Shown here piece by piece: positions 1 to 64,000 of a stretch of DNA of 64,000 nucleotides. Source of the DNA: Felis catus (Eukaryota); contig NC_058382.1 of NCBI RefSeq assembly GCF_018350175.1, positions 53,818,001 to 53,882,000 on the forward strand, read 5' to 3'. Numbering within the stretch: position 1 is the stretch's first letter; every line of letters starts with the position of its first letter. The notes beneath the pieces were generated by a model. That model made no database searches. It was not told where the DNA came from and worked only from the letters and a program-made list of their open reading frames with translations. The position numbers and the translations under genes were made by a program.

Positions 1-354
1 ACAATCATTCTGACTGTTCAGGTCAACTAAGCCTCATTTTCTCATTTCCTTCCTGTGTTGCCGGAGAGGTGTAGAAGGTCAGGAGGCCCGTGCTCTATAT
101 TTGCCCCAGAGTCCCCCTCCTGGAGCTTATCCTCACAGACGGTCTCCCAGCTCTAAGGTATCAGTGACGGTTCAACCTTCTGGAAACACTGTCATATCCC
201 ATCTCTGAGAGGTTGCCTGCCCAGCTCCTTCAGAGCTCGGTCACCGGACTTGGAGGTCAAGATTTTCTCTTCCTCATTCCGGTCTAAACACTCACACCTC
301 AGTGTACCCCCTTCCCCAAGTTCTCTGGAGGTAAGGCTTCAAGGCCATGTACAA

Positions 355-600
355 GGGTAAATTATTTCAATAGCAAGTAAGAGGAAACCTCATCTCAGAT
401 TTGCCTGAACAATAAAGATAACCATTAGATCACGTCAATGGAAGTTCAGAGGTTCTTTGAACATCATGTTCTGGCTCTCTCCTCATTCTGTCCCTCTGCC
501 TGTGCTGGCTTTACCCACAGGCTGATGGCAATATGGCCATGGCAGCTCTTGGCCTATCTGCACACAGCAATGCCTAGAAGACTAATGGGAGTCACTGTGA
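355..600. mobile_element. Degenerate ancient MaLR-type LTR fragment (MLT1J/K-like)
   Basis: Stretch 'ttatttcaatagcaagtaagaggaaacctcatctcagatttgcctgaacaataaag...ggaagttcagagg' resembles the end of old MLT1 LTRs as I recall them; highly diverged. Confidence 0.4.
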
Positions 601-677
601 AATAGTTCTGTCCAGGAGAAAGCAAGCCATATATCTAATTTAAATGGTCTAAGAGTCATATCAAAAAAGTAAAAAGA

Positions 678-1359
678 TGCAGCAATTCTCCCTACTGAGT
701 ATTTACCCAAAGGAAACAAAAACACTAATTCAAAAAGATACACGAACCCCTATGTTTGTTGCAGCATTATCTACAACAGGCAAGATATGGAAGCAATGTG
801 GGGCGCCTGGGTGGCTTGGTCGGTGAAGCATCTGGCTTCGGCTCAGGTCATGATCTCACAATCCGTGAGTTCAAGCCCCGCATCAGGCTCTGTGCTGACA
901 GCTCGGAGCCTGGAGCCTGCTTCAGGTTCTGTGTCTCCCTCTCTCTCTGACCCTCCCCGCTCATGCTCTGTCTCTCTCTGTCTCAAAAATAAATAAACAT
1001 TAAAGATATGGAAGCAATGTAAGTGTCCGCTGACTGATGAATGCACAAGTGACTGAGTCAGGGAAAGACAAATAACACATGATTTCACTCATACCTGGAA
1101 TTTAAGGCACAAAATAAACGAAGAGAAAAGAGACAAACGCACACAAAAAACAGACTCTTAACTCTAGAGAAAAAACTGGTGGTGATCAGAGGGGAGGTGG
1201 GTGGACAGATGGGTGGAAGGTGAAAGGGATTAAGAAGACACTTATCATGATGAGCAGGGGTTAATGTATAGCATTGTTAAATCATTATATTGTACACGTG
1301 ATAGTAATATAACACCATACATTAATTATTCTTGATTTTAAAAATATGTTTAAAAAAAA
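678..1359 (+). mobile_element. 5'-truncated L1 3' end (ORF2 tail plus 3'UTR), interrupted by a SINE
   Basis: 'cagcaattctccctactgagtatttacccaaagga...tatgtttgttgcagcattatctacaacaggcaagatatggaagcaa', then a 3'UTR with 'gatttcactcatacctggaattt', a G-rich tract and an A-rich tail at about 1340-1359. Confidence 0.85.
800..1002 (+). mobile_element. Can-SINE (felid SINEC type), full length
   Basis: GGGGCGCCTGGGTGGCT head, B-box GAGTTCAAGCCC, CT-rich segment, AATAAA tail; perfect 18-bp TSD aagatatggaagcaatgt at 782-799 and 1003-1020. Confidence 0.97.
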
Positions 1360-2789
1360 GAGTCAAAAGAAATAGGTGAAATTAAATTCACCAAAATATA
1401 TTTTATTTAACCCAATATATACAAAACACCAACATTTCAATATTAAATCAATAGTAAAAATATTAATAAGAGATTTTGCATTCTTGTTTCATACTAACTT
1501 GGAGACCTAATGTCTGTTTAGACTCACCATACATCGAGTGCTCAGGAGTCACATGTGGCTGGTGGCCATCCTACTGCACAGCTTGGCTCTAGAATGTTAT
1601 CCCAGAAGAGTGAGGAAGACCCCAGAACACCGCTTCCTATATCCACTGGCCCAGTGGGGTACGACACCCTTCATGGAACAATCACTGACAGGGGAGATGA
1701 TTTCCTTGCAACTAAACCAGCTCGCCTTTGATGCTGTGCATGGAGTAAGTTCCCCCTGAGGCAAATGAGCTACTTAATGAAGATGAGAAACATAAAACAT
1801 AAATCAAAAATCTAAAACATGAGTTTCCTACTGGTGGGAGGTGTATTGGATCCTGGGTAATCCACCAACAATGTCCACAACGGGCTGGCTCCTCCGCTGG
1901 GGTGCTTCACTGACTCTTGGCTTGAGGGCCCATTCTACCCTTGATTTAAACTCCTTTCCACTCAAGAGAGAGATCTGGGAGGGCTGGGGGAGGTTTTCCC
2001 CTCTGTGGGTCCTAGAAAGCTGACAGTGATGTAACAGACCCTGCCTTCCAGCTCCACAGAGATTGATTTAAGAGCCATGTGCCTCATGGGGCTGATCGGG
2101 CCTTTTTGGGTAGAAAACTGCTTTGTCAAATAAATCTTATCCGCTGTTTAAGCAACTTCTTTGCCCTTAGTATCCAAAGGATACTAAATGGTAACTCAAG
2201 TGCTTTCTTCGGTGGATAAGAGAGGCTAAAAAGTATCAAGAGTCTGAGCATGAGGTCGTAATAGTGACAGTTACCAACAATTAAACACGCACTAGGTACT
2301 TTGCATGTGTCACTTCATTTAATTTCCTTAAGAAAGTAATGAGCAAAAGAAAGTAATGAGTAAAAGAATACAAATGGGTTTGTGTTGCTCGTTAGATAAA
2401 TGTGAGCTGCTACTAAATTCCATTTTCTTTCTTTCATCTCCGTGAGGTAGACAAGTATCTGGGGAGTCACAACAGCGGGTTGTGAGTTTGGGATGGTTTT
2501 CTGCGCATTGCTACGGCAAGGACTTGGTGCTCATGAAATAGAAATTAGGCGTAAATTCTGTGAGCCTGAGTCCAGGGCAGTGCTGAATTGAAGATGGTAA
2601 ACCCAAAAGCATATGATTCTTAGGGCAGTGGCTGCCCTCTGTGTTTGCTGTGTTTAGTCAGGTCAGGGGAAGAACAAGCACAAATCCAGTATGTGTTGAC
2701 TGGAGGTGAAGCCCAGATTCTCGTCCTGACCATTTCAAAAGCATGAGCTCTGCTTGCGGCTAGTCCGGGTTCCATGTAGCATCCACCAT

Positions 2790-2930
2790 TTTCTGGTTGC
2801 ATGACCTTGGACAAACGGCACAGTATCTCTAGGCCTCAGTGTTTTCATCTGTAAAATGGGGGTAGTGGCTACCTAATGGTGTCAGGGTTTGGAGTAAATG
2901 AGGTACGCAGGTCAAGCAGTTACCGCCGAG
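2790..2930 (+). mobile_element. MIR SINE fragment
   Basis: Core motif 'tgaccttggacaa...tctctaggcctcagtgttttcatctgtaaaatgggg'. Confidence 0.8.
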
Positions 2931-3793
2931 TTTGTCGTCTAGCAAGAGCTCAAAAATGTAAGCGATCACCAAAAACAATCTTCACCACCATCGCCCCAAG
3001 AACAACGGCAATGAAGCCAAGGCTTCGTTGGATACAAAGTACTTTACTCCAAAACCAACACGTGTACTGTGAACCATTCATTCCTTTGTTGAATATGGCA
3101 TCTGTTAACCAGCTTTGAATAATTTTTTTTTTAATCTTATTTTGTCTGAGAACATCTGTGTCCATCTGGACGCTCTCCTCTCTAGCATTTTCACTTTTAA
3201 ATCTGATGTAACTATCAGATGTTCTTGCACAGATTCTGGAACAGATCTGAGTATTATTGAACAGACATCAATTATACTGATGGCATGAGGCATGTCAATC
3301 TCAGCAGGAAAAGTGACAGCTTCCTTATCATCAAACCAGCAAGCTTCCTGATTAATTTGCTGGTATTGTCAATAACAATTCACAGAGGAGATGGATGAGA
3401 GCATACTGTTCCCACCTCATTCTTCCCTGTTGATTCTCTTCCACTAAAAAAGGACTGAATCCCCCCCCACCCTTTCCATGCCCATTCCCCACATTGTAAG
3501 TGTTATTTGTCCTAAGTGCCCTTAGTAGAGAAACTATTCCCTTCAACTTGACGTTAGACAGGGCACCATCTCTTTGTTGGAGGCTGTGCACTGTTTACTT
3601 TTCATTCAAGAATCAAACTCAGAATGTCTCCCCTTTTTGGCAGGTCCTGGGAAACTGCTTTGGGGATTACTCGGTGGTGAGAGAATATTCAAGACCAGGC
3701 TTCCTATCGGTAGTTGAGTACAGATCACCTACATTAACCTGCTTCCTAGGATCTGTTACATCTATTTTTCTATTGCTTTTAAATAGTTTGGTT

Positions 3794-4002
3794 GGGGCGC
3801 CTGGGTGGCTCAGTCGGTCGGGTATCCGACTTCGGCTCAGGTCAAGATCTCACGGTCCGTGAGTTCGAGCCCCGTGTCGGGCTCTGTGCTGTCACTTCAG
3901 AGCCTGGAGCCCGCTTCAGATTCGGTGTCTCCCTCTCTCTCTGCCCCTCCCCCACTCACGCTCTGTCCCTGTCTCTCAAAAAATGAATAAACGTTAAAAA
4001 TG
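3794..4002 (+). mobile_element. Can-SINE, full length
   Basis: Canonical head and tail; 16-bp TSD tttaaatagtttggtt at 3778-3793 and 4003-4018. Confidence 0.97.
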
Positions 4003-4618
4003 TTTAAATAGTTTGGTTATAGCTTTTGACACAGTCCTGTCTTCTCTTTGCTTCAGTGATTCCCCTTATATCTTATTTATTTTTTTGAAAATGGGATTAG
4101 ATCCACATGATAAATTTCTCTTCTCTGTTTTCACACAATTAGAATATTGGTTTTGTTTTGTTTTTTTGGTTTTGCTTTTTGTTTTTACAACAGACACTAC
4201 ATTTCCCAATGAAGATTTAAAAGTCATTTGACAGACTGAGGTGAATTATAATGGGCTCTGTCATACATTTTGTAAATGTATGAAACTCTGAAAACTATCC
4301 TGTGACACATAATAGTTTAAGCTAAGAATGACTCTTTTGGCTTTTGATAATGAAACCCTCCTTTGCCAGTAATTTCAGGTCTATTACCTACTCAAAAACT
4401 ATTCAAAAGCTATCAATCACCTATTCAAAAAAACCACTTTTTTTCCTAATGACTCTATCCTTATGAATTTCTGCTCACGAAACCGGAGGTTAGCCATGTA
4501 CCCCCAGGAGTTTTAGGGAGTGCCTTTTCTTTCGTTACATACTAGGCATGCCATTAACCTGTCAACCCCAAAGTAAATGGGCTGTATGCTGTGTCATAAT
4601 GATGGTCCCCTCTGCGAT

Positions 4619-4703
<85 letters not shown>

Positions 4704-4745
4704 AGGAAAGAAAGACAAAGAAAGAAAGAAAGACAAAGAAAGAAA

Positions 4746-4793
<48 letters not shown>

Positions 4794-4916
4794 AGGAAGG
4801 AAGGAAGGAAGGAAAGAAAGAAAAAGAAAAAGAAAAAGAAAAAGAAAAAGAAAAAGAAAAAGAAAAAGAAAAAGAAAAAGAAAAAAAGAAAAAGAAAAAG
4901 AAAAAGAAAAAGAAAG
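4619..4916 (+). repeat. Compound polypurine microsatellite (GAAA)n-(GGAA)n-(GAAAAA)n
   Basis: Read directly: about 298 bp of A/G only, apart from two C interruptions (about 4716 and 4734). Confidence 0.99.
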
Positions 4917-5229
4917 CCTGGTATTTGGAGATGACTAAATTATGCCAAATTTGGGCTGAAGGTGACACTGGGGTGTAGTCCACAAAGATGGCCTTATATC
5001 TGTGCTAATTATAAGGAAAGAGAAACAGTCTGTCTCTCCAAAAACAAAGTTTCTGAAATTCCATTTTCTTCTCTATGAAATAAGAATTATAAGCCTTAGT
5101 AAGCATGGGCAGGTCTCTTCTCATCCACCTCAAAAGACTTTATCTGAGAACATCTCCCCCACAAAAACATGAAGGGGGTCCTAAAACCACATGGTGGGAA
5201 GTGAAGTCCCCATTCCCCACCACAGTAGC

Positions 5230-5600
5230 CATGTCTGTTTAGACCAGAAGTGGCCACTTTCCCCAGAAATATTCAGGAGCTGTCTGGACCAATCAGATTC
5301 TCCCCCTTGGGAATATGGAATCAGGACAGAGAAATGCCAGGTCTTAAGATGTGGCCATGGAGAGTGTAAAGGTCACCATGGTACGGCCATGTTTGGACCA
5401 TGTGCAAAGAGGCAAAGAAACCTGCTTTGCAACCACTGAAAGAGAGAGATGACGAGACCAAGGGAAGAGACACCCGTATAGAATTAGACACAAAAGCTGA
5501 CAGGACCTGAGAAGGGAACTTCTCGCTTCTGCCGACAATGTTCCCATTGCTACTGACGCGTGCTGACACCTCCCCTCCTTGGCTTCCAGAAGACCCTGTC
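5230..5600. mobile_element. Possible ancient ERVL-type LTR fragment (LTR16/LTR33-like)
   Basis: Motif 'tggaccaatcagattctcccccttgggaatatggaatcagg' is typical of these LTRs as I recall them; boundaries uncertain. Confidence 0.4.
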
Positions 5601-6689
5601 CTGTACCTTTCATTTTTAAATTTTCTTCTACTTTTGCTCAGGCTGTTCTTTGCCGCTGAATATCATGAGACATAAGGTAAAAGGAGACTAGCATCTAACT
5701 TGCCTTGTACAGTGAATGGCTCAGATTTAACCAAAACTTTTTCTTTCCCTGTACAGGCTGACATGTGACACGCATACGACAGGGGTTGTCCTCTGGAAGA
5801 TGTTACAGCAATATGAGTTTGAATGGGATGAGGTGATCAGTAGGTTTCTGGGTGGCCAGTGAAGTTTAGAGGGGAAAGAATAAGGTCTCTGACTCAGCTT
5901 CTGACGGTGTAACTTCAGCGTGTGTATGTGCGTGCGTGTATGCTTACATGCCAAAAACAATGCATAACGTATGCCCATCCAATCAGTGGTTCAAACTGTC
6001 TGCCTTTCCCTGTCGTTGATGATTCACGCAAGGAATTCTTCCCCCTTCTTCGAGTTTTCTCTTCCTCCTCCTCCACCTCTTCCTCCCTCCAGGGTCCTCT
6101 AAGAGCTCAGGGGAAATAGTGACTCATTCTGGCTCTGCTAGGAGCAGACAGTAGGGGGCACTGGGGCTGGATCATCCAGGATAACGAAGTGATCACACGG
6201 GGATGAGGAAACTGGAGAAAGGAAGTGCTTCATAGACACAATTGCATATACTGGAGACGGATAGCAGCTTTGACACCAGACAAACTGAGCCTAGACGGTG
6301 CGAGGCCTTGATAGTTATGCCAAAGGGTATGGGTTTTAATTCACAAACAAAAGGTCACTTTTGAGCTGACGAGAGAGAAAATCCTTCCGTGAGAGTCAGA
6401 TGTTCTCATCTAGATCATAGTGAGCAGTGAGCCTTCCCGTGGTCGCCAGACTCCAAAGCCAGCCTCCAGTGAGGCTCGCCTCCCATGCGGGATCTGGGCG
6501 GCTCCTATCTCGCTCTTTGACCAACAGAATGTGGCAGAAGTGGCTCTCTGCTTGGCAGCTTTCACCGGGGCTTCTGAGAGCTCTAAGCTGCCAAGTAAGA
6601 TCAGGATAGGAAAGGACTTTGTGAGTTGAAGTATGGTTAAAATGTGATTTATTTGGGCCTGGGAACCGCAACATTAAAGCGACAGTACT

Positions 6690-6902
6690 GGGGCGCCTGG
6701 GTGGCTCCATCGGTTGGGCACAGGACTTCAGCTCAGGTCACGATTTCACAGGTCATGGGTTCGAGCCCCACCCCGGGCTCTGTGCTGACAGCTTGGAGCC
6801 TGGAGCCTGCTTCAGATTCTGTATCTCTGTCTCTCTCCCTCTCTCTTTGCCCCTCCCCTGCTCATTCTCTCTCTCTCAAAAATAAGTAAATATTAAAAAA
6901 AA
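6690..6902 (+). mobile_element. Can-SINE, full length
   Basis: Canonical head, CT tract and A tail; decayed TSD taaagcgacagtact (6675-6689) / taaaatgacagcatt (6903-6917). Confidence 0.95.
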
Positions 6903-7123
6903 TAAAATGACAGCATTGCTCGAGTCATGAGGCGGCTAAAGACACGTGTGCCTGGACTGGTTCCCCCCCACCCCTGCCCTGCAGAGGGAGCTGGTGAGGC
7001 AAAGGCAGCCTGTCACCTGCCTGGTTGTGACTCGGCCCTGTAACCTGCAGACAGGGATTCTGAGGGGCAGCTGGTTGAGTGTAAAAGCGCTGGGATCGAT
7101 TAGTGATGTCTGCTGCGGCGCAG

Positions 7124-8014
7124 CAGGAGACATTCCTGCTCCCCTGGGACCTGTGCGCTCAGACGGAGATGAAGCTACTTCCTCGGGCCTCGGGGACTCG
7201 AAACACGCCAACTCCATAGAAGGTGGGAGAGTTCTGATCAGCCGGCTGACTCTCCCCCGACAGAGCCAAGCGCTGAATGGGAAGAAGAGGGAGCCCCCAC
7301 CTGAAGGCCAGGACCCTCCCTCCATCTCCAGGCCAGCAGGCCGGGCGGCCGCCCGGCCCGAGAGCGGCCCGGCTCTGGTCCAGCGGACGTGAGAGTCGTT
7401 CACCCTGCAGGCTGCCCCCAAACGGCTCTGCCGGGTGCGATCCTCAAGGGCTGACACCAGCCGGGAAACTGAGAGGCCCGGCAGACCCCGTGGCTCAGAA
7501 AACTCCCCGGGCCGCCCCAGCCCCTCTGGAGACCCCGGATCCGCCTCGGCTGACAAGCTGTGAAACCGAGAGGCCAGCGCCACGGCTCTCTGCACACAGG
7601 GCACACAGGGCACAGCATGCGTCCCTTCCGGGGGCTCAGGGGCCCTGCCTGCACGCCCTCTGCTTCCGGGCCTCCCGCCGCCCGGAGGAAAACGCGGCCA
7701 TGTGACCCCAGGTCACGGGCTCAACTCCAGCACGCACGCTGAACACATTGGCCTGGGCGGGGTTTGGGGGTTTTGGGGGTTGTTGTTGTTGTTGTTCCAT
7801 TTGGTTTGGTCTTGTTGTTTTGCATTTTCTTCACAAAGCCTCCAACAACGTGTAAAACAAGACGTCTGTAAAACAACCAAACCCGAGTGGCGCGGCTGTC
7901 CGCCTTCGTTATTCCAACTCTGAGATTGACGGCAAAAGGCAGAACGTTTCAATAAAATAAAAGTATTGTCAGCAAAAAAAAAAAAAAAGAAAAAGAAAGA
8001 AAAGAAAAAAAAAA
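7124..8014 (+). other. GC/CpG-rich segment shaped like an mRNA 3' end: candidate terminal exon or processed retrocopy, parent gene unidentified
   Basis: CAGCAG possible acceptor at 7121-7126; frame open to TGA at 7390-7392; UTR-like sequence follows; overlapping AATAAA at 7951-7956 and 7956-7961; A15 starts at 7974 and an A-rich tract runs to 8014. Confidence 0.4.
7951..7961 (+). terminator. Tandem polyadenylation signal AATAAAATAAA
   Basis: Two overlapping AATAAA hexamers 12-17 nt upstream of an A-tract. Confidence 0.5.
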
Positions 8015-9094
8015 GCATGACGCCATACGGAGAAAGCACTATGATATGATAAACTAGTAAAAAAAAAAATTGATGAAAAGCAGAAACACGTAAGACTGCA
8101 ATTTAATCTTTTTATTTGAAATATAAATATTGTTACTATCAAGCTTGACAGTATAGAAAATGTGTGCCCTGCAGCCTTCTGACAAAACAAAATTTATATT
8201 TAAAACTTCCTGAAATAATACCTTTCATCCATAGGGTTTTGTCACATTGCAATGGCTGTGAGCTTACGGTATGGCCCTGCACCTTTAATTATTTTATGCC
8301 TAGAAGACACATTTTAAATAGAAGAGGCGGGTTACAAGAGTTTTGACAGCTGAAGCTGATTAAAATACTGACAACATGCGCTCTATAGAATTCCCTGAGG
8401 TTTTTGTCAAAGACCCACAGGAAAGTTAAAGATGAGAATCCAAAAAAAAAAAAAAAGAAGTATTTTTACCCACCAGCGTGTAACATTCAGGCCAGGCTAG
8501 TGTCATTTGCTGCCTGGCCCTTGCCAGAGAAACTTTCAACAAAAATTCCCTTTTTCAACTGTTGCAAGGCCACAGACTGAAGAAAACGGGCCGGCCGATT
8601 GAGTCGGCTAATCTGTTTCCAGTTAACAAAGCACAGGGCCTCTTTCCAAGGCCAGCTGCCTCATCTCATTTGCTGAGGGGAAGAAAAACTGGACGGCGAG
8701 CTTATTTATTTATCAGTCTTTTTTTTTTGGTCTTTACAAGGGTGTTACCAACTGGGCTGGTTTCCTGGATCTAGTCCCCACGTTGTTTCTCATTAGGGAA
8801 TGTGACTTTTACAACCCCGATCCAATCACTCCTGTTGCTCCCTGCCTGGGGTGGTGAGCCAGAAGCCACTGCACCGAAGGAGCCATCAATCTAGAGATGG
8901 TCTCTGAAAGGAAAAGGCCTCTCGATATCCGAGGCCTGAATTGTAGGCCTGGATCTTTATGAGCTGGTTGAGTCCCAGGGACACTCACTTACTCAGTGCA
9001 CCGACTTAGGTGGGGTACCTATTTGGGGCAAGGCTCCTGGGGCCATCACCCTTGAGGAGGGCACCCATCTAAAAACCGTGGCCAAATACGATAC

Positions 9095-12000
9095 GCCTGG
9101 CAAAACTGTCCTTCGTAAGGGAGGGAGAGATCAAAAGCACCCCCAGACAAACAGAAGCTAAGGAGTTCATCGCCACCAGACTTTCCTTACAAGAAATGCT
9201 AAAGGCAATTCTTCAACGTGAAATGCAAGGACAATCACAACATAAAACTCACTGGTAAAGGTAAATTCATAGTCAAATTCAAGATACCCGAAGACTGATA
9301 CCACTTTCCTCTCTAGCACAAAAGTTTAAAAATAATCATAGCTACAATAATTTGTTAATGGATGTACAACACAGAAAGATGTAAAGCGTGACACCAACAG
9401 CGTAAAATGTGGGGAAAGGAGAAGCAAAAGTGTTTTTGTATACAACTGAAGGTAAGTTGTTATCAGCCTCACATGGACTGTTGGACCTAAAAGATTTTTA
9501 TGTAAGCCTTGTTCATGGTAACCACAAAGCAAACACGTGTGGTAGGTACACAAAAGATAAAAAGAAAAGAATTAAAATATACCCTTACAAAAAATAAATC
9601 ACAGAGGACGAAGGGGACAAAGGAACTGAAGTTTTTTTATAAAGTCACAAAACAACAAAAGGACAATAGTAAGGCCTTACCTATCAGTAATTACTTTAAG
9701 CATAAATGGGCTAATTTCCCCCAAACAAACAACAAAAAAAAAACAGAGTGGGTGAATGCATAAAGAAAAAAAACCAAAAACCAAAAAACAAGATCCAACA
9801 ATATTCTGCCTAGAAGGGACCCACTATAGCTTTAGAAACACATTAGGCTGAAAGTGAAGGGATGGAATAAGAAGCAAAGGACGTCTCCAGATATTGGCTT
9901 TACCATTATCAAATGGGTCAATTAACCAAGAGGATATATTAATTATAAATATACATTCACCCAACATTGGAGTACCTAAATATTCAACGCAAGTATGACT
10001 AGAACTTAAAGGAGAAACAGACAGCAATACAGTAACGTTTGGGAACTTCAACACTGCACCTGCAGCACTGGATAATCCAGACAGAAAACCAATAAGGAAA
10101 CGGCAGACCTGGATAACACTACTGAATGAATGGGCCCGACAGACATATAGAATATTCCATCCAACAGCAGCACGATACACATTCTTCACAAGCATGCTCA
10201 GAACATTCCTCAGGGTAGATGGTATTTTGGGCCACAGAGCAAGTGTTAACAAATTTAAGAAGATTTAAATCATATCAAGTATCTTTTCTGACCACAATCT
10301 AGGAAACTAGAAAATCAGTAACAGGAGGAAAAAGGAAAATCCACCAATACGTGGAAATTCAACACTATCATCAACAACCAGTGGGTCAATGAAGAAATCA
10401 AAAGAGGGATCAGAAAGTATCTCGAGACAAATAAAAATGAAAACGATATGCAAGAAGTCATGGTGAATGAGTTGCAATGAATGCCTGCATTAAGAGAACA
10501 TAAATTACTCAAATAAAAAACCTAACTTTACATCTCAAGGAACTGGAAAAAGAACTAGTTAAGCCAAAATTTAGCAGAGGAATGGAAATGATAAATACTA
10601 GAGCAGAAATAAATGACATGGATCTAGAAAGATAAGAGAAAAAAAGCGAGAGAAAGAGTTGGTTTTGTGAAAAGATAAACGAAATCCACACACCACTAAT
10701 TAACCAAGAAAAGTGGATTCGAATAAGATTCTAAGCGACAGAGGAAACACTACAACTGACACCAGAGAAACACAAAGGATGAAAAGGGCTACTCTGAACA
10801 ATTATATGCCAACAAATTGAATAATCTAGAAGAAATGGATAAATTCCTAGAAACCTGTAAACCCACCAAGACTGGAGCATAATGAAAGAGAACATCTGAA
10901 TAAACAAAACACTAAAGACTGAAGAGACTGAAGCAGTAAGCATCAACCTCCCAACAACAACAACAACAACAAAAGCCACAAGATGGTTTCATTGGTGAAT
11001 TCTACCATACATTAAAGAAAAAAAAAATTAATGCCAATCTCAAACTCTTCCAGAGGGAACACTCCCAAACTAATTTTATAAGGCCAGTATTAACTGCCCT
11101 GATATCAAAGCCATCTATAGATTCAAGGCAATCCCAATCAAGAGTCTAATGGCATTATTCACAGAAATAAAAAAAAAAACAATCTTAAAATGTGTATGGA
11201 ATCACAAAGATCCAGAATAGCCAAAGCAATTTTGAGGAAGAACAAAGCAGGAGGCATTACTTACTAATTTTAAGCTACATTACAAAGCTATAGCTACCAA
11301 AACAGTACAGTATTGGCACACACAAAGACACATAAACCAATTGAACAGAACCTAGAGCCTAGAAATAAACCCATGCATATACGGTCAACTGATATTTAAC
11401 AAGGGAGCCAAGAATATACAGTGAGGAAAGTATAGTCTTTTCAATAAATGATGCTGGGAAAACTGGATATTCACATGCAAAAGAATGAAATTGGATTATC
11501 TTCTACCACTCACAAAATTGGACCTGAAATGGATTAAAGGCTTAAATGTAAGGCCTGAAACTATAAAGCTCCTAGAAAAAAAAAAAAAAAAAACCATAGG
11601 GGAACAAGCTCCATGATACTGCTTTTGGCAATGATTTTTCTGGATATGAAACTAAAAGCACAAGCAATAAAAATAAAGAGAGACAAGTGGCACCACATCA
11701 AACTTAAAAGCTTCTCTACAGCAAAAGAAACAATCAACAAAATAAAGAGGCAGCCTATGGAGTGGGAGAAAATATTTGCAAGCCATATATAAGATCTCAG
11801 ATAAGGAGTTAATATCCAAAATATATAAGGAACTCACATAACTCAATAGCAAGAAAACAAATAACATGATTTAGATATGGACAGAAGACTGGAATAGAAA
11901 TGTTTCTAAAGAAGACATACAGATGTTAAACAGGTACGTGAAAAGATGCTCAGCATCACTAATCATCATGTAAATACAAAGCAAAACCAGAGTCCCACCT

Positions 12001-12232
12001 CACACCTGTTAGCATGGCTACTATCAGACAAGAGATAAGAAGTGTGGGCAAGAATGTGAAGAAAAGAGGGGCGCCCGGGTGGCTCAGTCGGTTGAGTGTC
12101 TGACTTCGGCTCAGGTCATGATCTCACACTTCGTGAGTTCAAGCCCCGCATCGGGCTCTGTGCTGACAACTCAGAGCCTGGAGCCTGTTTCAAATTCTGT
12201 GTCTCCCTCTCTCTGCCCCACCCCTGCTCGTG

Positions 12233-12276
<44 letters not shown>

Positions 12277-12428
12277 CTCAAAAACAAACATTAAAGCACA
12301 TTAAAAAAAAAAAAAGAATGTGAAGAAAAGGGAACCCTTGTGCACTGTCGGTGGGATTATAAATTAGTGCAGCCACCATGAAAAATAGTATGGAGAATCC
12401 TCAAAAAATTTAAAATAGATGACGATAC
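9095..12428 (+). mobile_element. Old L1 (L1M-type) relic: ORF1 C-terminus, inter-ORF spacer, and degenerate ORF2 lacking the RT core
   Basis: ORF1 end 'cagacaaacagaagctaaggagttcatcgccaccagac...ttacaagaaatgctaaagg'; endonuclease region 'tacacattcttcacaagcatgctcagaacattc...tctgaccacaat'; C-terminal 'ctacattacaaagctatag...ggtcaactgatatttaacaaggg'. Many stops and frameshifts; no 3'UTR present. Confidence 0.92.
12068..12313 (+). mobile_element. Can-SINE with expanded (CT)n, inserted in L1
   Basis: 17-bp TSD aagaatgtgaagaaaag at 12050-12066 and 12314-12330. Confidence 0.97.
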
Positions 12429-12462
12429 GGGCGCCTGGGTGGCTCAGTCGGTTAAGCGTCTG
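12429..12462 (+). mobile_element. Can-SINE 5' stub (34 bp, A-box region only)
   Basis: gggcgcctgggtggctcagtcggttaagcgtctg matches the head of the other SINE copies in this window, then switches abruptly to unrelated sequence. Confidence 0.9.
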
Positions 12463-12759
12463 TGCCTGATATTCACAAGTCCTGTGGGTAGAGGCACGGA
12501 GCACCCTGGAGCATGCTGGGAATGGAGCAACTTGGCTGTCAGTTTGGAATCCGCTGAAATGAGCAAACATGGAGGCGGAGGAGCAAGGGAAGGAAGACAC
12601 GCACGGAGCACCAGCCACCTGTCCGAGCCCTCCAGTAGCACATTCTACTGTGGACGGCACTTGTGTAGTTTCCAGATGTGGGCTGTTACAAAAAGTGCAC
12701 CTATGAACACTGCACTCGGTGTCGGTTGGGTATGTGTTCTGTAAATTTGTTTTACACAA

Positions 12760-12977
12760 GGGGCGCCTGGGTGGCTCAGTCGGTTAAGTGTCCGACTTCA
12801 GCCAGGTCACGATCTCGCGGTCTGTGAGTTCGAGCCCCGCGTCAGGCTCTGGGCTGATGGCTCAGAGCCTGGAGCCTGCTTCTGATTCTGTGTCTCCCTC
12901 TCTCTCTGCCCCTCCCCCATTCATGCTCTGTCTCTCTCTGTCTCAAAAATAAATAAACCTTTAAAAAAAATTTTTTT
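12760..12977 (+). mobile_element. Can-SINE, variant with 'gacttcagccaggtcacg' and 'ctgggctgatggctc'
   Basis: Canonical structure; TSD aatttgttttacac at 12744-12757 and 12978-12991. Confidence 0.96.
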
Positions 12978-13796
12978 AATTTGTTTTACACCAGAACGTT
13001 TGCGTGTCTGTGTCAGATTTGCCCATTTATTAAGAGAACAGACGGGCTGTGTTTCATCTGGCTGCATACATCCTTAAACAGAACTCTTGAAGCTACAAGT
13101 AGTCAATCCCGGACCCAAATCTCAAGGAGGGCGAATCAGAGGAAGTTCAGAGGGGCACAGCATTACAAATTAACAAGGGGGTGGGCAAGATCTGGGGAAA
13201 ATTTACCTCTGACCCGGGCCAGAAAATCCAGCTCATTATTACTTTATTGTGCTTTGATTAACACTTAATATCATTCTGAATCACTCCCGTTAAGTTATTC
13301 TTCTGTGTTTCCCCTACATAATGCCTTAAATAGAAATAAATTGCAACATTAGTTAACAGCATTACATCATGTGAATTTTAAACACCACAACTTGGGGGGA
13401 AATAAAGCTTTATTGGGAGTGGAGTTATAAATCTGCATTAGACAAAGCTGCAGATATTTTTGGAAAGAGTTGGCTATTTGAGCTACTAAAAGCAAATTGG
13501 TTTCTTTGAATTCCCCTAATGCTGTTGTGGCTTTCTCTGATGCTACTGCCAATATTTCAGGGCCCTGTCTTATGACATAAGGCAAGGGTACTGTTGAACT
13601 TGGCTCCTGAAGTTGGGAGGTGGGGAGGTGGTGGGAACAAGGGGTGGTTTGGGAGCTTGATTAAGTTGAATTTAAAGTCAACCACAACATTCAAAAAAAA
13701 AAAAAGAGATTCTCGATGAAAGGCAATCTGAGATGAATGTGGAGAAACCAGCCCTATGTATTTTGTTACATCCATTCTTTAAAAGTTTTAGTTTTA

Positions 13797-14007
13797 GGGG
13801 CGCCTGGGTGGCTCAGTCGGTTGAGCATCTGACTTCCGCGCAGGTCATGATCTCAGGGTTCGAGGGTTCGAGCCCCACGTCGGGCTCTGTGCTGGCGGCT
13901 CAGAGCCTGGAACCTCCTTTGCATTCTATGACTCCCTCTCTCTCTGCTCCTCCCCTGCTCACACACTGTCTCTCTCTCAAAAATAAAGATTAAAAAAAAA
14001 TTTTTTA
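13797..14007 (+). mobile_element. Can-SINE, full length
   Basis: Canonical head and tail, flanked by aagttttag on both sides. Confidence 0.95.
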
Positions 14008-14104
14008 AGTTTTAGAATCTAGATCATTGAATATTCTCAGTGGAAGGACAGCATGACTTTTATTCATTTACCACTAAGTAGTTTGCTAAAATACCAAGAG
14101 CATC

Positions 14105-14390
14105 AACTTTAGAGTCAAACCTTGATTAAACCTTGATTTCTAATTTGTGACCTTGGGTAAAATTTCTTGACTTTTCTGAGCAGGATGACCATGTGCAGTT
14201 GTACAGGTTGCTAATAGCAAAAAGTTTCCCAGCGGAGGGGGCAAGTGAAGACTGAAATCCTACCTATGCCCCATTAGCCAACTCATGGAGCTATGTCTTC
14301 CAGGGGTCTCATTTGCACAAAGTCACTATATAAGCTTGTGGTGGCCCTGACTCTAAGCCTCAGTTTCCCCACCTCTAAAATAGAATACTG
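14105..14390. mobile_element. MIR fragment split by a MER91-like insertion
   Basis: 'tgtgaccttgggtaaaatttcttgacttttctgag' resumes as 'ctctaagcctcagtttccccacctctaaaatag' after about 170 bp that begin 'caggatgaccatgtgcagttgtacaggttg' and end 'gtggccctg'. Confidence 0.55.
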
Positions 14391-14413
14391 AACTTCACAG
14401 AATTACCGTGGGA

Positions 14414-14642
14414 ATTTTTTTAAATGTTTTCTTTAATTTTTTTTTTTTTTTTTTTTTTTTGAGAGAGAGGCAGAGCATGAGCAGGGGAGGGGCAGAGAGA
14501 GAGGATGACACAGAATCCGAAGCAGGCTCCAGGCTCTGAGCCGTCAGCACAGGGCTTGATGTGGGGCTCGAACTCACAAACCACGAGATCGTGACCTGGG
14601 CCGAAGTCAGACACTCAACCGACGGAGCCGCCCAAGCACCCC
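14414..14642 (-). mobile_element. Can-SINE, full length, reverse strand
   Basis: Long T tract, GA tract and 'ggggctcgaactc...gagccgcccaagcacccc'. Confidence 0.96.
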
Positions 14643-17615
14643 TACACACCCCTGGGAAATTTTTAAATACCACACAAGTAAAGGGTGCAGCACACTGCCT
14701 GACACACTACACACATTTTTCCTTTTGGCCACGCTTTTTGCCTTCCCCGTGCGAGTGCCTGTTGTATGCAGTTCTTGTCCTGGGTGCCAGGAAATAGAGT
14801 GGAAAACAAGGAAACCATCTCCTTTGTGGGGTGGAGGGGGGGGAGCGTTAAATATGTAAGAAGCTTCTCTCTTTACAGATCCATTCATAAAGGTGGCCTC
14901 TCTTTGGGTTGCTGTTTTGTTATAAAATCAATATCGCGGCTATCACAGGAATTTGAAGAACGAGAAAAATACCACTTAGCGCACAGCCCGTTGTTATCGT
15001 ATCTGTGGATGCGATGATTGCTGTCCTATGACAATGCTTAACAAAGAAAATTCATGCAGATCAGGACACAAATGGCCTTGTGATCCAAACGAGAAAGACA
15101 ATGCTTACAAATAAGAACTGAGTCTGACTCTCAGGCTGGTTTAGGTCGATTTCTAGTCACTGGATTGGTCCTAAATATTCAGTCTGATCCCATTACAGTC
15201 ACTGAACCATTACAGCCACCGATGATAAAATAACCATTTTAGCTCAACTGTTCAAGCTAGTCATCTATTTTTTGCCACTTGACAACTGGACTAACTAATG
15301 TGATTAAAATATGGTTGAGCTGGTGCCACCATGGAGACACCACCTATGACCGAGCAAAGAGCACAAGCAACCCAGAATGTGGATGTGCAAGACAGGACAA
15401 AAGTGGACTGTGCCTGAGGCTTGAGTCTAGGCCCAGGCTTTGCTTCATGCGAACACAGGAGGCAACTGACTGGGGGAGGGGGTGGTGCAATCTGCTAACC
15501 AATAATGGAGTCCCCAAGGGTGTGCCAAACAGGTGCCACGACTGACTCAGTCTGGAGCGACTCTATACTAAAACAAGAGGTGTGGCCAGAACCTGGAAAA
15601 CGGAGCTCAGATTTAAAACCGGAAATAAGAGAACTCTGAACGTTTAGCCGGAGATACTAGGTGGAAGATGGCAGGAAGAATATCAAGACACAGAGACCAA
15701 GCGAAAGCACGGGGGACCAGCACATCAAAAGGGAGTGATTTGTTTCTGTTGTAATTTTTGCATCTGTTGAGTGTCTGTTCACAACATCTGCCCTAAGATT
15801 GATTTTGTGATCGTCCATGATTGATGGGAGAGAGTTTAGATGGGAAGGTTTAAAAGGAAGGAAATAAGCCATTTAAAATGAATAACATAACATAACACTG
15901 ACAGAATTGAGGTGCGAGTGAGTGCAGTAGATGGGAACAGAAACTAATTTATAAATACGCTCAACGAACATAGACACGTGTTTGCGTGCCTCGCAGCGTC
16001 GTAACAGCAGGGTCATCGCCTACATTGCACCAGTGTTTTCCACATATTTAAGTGCGTGGGATTGAAATGCTTCAAACTTGTTTCATTTCATTTATTTTAT
16101 AATTAAAGAGTTGAGCTTCTGAGATGAAATTCCAAACATGAGAAACCACTGCTCCTTTACGAGAACATATGTGAACTGGTAAGAGAGGTTACCCCCAGAG
16201 GGAGGAAGAGTAAGGTGGCAGTTTTAGTCAAGGTGCCAAAGGAACTTTCTCTGCATCTTTATTATTATCATTTTGGCAACGAGAATTTCTTTAGGAAATA
16301 CATTTGTAATTAAAAATAAACATTTTTAAAAAAACAATTGCTGTGTTTATCTCTAAAATTCTTTGAGCTTAACATACTGTAAAATTGGCTTGTGTGTGTG
16401 TGTGCAATTCTATAAATTTTAATGTACGCATAGATTCCTGTAACTACTACCACAATCAAGATACAGAACAGGTCCATCACCCCCCCAAAATGCTCCTCAT
16501 GCTCTCACTTTGTAGCCGCCCCTCCCCCATCCCTAACACCTGTCAACCATTGATCTGTTCTCTGTCACTATGGTTTTGTCTTTTTGAGAATGTCGTATGA
16601 ATGAAGTATAACATAACCTCTTGAGACTGGCTTTTTTTTTTTTTACTTAGCATGGGGCCTTCGAGACTCGTCTAAGTTATTGGGTGTATTAACAGCTATT
16701 CCTTTTCGTTGCTGAAAATACCATAGCAGGTGGATGCCCCACATTGAGTTTACCCATTCATCCCCTGAAAACCAATCAGCTTGTTTCCCTTTTTTTCCAG
16801 TTCCGAGTTCATAAATACTCACGAGCAGGTTTCTGTAGGAACATAAGTTTCATTTCTCCAGAGTAATGGAAGGATCCTAGTCCTCTAGAATCAGAGCAGG
16901 ATCGCTGTAATATGACAAGTCTGTACTAACTTTACGAAAAACAACCGTAAGACTACTTGTCTCCCAGATTGTACAGCTACTCCCTCCAGCAATGTGGCAA
17001 CATTCCAGTTGCTCCACATCCTCACCAGCACTTGGTAGTGTCGGTATTTTTTTTGTCACTCTAACAAGCGTGTAGCAGTAACTCAATTTGCATTTAATTA
17101 GTTGTTAATAATGGAGCATCTTTTCATGTGCTAATTTACTTTCTCTTTGGTGAGATACCTGTTCAAGTCTTCTGTTGTTTTAAAAAAAATTAGGTTATTT
17201 GCTTTCTTACTACTGAGTTTTAGAGTTCCTTATAAACCATGGATGGAATTCTTCTGTTGAATATGTAGTTTGCAGAGACTCTTCCCTAGATTGTACCTTA
17301 TCTTTTCCTTTTTTAATAGTATCTTCCACGGAGCAAACATTTTTAATTTTGATTAACTAATAATAATAATAAAATAGTTATTATTATTTTAGTGAACTAT
17401 GCTTCTGGAATGTCAAAGAACTCTTTCCTCATCCCAGGTAACAAATATTTTCTCCTGTGTTTTCTTCTAAAGTATAATCATTTTACATTTTACTTTTACA
17501 TCTACTACATAATTTGATTTTTTTTCTAGGATGCTAAGTTTAGGTTGAGGTTCTTTTATATACATATGTAAAAGTCCACAATTTTCCAACACGACTTGTT
17601 ATAAAGAATATCCTT

Positions 17616-18031
17616 GGGGCACCTGGGTGGCTCAATCGGTTAAGTGTCCGACTTCGGCTCAGGTCATGATCTCGTGGTTCACGAGTTCGAGCCCCATGTC
17701 GGGCTCTGTGCTGACAGCTCAGAGCCTGGAGCCTGCTTCGGATTCTGTGTCTCCCTCTCTCTCTGACCCTCCCCCCATTCATGCTCTGTCTCTGTCTCAA
17801 AAATAAATAAACAATGGGGCGCCTGGGTGGCGCAGTCGGTTGAGCGTCCGACTTCAGCCAGGTCACGATCTCGCGGTCGGTGAGTTCGAGCCCCGCGTCA
17901 GGCTCTGGGCTGATGGCTCGGAGCCTGGAGCCTGTTTCCGATTCTGTGTCTCCCTCTCTCTCTGCCCCTCCCCCATTCATGCTCTCTCTCTCTCTGTCCC
18001 AAAAATAAAATAAAAAGTTGAAAAAAAAAAT

Positions 18032-18072
<41 letters not shown>

Positions 18073-18087
18073 ACATTAAAAAAAAAA
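17616..18087 (+). mobile_element. Outer Can-SINE carrying a second SINE in its tail
   Basis: 13-bp TSD aaagaatatcctt at 17603-17615 and 18088-18100 encloses both copies. Confidence 0.95.
17816..18035 (+). mobile_element. Inner Can-SINE (CpG-intact, young variant)
   Basis: Begins inside the AATAAATAAACA tail of the outer SINE and is followed by (TAAA)n and 'aaacatt'. Confidence 0.95.
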
Positions 18088-19257
18088 AAAGAATATCCTT
18101 GCTCCATTGAATTCTTTTTTCCTCTTTTAAAATTCAAATCGCCATGTTGGTGTAGGTCTATTTACAAAACCTCCACTTGGTTCCATTGGGTTTGAATTTC
18201 TCTCTGTCAACTAACACCATCTGCTTTGATAAATGCAGAGTTGCACTTAAGTCTTAACTATTGGGTAGAGTGCTTCTCCACCATCATTTTCCTTCGATAA
18301 AATCATTTTGTTACTCTAGTTCTTTTGCCTTTCCATTTTTTAGATTTTAAAGTAAATTTTTAGGATAAATTATTCTAGATGTATAAAAAGAATCCTGCTG
18401 GGATGTTGATGGGGAGGGCATTAACTCTATAGATCAATTTGAGAAGCAGGGACATGTTACCATGCTGAATCTTCCAATCTGTGATCATGCATATCTCTCC
18501 ATTTATTTAGGTCTTCTTTTATTTCTTACATAAGCTTTCGTAGCTTTCAGCATATACATCCTGGACATGACTTTTAGATGTGTGTCCGACGATTTCATCT
18601 GTTGTAGAAGGTATTTTTGCCTGTTTTTTTTATGTTTTGGCTTGAAGTCTTCATTGCTAATATGCACAAATACAATTGATTTTTATATGTGAACTCTGTA
18701 TCCTGGATTTTCCCAAACTAAGTCAGTAGAACTACGGGTTTATATTGTCGTTTCTGTTGCTTGTAGGTTCATGAGGATTTTCTAACAACTCAATCCTATC
18801 ATCTGTGAATTAGGACACTTTTATTTCTTCCTTTTTAATCTCTATAAATTTTATTTCCTTTGCTTGCCTTATTATCTTTGCTAGAACTTCCACAAAAAAA
18901 AGTTAAATAAGAGTGCTAAGAGTATATCTCGTTTGCTTATTCCAAATCTCAGGGAGAGAGCATTCATTCTGCTTTTCATCATTAAGCGTGACGCTATTAG
19001 ACAGCATGAAAACTTCACCAGACGATGGTCATATTTTTTGCTTTCAACCATTAAGCACATTTTAAAAACTTAAAGTGAAAACAATTCACCATTTTATTTA
19101 TCCATATAGTTACTACTTTAATTTCCCTTCCTGTGTTTCTTCGATGTTCCATGTTTCAGGCCGGTGTCACTTCCTCTAACTACAGCACTTCCGTTTTAGA
19201 CCAGGTGAGCAGGTCCAATGGCAACAAGTTCTAGTTTTCTTTCATCTTAGAATGTTC

Positions 19258-19356
19258 AAGTGACCAGCTGTCTTGCCTTTCCTGGCTTTAGCACTAGAAG
19301 TCCTGCATCCTGAGAAGCCCCTCAATCCTGGACAAACAGGGATATTTTGTTCCCCG
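19258..19356. mobile_element. MER81-like hAT MITE
   Basis: 'gtgaccagctgtc...tttcctggctttagcactagaagtcctgcatcctgagaagcccctcaatcctggacaaacaggga' is collinear with the recalled MER81 consensus. Confidence 0.7.
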
Positions 19357-22300
19357 AATATCTAAATCTTACCTTTATTCTGGGAGGATATCACTGGTTG
19401 TAGAATTCGGGGATGATACTTCATTTCTTTCAAAGCTTAAAAAGTGTTTTTCCCCCTCCTCCGGCCTCCCTGATTTCTGGGAGGAAAACCACATCATTCA
19501 GATTGTTACTTACCTACAAATAACGTGCTGCTTTCAAGATTGTGTTACCTTTAGATTGAAATCGTTTGATCATAATGCATCTGAGAGTCTTCCATTTGGT
19601 TTATTCTATTTGAAATGCACTGAGATTCACAAATTGCCGATTTACGTCTTTTCCCAAATTTGGGAAATTTTCAGCCATTACTGCTGCAAGTATTTTGCTC
19701 TGCAACACACTACTTCTCCTCCCCTCTCAGATTCCTATAAACAAGCGTTTAAGCTTTTGGTGGTGTCCTTACAGGTCCCTGGGGCTCTTCTCAATTCCTT
19801 TCCTTTTGTTTCTATCCGTTGTTCAGATTGGACATTTTCTACTGGTCTGTCTTCAAGGTTCATCTAGTGACTCTTCCCCTGTTTAAACTCTATTCTGTCA
19901 TGAAGGACATTCAGGGAGGGGCCGTGTGGTTTGTTTTGTTATCGTTCTTATATTTCTAAGGTTTCCACTTTTTATTGATCTTCTCCTTACTCGGTGAAAT
20001 GTTCTACTATTCCATTCTTATCAAAAGTATAAACTTTTACCTGGATCATTCGAAGAAGAGCTGTTTTAAAGACTTCATCAGGTAAGTCCAGTATCTGTGT
20101 CACTTTGGCATTGATATTTCTTTATTGATTATCTTTTGCCACACAAATTGATACCCTTCTGGTGCTTTGTATGCCAGGTGATGTTGAATTGTGTCCTGAA
20201 TATGTTGAGTATGAGGTTACAAGACAATGGATCTCGTTTAAATCTTACAGGGAATGTTCACATTTTTGTTTTACCAGGCAATCAACCCCATTGGGTCAAG
20301 GGTGCAAATTCTCCCCAGCCCTTTGTGGGCTGTGGTTTCAGTTTAAGTCTCATTTTCAAAACCCTTGCAGTTCTCTTTGGATTTCTCCGGCATGAGTTTC
20401 ACCCTGCAGGCTGTCTGGGACCCGGCTGGTGGCATACCAGTTCAGTTCTCAAAGGCTTTGGTATGCTCCTTGGGATCAGAAACACGCATGCTCAGTGTGG
20501 GACGAGCCCAGTTCGTACACAACTTAGTGGACTTCCTTTAGAGGGCCAACGTCCTCTCTCTACGTAACCTCCCCAATACTTTCCACTTCCCTGAAGTTCC
20601 TTTTTCTGGTTCCCCCCACTAGAAAGCTGGGCTCTTAGTTCCCCTGGTCAGCTGCAGCTTCCCCACATCTGCACCTGCATCCAGTGGGAAGAGAGGAGAG
20701 GAAAAAAGTGATAGGGATACATCACTCCCTCTTGGGATCAGTGACAGAGAAGGGTTCATCTTCCCCAGAGATTTAGTGGCTGGAAGGCCCCCCAATTTCA
20801 TCACTGACACTGAACTGTCACCACTGTGCAATGATCACCCGGGCACTGGGGCTCGAGAGAGTAAGCCATTTTTCAAAGGAAAGAATTTCCCCGCTCTCTC
20901 TGAGCTTTGGGAGTCCACTTTCCTGCTCTTTTCGAGTTCTCTCTGTATTGATGCACACTGGTGTGTTCTCAGCTGACTTGAGTCTAGGCTGCAGGGTAGA
21001 GGAAGGCAAAGAAGCGGTAAACTCACCACGGGTCCCGTGGTGGCACTTTGAATTCTGGTCTTTGTCCCCAGTATGCCTGCTGCTGTGACACTGAGTCTTC
21101 AAATAGTTTCTCCGTGCATTCCGCTGAGCTTTTGCAGCTTCGTTCAGTTGGAGAGACAGAAAGCAGTATGTATATATCATTTTACCTGGGACTGAAACCT
21201 AGTGCCCTTATGTTTTCAGGTTTATCCTTGGAGAAACATATTGCCACGAACAGAACTTGGGTACTGAAGTCAGATTTGAGACACGCTTTTCTCTGATGTT
21301 TACCATTAGATGTGTAAACCCACATGTGTCGTTTGTGTGGCCTTCCATAAGCCTCGCTGCCCCTCCTTGTTAAGCCGGGAGACGAATGCGTGTCACTGAG
21401 GGTGTTGTCTAGTTCAGAGAGGCAATGTGCGAAGTGCCTCACACAGAGAAGGTGCTTAATTACTATTCATTTATTATCTCCCCTTCCCTGTCTGCCTCCC
21501 TGATCCTGCTCTCCCAGAGCAATGATGCGGGTGGCATCTGGAGTGTGAAAAGCCATGTTCAAACTGATTCTGCGACATCCCGTGACTGGGAAGCGGTAGG
21601 AAGAGGAAGGAAAAGGATAGTGACTACGTAAGACTAAGGCGACTGTGAGAACCTATGGTTATATACAAACAGGGTACACAGGGTTCTAAAATCAGCATAA
21701 AAACATCAAAGGAGAAAAGCTGGATGGTTCTGTTCTGTTACTGTATCATTAGGAAGATTCCTATTAACATGCTACCACAGCTATCGACATTTCATTATGA
21801 ATGCCGAAGATATGACAGCAAGAAATTACAATATACATATTTAAAAGCCCAGCTTTATATTTTCAGCACTGGAGATAAAGTAGAATATAGTAAGAACCGA
21901 TCGATCATTTAGTTGCTTAAAAAAAGGCAACCGTTGCTTTTGGGGGGGGGGGGTTGGCACATTTATTGTTTATTATTAAATAATAAGTGAAAATTCTATG
22001 AAAATACTAAGTTAGACTATCCAAGTCCTAAAATTAGATGCTTCAGGATTAAGGTGGAGCTCTCCCCACTGACGAGGCCTCCTTTGCTAAAGACCGTTCG
22101 GGAAGCAACATGATGGACTCTTCTTTCTACTGTTGACGGCGACATCCAGCATCTTGCAAGAGGTCCTCACTTTGGGAACCAAACGAGGGATTTTCTCTCC
22201 GGCTTCAGCGACAGCAAGGGCTAGACATCTCCTGAGCGACCGTATATTTTCATTTCATAGCCTCTGTAAACCATGTGCCCTTTGGGGGTTGAATTCCAGA

Positions 22301-22789
22301 GCCCTGAGATCCAAATTGGTGGCCCGTCTCTATCCGGGAGAAGAGGACGCATGACAGGTACTTACAGACTCCGTGTGCCGACCTCTGTGCTGTGTGTGTG
22401 CGTGTGCGGGCACGCACGTTTGCTGTAAGCACACATCACTCACCCTTATTTGAGAAGGAGAGACTCTGGAAAGCACTCATCACCTGACCTCTGGTTTCAC
22501 CACTCTGCGATCACTGCTCCTCACAGTTGCCAAGATGTTTGTTCTCCAGAATCTGTCTGACGCTGTCATGTTTCTGCTTGGAAAGTCTTCATCATCCCCC
22601 TGCTGTTCGAGACACTGGGAGACCGTAGGGTGCAGCAGCTTGGAGTGTGGAGGCTGCCTGCGCCAAGCTTCGAGTTCCAGATCCACCGCTGTGCGCCTTG
22701 GGAAAGGGACCCAACCTCCCTGTGCCTGTTTCCTCGCCCTCGAGTAAGTAGGAGCCAGTACTGACAACCTTCTCGAATGTTCCTCCACG

Positions 22790-23070
22790 TGCCCTTGTAG
22801 CTACCATGCCAGCTCTCCATCCCAGCCTGGGTGTCCCTGTCTCCTCGCACACACTGAAGACATCTTCTCCTCTCCACCTTTGCTCAAGCTGTTTCTCCCA
22901 CCAGAAACCCCTCTTCCTGTCGGCTGAAAAAAAGTCCACACATTCTTCAGGTGTTACATCACTTCCAATGGTGTGAAATCCTTCCTTCCTCACCTTTCCT
23001 GTAGTATTTGGTCTCCACTATACTTCCACTAATGCATTTATCTGATTTACCTAATAGTTGGTTAGTACCT
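22790..23070. mobile_element. L2 3' fragment (degenerate)
   Basis: 'tcttcaggtgttacatcacttccaatggtgtgaaatccttccttcctcacc' shows the L2 3'-end pattern. Confidence 0.45.
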
Positions 23071-23294
23071 ACTCCACAGATAATGCATGGGGTAAACTTT
23101 TGTGGAGATATTAAAAAAGGAAACCAGAAAGTTCTCTTACTCCTAATAGAGCTTATAGTCAAGGAGGGAAAAGACACAAAAATGTTTAAGGTTTGGAGAT
23201 CACGAAGGAGCCTAAATGTCAGAATGAAACATTAAGTGTTACGGGAGCTCAGGATGGCTCTTTTCACTCTTCTTACACACCAGTTGACATTCTT

Positions 23295-23415
23295 TTTTTT
23301 TTTTTTTAATGTTTATTCAGTTTTGAGAGACAGAGAAAAAGTGTGAGCTGGGGAGGTGAGATCATGACCCGAGCCGAAGTCAGCCGCTCAACTGACTGAG
23401 CCACTCAGGTGCCCC
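23295..23415 (-). mobile_element. Internally deleted Can-SINE
   Basis: Head and tail both present but joined at 'ggggag|gtgagatc'; TSD ttgacattctt (23284-23294) / ttgacactctt (23416-23426). Confidence 0.92.
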
Positions 23416-23519
23416 TTGACACTCTTAATTTTCTTGTTACTTGTATGTTTCCTTTTTCCTTTGGAGAAGTCGAGAAGGATGACAATGAAAATGGTGCCTT
23501 GAGTAGCACTTTGTGCTTC

Positions 23520-23692
23520 AGAGCAGGTATTCTCAACCTTGAGTGCATATTAGAGACACTTGGGGAGCCTTTAAACATTCTGATCTGCACCCCAACCTAC
23601 TAAAAAAGAACTTCGTGAGGGGAACCCAGGCATCTGTATTTTTAAAGCTCCCCAAGAAATTGCAACATGCAACCAAGACGAGAACCACCGCT
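23520..23692. mobile_element. MER5A-type hAT-Charlie MITE
   Basis: 'ttctcaaccttgagtgcatattaga...cccaggcatctgtatttttaaagctcccca...gagaaccaccg' with inverted termini. Confidence 0.8.
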
Positions 23693-23845
23693 CCCCATGC
23701 ATTATAGCAACGTTTCCCCGATTATTCTAATGACAACTATCACTCGAATATTGTTTAAAAACAACAAACAACAATGACAATATAAAGCAAGGTCTTGGGC
23801 TCCAAAGCCACTGCATTAGAATTTCCAAGGAAGGGGAAGCTGCAT

Positions 23846-24109
<264 letters not shown>

Positions 24110-26619
24110 AGGAGCTGCATTTTTAATAAGTATCCCTAGTAAACCTTGTCATTAAGGAACTTCAAAAAACTAAGCTGCTCTGTGTCACTTTATTTATGCA
24201 ACCCTTCTTTTCTTTATGGGCTACTATGTACTATTAATCTTACAGCTTTATAGGTGAGCAAAGTGAGGGGCAGAAAAGTTAAGGGACTAGCCCAAGGTCC
24301 TGCAGAGCCAGGATTTGAACCCAAGCAGTCAAATACCACAATCTACAGTCTTCGCCACTACTGCATTGGGCTGGGACACACTGAGGAAGGCAGAGTCCAG
24401 ATGGAAATGGTTGGTACCTTTCAGGGGCAGGAACCATGTCTCCTCCATTCCAGCCTTCTCCTTGCCTAACACAGTGCCTAAGACCTATTTAACGTTGGTT
24501 GAATAAATTAAAGAAGTTGGTGAAGTGTGGTCCAGCAAACCTTGTCTGGAAACACTGATCCCCAGGTGAAGGTCAAATCACTTCTCATATAGACAGAAGG
24601 ACATGGTATATGGCTTCTCCAGGCAGGCCTCTGAAGCTTCCATCATCTTGCCGTGTGACTTGAGGCCAACATTTAGCTTGTCTCAGCCTGGAAGCTATAG
24701 AATCGAAGAAATGCCATTCATCCACTTCTTTGGGTAACATTTTGGAAATCTCAACTTGTATGCAGACACCAAACAATGACACAAATGTGTGCCAGAGGCA
24801 GGCTGTGCTTCAGACTCCCCCACACATGTGCACCACTCATTGCTAAATTGCTCATTAGGAGCATTGTTGCAAAACCAGCACAGCTATCCCACCCTATGAT
24901 TTCCGCAAGTTCTAGAGAACATCTTGTAACCGATCATTGAGTTTCATTTGCTGTCTATCTGCACCGTCTGGGAGGCTTCTCGGGAGGAGGTGCGGATGAG
25001 CAGAACTTTGCAATGTGCTCAGAAGCAAAGGTCCAAAGACTCAGACTCAAATCCCCAGTGGGTTAACCTTGGTGGGCGCTTCGCCTCATAGTTCTTAGTG
25101 TGTTCAACTGTAAAACTCGGATGTCGATGGCAGATCTCCCGAGTTCCTCTGAGAACCAAACATGGCGATGTTTGTGAAGCACGTAACAGTGCCTGGTACG
25201 TAGTAAAAAGTGAGATAGACAGCTGCCATCATCATGCATCGTCTCCATTTCGTTCTTGGTACAAAAACAATCCGGATCATCTGGATTTTTCTCAGGGAAA
25301 TCAAGATACTCTCAACACAGCTGGAAAAGGACCCTCCACCACCACCATACACAACCACAGAGTTTCACACACACATATATCAAAACAACAGGATTCCCCA
25401 ATTTCTGTGAATGTGGGATCATGGTTGAGTAGGGTGGCTATCGGTAATAAAATAAATGAGGAATGATATACAAGGAAGGGAAACCACTTCCATCTTTCAT
25501 GTTTCAACCCCTTCGATGGTATTCCACTGCACACAGTAAAATTTGAATCAGAAGTGCCACAGCCTTTAGCCCCTGCCTGCCTTTCTGTCCTTGACTCATC
25601 AAGATCCAGGCACAAGGGGCTTCCTCATGTCTTTCAAGCCCCACACTCAGTTCCAACACAAATCTTGTTTTTGCTCCTCTCTCTGCCTTGAAGACTCCAT
25701 CCACACACCTCCAAATGATTGACTTTTTCTTCTTGAGGTCTCTGCTAAAATTTCAACTTTTCTGAAAAGTAGGAGTTTCACCAAGCCAAAGGTGGATCAC
25801 TATCTCAAAGCTGCATCTCATCCCACTCCTGGTTGGACCAAACACTTGACCTTACAGCTATGATCTTCAAAACACAGATTATTATTTCATTTTATCTTCT
25901 GCCCTTGAGTTTATTAATTTTCTCCTTTTACTAGAATGTAATTACTGGGAGGCAGGAACTATGCATGGCATATTTACCATGTTATCTCCAGAACCCAATG
26001 GACTTTCCAGCCCATAATAGGTGCTCAATAATATTTTCTGGATGAATGAATGTGTGTTAATGCTTCTGGCGCACATGACATGACATATGCAGCCCCCATC
26101 TTTTTTAAAGATAAATAATTGTTTCATTTGGGCCAATTAAAGGAAAAGACAGCCCTGGTTCATTAGTCACTTATCACATTTTCCCTGAACACCTGCATAT
26201 TAAAATCTTTACAGCATCCCAGGGGCACAGAGACAAAGGCAATACCAGTCCTGCCCTCAGAAACTCATAGACGAGAGGAGGGAGCAGGTGTGAATCAATG
26301 TTACTACACCTGACTATGTATCAGGCACTACCCTGAGTGGTTGACATGGATTAACTCTGTAAAATACTTCAAACAGCCTATGAAGACAGCACCACTATGA
26401 TCTTCATTTTACTAAGGGGAACACTAATGTTCAAAGACATTTAGTACCTTGACTAAGATTTGACAGTGAGCAAGCTAGAACATCCAGGCTTCGAATCAGC
26501 ACTCCCACCTTAAATCCCCCACTGTAAAACTCTCCACACTGTACTGCTGGTCCATTTGAGAGAGACACAGGTTCCTGGGAGAGTGGGGATGAGTCCTTGA
26601 GGGAATCAATAAAAGCATG

Positions 26620-27055
26620 AGAGAGTTGCTGATGCTGGGCGAGCAGGTGTCTGTAAAGATGGCCACCAAGGACTCCTCCTGTCCCTGTGAGCACATGCCA
26701 CCATTTACATTAAGAGTTGGATATGTTTCTCTTTCCCTGCAATCTGGGCTGGCCGGTGTCTTGCTGTGACCAATGCAGTGTAGTGGGGTGATGCGTGAGT
26801 TTTGGATTCTAGTCCTCAAGAGGCCTGGATGTTTCCATGTTCATTTTCTTAGGATCCAGCTGCCACATAAAAAAGCTAGAGCACACCCCCGGATGACTCC
26901 CAGATGAACGAGTCGCATGACAGCAACACCACCTGGAACAGAGATCAGCTACCACCAGCCTTTCTGAAACTGCACTAGTCTGAGCCAAGGCAGGGGGTTG
27001 TTTTAAGTCACTAGAGTTTAGGATGGTTTAGTGCACAGTAACAGAGAACTGAAGC
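26620..27055 (+). mobile_element. MLT1-family (MaLR) solo LTR
   Basis: 'tgtctgtaaagatggccacc...ttgctgtgaccaatgcagtgtag...gttgttttaagtcactagagtttaggatggtttagtgcacagtaacagagaactga'. Confidence 0.8.
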
Positions 27056-30000
27056 TTTCGGGACATTTCTACCTCAGCCAAACCCTGGAAAACAGAGACC
27101 CGTGCTTTGGAACAAGAGTTGGTAGTATGAGTATGGAACGTAACACCGTATGCCTACATTTCACTGATGAATGTCTTGGAGTCAAGTGTTGTCTTAGAGG
27201 TGAGTGTAGTCTAGAGTGGGTTTCATTTTTGTGGCTCCTTTCTCTCCTTCCCTCCCACTCGCATGTCTCTTGGGAACGTTTGTGCTATGGAATACAGCCA
27301 CACTGGATGATGGACACTGAATGGCATCCATACCAAACTGGTTGTGCCCATAGACAGCGTGATGTTTGGTTGGATCAACCAAGATGACTAAGAGGCTTTC
27401 AAAGGGAAAGTGTCTTCTTTCTTCCTCTTGGATCTTGAAACTCTCAGATAAATTCAGGTCATTTTTCAGGTAAGGGAAAATGGCTGATCCCCTAGTTACC
27501 CAATTACTCCGAGACTAGTTAAGCAATCTTTAATGCACATTAGCATGAAGACTATGTAATGCTCATTTCAGGGAGGTTTCAACTGGAAGTAAAGCCCCTA
27601 GTATTTCTAAGACTTTAAAAATCGTCCCTAACTGCTGCCTCACCTAATATTCCCATAGAAACCAAATGGTTCAGAAATTATGCTAAATTATACTTATTGG
27701 TTAAACTAATTTAGAATCATAAACCAGAACTTGGAAATCTTTAGCAGGTGGATCTGGTGAATTCATACCAAGTTCAATGTAATCTCCATTACAGAGGAGT
27801 GCCAAGTGGGTCAAGTCAGATTTACATTTAATTCACACGTGATAGATAACCTCCAAAGCCCTCCCCTCCCTCTGACTCCTTCCCAGTCCGGGGTGGCCAA
27901 GCAATAGTTTTGATCAATGAAACCAAAGTGGGCAAGTCTGCAGGATGGGGCTTCCGGGAGAGCTGTGGTTTTGGCAACACAGAGGACGCACTCGGAGGGT
28001 GTGGCCCTCATTCTTGTGCCCTTCACTTTTTTTTCATTGTGGAGAGTCTACAGGATGAGGGTGAGCAGAGAGAGAAGGGGCTCTAAGTATTTGTTGGTAC
28101 ATCCGACTCTGAAAGGCTTACCATCAGACTTCTCGCTATGTGGGACAGACAAATGTGTCATCATTTCAAGTCCAGAAAGAACGTTTTCTAATGATGCACA
28201 AGATTCCTTGATCCCACGACCTGGAAGATGATAATGGAGATTCCTGCTCTGCGGAGACTTTTGTGAGACATGAATGAGATGATAGCGTGGAAAAAAGAAA
28301 CAGCCTATAGGAATGCAGGCTGTTGACATAATGCTCCTGACTATGATACTGAGAACTGCCTTTATCTTTATGTTTGATTTCAGTCCCCTGTTTTTCTGAC
28401 TACCTTCCCAAATACCTGGCACTTAGCTCATCTTAGTTGGGAGAAAGAGTATAGAGAATATGTTTTGATGAGGAAAGGGAAGAAAAGATTTGTTATCAAT
28501 TGTTTTAGAATCTAATATGACTTCTGATTTTTCCAATGTTTTTGTTAATACCTAGATTTTCTTATTGACGTGTGTGTGTGCGCGCATACGTAGATTTGCA
28601 TATGCAGGTATATGTGTGCATATATTTGCACAGACACACATAATGTGAGGACACAGGGAGTGTGAGGTAGCTCCAGTCATCAGCAATTCCGAAATGTGTG
28701 CTTTTTAAGCTTCTTTGGGAATGTGTTGGCGCTTGTTGTCAAATTCGAATTCTACAGTCACTTCACTGAACGTCCGTAATAATCCTTATTTCTAAACCAC
28801 CCTAAGTGACCCGTTTAAGTTGTACAACTTGGCTATCTGAAGCACAGTTTGACAGTATGTGGATTGAGTGATGAGCTGACCAAAGAAGACATTTGTTTGT
28901 TTTATTTTTAACAGCAAATGGGAAATCAGCTTAGGCCATAAACTTGGCTTTAGGGAGATCATTTCATTAGATTTCAGGGTAATGTTATTAGCAGGCAGAA
29001 AATTCCTTTCCGCTTCTGAACACTCTTAATCCAACTCTGGGACTATAATACATTCCTAAGGTATTTTTCATTGTTCTCAACACACTGCAAACGTTGACTT
29101 CAGCTTGTAAAGCCATAAAATATTTGCAGTTCTTTTCAAGTAACAATACCAGAAAGCCTGCAGCATGCTGGGTTAATTCTTGTTTTATTTTATTTGGTTT
29201 CATTTTATTTTTCCCAGAAAGTGGAGATAAACCCAAGATCCAGCTCCAGGAGATGACACACAACATGCTCTCATATTCGTGTAGCACTGTGCATGGAAGA
29301 TTCAAGGGAGGTCTTGTGAGAAAACAAGCTGAACGTCCTTCAAGGACCCAGTAAAACGTCCAACGGTGCAGTCTGAGAGCCAGCTGCCTCCCTGCGGATC
29401 ATTACTCCACCATTTCCAAGGGAGACCAACAGCCCAATGTCACTTGGACAAGGTCCCTGTCCCTGAATTCAATTACGGCCTTGGCCAACCAGAAAGCCAA
29501 TTACTGGTCACATGTCATATTCCCAGAGCTCAAGGCATTTTGATAATCCTCAAAGGAAAAATCAAAACAGATTTTTTTTTCTCAAAATACAAATATCCTT
29601 GGTGGAATTGCGGAGACCAAGGGTATTCTGGGTCACAATGTCAAAGTGGCCCCTTGGACCCACTGCTGTGGTTTTCTTTTGGTTTCCTGTTCCTGGAAGC
29701 CTGCTCTCTAGATTGTTCTGATTAAGCCCAGTTTGGGGAGCCAGATTCTTAGCACATTCTCCGCCATATTTTATGATAAATCTCGTTCAATTTCCCACGT
29801 AGGGTGGCAGGCTTTATGGCTTAACAAACATTGCATCTACTGGGCCATAATTTATATCTGAATGGGTTTATTATAGGCGTTGCATTTCATTCATTGTGCA
29901 GCTAATTCCATAACATGCTGCCTGCTCTCTGTGTGGCTGTTTGGCCATTATCAGTTTCCAAGACAATTGAATCTTTCCCTTGCAGTTTCACAAAATGGTT

Positions 30001-30504
30001 TATGAATATGTAATACAAACTGTGTTAACAAGGCAAATATACTTCATTTCTTTTATGGCTATTTCCAGGCTGTGGCTGGGAAGAAGAGGCATAACAATGC
30101 GTCTCACTTAGAGGATGTTGTGCCCTTAATATAGAAATGCACTCCCCTCAGCGGTTCGCTTTGAAGGCCTGTATTGTCTTTGAGCGAGCCACGTGCTGTT
30201 GTGCGGTTCTGTGTGAAATGAGCCCCAGTCGACCTCCCATGGATTCAATTATCTTCTCTACACGGATGGCACGCTCCTCTCCTGGCTTCCCCCAAGCTCG
30301 CTCTCCTAGTGTGGTCCTACGTGGTATTCTGACTACAAAATAGCTCCATTCGGACGCCCTGCCGTCATGGTGGGAACCGAATTGCTCATTTTCTACAGAT
30401 GGCTCTTTCCCTCTGTACCTTTCCCCGTGACCTTCACACCCAAGGGCAGGTCCAGAGTAAGGGCTTGTCCATCTGAGTGGAAGATACTCTGACCAGGCTC
30501 TACT

Positions 30505-30505
<1 letters not shown>

Positions 30506-30555
<50 letters not shown>
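30506..30555 (+). repeat. (GA)n microsatellite
   Basis: Read directly. Confidence 0.99.
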
Positions 30556-30558
<3 letters not shown>

Positions 30559-30879
30559 CACCAGGTCAGTAGGTATTTGTAGTTCCAAAGTGATTCTTCC
30601 CGGATCTTAACAACATCCAAAAGACCATTTTCAGCTGGAGATTTATAAAGGGCACAAGATGTACCCTTTATCGAACACTCATCATGCCAGAGATTTTATG
30701 CTACAATATCCCTTTAGAAGTAGATGTTACTCCTACTCACAGATAAGGAAAGTGAAGCTCGTGAATTTAAGCGACTTGTTTTAGGTAACGATTCTGATGA
30801 AGGGTGAAAATGAGGCAGAAACTTCCCAATATCTGAGCTCCAAATCCATAGTCATTCCTTCCAAATACATAGTTACATT

Positions 30880-31650
30880 TCCAATCTCCCCACATATGTC
30901 CATGTCCACTGCCACCACCTTAGTGTGAACTGCCATCAAATCCCACCTGGAATATTGGGAAGTCTCCTCCTACGTGCTCTCCCACCTCCACTCGTGCCTC
31001 CCTCCCTACTTCATGGTCCACTCTGTAGTTGTGGTGTTACTTCTAAGCAGCACCGCCCAACAGAACTTTCTGCAGTGCTGGCAATGTTCTAGATCTATTC
31101 TCTCTGATGTGGTAGCCACCAGCTACGTGTGGCTACTGAGCACTTAAAATGTTCTAGTGTGACTTAGAAGCTGAATTTTAAAAATTATTTGATTTTTATT
31201 AATTTACATTTACATAACCACACATAGCTAGCGACTACTGAATTGGACAGCACAGATCTAAAATATTAAGCTGACCAAATCTCACTGCAGTTCAATACCA
31301 TTCAAAACATTCCCATTTCTCTTAGGTTAAGAACCCAAACTCCTGGCAATTTACAAAGGCTCTGCCCAACTTAGATCCCAGAGGTGGTTTCCATGCGGTC
31401 TGCCTTATTTCCTGCTCACACTCTGCGCACCAGGCCCTCTGGCCTCCTGCACCACATTCCTTCCCTGCACAGCCCCGCGCGCAGAGAATAGACTCGACGT
31501 GGAATTTCCTCCCCACCCACACCATCCCCCAGGCACCAATGCCCTTCTCCTTCAGGGAAGCCTTCCCCAACCAAGAGCTTTCCGGACCTTGACTGGTCTT
31601 AAGTCACCCTGTTCTTCTCCTTCTTAGTACTCCCCACTTTGTGCATTTAT
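30880..31650. mobile_element. L2 fragment interrupted by MER3
   Basis: 'tccactgccaccaccttagt...ccatca...cacctgga...agtctcctcctac' and 'cttcagggaagccttcccc' are L2 3'-region motifs. Confidence 0.65.
31048..31255. mobile_element. MER3 hAT-Charlie MITE
   Basis: 'cccaacagaactttctgcagtgctggcaatgttctagatct...gtagccaccagctacgtgtggctactgagcactt...ttggacagcacag'. Confidence 0.85.
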
Positions 31651-31681
31651 ATATACTTAGCCCTCTGGTGTCCTAAAGAGA

Positions 31682-32112
31682 GTGTCCGTTTCCTTTTGCT
31701 GTTTAACAAGGTTCCACAAACATAGTGCCTTACAACCATACGCATCTATTCTCTTGCAGTTCAGGAGGTCACAGTCTTAGGGCTGCGTGAAGTCAAGGTG
31801 TCGGCAGGACCACATTCCTCTCCGGAAGCTCCAGGGAAGAGTCCGTTTCCTTGCCTTTCCCAGCTTCTAGAGGCCACCTGCATTCCTTGCCTCATGGCCC
31901 CTTCTCCACCTCCTGATTCTTCAGCCTCCCCCTCTCCACATTAAGGATGCTTAATAATTATACTGGGCCCACCTGGATAATCCAAGCTATTCTCATCTCA
32001 AGATCCTTCACATCTGTTAGCTCCCTTCCACCATGTAAAGTAACGTGTTCACAGGGTCTAGGAATAGAACATAGACACCTTTGGGGAGGGGGGCACTATT
32101 ATGTCTACTACA
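31682..32112 (-). mobile_element. MLT1 (MLT1C-like) solo LTR
   Basis: 'gtcaaggtgtcggcagg...tccttgcctttcccagcttctagaggccacctgcattccttg...gggcccacctggataatccaag'. Confidence 0.88.
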
Positions 32113-32188
32113 CTCCCAACAAGACTAGGAGCTCTGTGACGGACATGACCGCTCGCCATCGCCACGTACAGTATGTGGCACACTGGTG

Positions 32189-32191
<3 letters not shown>

Positions 32192-32238
<47 letters not shown>
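32192..32238 (+). repeat. (TG)n microsatellite
   Basis: Read directly. Confidence 0.99.
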
Positions 32239-32239
<1 letters not shown>

Positions 32240-32447
32240 GTGAATGAACGAACAATGTAATTCCTCTACCACAAAGAAGAAATCATCTTGCAGCAGAATC
32301 TACGAAGAGCTTGTTAAGCATTTAATTAGCCTCTATATTTTTGGAAACCACACATGGGACTCATGTCACAACAGGTGTAAGCCGTGGTGGACTGATGATA
32401 CCACCTAGTCATCCTGCTTTGTTAGGTATTATCAACGAGTCTGTCTT

Positions 32448-32666
32448 TTTAAAATTTTTTTAAACCTTTTTTATTTATTTTTGAGAGAGAGAGATAGAGT
32501 ATGAACAGGGGAGGGGCAAAGAGAGAGGGAGACACAGAATCGGAAGCAGGCTCCAGGCTCCGAGCTGGTAGCACAGAGCCCAATGTGGGGCTTGAACCCA
32601 CGAACAGTGAGATCATGACACAAGCCCAAGTTGGATGCTTAACCGACTGAGCCACCCAGGTGCCCC
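32448..32666 (-). mobile_element. Can-SINE, full length
   Basis: 16-bp TSD tcaacgagtctgtctt (32432-32447) / tcaacgtgtctgtctt (32667-32682). Confidence 0.97.
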
Positions 32667-33002
32667 TCAACGTGTCTGTCTTGATAGTGGCCTGCCTTCT
32701 TTACCTGTTCCCTCAGGCTCGTTCAGCATCACCTCCTGCCCCCCATAACCCACACCTTTCATATTGACCTGACTGTCTCCTGGAATTAGAGAAGAGATGC
32801 CACTTGGACAGAAATCCAGGTAAATCAAGACAAAAGTGTTGACAAAACCCACACTATTTGGTCTGATTCCAGAGCATCTCTATCAGCAAGCTGCTTATGT
32901 TTTCCCTGAGATATGCATGAGGACAACAGTCTAAAAGGAAGCCACAGCTCTACAACTGTCATTGTTCAACTCATGGGTTTGTATGCATGTGACTATACAC
33001 AG

Positions 33003-33003
<1 letters not shown>

Positions 33004-33046
<43 letters not shown>
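33004..33046 (+). repeat. (CA)n microsatellite
   Basis: Read directly. Confidence 0.99.
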
Positions 33047-33048
<2 letters not shown>

Positions 33049-34849
33049 ACAGTTCTGTATAATCTATTTTTAAAGCATAGGACAAAAAAACCTCATGCTG
33101 ACAGCTGTTGCCTCAATCACCGAATTTCAAAATATATGTTTTTCCATAAATTGTGCAACGCTTCAGAATACTTTTGGAGCTAGACGGGTATTGAGATCAC
33201 CTAATCCAATTCACAAAGGTCTCCAGCCCTTCAGTGCAGAGGAGGAAACCAAGGTCCAGAGCAGTGAACCGATTTGTCCCAGGCCCTCCTGGGCCTTGGC
33301 ACGCAGTTTTGGGCTTTTAACAATTACACTTTCTGGAAACATTTATTAAGACTTTGTTCCTACATTTTCTTACATCCTCCCTGTGCTGTGAATTTGGATC
33401 TGGAGTCAAACAAACCTGGACTGAAATCCTGGCCCCGCACGCCTCCAGCATATGTGACGCCAGCCAAGTTACCATCTCTGACCACTCTCCCCTTGTGTGG
33501 AAAAGAGAGGGAGGACAACAGGGGCTTCTTCGTGTGGCTGGTGTAGGAATCCAACGGAAAAGACCTGTAAAACTACCTTCCATGGTACTTGCCACCATAG
33601 TGACTGAGCGCTCTATTTCCCCCACCCACTTCCCTCCCTTTTGTGTCTACTTTATGATGATGTGTTTGTTTTTCTCTCAGCAGTTTGCCAACTGATTTGA
33701 CCAATACTTATCAAGCACAAGCCACGAGCCAGACATCCGCCAGGGCCTGGGAGAGAAGGATGAAGAAGACCGTCCAGGACCTCGCAGCGCTTAGAGTCTA
33801 GAGACGGGCGCAGACAGGTGAGCAGGTGAGGGGCTGCTGGCCGGTCAGGGTGATTTGGGGAGGCACAGAGGAGGGAGAGCCCCCCAGACTGAACGGCGTG
33901 GCACATGGGGGAATGACAGAGCCTGAGTGGCTGACTCTCAGGTTGCAGGGTGTGGCTGAAAGGTGAGACGGGAAAGGGGGGGAGCGGAGGTTAGTGAGGA
34001 GGATGCCAGAGGGCCAGGTGTGGAGAAGGGAGGGGTGTCCCGGGACGTCTGTCCACTTGCACACTGGGAACCAGGCTGGGCCTTGAGGATACAGCAGGGA
34101 ACACGGCAGGCCAATTCCCTGCTTCCACAGCCTTACATTTTAGCAGGGGCAAAGCAAGAGGCCTGGGCTGGCACAGGGGATCTAGGGAGGTCCAAGAGGA
34201 TAGGAGTCGCCAGACAATGAAGTGTGAGGCTCTGTGCTTGAGAATACATCAGGGACTTCCTGCTGAGTCCAGCCCACCAGGCCACCTCGGGGCTTTACAG
34301 GGGTTCTCGAGATCCAGCCTCACCGGGCCCTTACATCAGTGCTCACGAAGTCAGGAATGTGGGGTTTTCAATAAAAGTGCAGGCAATGGGCCCAGAGGGA
34401 GTCCGGCTCAAATGAGCTTTTATATTTTTATGTGGAATGTAATCACGTTTGGTCATGATCGAGGCTGCCCCGTTACTGCTATTAGAGCGTTTATGGTTCT
34501 AAGGGGGATACGCGTCTTCGGCGATACATGCTCGCAACTAAAAGCAACAAGGGTGTGCTGAATTCTAGTGGCCGCTGCAAAATTCTCAGGAAAGGGCTCA
34601 CGAGCATCGCCTTGGGGAGCTTGGATGAGAGGGCTGGTGTCGTGCACAGGCCCAAGAGTGGCCAGACCCAGGGAGGGACAACGCGGCCCGGGAGTTTTCA
34701 CAATCAGCCGCCCTGGTGGAGGTTCTTTCCTTATGCTTTATCTACAATCTTCAGAAGTCCCCCAGGGGCTTCCCAGCCACCAGACCCATCTTCCATGTGT
34801 GCAAGCAGGGCCCAGAGAGGTTAGGGGCTCCCCAAGAGGCAGAGCCTGT

Positions 34850-35282
34850 GAGTGGATGAACTTCCTGGGGCTCCATAGCGGATCACCAGGGACAGAAATA
34901 TATTCCCTCACAGTTCAAGAGGCCAACAGTCCCCAGTCAAAGAGGAGACAGAGTTGACTCTTCTGGAGGCTCTAAGGGAGAAACGGCCTCACGCCTTTGT
35001 CCTCGCTTCCGGGGGCTGCTGGCAGTCCTGGGGTTCCACGGCTACTACAGTCGCTCTAATCTCTGCCTCTGAGTCCACATGGCCTCTTCTTTCCGGAATT
35101 CTGTACCCTCTCCTTTACTTATAAAGACACCTGTTGTTGGATTTAAAGCCCACCCTAAATCCAGCATGCCTCCCGGGATCCTGACTCTTCACATCTACAA
35201 AGACTCTCTTTCCAAAACAGATCACGTTTTGAGTTTTTGTGCGGACGCAGACATTTTGAGGACACTATTCAACCCAGCACTG
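34850..35282 (-). mobile_element. MLT1 (MLT1C-like) solo LTR
   Basis: 'cagaaatatattccctcacagttc...ttctggaggctctaagggagaa...cttataaagacacc...gacactattcaaccca'. Confidence 0.85.
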
Positions 35283-36519
35283 TAAGTGCGACACAGGAGC
35301 TGAGCCAGGTCGGAGTGCAAAACCACTCACACAGAAGACGTGGGGATGTGTCGCACTCATTTGCTCACAGCGACGTGGCTTTCTGGCTTCCCACTGGGTT
35401 CCCCTCCGCTTTCTTTATTCCCTTCCTTCTCCTAAGTGTAGACCAGGCCTCTGCCAAACTCTCCTTAGGCAGGAGCACAGAAAGCCCTTGAAGAATCACA
35501 GAGGACCAAAGACTCGGGAGGGAAACGCTAGGATGCAGGAAACAGGAGAAACGTGCCACTCTGGGAATGCGACTCAACACTGACTTGACCCTGCTGCTCA
35601 GAAGCTGGCGATTTGGGGTAAGTTGCTTTGCCTCTCTGAGTCTTACTTTCCCTAGCTTTAAATTGGGCATGGATTAATTACTTAATTCAGTTAACTACTT
35701 AATTAAAATAATGGAGTTAATGGGTGAGACGGTTCTAGAGGCTTCTGGCAGAGAGTAGTTGATCAACAAAAGCTTGTTTAATCCGAATCCGCTGACATCT
35801 CTTCAGTGACGGAGGAGGAGAGCCAGACCCCTAAAAGAAGAAAGATTATGCCAAGCCCGTCAAGTGGGGGTAAATGCAGAGCTAACTGCAGGCATACGAG
35901 GCTCACACACATACATGCACCCACCGTGGTAGCTGTGACTAATCGTCTGCGGGAGTATCTATGCCGCTCTCTGTCCATCCACCTGTTGACTGCCGATACC
36001 ACGTGCAGGTCCTGCCTGAGCACCTGCTGACGTCACGTCTTCAACCTTCACACCACAGGTGTGAGGTCGCCATCGTCATTACCCTCATCGCACCAAGGAA
36101 TAAACGCAACTTGCCACGAGTCTCCGTGACCGAGCGGGGGCGCGGACACTCAGACCCGGCCTGTCTGACCACGGAGCCGGCCGCTTCACCACGCGTGGCG
36201 GCCACAGGGAGCCCCACAGGTGCCCGGGGAGCAGACGGCAGCACCACTAATTCCCCCAGGCTGGGTCAGGGCACGGGTTGGTGAAGGGGTGCCATTGGGG
36301 CGGGGCCACAGAGCAAGTGAATCATCGGGGGCTCGTGGTGTGATGGAGCCACACAAATCCAAGTTCGTGTGCTCTCCCTGCGGCTCAACCGACTCTGTGA
36401 CCTCGAGGGACTGACGGTGCCTTTCCGAGCCCTTGTTTCCTCACCTGCCAATGGGGATGAAATGGCTACATCGAAAGGTTGATGCAAAAACGAAAGCATA
36501 AATGCGGGTAAAAGCTGTA

Positions 36520-37015
36520 GGGACAGAAAGCGGTCTCATACGAAGTACTGAAGCAGAACGCGATGCGTAGGTATTCGGCCCTCAGAAATACATGCGCATG
36601 CGTATGAGGACATAAGTACCCGGATGTCCAGGGCAGCGCCAGTCGCAAAAGTCTCAAACCACCTGAATGTCCGTCTACGATAAAACTGAAGGGCGGCCCT
36701 ATATCCACATATGGAACTACTGGGGTAATGGAAACACAACAGCAGGTCTCACAAAGGATAACACTGAGCAAAACAAGCCCATGAACACCCACCCGGTTGT
36801 ACTTACATAAGGTTCAAAACCAGGCAAAACGCTGGGCTCTGGGGTTAGAATCTGGGCCGCTGGTCACCCTTGGAAGGGGTAGGGGGCGATCAAGGGGTAC
36901 AAGGTTGTTCCTCGAGAACTGACGGCCTTCTTTCCTGATCTGGGTGCTGTTCACCATGAAATCCATCAACCTGTACACTTAGCATCTGCGAACTTCAATA
37001 CACATTTATACTCTG
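36520..37015 (+). mobile_element. Ancient L1ME-type 3' end
   Basis: 'tatatccacatatggaactact...ggttcaaaaccaggcaaaac...tttcctgatctgggtgctg...atccatcaacctgtacacttag'. Confidence 0.75.
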
Positions 37016-40000
37016 GTACAAAGGGTTTCTTTGTTTTCAATTATACGGAATAGATCTGGCAAGTGGAGCATTTTCAGGAAGTGCTAGTTTTCTTTCTTTA
37101 AATGACTCCATCATGACCTGTGCAAGAAAAGCAACCTCTATCTGTAAATGATATCCTTAATGCCATCAACTCAGTGGGCCACTGATAATATGGGGAAAGG
37201 GCACAGAGGGAGGGTCAGAAAGTTGGATGAAGGGGCGAGGAGGGCCTATTTGTTTAATGACTCAGTGGGTTCCCTGAGCAAGATTCCTGATCCATGACAG
37301 AGTGGGTGTTCATGAATGGCCCCATCTGTTTCATCCCTAAGCTTTGAAAAATCAAGCTGGGCTCTCAGTCAGGTCCTCCAAAGCCCTGTTGCTCTAGCCA
37401 CTGCCTACTACCCAGATCCCTCTCTACCTCCTCTGTCTTCTGACCCACTAAAGTTCAGCCACACTGACCTTTTTCGCCTTCTTCGGCATCCCCGATTCTC
37501 TGCTTAAATGGCAACCCCCCAGCCTGAAGGGACATCCCCCGGAATGGTTCTTTTTCATGAAATCTGTTCTTCTGTGATAGTGGAATTCTCTCAGATGTCC
37601 ATTTCATTAACATTCGTTTGGCCGTTTGCTTATTTATTTTCTGTCTTCCTTACCCACCAACCTTTGTTCAACCTTGTATCTCCAGTATATGCCAGCAAAC
37701 ATTTTCACATAGTAGTAGGGTTTCAAAATTAACTTATTGCATAAATTGAGCCAGAAGCATCTTAGGTGTGTTAGTACAAGAGTACAAGAGTACTAGATTT
37801 TTGTGTCACTAAAGTATTTCCCTGGCAATACTCAGATAAGTCCACACATCACACCATCCCCAAAATCCTAAATCAATCAATTGCTTGAAAACTACAAGAG
37901 TTTTCACAATACAGGGATTTCAAACTATAACGCAGGGAAGAGAAAATATAGAGATGAATAACGGAGGCCAGGTGGCACTGAGAGGGGATGGTGGGGACAG
38001 TGGCAGGCTGAAAAACCAGCCTGTGACCAAGCAAAATGCAGTAACTACGGATCAGCACCATCCACCTGCTGCCATTACGAAATGCAAAGCTTGTTGCCCA
38101 ATCCCCCAGCTTTCTCGAAGAGGCCAAAAATGCACATTTTTTTTGTATGTGAACTCTGCCAATTTTTTAGTACCGGTAATAAATTTAATGTCTCCTCAAA
38201 GTGTATATAGCCAGTGTGTAGCAAACTGTTTCTGCAGTCTGCCTGCAGCTGATGCCCTCCATCCTGACCTTAATCTGCCATTTTATAAATGGGGATCGGG
38301 GCAGAGAAAGACGATGGTTCGTTACAGATCTCACAGTTAGTATGTGGCAAGATGTGGTCTGGAACCCGGGCTTCTAGCTCAAAGCCATGGCCATCCCATC
38401 CACAGTGAGAAAGACCTCTGTGTGCCCATCAGCCTTCATAACATTAAATTATGTGTTGGATCATGCGTACTATATTGAGAAGATCCAATGTGACTCTTCA
38501 TTAGCCTTAAATGAAAGCCCATAGCCCAGTTGTGAGGCCTCATCACAACAATCTTAAGCAAGGGGCGCTGGGCTGTTTTAACACTTGATGCTAATTTACA
38601 GCCGACCTTGAGTCACAGTTGCACATGCGGTGCCCTGCGTGAAAATCCTTCTTTGTGAAGACCTGAGCCTTCTCTGCTTGTACCAGCCCCTTTTTAATTC
38701 TGTCTCAGCAGCCTGGGCCTCACCCTGTTATAGAAAAAGTAATCGTAAATCTGCATGAAGTTTCTGATGATTAGTTTTGCTTGGAATCAGGCCAAAGAGC
38801 CAGACTTTTGCCAATTCCATATGTACACGTAAGTTCTTTCAAGAAAGAATGCATTAATCCTTCCCACTGGGCTGGGGATGAGGAGTTTAGGGGCCCCACG
38901 GGGGAGAGTGCTCCTGACTCCAGTTGTATGTGTAAAGGGTGTGCCAGGACCACTTAACAGGCACCTTAATAAGTGGACTTGCTTTATCCACGGCAGCACC
39001 GAGGGGCACGGGTTATGAATTTTTTAGATGAGAAAATTGAGACTCGTTGTAAGTAACTTGTCTCAGCGCATGCAGCTAATCCAACATCAGCCGGGGTGTC
39101 ACCCTGTCCCAGGACGGCAGAGGCCCTGCTGCACATACACACGGTCCACACGGAGAGTTCCTTCTGTACTGAGCGACGCCCACTACTGCCTTTAGCCAAC
39201 GAGCAGGTGATGAACAGCCACATCGCTGGTTATCCATCTCCCTGGCTTCGTTTCTCCTTCCTCTTAAAACCTGAGGATACGCGAGCCACGACGGCAGTTG
39301 ACGCAGAGAGAAAAGGTGAAAAAGTTAGAGACGCAAGAGGAAAACCAGCCAATGTAAAAGCGCTTACTGTACTATTTAGAAGAAAGAAGAAGAAAAAATG
39401 GCAGTGTAAAAGCTCAAAACCCCAGGTACAGAGCAGACTTTTAATGCATTTAATTACTCAGCGCTCAGTCCTGGCAATGAAGAGTTGGTTTTTGATAGGT
39501 TGTAATGACCATGGTAATTTGAAGACGGTAAGAAAGCAGAATGCTGAGGTCAGAGGGTCAGAAGATTGGGTTTCAGGCAATCAGCACTCCTCCCTCTTCC
39601 TGCCTCTCGCTGGACGTGTGTCACTGAGTAAGTTAACTGGTCCCTCTCTCTCTCGGTCTCAGCTTCTGGGCCCACAACAAGGAGAGCACTGCCTTGTAAC
39701 AGACAAAATTCCCAGTCCAGCGTCAAGCAGGAAAGTAGAAGCCATCAAAAGAGAACTTCCACACGCTTTAAGTCAACCCCGACACGTGCATCTGCTGCCA
39801 TGTGCCCCCGCTTCCTCCTGCGAGCTCGGCTCAGAACCACTTCCGCCCGCTTCCGGAGACGCCCTGGAATGGGAGTGAGACCTGGAATACAGGATTGTGT
39901 TGAAGGGTGGATTTCACCATGGCAAGAGGGAGAGAGCTCGCCATTCTAAGCTTAGACAGCCTGGATTTCAGGGCATCTGAGTCCCTGACAGCTGGGGGGC

Positions 40001-40539
40001 CTCTAGAGCAGGAATCTCTTAGAGAAGGGAGCGGTACGTGTGCAGCAACGTGTTCACGTTGGAATCTTAAGCAGCGGAGGGGCAACACCTCAGGTCCTTG
40101 TTTGGAAGCATCCCCCTCGTCTGGAAGTCCTTTCGGGTGACAATAAAGAATTTAAAACATAGAGCCAGACAATAAGAACTTTAGACTTGATTCTGAGTTA
40201 CACTACCAGGGGGAAGGCAGGGTGCGTGGACACACATGCGGGTGGGAAGGTAGATGTAAAGCCTGTGGAAATTCTCTCTGGCGGGCTTCTGCTTTATTAC
40301 TCGAGCCTAGAATGAGAAATTAATCTGTAAGCAGGAGATAGGATGGCAGAGAAGGGAGGGGATGGTTTTAGAGCACGAAGTGGTTCCTCTTTCCAAGCTA
40401 TTGTGTCCCCACCAGATGAAGGACAGAGAAGCGACCGTCTCTCAGCAGGTGTATATCCCACAATATAAACCAGTATTTGGAGGATTACATAGATTAACCC
40501 TATTGTTAATTGTTAGAATTAAGTTGCTCTCAACCTCAA

Positions 40540-40762
40540 CCAGGGTCTACTCTGGACTATTCTCCTCCCCAGGAGAGACCTGGCAATATTTGGAAACGTT
40601 TTTGGTTGTCACAGCCGCTAGGGAGGGAGCAACTGTTGCTGTTGCTATCTGGCGAATTGGACCGGGATGCTGCTAAGCATCTGCAACACGCAGGACAGCC
40701 CCACAATGAAGAACAATCCAGCTCCAAACGTCAGGACTTTTCGGGTTGGAAAATCCTGGATA
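40540..40762. mobile_element. MER20 hAT-Charlie element
   Basis: 'tggcaatatttggaaacgtttttggttgtcacag...gggatgctgctaagcatctgcaacacgcaggacagccccacaatgaagaa'. Confidence 0.85.
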
Positions 40763-42365
40763 AAGTAAGATTTGACGATTTGATTTCTACAAAACCCCGT
40801 TACCCTCCCCAAACAGCCTGGGCTTGTGGTCAACTAAAAATCCTCCAATGGCCCCTCTCTCCAACTGTGTTCCCCACACCCCTTAGAAAACTAACTTCTC
40901 GGGACCTCAATATGTGAACTCACATTTCATCTGACTAAGGTTAGCCTCTTGGTTCCTATTCTGTAGCGTTAAACAACCAATATTTGGAAACATTTGGGTA
41001 CAACAGTTGCCAGAGAGAGGTTTGTGGTTGAATCAGGAAATAACAGCAGTCAATTTCCAACTGAGAGGAGCCCTAAAAAAAGAAGCTAGTAGAAACCTGG
41101 ATATTCAAGGGTGTGTTACGAGTTTAAATGAACTGTGAGCTAAAATAAACTAGCTTGATCACCCAACACAAATGGCAACTGTGGGTTGAATATGGTTTAG
41201 GTACACTGCAACTATAGGTAAATACACTGAATGCTAATGGCTTTATAATAGTCTTATTAATTCACCCTTCGTCGTTAATGTTTAAGATAAACTCTGTGTC
41301 TTTAGAGTAATTTATGCATTCCACTTTTAGAGAATTCCAACTGAATGAATATGAACATAATCATTTTACACAAATGTTCTCTGAGGAGGGAGCAGGAAGT
41401 ATGAACCGGGGCAGAGACTCCCCACTGCTTTATTCATAATGGATCAGCCGATTCATTCCTTATTAATTTAATGGAGTACAAGTAAGCAGCGTAACAGCTT
41501 GAGTTTAGGAGTGTTTCACAAATGGGGCTTTTTGTCTGTAATCGCTTAATCCTGCCGGCTAGGCCTCATAAATTGAATAAAAGAGGGAACTGGGTTTTAA
41601 TTAAGTCCAAGGAATGAGGCTGCGTCAAAGACACAACCATCCCTGACAAACACAGGGGTGAAGTGTGTTTGGTTAATATCCCATGCTAACAGCATCCTGG
41701 CCCAGCGCGCCCCTGACTGGAACCTTTTGATGTCGGGCTGGAGGGAAATCCTCTACTCCGGATTGGCTTGCGTCTCCAAGGGCAGTGAGCAAAGAGCAGA
41801 TGACTGAGCTCTTGCCGGCCCAGATCTCCCCAGTCAAGCTAGTGTCCCAGCAAATAAAGGCATCACTGGCCCCTCATTTTGCGTCAGTCCACATCTGGCT
41901 GGGAAAGAGAGACTGTTGACCAGGAGCTCAGTCCACGGAAAAAGCAAGGAATTCTTTTCCAAAAACTAGTAGGTCCTAGGGGAAACAAACTGGGGCTTCA
42001 GGTCAGACTGACACGCCTTCAAATTCCACCTGCACAGTTAAATAGCTATGGGACCTTGAACAGGATGGAAATAATGTTTTGCTGGGTTATTATAAAGACT
42101 AAATAAATTTCTGTGGTCAGGCACTTTGCAAAGTGAGTGACTCTTTGAGGACGTTCAATAAAGGGCCATTGGCATCACGATTATCACCTCCTACTAAAAT
42201 GGAAATGCCCTTTTATGAAAAGGGTAATAATAAACTCCAACAGAAAACTCTTTCTCCATGTTTCCCTATCCACAGGCCCAAGCCCTGCTTGCCAAAGCCT
42301 TTGGTAGATTACTCTGCATTTCCCTTAATCACCACTCAGGACCCCTTGTGGGAGATCTTCATGGA

Positions 42366-43082
42366 ATGTGGGGCAGACAGGAAAAATGCCCCCAGAGATG
42401 TCTGCATACTAATCCCTAGAACGTGTGAGATGTGTCACCTTCGGATGTGATTGGGTTAAGAATCTTGAGATCAGGAGATTATCCTGGATGGTCTAAGACA
42501 GCCCAGTGTCAACACCTGGGACCTTACAAATGAAGAGGGGAGACAGGAGGATCAGAGTCAAAGATGTGAAGATGAGGCGCTGCTGGCTTTGGAGAGGGAG
42601 GATGAGGCCAGGAGCCAAGGAATTCGGGTGGCTTCTAAGAGCTAGAAGAAAGGAAACAGATTCCCACCTGCCCCAGCCCCGGAGGCTCCAGAGAGCGTGC
42701 AGCACAGCCGACACATTGATTTTAGTGCAGTGAGACCCGTTATCAGACTTCTGACCCCTGAAACTCTAAGATAATGTGTGTGCGTAGTTTTATATTTTTT
42801 TTATTTTTTTTAACTTTTATTTATTTTCCAGAGACAGAGAGACAGAGAACGAGCGTGGGAGAGGCAGAGAGAAGGAGGCACACGATCCGAAGCAGGCTCC
42901 AGACTCTGAGCTGTCAGCACAGAGCCCGATGCGGGGCTCAAACCCATCAACTGTGAGATCATGACCTGAGCCGAAGTTGGATGATGCTTAACCAACTGAG
43001 CCACCCAAGTGCCCCATGCGTGCACACTTTTAAGCCAGCAGTTCTGGCTTATTTGTTATAGCAACAAGTAGAAACTAACCAA
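42366..43082 (+). mobile_element. MLT1D-like solo LTR with a SINE inserted near its 3' end
   Basis: 'tgtggggcagacag...cccccagagatgtc...ggagattatcctggat...ggaaacagattccc...gacttctgacc' resumes after the SINE as 'ttttaagcca...tttgttatagcaac...gaaactaa'. Confidence 0.9.
42788..43015 (-). mobile_element. Can-SINE, full length
   Basis: Reverse-complement canonical structure ending 'gagccacccaagtgcccc'. Confidence 0.95.
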
Positions 43083-43132
43083 GTGCCCAAGCCAGACGAT
43101 GCAAATCCCCTGCAAGTATCTGTCTTCTGTTT

Positions 43133-43330
43133 CTTTTTTTTTTAATGTTTATTTATTTTTGAGAGAAAGAGAGAGCAGGGGGAGGGGCAGAGGGAGGGGG
43201 TGGACAGAAGATTCGAAGGGGACTCTGCACGTACAGCCTGATGTGGGGCTCGAACTCATGAAATGTGAGATCATGACCTGAGCCAAGATCAAGTGTCCGA
43301 CGCTTAACTGACTGAAACACCGGGGTGCCC
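43133..43330 (-). mobile_element. Diverged Can-SINE (older variant)
   Basis: T tail, GA tract and 'tgtggggctcgaactcatgaaatgtgagatcatgacctgagcc'. Confidence 0.9.
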
Positions 43331-45779
43331 ATCCCATCATTGATTTCTAATTGTCACAAGAACCTCACAGGCTAGGTGATCTGAATGCCTATTTCACTAG
43401 TGAGTACACTGAGATTTTAGTAATTTGCAGAACTAAGATTCAAACCCAGTGTCTCTTGGTTACAAAGCTCCTGACCTTTGCAGTTCCCAGAAAACTTGAG
43501 AATCAATCCTGGGTTTGTAAACAGTTATCATGTACCTCATTTGTATGTGATTATGCCATTCTCATGGTTCAAATTTTAGGAAAGGTTCTGAGAAAAAATA
43601 GAAAGTCAAGAGTACTTTAAATTCCACCAACCAAAGTTACCACCCTCCCTTCCTTCAATCCTTCTTTCTTTAGCTCTTCGGTCCAACTGATATTTATTAC
43701 CTGCTACTCACGAGTCAAGCCATCAGACACTGAATGGTTAACAGGCTCTTCTAGGCAATCAAGGGGCCTCTAGGACAGTGGAAACAGAGTCACAGCAAGG
43801 GCAGATGCTGTATTGTGCCGTGTGGGAAGTGTCAGAAGACAGACACACGTGGCAAGGGCACTAATTCCAAAGGGGCTCGGGAGAAGGATCGGCTAATTTC
43901 TGGCAGAAGCGATGGGCTGGGGCTTCCAGGATGAGCCAGCTGATGGGGAGGAGACGGAGTGTCCCGGAGGAGGAGTGGGCAAAGCAGAGGTGGCTCATTA
44001 ACATGAGACAGCGGAGGGTTAACACCACTGGTGTCTCTGTTTTACCCAGATCCGTCACTTTCTCACTCTGTAACCTTGGGGAAATCCCCTGTGTCACATC
44101 TGGGCCTCAATTTCTTTCTCCCTCACCTATAGATACTTGTTCTTACACTTGGTAGTCATACGGATGAACAGCATCTGTTTCCACTGCGGACAATGTTTTG
44201 GGCACTCTTCCTCATTCCAACACGCAACTTACATTAGCTCATTTCATCCTCACTCTGACCTTATTGAAGAAGTTTCTATCGGTGCCCCCATTTCACAGGA
44301 TGATGAAAATGAGGCATAAAGGGTGCCAGAGACTGAGGGGCTGGAGCTGAGATCCAAACTCGAGAGGTCTGGTTGCGGAGTCCATATGCTTATCCCTAGG
44401 CTATGCACATATCAAATGAGACCCTAATGTCAATGTAAGAGGCGGCGGTTGGGGGGCGGGGGGCAGATGATGAGAAACTCTCTCCTAAGCCATCCACACT
44501 GGTTGAATTTTTGCCTCTTGCACACCTGGTGAGTCAGCCTCCAGCTACTAACAATAGCTAGCATTTCTTAAACGCGTGTTATCGGTCAGGCACAATATTC
44601 GAGGCTGCGCATCTGATTTAACCTTCAGATCATCATCACCGTGATGAGTCTCCTTCAGTTCAGAAGGAAACGAAAGTTCAGAGAGGCCGAGTTATTTTCC
44701 TGAGGCCACCTAGCTAGGAAGAGACAGTGTTTTGATAGGAACCAGGCAGGGGACTGGAATCTCCACGCTCACTCACGCCAGTATAGGAGGCATCATGGAC
44801 CTATGAGCTGGGGAGGGAAGACTGGCCGGGCAGGTATGGAGGCCGAGGGAGTTCAAGAGAATCACCCTCCCCACCCCCCCCAGCCGGTGCAGACCCAAGC
44901 CATGCCACGCCCAGATGGAATGAAGAAGGCTTCTCTCCTGGTCACGCCAGCAGGAAATTGAGGGTAAGTGGTGCCGGGGGACAATGCATCGTGGCTTCAC
45001 CCTCTCTAGCCACAGCCCACTGCAGAATTTGCAAAGACGGGTCTCCTTGTGCCGCTCCCGCAGTCTGGTATCCGAGAACCACACGGTCCTCTCAGACCTT
45101 CTTGCGCTGTGCCTGCTCTGGGAGCTGGGTGCCCAGGCCCCCGCTCAACCCTGGGCACTAGGCAGAACATGTCTTCCGCTTCTGTGTGTCTCCCACAAGG
45201 GCCCCTGCCAGTGTCTTCAGGGCTGAGGCTTCAGGATGTTCTCCAGCACAGGGAAAGTGGAGAGTGACTTAGAATATACGGGACCAGAATAACCGTGAGA
45301 CCTAATTCCAAGAGCTGTGCTTGGTGGGTAATTAAATGTGCTCTGTTTATACCCTTGGTTGTCTAATCAGAGCTCTTTTATTACAGTTTATGTAATGCTT
45401 CCTAGTCATTAAAGCAGCATTTGGTAAATGGGCTTACCTTGGGAGGCTCAGACACCCAGAGGCACTGAGGCACCTGTCTGGGGTGGAGACAGCTGAGGCA
45501 TTATTTACAGATTAATGTATTAAACAAACAAACCTAACATTCCTTTCCTATTCAACAAAGCAACCCTTTCTATTCATCAGCTTGGGAGAGGGACCCCTTA
45601 TGTGCATAAAATTACCCTACAGCACTGCGAGCACTCGGGAAAGAAGGAAGGGACGATGGGAAGGTTTTATTGAGTGCATTCTATGTGCCCCGTGCACCAC
45701 TGAGCTTCAAGTTCCTGAAATGCAAATAGGGGAGAATAATCTGTGATCGTGTTTTTAATGACAAAGACAAGGGCCCCAA

Positions 45780-46010
45780 TACCAGTACCAACTAACACTG
45801 AACAATTACCGAACGTTCTGCACCCCAGACACCGATGATCGCTTCATGTGCATCCTCCCATCTAAGGCCGACAACATCCCTGAGGGGTGGGAACCACTTT
45901 ACAGATGAGGAAACTGAGGAACAGAGAGGTTAAGGGAATTGCCCAAGACTGCAGGGCTACTGTTTGGTATTGGGTGGTGCGTCTTCCAGAGCCCACGTGT
46001 TTAACTGTGA
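45780..46010 (-). mobile_element. MIR fragment
   Basis: 'tttacagatgaggaaactgaggaacagagaggttaagggaattgcccaag'. Confidence 0.85.
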
Positions 46011-48150
46011 TACCTGCTTCCCATTATGCTGGCGGGGTTAGTTGAGGTAATAGAGTAAAACGCACTGTCCTGCCTTCCCGCTCCAAAGCAGCGCTGTGAA
46101 TGGAGACCGAAAAGCTATTCTAATTGGCGAGGGCAAGGAAAGCTTCCCAGAGAAGGTGACTCCCCTAGGATCTTGCTTGCTGTATAAGCACCCCTTGGGC
46201 GCAGCCAGGTAGGTGTTTATGCGGCAAACAGAAAAGGTGCTTCTGTCTCCTCCAGGGAAGGGAGCAGAATGAAAAAACATTCAGCAGCTCCTCTGAAGGT
46301 TCAAGTTCTCAGCACCTACGGGCTGATTTCAAAGCACCGGGGAGATCCAAGAACGCACCCACAGGGGCTGTGGCTGGAGGAGAAGAATGAAGGTCCTTGT
46401 CCAAGGTCTTTCGGAGCCGGTTTGAGAAGACGGCAATGGGTTAGTCAAAATGGTTTTCACACAGGGATATCCGAGAGGCAGGCCCCTGCACCTCTGGGGG
46501 CCAAGGAGTTTGGGTCTCCCGGGCACGTTGTAGAGGTAGCTATTCCACAGCCCAGGGGTGGGCAGGGATATGTTGGGAAACGGCGGCTCTGTGAACGTAT
46601 CTCTTTCTCACAACTGTTGAAAAAGCCCCTTTCTTTAATAGCAAATCCCTTTGTCCCTGCCCTACTCCCTACCATAATCATAATCATAATCATAAATTAA
46701 AAGGAAACCTGTTGGCTTTATTCAAAAGGAATTAGGGAAAAAAAAAACTAGGCCACCTTTCTTATCCAACTGCTGACTTTCAGACAGATTATTGGGGCTT
46801 GTACCAAATTAAGCAAAAGGTTAGGAGAATGGGGACGCACTCTGAAAACATACGCTGCCTCTTTAATATCTCAGGTTTTCTTTAAACAGAAAATTACAGC
46901 ACAATGCACGGACTGACGACAGCATTATCCTTTATCACAATACCCAGCCAACTTTAACTTGTCTCAAGTGTTATTATACGAAATAGAATTTACTGCTATG
47001 GACTTCTCTTCAATACTACTCCTTCCCTGTTTAATGAAATGTCATTATTCCAATACAAACCCTTTCTTTTTGCAGTCTACTCCCCCCCCCCCCCACCCAG
47101 CCACTATATTTCATTTCCTGCAGTTACGCGATATTATTGCCTTTTTTCCACAGCTATTGATTTAGGTGTGTATGGCTATTACAATGCAAAATAAAACAGT
47201 TCCCCCATCCATTCTACCTTGTACCATTGAACATTAACTTAATTTGTTTCAAATCTGCATTTGATTTGGCAAGGAAACCATTTATCTTTATGAAGAAAGC
47301 CCTCATAAAGTAGAGAGTTTAGGAGATCACGGCTTTAAAAATTTAATAGCCTTGTGTCTTATACACTAGAAAAATGAATTAAACCTTCAAATAGTATATG
47401 TCTCAATGTAACCTTTTTGCATTTCATACTATGTTTAATTTATTATATTCTTTCTGGAGGAGGAGAAACGGCAGAGGACAGATGGCAGGACGTGGCTCGC
47501 TCTTGCACCGCGTGAATAAAGCCAGGGTCTGCTGCTCGGGAGCTGCGTGCTTTGCCGCAAAGCCCCGTCCGGCTCATGCTCAAGTACACGCTGCGGTTTC
47601 AAGTGGTTGTCGGCATGCGTCTTGTCCAGGGTCCCCTGTGGCGGGAGAGGGGGCTCCCTGCCCGGGGCACCTGGCCAGCAGCCTGGGGAGGAGGGCAGGG
47701 AGGAGAGGGGGAGAGGTAGTGGAGGTCTGATGGCACCTCCAAAAGATTCCAAAGTAAATGATCTCCCTCAGAGGGAACAGGGCACCGCCTAGAGGGTAAG
47801 AGACCATGCCTGAGCTCAGGTGTCTAGACGGGACCAGAAGACACGGGTGCTGATGCTACGAACCCTGCTCTTACAAAAGCGAGGGCTGGGGCTCCAGCCT
47901 TTGCTCTCGCTCTCTTTATTATGAACCTCCTTCTTTCCTTTTTTCCACCTCAGTCTGTGAGGCGTGCGGGCAACACAGAACCCCAGGTCAGTGGAAGGTG
48001 AGGCCTGAAGAGTGGAAAACGATCAACTTCTCATCCTCAGTCGGGTGAAAATTATGGGACATTAAGATCAACTGATTAATTGCTGCATGTCAGGAGATGT
48101 CCTCAGCTTGGATACCCAATATCTTAGCCAATCTTCACATCCACCTTACC

Positions 48151-48363
48151 ATTTTTTTTAATGTTTATTTATTTCTGAGAGAGACAGAGAGACAGCGCGA
48201 GTGGGGGAGGGGCAGAAAGAGAAGGAGATACAGAATCGGAAGCAGGTTCCAGGCTCCAATTTGTCAGCACAGAGCCAGATGCGGGGCTTGAACTGACAAA
48301 CCACGAGATCATGGCCTGAGCCAAAGTCTGACGCTTAAGTGACTGAGCCACTCAGGTGCCCCC
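48151..48363 (-). mobile_element. Can-SINE, full length
   Basis: TSD tcacatccacctta (48135-48148) / tcacatctacctta (48364-48377). Confidence 0.96.
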
Positions 48364-49934
48364 TCACATCTACCTTATAAAATGGGTCCCACCTTTAGAT
48401 CCGACAATTACAGACGGGGAAACTGAGGCACGGAGCAGTACTTTGCCCAAGATCACACAGCTATTAAACAGTAGAGCAGATACCTGAAACCCAGAGCTTT
48501 AAATCTGGGCATCTCACAGGTAGTCATTATATATATATTGTCAGCTTGGGATATGGAGTGTGAGATCTCTTCCTGTGAATATTTGAAGGACTGCCAAACA
48601 GAAGAGGGCGAGATCTGCTCTGGCTTCAAGGGCACTGAGACAACCCTTCCCATTTGCATAATATGCTCCCATAATTCACACATTTTATCCTCAAAACAAC
48701 CCCAGGTAGCTGCCATAGAGACAGGAATCTATGACTCGGAGAGGAGAATTGCTTTGCCCAATCCACACGGTTCAAAGGCAGCATGGGCAAACTTCAAACC
48801 CAATTCTCTACTGAGTGTCCTGGGCCCGTTCCATTATGCTCCATTACCGACGGTATAAATTCAAGCAAACTTGACTCTGTGTGTGCTATAAATCGGGCAC
48901 TCTGCTAAGCTGTGAGATTCAAAGCTAAAGATAAAACAAACTTGCTTTTAAGAAGTCTAGTAAGAGAGATGTGAAATGGCCTCCTGAAACCTGACATTAC
49001 AGGAACCATAGGAGTCATGGGGAACGTATGGGAGAAGAGAGAATGGGAAGGCAGACATTCATCTGTCGCGAGAAGTCCACGGAAGGTGATATATGACACA
49101 GAGAACGCATGAGTGGACGGGCACCATAGCGAGATAATTTTGGTTCAATATAACAAAGAACTTCCCACCAGATTTGGCAGAGATAGAAAATTCATTTATT
49201 CTGACATCATTATAGAAGGATTTCAAGGGCTTATTTTTAAACCACATGGCCAGAAAAATTCTAAATGTCGGGTAAAAGGTTAAATTTGATGGCCCTTTCT
49301 CACCTTCTCATAGCCCCAAACGTAGGAGATCTCGGCTTTTCCCTGAACTCTTTGGTTATTCACGCAATTCAGTTCTATTCCCCAGTATTTGGTGGCCAGC
49401 AACCAGCTTCAGGCCCCGAGGGCTCCAGCCCGGTGTTTGACAATTTCTCAGCCCAAGGGAAGAGAGACGCAAGAACCCACCGCATTTTCTTGATAGCTGA
49501 GTCCCAGGAGCTACATGCTCACCGCTCTGTGTCGCTCTTCTGCTGCTAACAAAGAATCTTCTCTAAGGCATCCCTTGTCTTTAGAGATGATCCCGGAAGG
49601 TAGGCTGATACCTTTCTGACACCGATTTACGCATCATTCCACAGACATTTACTAAATGCCAAATCCTCTGCTAGTTGCGGAGAGAACTTTTTTCGACCCC
49701 ACAAAGGCCCTCCTAACTCCAAATAGAAGTGAGATAAATCATCGTTAACTGAGGCCTAAAGGGACACAGGTTGTGTCCAGCATCCTTGGACCACTGCCAT
49801 GGAGACAAAAAAATACATCTGCAAGTTCTCTGTTACTTGTTAGGAGGAGCTTCAACAGGAGCTTTCAAACAGGTAATAAAAAGACGCGGCAGTAACACAT
49901 CAGGGGGAGGGGGTCTATTCTAAAACGGACACTT

Positions 49935-50385
49935 GCGCGAGACAGATTAATGGCACTCCCAAAGACGTCCATCCCCTGGTCCCAGAATCCCATACCTTGT
50001 GACTATGTTGCCTTACATGGCCAAAGGGGACTTTGCAAACGTGATTAGGCCAAGGATCTTGAGACAGATCATCTGAGCTTATCCGGTGGACCCAATGTAA
50101 TCACAAGGGTCCTCATAACAAGGAGGCCGGAATGGCAGAGTCAGAGGCAGGCGCAGCTGGCTTTGAAGATGGTGGAAAGAGCTGTGAGCCAAGGGATGCA
50201 GGCAGCTTCCAGAAGCTGGAAAAGGCAAGGAACGGGTTCTCCCTAGAACCTCTAGAAGGAGTGCAGCCCCTGACAGGTTGATTTTAGGACTTCTGACCTC
50301 CAGAATTGCAAGATAATAAATGTGTGCTGTTTTGAGCCATAAAACCTGTGGTGATTTACTAGAGCAGCAACAGCAAGCTAATATG
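49935..50385 (+). mobile_element. MLT1D-like solo LTR
   Basis: 'cccaaagacgtccat...tgtgactatgttgccttacatggc...ggactttgca...ctggctttgaagatgg...gacttctgacctccagaattgcaagataataaatgtgtgctgttttgagcca'. Confidence 0.9.
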
Positions 50386-52127
50386 ATATTATTTGTTGTC
50401 AGGCATATATCACATAATTTACATTCATTTGTTCAAAAAATACACTCACTGAGTAAGTATGCTGCTCCAGGAATCGCGCCAGGTTCTGAGGGCACAGCAG
50501 TGGCCCCAAGAGTCCGGAACATATTTACAGGCCAGAGAACAGTGAGAAAACAGGCCACAAAGGCGGGTACTGCTACACCCATTCGAATGTTAAGAACCTG
50601 AAGACACAGAGGACTAAAGTAACTTCTCCAAAGTCTTCTGAGTTACAAATGACCCAGGCGGGATCCAACCATGTCTGTCTCACAAACAAACCCGTGTCAT
50701 TTTCACCACCTTCTCATCTTCCTTGGGGACGGCTTGGGATGCAGAACTAAACTTCCTTCACATGCCTAAACCTGTCATTTTCCTCTAAATTCCCGGAAGC
50801 TACATACATCCCTTCCTCGGATGGGACAGTGGCCGTTTCCAAAGCTGCTTTGAACCACGGTACTTCTCAACGTGCTTCTCTTAGGGACCACAGGCACGTA
50901 TCTTGTTATACACAGCCCCTGATATTTTGATTATTTTGATGCAAATCCATCACCCATAATAAATTCCCCTGCTTTCCAAACGCAATCGATTTTAGAGGCA
51001 TGAAAGCAAAAGCGAAGTAAGCCCTGACAGTCTTCGCGAGTGTCCGTGACAGGAGAGGCCTAAGTGGCTGCAAGCTATTTTCCTCACCGTCAATCCGCCA
51101 GATGATCTTCCTTGCACAAACACACACCCATACGGGCTGGCTAATGCTTGCCTTTTCGGACATATGTGAGCAAATAAATGTAATTACGAGCAAGATGTAA
51201 TCACAACTGCCTCGCTATTAAAGCTGTGGTACGCTCTCGTGGCTCGGCTAACAATATAGGCAGAAGGGTGGAACTGCTTGCTCCTCTCCCAGAAAGAAAA
51301 ACATTCCAGAAGTATGGCCTCTTTAAAATTATATCTGCAAAAATACAACATTTAAATGCAGAATCTGACTTCCCAAGAATCGCACCAGAAAACCTTTTAA
51401 CAGAAACAGCAGGGAGAGAAAGCTTTTTAAATCATGATACTCCATGAAGGATTATGAAAATGGGGGTCATCGCATGAGACAGAATTGCAAATACAATGAG
51501 GAAAATCTTCTCCTCTGTGTAAATACATGAGGACAATTTATTCTTCTCTGTTGAGCCATCAGGGGATATTTTCAGCTTCTGGACAAAGGAAGGGAAAGAA
51601 GCCACCATGTCCAAATGGATCTGTTCGGAGGGATGCGCTGGGCTGCTGCCCGGTAGTAAGGGTCACCTTCTCACACACTCAACCAGGCTGCCTGAGAAGA
51701 ACTGGCCTAAGACTTTCCCAGAGCCCGTTAAGCAACTGGGCACACAAAAGCTGACCGAAGACTCACTTGCGTTCGGTCCTTAAGACAAGAGCAGAAAGGA
51801 CAAACCTACCCACGTCCAAATGCACAGATACCAGCCTACCAGCCCAATGGTACATGCAGGACGCTCAGGCATCGACTATCTTCCTACTCAGCTCGTCTCT
51901 CAGAAACAGCCGACCCCACCAACCACGTTACTTAGTCAACACTGAGCACTGGTCTCTGGTGAGATTTTCAGGACGAAAGAGGTTACTCAACAGTGTATCT
52001 TATTTCTAAGTTATAATGACAGATCTGTAAAAATAGCGTCTTCGTGTTGCCATCTGTGTGTATGTTCCTATCTGTGCGGTGCACACGTGGTTGGCGTAGA
52101 CACAGATATGCTTTCTTGAGGAGCCAT

Positions 52128-52167
52128 GATAGGTAGGTAGGTAGGTAGGTAGGAAGGAAAGTAGGTA
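52128..52167 (+). repeat. (TAGG)n tetranucleotide repeat
   Basis: Read directly. Confidence 0.9.
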
Positions 52168-52837
52168 GACAGATTCTTCTTTTACTTGAAATTTCTTGGT
52201 TACTTACAAGGAAATAGTTGGGTAACTATCACAATACTGAGAAGATAAAGGGGAATAAGAAACACAAGTGTTCTGCCCTCAAGTGTACTGTTATCTAGTT
52301 GGGAAAGACAGGTGAACGAATGAACAGAATACACCAATGCAAAGTAGGAAGTGCTCCATGAGATTGGGTGAAATAGGGCTGTTTCTTTGGTTTGCCCGCA
52401 TAAAGTCTCCAAATCTTGACTCAGACTATGGATTGGGCTCACCAAGTTGAAATACTTTGGCTAAACTCCAAAAATTGTTTTGTTTAATGGGACTTTGTAA
52501 TAAAAGTGAAACATTTTCTGGGAATGAGCAATACACAGAATAAAATCAACTACATGGTCTTTCCTACACAACAAACTTTAATAATGCTCTATTTCTTCAA
52601 TGTTAAAGGTCAGAGTTTTTCACACTTTAGCATGGCTGAAAATAGGATGTGCACCCTATCAGTGGAATCTCTAAACTGCAATTGATAGCATTTTTTTCTT
52701 TTTGGGATTATACATAAAATCATGTTGTGTCTTACTCTTAGATGCAAGGAATTATAACCTATGTATTAATTGATCAATATAATAATTATATACAGAGTTC
52801 TGATTATGGTGTGGTGGACTGATCAGTGCTAATTACA

Positions 52838-53043
52838 TTGTAGTGTGCTCATATATGTTTAACAACTAGTTCTCCAGGGGGAAAAAGTCCCTGATTTACA
52901 GCAATTGGCAAATTTTCATGGCGTAAATACTCCTACCATGGTCGATTTCAAGCTACCAAGGTGACATCATTGAATGTAAGGTGGGAAGGGTTCAGCAAAA
53001 TTGGCCAGGAGAGCATGTGTGAGCTGGCCCCAACACACCACTG
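52838..53043 (-). mobile_element. MER63A-like hAT MITE
   Basis: 'gtaaatactcctaccatggtcgatttcaagctacca...gtgacatcattgaa...acacaccactg' is collinear with the reverse complement of the recalled MER63A consensus. Confidence 0.8.
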
Positions 53044-54792
53044 TACCCATGTCAATCTAGAGCTAATTTCAAACTCTTTCTCAGACAGCACGTCTCAGGC
53101 AGCAGACCAACAATGGTTGGCTAGAACAGCCTGTAAATCCTGATCAGTGTTTGTATTTAATATCACCCTGACAATACTAAGTTATAAATAATCTAAAGTG
53201 CGGTTCTGATGTTAATGTTCAGTCCCTTCTCATCAGGCTCCTAGCCTCTGTTTGTGAAGGGAGTATTTCTATCCTTACCCTACCGAAATTCTGTTTTTCA
53301 TCATCTGGTTTAGTGTCAGCTGCTGATTCCAATTTTTGTGTAATGTTATTCCATATTCCATAGCAATCTTCATTAGAATTGTATACATTGTAAAATGTAT
53401 ACATTTGGGGCTTTATACAAATTGCAGAGGACAGTTGGTCTCTGTCTGCAAATGTTCTGAGTCTACACTTGAAGGGCTGAATATTTTCTGTCTATGGTCA
53501 AAGAAAAGGCAAAGGAGAGCCACTCTCACCACCTGTATTCAATGTTGTAATGGACATTCTAGCCAGGGCAATAAGGCAAGTAAAATTCAATCAACCAATG
53601 AATGAATCAATCAATCAATCAACCAATCATGTGACTGATCATAGGATCCATGTGATCCCAATTGGAAAAAGTAATTAAAACTGTTCTTACTCACATACGA
53701 CAAGGTCTTCAATGGAGAAGACTTGGTGGGCCCCCCCCAAAAATGATACTGAAACTGATAAATGAGTTTAACAAGGTTGCAGTATACAAAGTCAATACAC
53801 AAAAATCAATTCTATTTCTATATACTATCAACAAAAAACTGGAAATTAAAATCTTAAAAATACCATTTAAAATATCTTTTTTTGCAATACTAGTTTTTAT
53901 TTTATTTCTTTTTTATATATAATTTATTGTCAAATTGGTTTCCATACAATACCCAGTGCTCATTCTAACAGGTGCCCTGCTCAGTGTCCATCACCCACTT
54001 TCCCCTCTCCCCCACCCCCATCAACCCTCAGTTTGTTCTCAGTACTTAAGAGTCTCTTAAGGTTTGCCTCCTTCCCTCTCGGTAACTTTTTCCCCCCTTC
54101 CCCTCCCCCATGGTCTTCTGTTAAGTTTCTCAGGATCCACATGAGTGAAAACATATGGTATCTGTCTTTCTCTGCCTCACTTATTTCACTTAGCATAATA
54201 CTCTCCAGTTCCATCCACATTGCTCCAAATGACCAGATTTTATTCTTTCTCATTGCCAAGTAATATTCCACTGTACATATAAACCACATCTTCTTTATCC
54301 ATTCATCAGTTGATGGACATTTAGGCTCTTCCCATAATTGGGCTATTGTTGAAAGTGCTGCTATAAACATTGGGATACAAGTGCCCCTATACATCAGCAC
54401 TCCTGTATCCCTTGGGTAAATCCCTAGCAGTGCTACTGCTGGGTCATAGGGTAGATCTATTTTTAATTTTTTGAGGAACCTCCACACTGTTTTCCAGACC
54501 GGCTGCACCAGTTTGCATTCCCACCAACAATGCAAGAGCGTTCCCGTTTCTCCACATCCTCACCAACATCTACAGTCTCCTGATTTGTTCATTTTAGCTA
54601 CTCTGACCAGTGTGAGGTGGTATCTCAGCGTGGTTTTGATTTGTATTTCCCTGATGACGAGTGATGTTGAGCACCTTTTCATGTGCCTGTTGGCCATCTG
54701 GATGTCTACTTTAGAAAAGTGTCTATTCATGTCTTCTGCCCATTTCTTCACTGGATTATTTGTTTTTCAGGTGTGGACTTTGGGAGTTCTTT

Positions 54793-55042
54793 TTTTTATG
54801 TTTATTCATTTTTGAAAGACATAGAGACAGAGCACAAGCAGGGATGGGGCATAGAGAGAGGGGGACACAGAATCTGAAGCAGGCTCCAGGCTCTGAGCTG
54901 TCAACACAAAAGCCCCATGTGTTGTGCTCGCTTCGGCAGCACATATACTAAAAGCCCCATGTGGGGCTTGAACTCATGAACCGCGAGATCATGACCTGAG
55001 CCAAAGTCAGACGCTCAACCCACTGAGCAACCCAGGCGTCCC
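54793..55042 (-). mobile_element. Can-SINE inserted in the young L1 and itself interrupted by a U6 fragment
   Basis: Flanking repeat gagttcttt at 54784-54792 and 55046-55054; canonical SINE ends. Confidence 0.95.
54924..54953 (+). pseudogene. RNU6: 3'-truncated (tailless) U6 snRNA retropseudogene, U6 nt 1-30
   Basis: GTGCTCGCTTCGGCAGCACATATACTAAAA is the exact 5' end of vertebrate U6; perfect 14-bp TSD aaaagccccatgtg at 54908-54921 and 54950-54963. Confidence 0.96.
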
Positions 55043-56959
55043 GGTGAGTTCTTTATAGATTTTGAATACTAGCCCTTTATCCAATATGCCATTTGCAAAT
55101 ACCTTTTCCCGTTCTGTCGGTTTTAGTTTTAGTTTTGTTGATTGTTTCCTTTGCAGTGCAGAAGCTTTTTATCTTGATGAGGTCCCAATAGTTCATTTTT
55201 GCTTTTAATTCCCTTGCCTATCTTTTAAAGATATGAAATACTTAGGAATAAATCTGATGAAAGACATGAAGGACCTGTACTTTGAAATCTATAAAACATT
55301 GCTGGAGAAATTAAAGACCTAAATAAATGGAGGATATACTGTGTTCATGGGTCAGAAAGCTCAATATGGTTAAGATGTCAGTTCTCGCTAATCAGTATCC
55401 CAGCAGGCTCCTTATGGCAGAAACTGAGAGTATTCTAAAAGCCATATGGAAATGCAAAAAAGCTAAAGTGGCCAGAACAACTATGAAAAAGAATAAAGTT
55501 TTAGAGCTAACACCCCAGATTTCAAGATTTATAACAAAGTGCCAATGTGCAAACAACAGCTTTTCTACATGGGACAAAGGCAATTCAGCAGATGAAGGTA
55601 GTGTTTACAAGTGGTACTAGAATAACTGAGTATCCATATAAAAATATCACCTTTGATCCATTTACTTGCTAATATATAATATTAACTCAAAGTGGATCAC
55701 AGGCTTAAATATTAAACTTCAAAAAGAAAACGTAGGAGGAAACATTTTTGACATTGGACTAGGCAATGATTTCTCAGACATGACATCAAAAGCACAATCC
55801 ATAAAGGAACAAATTGATAAACTGGACTTCATAAAAATTTAAAATGTCTACTCTTCAAAAGATACTGTGAAGAGAATGAAAAGACAAAGCACAGACTGAG
55901 AGTATATATTCACAAGTAATATACTTGGCAAAGAATTTGCACTCAAAATATATAAAGGACTCTTGAAAGTCAATAATAAGCAAACCAACCACCCAACAAA
56001 TAAAAAGATATATGGATTGCAAGTAAGTACATGGAAAGTTGCCAATATCACTGGTCATTAGGGAAATGAAGATTAAAACTATAGCCAGATACTGCTACAT
56101 ACCTATTCAAATCACTAAAATTAAAATGGCTGATCTCACTGGGTCTTGGAAAAGACTCTCATATACTGTTGTGGGGATGTAAAATGGTACCACTACTTTG
56201 GAAAACAGCTTGGCAATTTCTTAAGATGTCAAAGTATACACCTATCCTATAATCCAACTGTTCCAACCCCAGTTATCTGCCCGAAAGAAATGATTTGTGT
56301 ATACAAAGTCTTTTACGTGCATGTTTGTAGACACCTAGTTTATAATACCTAGAAACTGGAGACTCCCCAAATTTCCAACAACAGGTGAATGGTTAAACAG
56401 AGGCATATTCATACAACGGAATACTTCTAGGCAGAACAAGAATGAATATCTGATACACATCCCAGCATGGATCAGCCTCAAAATTGTGGTGAGTGAAAGA
56501 AGCCAAACAGCAAGTATGCATAGAATCCCATTTATGTGAAATTTTATAAAATACAAACTAATGTATAGTGACAGAAAGTAGATAGTGGTTGCCTAATGGG
56601 CAGAAGTGATTACAAAGGGACCCAAGGAAACTTGTCTACGTATATATCAAACTAGTGTCTACACATATCAAAACTTACCAAACTGTGCATTTTATATATG
56701 TGCAGGTTATTCTATGTTAATTTTCCATCAATAGAGCTCTTTTTTTAAAAAAAATAGCAAATACTGGAATGATTTTAGTGTCAGAATTCTTAAAATGTGC
56801 CTATGCATATTTTAGACAAAGTGGATTGATGATTCAGAATAAAGAGATAAATGCACTAATTTCACAATTTGTAACACAATGTATTTGTTCTGGGTAGTAG
56901 AGTTTGAATGCAAAGGTTTGAACACTTTCTTCACTTTTAAATTGGTTGTTTTGGCTTAT

Positions 56960-57095
56960 GTGTATCCATTCATTCATTCATTCATTCAGTAAATAGTTAT
57001 TGAGCACTAACAACCAGCACTCTCCTAATACATTATTTTCTTTTAAAAGATGAAGTCTCTATTTCACGGAATTGCAATCTAGTAAGGAAGAGAGA
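56960..57095. mobile_element. L2 3' terminus with (CATT)n
   Basis: 'cattcattcattcattcagtaaatagttattgagcacta' is the typical antisense L2 end. Confidence 0.7.
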
Positions 57096-57117
57096 CAAAT
57101 AAAATGCAACACAAGCA

Positions 57118-57221
57118 GGGGTGCCTAGCTGGCTCACTTGGTGGAGCATGTGATTCTTGATCTTGGCCTTGTGAGTTCAAGCCCCACATGGAGTGTAGAG
57201 ATTAAATTTTTTTAATAAATA
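57118..57221 (+). mobile_element. Short old Can-SINE (tRNA-derived part only, SINEC_old-like, no CT segment)
   Basis: 'ggggtgcctagctggctcacttggtggagcatgtgattcttgatctt...gagttcaagccccac...tgtagagatta'; TSD aaataaaatgcaacac at 57097-57112 and 57222-57237. Confidence 0.9.
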
Positions 57222-59179
57222 AAATAAAATGCAACACTATATGTATACCCTTTATTGGAAATTATCTTGTGTACCTACTATGTGCCAGACAATTAATGGT
57301 AGAGTTGAGCAAGCAACCAGCTTTCCTATCACCTAGGAACGTAAAGTTCAAGCTAAGAAATGAGTATCAAAGGAGTGACCATGATAAAGTACATGCTATG
57401 AGGCTGCTTTCTAAGGAAGCAACTGACAAAGGGGTCAGCCCAGATTCCCAGAGAAAAGGAGGCTGAAACTGTGGTTTTGCCTTCTAACTATTTCATGCTA
57501 TCCTGAGTACTGGATTTGCAGCTCTGTTTCCTACATTTTAAGGGTTGCCTTCTAGGAAGGGCATCTGGATGGTCCTATGCGATCACCATCATAGTCAGCC
57601 TTTCTGAAGCAGCAAAAGAAAAATATGGATGATACAGAAAACAGCAGGTGCCAGGTCCTAACAATATAGGAGATAGCCCACTGTGGCCAAAAGATAGTCA
57701 AACTGTAATTGGGGCATACAGTATTTCAATCATTCCCAAATAGATAAGACAGATTTCCCCCAAATTTTCCATTGCCCTATCTTTGGAACAGCTCCACATG
57801 TGGCTATTTTTAGCTACATCATCGCAGTAAAGGCTAATCAGCTGAGGCATTACATACTGAGTCATGCCAACGTCTACTTAATAAGAAAGAACACATTCTT
57901 TAAATGTGGCAAGGGTAGAATATATATACCTCAATGGTACTGAACAGAGGGGATAATTCCCAGAGGTGCTTAAATTCCAAATCAGATCACTTTCCAGAAG
58001 CCAGCAAGAACATTTATTCAATATCAGATTTTCTGTGCTCAGATTGTCTTTCTTCGAGTCCTCACTCAAGCAGAAACATGAAGGTTTTTTTTTTTTAGCA
58101 TCAACACTGCATCAATAGTGTTTCATGAGATAACATGAAAGGATAAAGTCATTTTTTTCCTGCAGTTCAAAGTAGTCTTACAGGAAATTTGCTGTCAGTG
58201 GCATCCTCTGAGACCAAGTCTTTACCAGAGAAGGCAAGTAAAGCCAGTGACCGCAGCAAATAAACATTCTTCTCGCTACCTGGATTCTGGGCTAAGAGTG
58301 ATTTTAGTGGGGCCAGAGCTATCACTCTGGTGTCTTCTCTCAGAAACCTTCTATTCCTTGTCCTCTGACTATAGGATACCAAACCAGATTTTCCTATATT
58401 TCATACACCACGCCACTGGTCAGTATTAGCCTCAAAAGAGGCCGGTGTCAAAGGGTCGTAGATCATTTGAGCTGGGAAGAAATCAAAAGCATCCAGCCCA
58501 CCCTTCTCATTTTGTAGATGAGGAGACTGTAGCCCACAGAATTGGGGTCTTCTCCACTATCACATTTCCATTCATTCAATAACTATCTGCAATATGCTAC
58601 ACCTGTGTCATCAAGTCCCCACAGCATCTGAGGATGTAAGAGCTATATACTAATCTTTTAGACGAAAAATAAAAATGTGACTCCAAAGTCTGGTATGTTG
58701 TCTAAGATTTTAAGTGCCATAACTGAACCTCAAACTTGGATCTGAAGACTCTAAATCCGGTGTGTCTTGACGGGTGTCAGAGATGTTACAACTCTTACCC
58801 GTTTTTAAACTTCTTCTATCAGCAAAGCAGAAGGACTTGACAATGCAGCCATTTAAATCACTCTGCTACGACCAATCCAAAGTCTTCCTCTGCTTACGAG
58901 TGGCCTCTGGTGAGGGTCTTGGGCCATGAGTGTTTATGATCTTGTCAGGCCCTCAGCCCTTTGCTGTGAACCTCATTAGATGTGCTCTTCCGGCAACTCT
59001 ATTCCATTACATGCAGAAGTGGAGTAAATGGAGTACAGAGGGTGTTCTCAGGGGGAAAGATCAAAATAAAAGGGGGTGACTGGTTAGAGACTGTTTCTGG
59101 GGAAAGGGATGATGCATATGAGATTCACCAGGTTTACAAACGCATCAGGTCCCCACAGAACCTGTCATCTACTGTGCGT

Positions 59180-59725
59180 AAAACGCCCACAGTGATGTTT
59201 CCCAAATGCACATCTGCTCACATCTCTCCTCTCTACCCCTTTGCCCTCAGGATCAAGTCCAGGCTCATTAACAGGGCTGGCAAAGCTCCCCGTGATATGA
59301 CCCCTGTCTTTTTCCATCTGCAACTCTTCTTGGCAATCTGATCCACTGCTCTGCTTTCTTCATATGCATACCTACCTTCCATTCTCCCCCTCCCCAAGGG
59401 CCCCTCTCCCCTCTAGACCCTTGAACAAGCTGTCCGTTCATCCAGTGAGACTCTTCTCAACCTCCAGGATAAGCTCAGATGTTATTCTTTCTGAGGAGCC
59501 TTGCTTGTGCCCCGAACCCTGTAACAAATGGACCCAGGCTGGGCCTCCTAGTCTCTCCGTTTCATGGCTATTGTCACAGAGCAGTGAAATAGCCTGTTTA
59601 ATTTCACCCATCTACCACTATATTGGAAGTTTCCAGCTCACCAGTGTATCCAAGGCCAGGCTCAATGTCTTACCCACAGTTGTTGTACAATAGTTATTTC
59701 AGATGAATGAATGGATGGATGGATT
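59180..59725. mobile_element. L2 3' fragment
   Basis: 'gccctcaggatcaagtccaggctc...gctcagatgttattctttctgaggagccttgc...gatgaatgaatggatggatgg'. Confidence 0.6.
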
Positions 59726-62689
59726 AATTAGTTAATTAATTAATAGTGCTATGACTTGTTCTATAAACAGTTATAATTAGGTCGCTTCCATTGAAGGCAA
59801 CCAAGAATGACAAGCAGTTTAGACCTGTCCTTCCAAGCGATTTTTTTGGAGAGTTCATGGGGTCAGCCCAGCCCAGCAATCTGTGTTGAAAAGACTGCCC
59901 AGGGGGCATACAGAATGCATATTTGCGACATACACCTGAGAGGCTCAGGAGGGTCCAAGTTTCTCTGAAGCATCATCGGCCAATAAACGAGGGGACTCTA
60001 AAAGCAAACATGCAAGGTCTTCTACGCTACAGAATTTATTCCTCGTTGATGCTGAAATGGAACCTGAGACAGACAGAGGCTTAATGAACAAAGACTCTGG
60101 AAGAGGCAACCTGTCTTTGGGTAAAATGAAATCACTCCCGATTACCTCCAATGGACAGCAGTTATGAGCTCCTGTACACAATTTAAAGGTAATCTTGTAA
60201 TTTAAAAAGGGGGGGGGGAATGCCCATTGAACCTAATGGTAAGTGACATTATGGCTCAGCTGTGATTAGAATCAAGCAACTTTCTTCTGGTGCTTTAGTG
60301 GCAGTGGCTTCCTTAGGTTCAGAGAGGGTTAATTCTATGATCCTTGGGGATGCTTTAATGGCCCTGGTTATCCAAACCTTGATTCAGAGCAGAGGCTGCG
60401 GATTATGTTTTCTCTGCACATCCACAGACATATTAGGACATGAAGTGAACATGACAGCAGGAGAATATCTCCTTTCTCCTCGGAAATGCCCCAGGAGAGT
60501 TTCCCACCGCGACCTCCTCAGACCCTGGCTTTGCATTAGAGTTATTGTCCTGAGAGCAGATTCAGTTAGAGCCTCTGATTCATTTCCTATAGTGCTCTCT
60601 TGTTTATTCTTGGTGGCAGCTAACTTGTAAAATTTTATTATGATTTTTTTTTCTTGGTTTGTGTCATGGAAGAGATAAAAAAAAAACCACACCACCAACA
60701 ACAATGATTCTATCATCAGTCCTAAATGTAGTTGTATAAATCCACACTGAGGCCATGTGTCTACAGGGGAAATGCAGGATAACAGGTTGTTGTGTTTCTA
60801 GTGGCCGTTCTCTGGGCTTGGATTTCATGTTTCTTATGGTCCAGAGGACCGAGGCAGGAAACTATACGTCTTGCGGGTACCGCTGGCACAGTGGTCATGC
60901 TAATTTGGATTTCACATGTCATCCGCTCACCATACTGGTGTTAGAGTGATCCTTGTCAAGCACACTGTGATCAAATCACCACCACCATCAACTGGTGATT
61001 CACCAAAATCACCATGGCTCACTGTGATTGCCACATTGAGCACTTCTCAGATGCCACAGCCCCCAGCTTCAACCTGTATACTCCAGTTACACTGAAACAC
61101 ACAAAGTAGCCATTGTAGGTCCACTGTTTCATGACTCTGTGCCAACTTACGGTGTCCCTTCTCTTAGGACATCCTCCATTTTCTCCCCCCATGTTTCTTC
61201 CTCTCACTGCTACTCCTTTGCTCAGAATTAACTCTCCAGGCATCATCTCCATCAAGCTGCTTCCCAAACACCCCACTGGACTTCATCCATCTACTGAAAT
61301 AGCCCATTTGGTTCTCTTTATCCCTTGTCAAAAAACACTCTACCTCCTCATTCAGACCAGGCTCTATCCATCCTTGTATTTCCAAAGCCTCGCAGAGTGA
61401 TTGGTATGCGGGTGGCCAACCAATACAGCTTCACTGCACTCTTCATGTTTCACCCTAGATGTCACGACCTCCAAGAAGTGACGCCCTTCCTCGAGGCTTG
61501 CTGGCCATGCCTCCTATTTGCTCTTATAGCACACTATTGAATACCATTAGTATTTCTTAGTATTTCCCCCACTGACTTGTCTATTTTCCCTCTAATCAGG
61601 AGCTTCTCCAGGGCAGGAAGTACATTTTCTGTGTCCACTAGTTCATGCCCAGAGCCATGCACAGCACCTGAAACAACATGCCAAATAAATGAATAAACAA
61701 AGAATGCAGATAAAGAGTGCCATTAAGAACCCAACAGGTCTATAGAGTGGACTCTGGCAACTTCAGCTAGATCTTTGAAATCCATGATCCCACAAGCACT
61801 GCTTCCAAGACAGGAACAGATGGGAGAGAAGGCCTTCCCAGTAGGAGTTATCATACCCGTGCCCTGAACCTCCTGAAAAGCCCAGAACACCATACTGTCA
61901 TAACGTGATGACAGATGAAAAGTGCAAAATTAAATTCAAGCTCATCTTGCAATTTTGTGTTTAGTCTTCTGTTGCCAACCTACGAGGTGCTTTTAAAACA
62001 GCTTGAGGATTTACCACTAATACCTTCCCGAAGACAACATTGTCTTTTGGCAGTCAGGGCTCCACCAAATTGTTGTTTTGGTGTTGGGTGTGTTTGGGGG
62101 TTGGGAAGGGGCAGACAAAAAGCAATGGGATTAATCTTTCAGCTGTCTGTCAGTTCATTTCAGCTGAGTACGTAGGACGGTTTTTGAGTTTTATGATGGC
62201 TCCAAGTGACATGGATGAAAACATCTCCAGCCCCAACCTGTATTATGGTGTTGTCTCGGTTTGGGGGTCTGTTTCATGTAAGTTTCATTCTCTACACCAT
62301 GCTCGGCTGTGTTCATTCCTCTAGCCTGAGGAGAAAACAGATTCTGTCGCCTTTTTATCCATCCCCTGGAAATTCCAGGTTTACATTGTATTTCGGTGAA
62401 GAAAGCTAACTTACCAAAGCCCATGCTGGAGTGAACCATAGTCGACTTAGACAATTCTCTCAAATCTTCTGGAAGTTTCTATCTAAACCATTATTCTAAG
62501 GAACTCTCTTAATGGAGGGGCTGTGTCGGTGGAGTAGAAATCAAGCTGAACTATTTAAGGGTAGAAGTGAGCTTTGCTTTAATGTGGCTGGAGAAGAAAC
62601 AAATGCTACATGAGAACAGACAGGGTTCTAGAATTGCTTTGACCTGAACCTACAATTGATACTTTTGCAGGTTGTTTTTTCCCAAGCAG

Positions 62690-63262
62690 ACTTTTTATTA
62701 AAGTATAGCACCTACAGAGCAATATGCAAAAGTTTAATTGTGCAGATAGATGAATTTCCACACACTAAACAGACCCATGTTACTAGCATCCAGATGACTG
62801 AACACTACAAGAAAAGCAGAAGCTCTATGCATGCACCCTCTTCATCACTACCAAACTCCAAGGTCATCGTTATCCTGACTTCTATCACCACAGATTAATT
62901 TTGCTTGCTTTTGAGTTACATCGTATGGGATCACACTGCATCAACTCTTTTTATCTGACTTCTTTTATTCAATGTGCTAATTGTGAGACTTACCCATGTC
63001 TGTATGTAGTTACCACTTATTGGTTCTCAGTACTGAATAATATTCCACTCTGTTTATATACCACAATCAATTTATCCCACTGTTGGTGGTGGATGATGGG
63101 TTGTTTCCGGTTTGGGGCTATTATGAAGAGTGCATTATGGAGAGCGCTTGTAGAAACAGTCTACAAACGTGTCTTTTGGTGAAAATATGGGCATCCTTCT
63201 AGAAAAGTACTTAAGAGTAGAAATGTTGGGTCACAGAGTATCTTATGTTCAGCTCTAGCTTG
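62690..63262 (-). mobile_element. Ancient L1ME-type 3' end
   Basis: 'gatgaatttccacacactaaacagacccatgttactagcatccagat...tatcctgacttctatcaccacagattaattttgcttgcttttgag...gttgtttccggtttggggctattatgaa'. Confidence 0.85.
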
Positions 63263-63336
63263 ACCTAAATTTAAATTCACCCTTCCAATTTTTGGTTGAG
63301 TGACCTTAAGTAAGTCATTTAAAACTTCTGAGCCTG

Positions 63337-63551
63337 GGGGCGCCTGGGTGGCTCAGTCGGTTAAGTGTCTGACTTTGGCTCAGGTCATGATCTCGCGGTT
63401 TGTGAGTTTGAGCCCCCCTTCGGGCTCTGTGCTGACAGCTCAGAGCCTGGAGCCTGCTTCGGAGGCTGTGTCTCACTCTCTCTCCCCCTCCTCTGCTCAC
63501 GCTCTGTCTCTCTCGGTCTCAAAACTAAATAAAAAAACATTTAAAAAGATG
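63337..63551 (+). mobile_element. Can-SINE inserted into a MIR core
   Basis: 16-bp TSD aaaacttctgagcctg at 63321-63336 and 63552-63567, at a TT/AAAA site; the host reads 'gtgaccttaagtaagtcattt..ttctgagcctgtttctccatc'. Confidence 0.97.
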
Positions 63552-63699
63552 AAAACTTCTGAGCCTGTTTCTCCATCAGTGCATGGGAAAATTTTACATC
63601 GCAAAGTTGTTTTAAAGATCAAATCAACGAGTATAAAGTATCTGGCATAGGTCTGACGTTTAAGTGATATTTTCCTCAAGACTGTTTAGGGCTCAGTAA

Positions 63700-64000
63700 A
63701 TATTCCCTGTGTGCCCTGTCTTTCCAACTTCTGCTACAGGTTGGTTGGAACTACTTGATTTGTACGCTGGCCAATAGGGTGTGAGTGGAAATGAGGTGTG
63801 CTGCTTCTGGGTCCCCAGGCCACCCTCCAGCACTCTCTTGCCTGGCTGCAGAGCCCTGGTGGCATCACAAGAGGACAGAGTTCCCCGGGGTCCCTGAGAG
63901 TCAGAATGGAACCTAAACTCTACTGACTGGCACTGTGGACACGGAGAATGAGCAAGAAAGAAATGTTTGCCGTGTTGAGTCACTGGTATTTCTAGGATAC
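63700..64000 (+). mobile_element. MLT1-family LTR, running to the window edge
   Basis: 'tggccaatagggtgtgagtggaaatgaggtgtgctgcttctgg...ctgggtccc-like...tgagcaagaaagaaatgtttgccgtgttgagtcactgg'. Confidence 0.7.

Follow-up and report, generated by a model that had tools for sequence, protein, structure and literature searches.

How did an isolated 5′ piece of U6 snRNA, enclosed in a perfect direct repeat, come to stand inside a SINE of the cat genome? The locus lies in the window, i.e. the whole stretch of 64,000 nucleotides of Felis catus DNA analysed here (contig NC_058382.1, positions 53,818,001 to 53,882,000). A first-pass annotation, made from the letters alone, had read it as a recent U6 retrocopy primed within the RNA, at an A4 target created by a mutation in the SINE.

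Anatomy and identity of the U6 stub

Between 54908 and 54963 a 14-bp repeat is followed by two T, 26 bases and the identical 14-bp repeat (AAAAGCCCCATGTG, at 54908-54921 and 54950-54963; identity 100%, spacing 42), exactly the layout first described. The elements of the locus are:

53894..55219, minus strand: high-copy LINE fragment hosting the SINE, 88-94% identical to its paralogues
54782..54792, plus strand: left-hand target duplicate belonging to the SINE itself, with one base fewer than its right-hand partner; four paralogues carry a single site
54793..55042, minus strand: host tRNA-derived SINE, split by the stub, ≈ 9% from the local majority sequence, with a weak tRNA match at 54953-55037
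54908..54921, plus strand: left copy of the target-site duplication, 14 bp (original target, C/AAAAG...), 100% identical to the right copy
54922..54923, plus strand: two extra T at the 5′ junction, probably added by the reverse transcriptase without a template (as AA on the cDNA)
54924..54949, plus strand: U6 snRNA nt 1-26, comprising the 5′ stem-loop (nt 1-19) and the single-stranded nt 20-26
54950..54953, plus strand: AAAA common to U6 nt 27-30 and the right duplicate, the putative priming microhomology
54950..54963, plus strand: right copy of the target-site duplication, 100% identical to the left copy
55043..55054, plus strand: right-hand target duplicate belonging to the SINE itself; four paralogues carry a single site

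A blastn-short comparison with full-length genomic U6 (L023, which agrees over 105 nt with L009, a copy scored as U6 by Rfam at 114.6 bits) aligned U6 nt 1-30 with window positions 54924-54953, the sole U6 match within the window (E 5.4e-12). The match starts at nt 1 and is identical at 30/30 positions, against a threshold of at least 26 nt and at least 97.5% identity, and it runs through nt 30, which bears out the early observation that AAAA of U6 nt 27-30 coincides with the first four bases of the right duplicate. The second identity check proposed at that stage, Rfam family RF00026, gave no U6 call in window 50000-60000 up to E 10, because the stub is too short; the full-length match of 106 nt at the Rfam cut-off that would mark a functional U6 gene is thus missing. 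The first 19 bases fold as the 5′ stem-loop (−9.5 kcal/mol, z −3.6), in line with the original reading of the insert.

The duplication, perfect over 14 bp where at least 10 bp was asked for, encloses TT and U6 nt 1-26 alone, with neither a poly(A) tail nor an L1 piece, as had been noticed from the start, and the right duplicate follows directly after U6. By way of a chance control, 11 out of 63,920 window positions have a 14-mer that is repeated in the following 60 nt. A U6/L1 chimera was considered and rejected, as no L1 piece shares the target duplication with U6. At the 3′ junction the complementarity between RNA and target amounts to 4 nt (class mean 4.1), and the cleavage site, TTTT/G, is a near-consensus minority form of the L1-endonuclease-like TTTT/A that also occurs at L002, L063 and L090. 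We regard the stub as, very probably, a functionless 3′-truncated (tailless) U6 retropseudogene formed by one-step target-primed reverse transcription, and its hallmarks point to L1 (ORF2p) as the enzyme.

The host SINE and LINE

The LINE was in place first, the SINE then entered it with a duplication of its own, and the U6 stub came last. The LINE fragment is presumably the 3′ part of an L1, and RVT_1 lies further along one of its paralogues (L115) on the same strand. The SINE, which we take to be of the CanSINE type and to which the stub is antisense, shows 12 differences from the local majority over 139 columns, a count that omits one inserted base and undercounts the ends. Just past the host LINE, at window 55233-55380, lies an oppositely oriented, older LINE-like piece, ≈ 70% identical to its paralogues. 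ARAGORN made five tRNA calls in the window (805-890, 3799-3884, 12073-12158, 13802-13887 and 63342-63427), which are read as SINE heads and not as genes; the first three overlap SINE matches. At gathering score, Rfam found in window 1-50000 only two SINE heads, called as tRNA, and Pfam gave no match for 18 of the 23 long ORFs in the window. Background on CanSINEs is contained in the part of PMC4084570 used here.

Truncated U6 copies in the cat genome

The U6 26-mer occurs at 323 places in the genome exactly and at 634 with up to one mismatch (reversed control, 0), and matches extending to U6 nt 46 with up to three mismatches are found at only 179. As a sample we took the first 100 exact matches out of 323 (L001-L100; contigs C1, C2, C10 and part of C11), the 26-mer query leaving out copies that end before nt 26. 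Here 84 of 100 loci are 3′-truncated stubs and 16 carry a U6 body. The stubs end at nt 26-33 in 75 of 84 cases and at nt 30, like the focal one, in 22. A duplication of at least 10 bp accompanies 77 of the 84 (57 of them perfect; median 17, the overlap with U6 counted in; the calls at L078 and L089 look doubtful and were kept in the 77), compared with 0/420 in a swapped-flank control and 3/380 in an earlier one. The count of truncated U6 copies with duplications that the first-pass annotation had suggested as a check thus came out in its favour, and its treatment of the locus as a striking single event did not hold. The sample scales to about 270 exact stubs genome-wide; no other kind of U6 copy is as common in the cat genome. 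Nor is nesting in a SINE special, since SINE sequence lies on both sides of 3/84 sister stubs.

The sample and its surroundings also hold other forms. Two loci ≈ 88 kb apart on contig C2 (L023, L024) carry a perfect full-length U6 in GC-rich flanks, with no tail and no evident duplication, and are likely true U6 genes. Three full-length copies (L007, L035, L069) have repeat-like sequence directly behind U6 that we take to be L1-like, and they are probable U6/L1 chimeras. A longer tailless copy at L044:200-300 ends near nt 84, with a duplication starting from the CAAA of U6. Short A extensions between the tailless and the tailed forms are seen at L012, L030 and L094 (6-8 A on the right versus 2 on the left). 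On contig C15 (81699152-81700442) two exact U6 5′ matches of 46 nt lie ≈ 1.2 kb apart on opposite strands.

The proportion of stubs agrees with that given by Doucet et al. in 2015 (PMC4476161, here and below in the parts cited), where 3′-truncated copies make up 236/279 U6 copies in cat, 316/415 in dog and 440/504 in ferret, and 1/24 in panda and 12/37 in human. The focal stub is therefore real and ordinary, a member of a class already known from cat, dog and ferret.

The A4 target and the age of the insertion

The host site differs from the other SINE copies by a G>A change plus one extra base (AAAAG for AGAG). Genome-wide counts for this position of the SINE are 161,591 for AGAG, 3,447 for AAAG and 7 for AAAAG, the stub-bearing copy included, and the other six AAAAG copies are without an insertion. 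The A4 run is accordingly a private change in two steps rather than the mark of a subfamily, and AAAAG arises unaided. By a rough estimate, the A4 target probably predates the insertion. The original claim that a mutation in the SINE had made the target stands insofar as the site deviates from its relatives, but two changes are needed to get from AGAG to AAAAG, not one. A SINE subfamily carrying the stub or the A4 target was rejected as a candidate, the target 26-mer being unique in the genome at up to one mismatch and AAAAG being confined to those 7 copies.

The same event might have struck a target with three A, the fourth being gained at or after integration. This is an unlikely version, in favour of which it can be said that AAAG copies of the SINE are ≈ 500 times commoner than AAAAG ones. 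However, six other SINE copies have AAAAG and no insertion, both duplicates here carry four A, a gain from three to four A on the right side is seen at only 1 of 13 A3 targets among the sister loci, and none of those A3 targets is preceded by C. It would alter a detail of the target, not the class of the event. The absence of stubs among the 3,447 AAAG SINE sites is uninformative, almost none being expected there. An A-run plus GCC follows four of the stubs, the focal one among them, and the remaining three are not located at the focal SINE position.

The changes private to this SINE (the A-run, two C>T at CpG and a G>C) are present in both U6 duplicates, between which no base differs, while the two duplicates of the SINE itself show one difference. 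The stub accordingly postdates most of the local decay. To this extent the event is recent, as had been claimed, but its date is weakly constrained: at usual mutation rates, 54 unchanged bases would allow anything from a very recent origin to one many million years back, up to well over ten million.

Mechanism of insertion

The model favoured here is internal priming on U6, the same as that in PMC4476161 and, in the part seen, PMC5322556. L1 ORF2p would nick the bottom strand at 5′-TTTT/G, and the freed TTTT end would pair with A27-A30 of U6. Reverse transcription would then run from U26 to G1, two non-templated A would be added to the cDNA end, and the cDNA would jump to the top-strand end 14 bp away, where fill-in would yield the duplication. 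By analogy, these steps may be said to be supported by the behaviour of human ORF2p in vitro, where it extends primers of 5 nt, adds bases without a template and jumps from one template to another (PMC10830420, portions cited). The same portions cite RNP assays with 4-6 bp of pairing, and 5 nt is the primer length tested in vitro, which the four paired bases at the focal stub fall below.

Of the 77 sister stubs with a duplication, 72 share 1 nt or more between U6 and target and 48 share 4 nt or more, where the Roth formula predicts 1.6-3.9% for at least 4 nt; this contrast is overstated, because L1 endonuclease itself prefers TT/AAAA and so partly produces the TAAAA overlap. Late end points that track the target are better evidence for pairing. 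L062 ends at nt 37 with TTGGAAC, L036 at nt 35 with TTGGA and L039 at nt 36 with TGGAA, and at L075, L081 and L082 the target ends in TTG and the stub at nt 33, matching U6 there; L078, L089 and a few others do not fit. In 42 of 47 sister targets the base before the A-run is T; the focal target has C, and targets with C in this place have at least four A in 5 of 7 cases, the focal one included. Taken together, the locus and its 77 sisters support the priming at the A-run of U6 that was first proposed and that is also the published model.

In the predicted fold of naked full-length U6, A27-A30 are paired with the 3′ U tail (unpaired probability 0.27-0.54, rising to ≈ 1.0 if the tail is blocked) and nt 20-26 are left open, so the priming site would not be plainly single-stranded. 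At five further loci (L085, L052, L055, L060, L011) the overlap lies within U6 nt 20-27 (ATATACT, TACT, ACT, CT and CTA, respectively) with little or no A-run, and their targets are unlike the L1 consensus.

Start of copying, 5′ extra bases and alternative primers

The register of priming was read from 85 stubs including the focal one, with targets taken from the left duplicates; 75 of them gave a clear reading, and the other 10 were set aside. In the 29 targets with 1-3 A, the A-run on the right equals that on the left in 23, a gain within the four A of U6 is seen in 2, and 4 behave otherwise. Of 14 stubs for which a shift would improve the pairing from a canonical nick, 13 keep the unshifted register. 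On both counts copying starts at U26, and simple sliding fails to explain this.

Extra 5′ bases occur in 31 of the 77 stubs, and T stands next to U6 nt 1 in 23 of these 31 (p 1.2e-4 against 0.4; flank T 0.29), compared with T as the base after the right duplicate in 4/31. TT precedes 51 of the 323 exact copies, about twice the expectation from base composition, and is the 5′ extra in 4 of the 77 sisters as well. The focal TT is thus typical, 5′ extras in stubs being mostly T.

A start at U26 would also be obtained if the template were a pre-cut 5′ fragment of U6 ending near nt 26-30 and primed at its 3′ end. The tight clustering of ends (75/84 at nt 26-33) and the 13/14 stubs that start at U26 despite a better register speak for such a fragment. 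It is nevertheless very unlikely, since for copies with ends at nt 33-37 the target sequence agrees with U6 at precisely these positions; furthermore, pre-cut fragments were sought for human 5S and U2 and none were found, a test in the cited part of PMC5322556 that did not extend to U6.

On the other hand, the oligo(U) tail of an immature U6 with a free 3′-OH could pair with A27-A30 and itself prime cDNA from nt 26 to nt 1, which would then be joined into a staggered break of the L1 type. Self-priming has a precedent in U3. The predicted fold, with A27-A30 held by the 3′ tail and nt 20-26 open, would suit it, as would the equal A-runs in 23/29 short-run targets, and ORF2p does extend short RNA hairpins (PMC10830420, portions cited). 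Against this stands the major form of U6, which ends in a 2′,3′-cyclic phosphate and cannot prime (PMC6789731, part cited). Self-priming moreover leaves unexplained both the target-tracking ends at nt 31-37 and the overlaps upstream of nt 27 (TACT, ATATACT), and a nick one base further, with the last A of the primer pairing to U26, is the simpler account of this register; in 27 of the 29 short-run targets the base before the run is T. We consider self-priming highly improbable as the origin of the focal stub.

That the locus is an assembly artefact, a chance arrangement or part of a U6/L1 chimera (by template switch or twin priming) is hardly credible: the stub does lie inside an L1-like fragment, antisense to it, but the same anatomy recurs at 77 sister loci, the duplication encloses U6 alone and lies inside the SINE, and the target 26-mer has no second copy at up to one mismatch. 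A search of sequencing runs returned 24, the best with a share of 0.57 of 53 words; such shares carry no information on the empty allele.

Relation to known retrocopies

Doucet and co-workers define 3′-truncated snRNA pseudogenes by a duplication and junction complementarity and propose priming at purine-rich internal segments (PMC4476161). The focal stub shares with their Group III an intact 5′ end, truncation at a purine-rich segment preceded by T, a target duplication, complementarity at the 3′ junction and the lack of a tail and of a repeat partner, and it falls within their cut-offs of at least 26 nt and a duplication of at least 10. There is no difference at class level; the C/AAAA target, a minority form, the 5′ TT and the nesting in a SINE are minor features.

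Internal priming and perfect duplications are likewise found in the tailless retropseudogenes (PMC5322556 and PMC2912911, in the parts cited; Schmitz et al. 2004 as cited there), where the priming is described for A-rich single-stranded segments, with a target complementarity of 2-18 nt and the target consensus TT/WAAAAWW. This wider class, and with it the occurrence of 5′ extra bases, was described by Noll et al. in 2015 (PMC5322556) and by Kojima in 2010 (PMC2912911); their focus is on human tRNA, 5S and U2, and the focal stub is one of the shortest forms. With the U6/L1 chimeras (PMC6789731 and PMC11838501, in part) it has in common the U6 template, the L1 machinery and a target duplication, but the chimeras have a full-length U6 fused to L1 in sense orientation, whereas the focal copy is cut short and alone.

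Significance

As a single locus, a dead insert of 28 bp in a dead SINE in a dead LINE, the stub matters little; if polymorphic, it would serve as a presence/absence marker of 42 bp. The class as a whole is a modest read-out of trans-mobilisation by L1. The register and the 5′-T pattern could sharpen the priming model, if they hold true genome-wide and against empty alleles. Neither the 5′-T bias nor the U26 anchor was found in print, and the figures (PMC4476161 Fig. 3 gives the U6 truncation sites) and several supplements may hold them.

With due reserve, as the idea is rather doubtful, the sister stubs may record a rule so far unreported, namely that U26, where the helix between A27-A30 and the 3′ U tail has its edge, serves as the anchor of synthesis, and that mostly A is then added at the capped 5′ end, giving T on the top strand. 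The anchor would be due either to a nick one base off the canonical site or to self-priming by U6 with a tail-paired 3′-OH. If this were true, the carnivore stubs would amount to a natural in vivo assay of the nick register of ORF2p and of its non-templated addition, and they would help to explain the contrast between the hundreds of such copies in cat, dog and ferret and the one that Table 2 of PMC4476161 gives for the panda.
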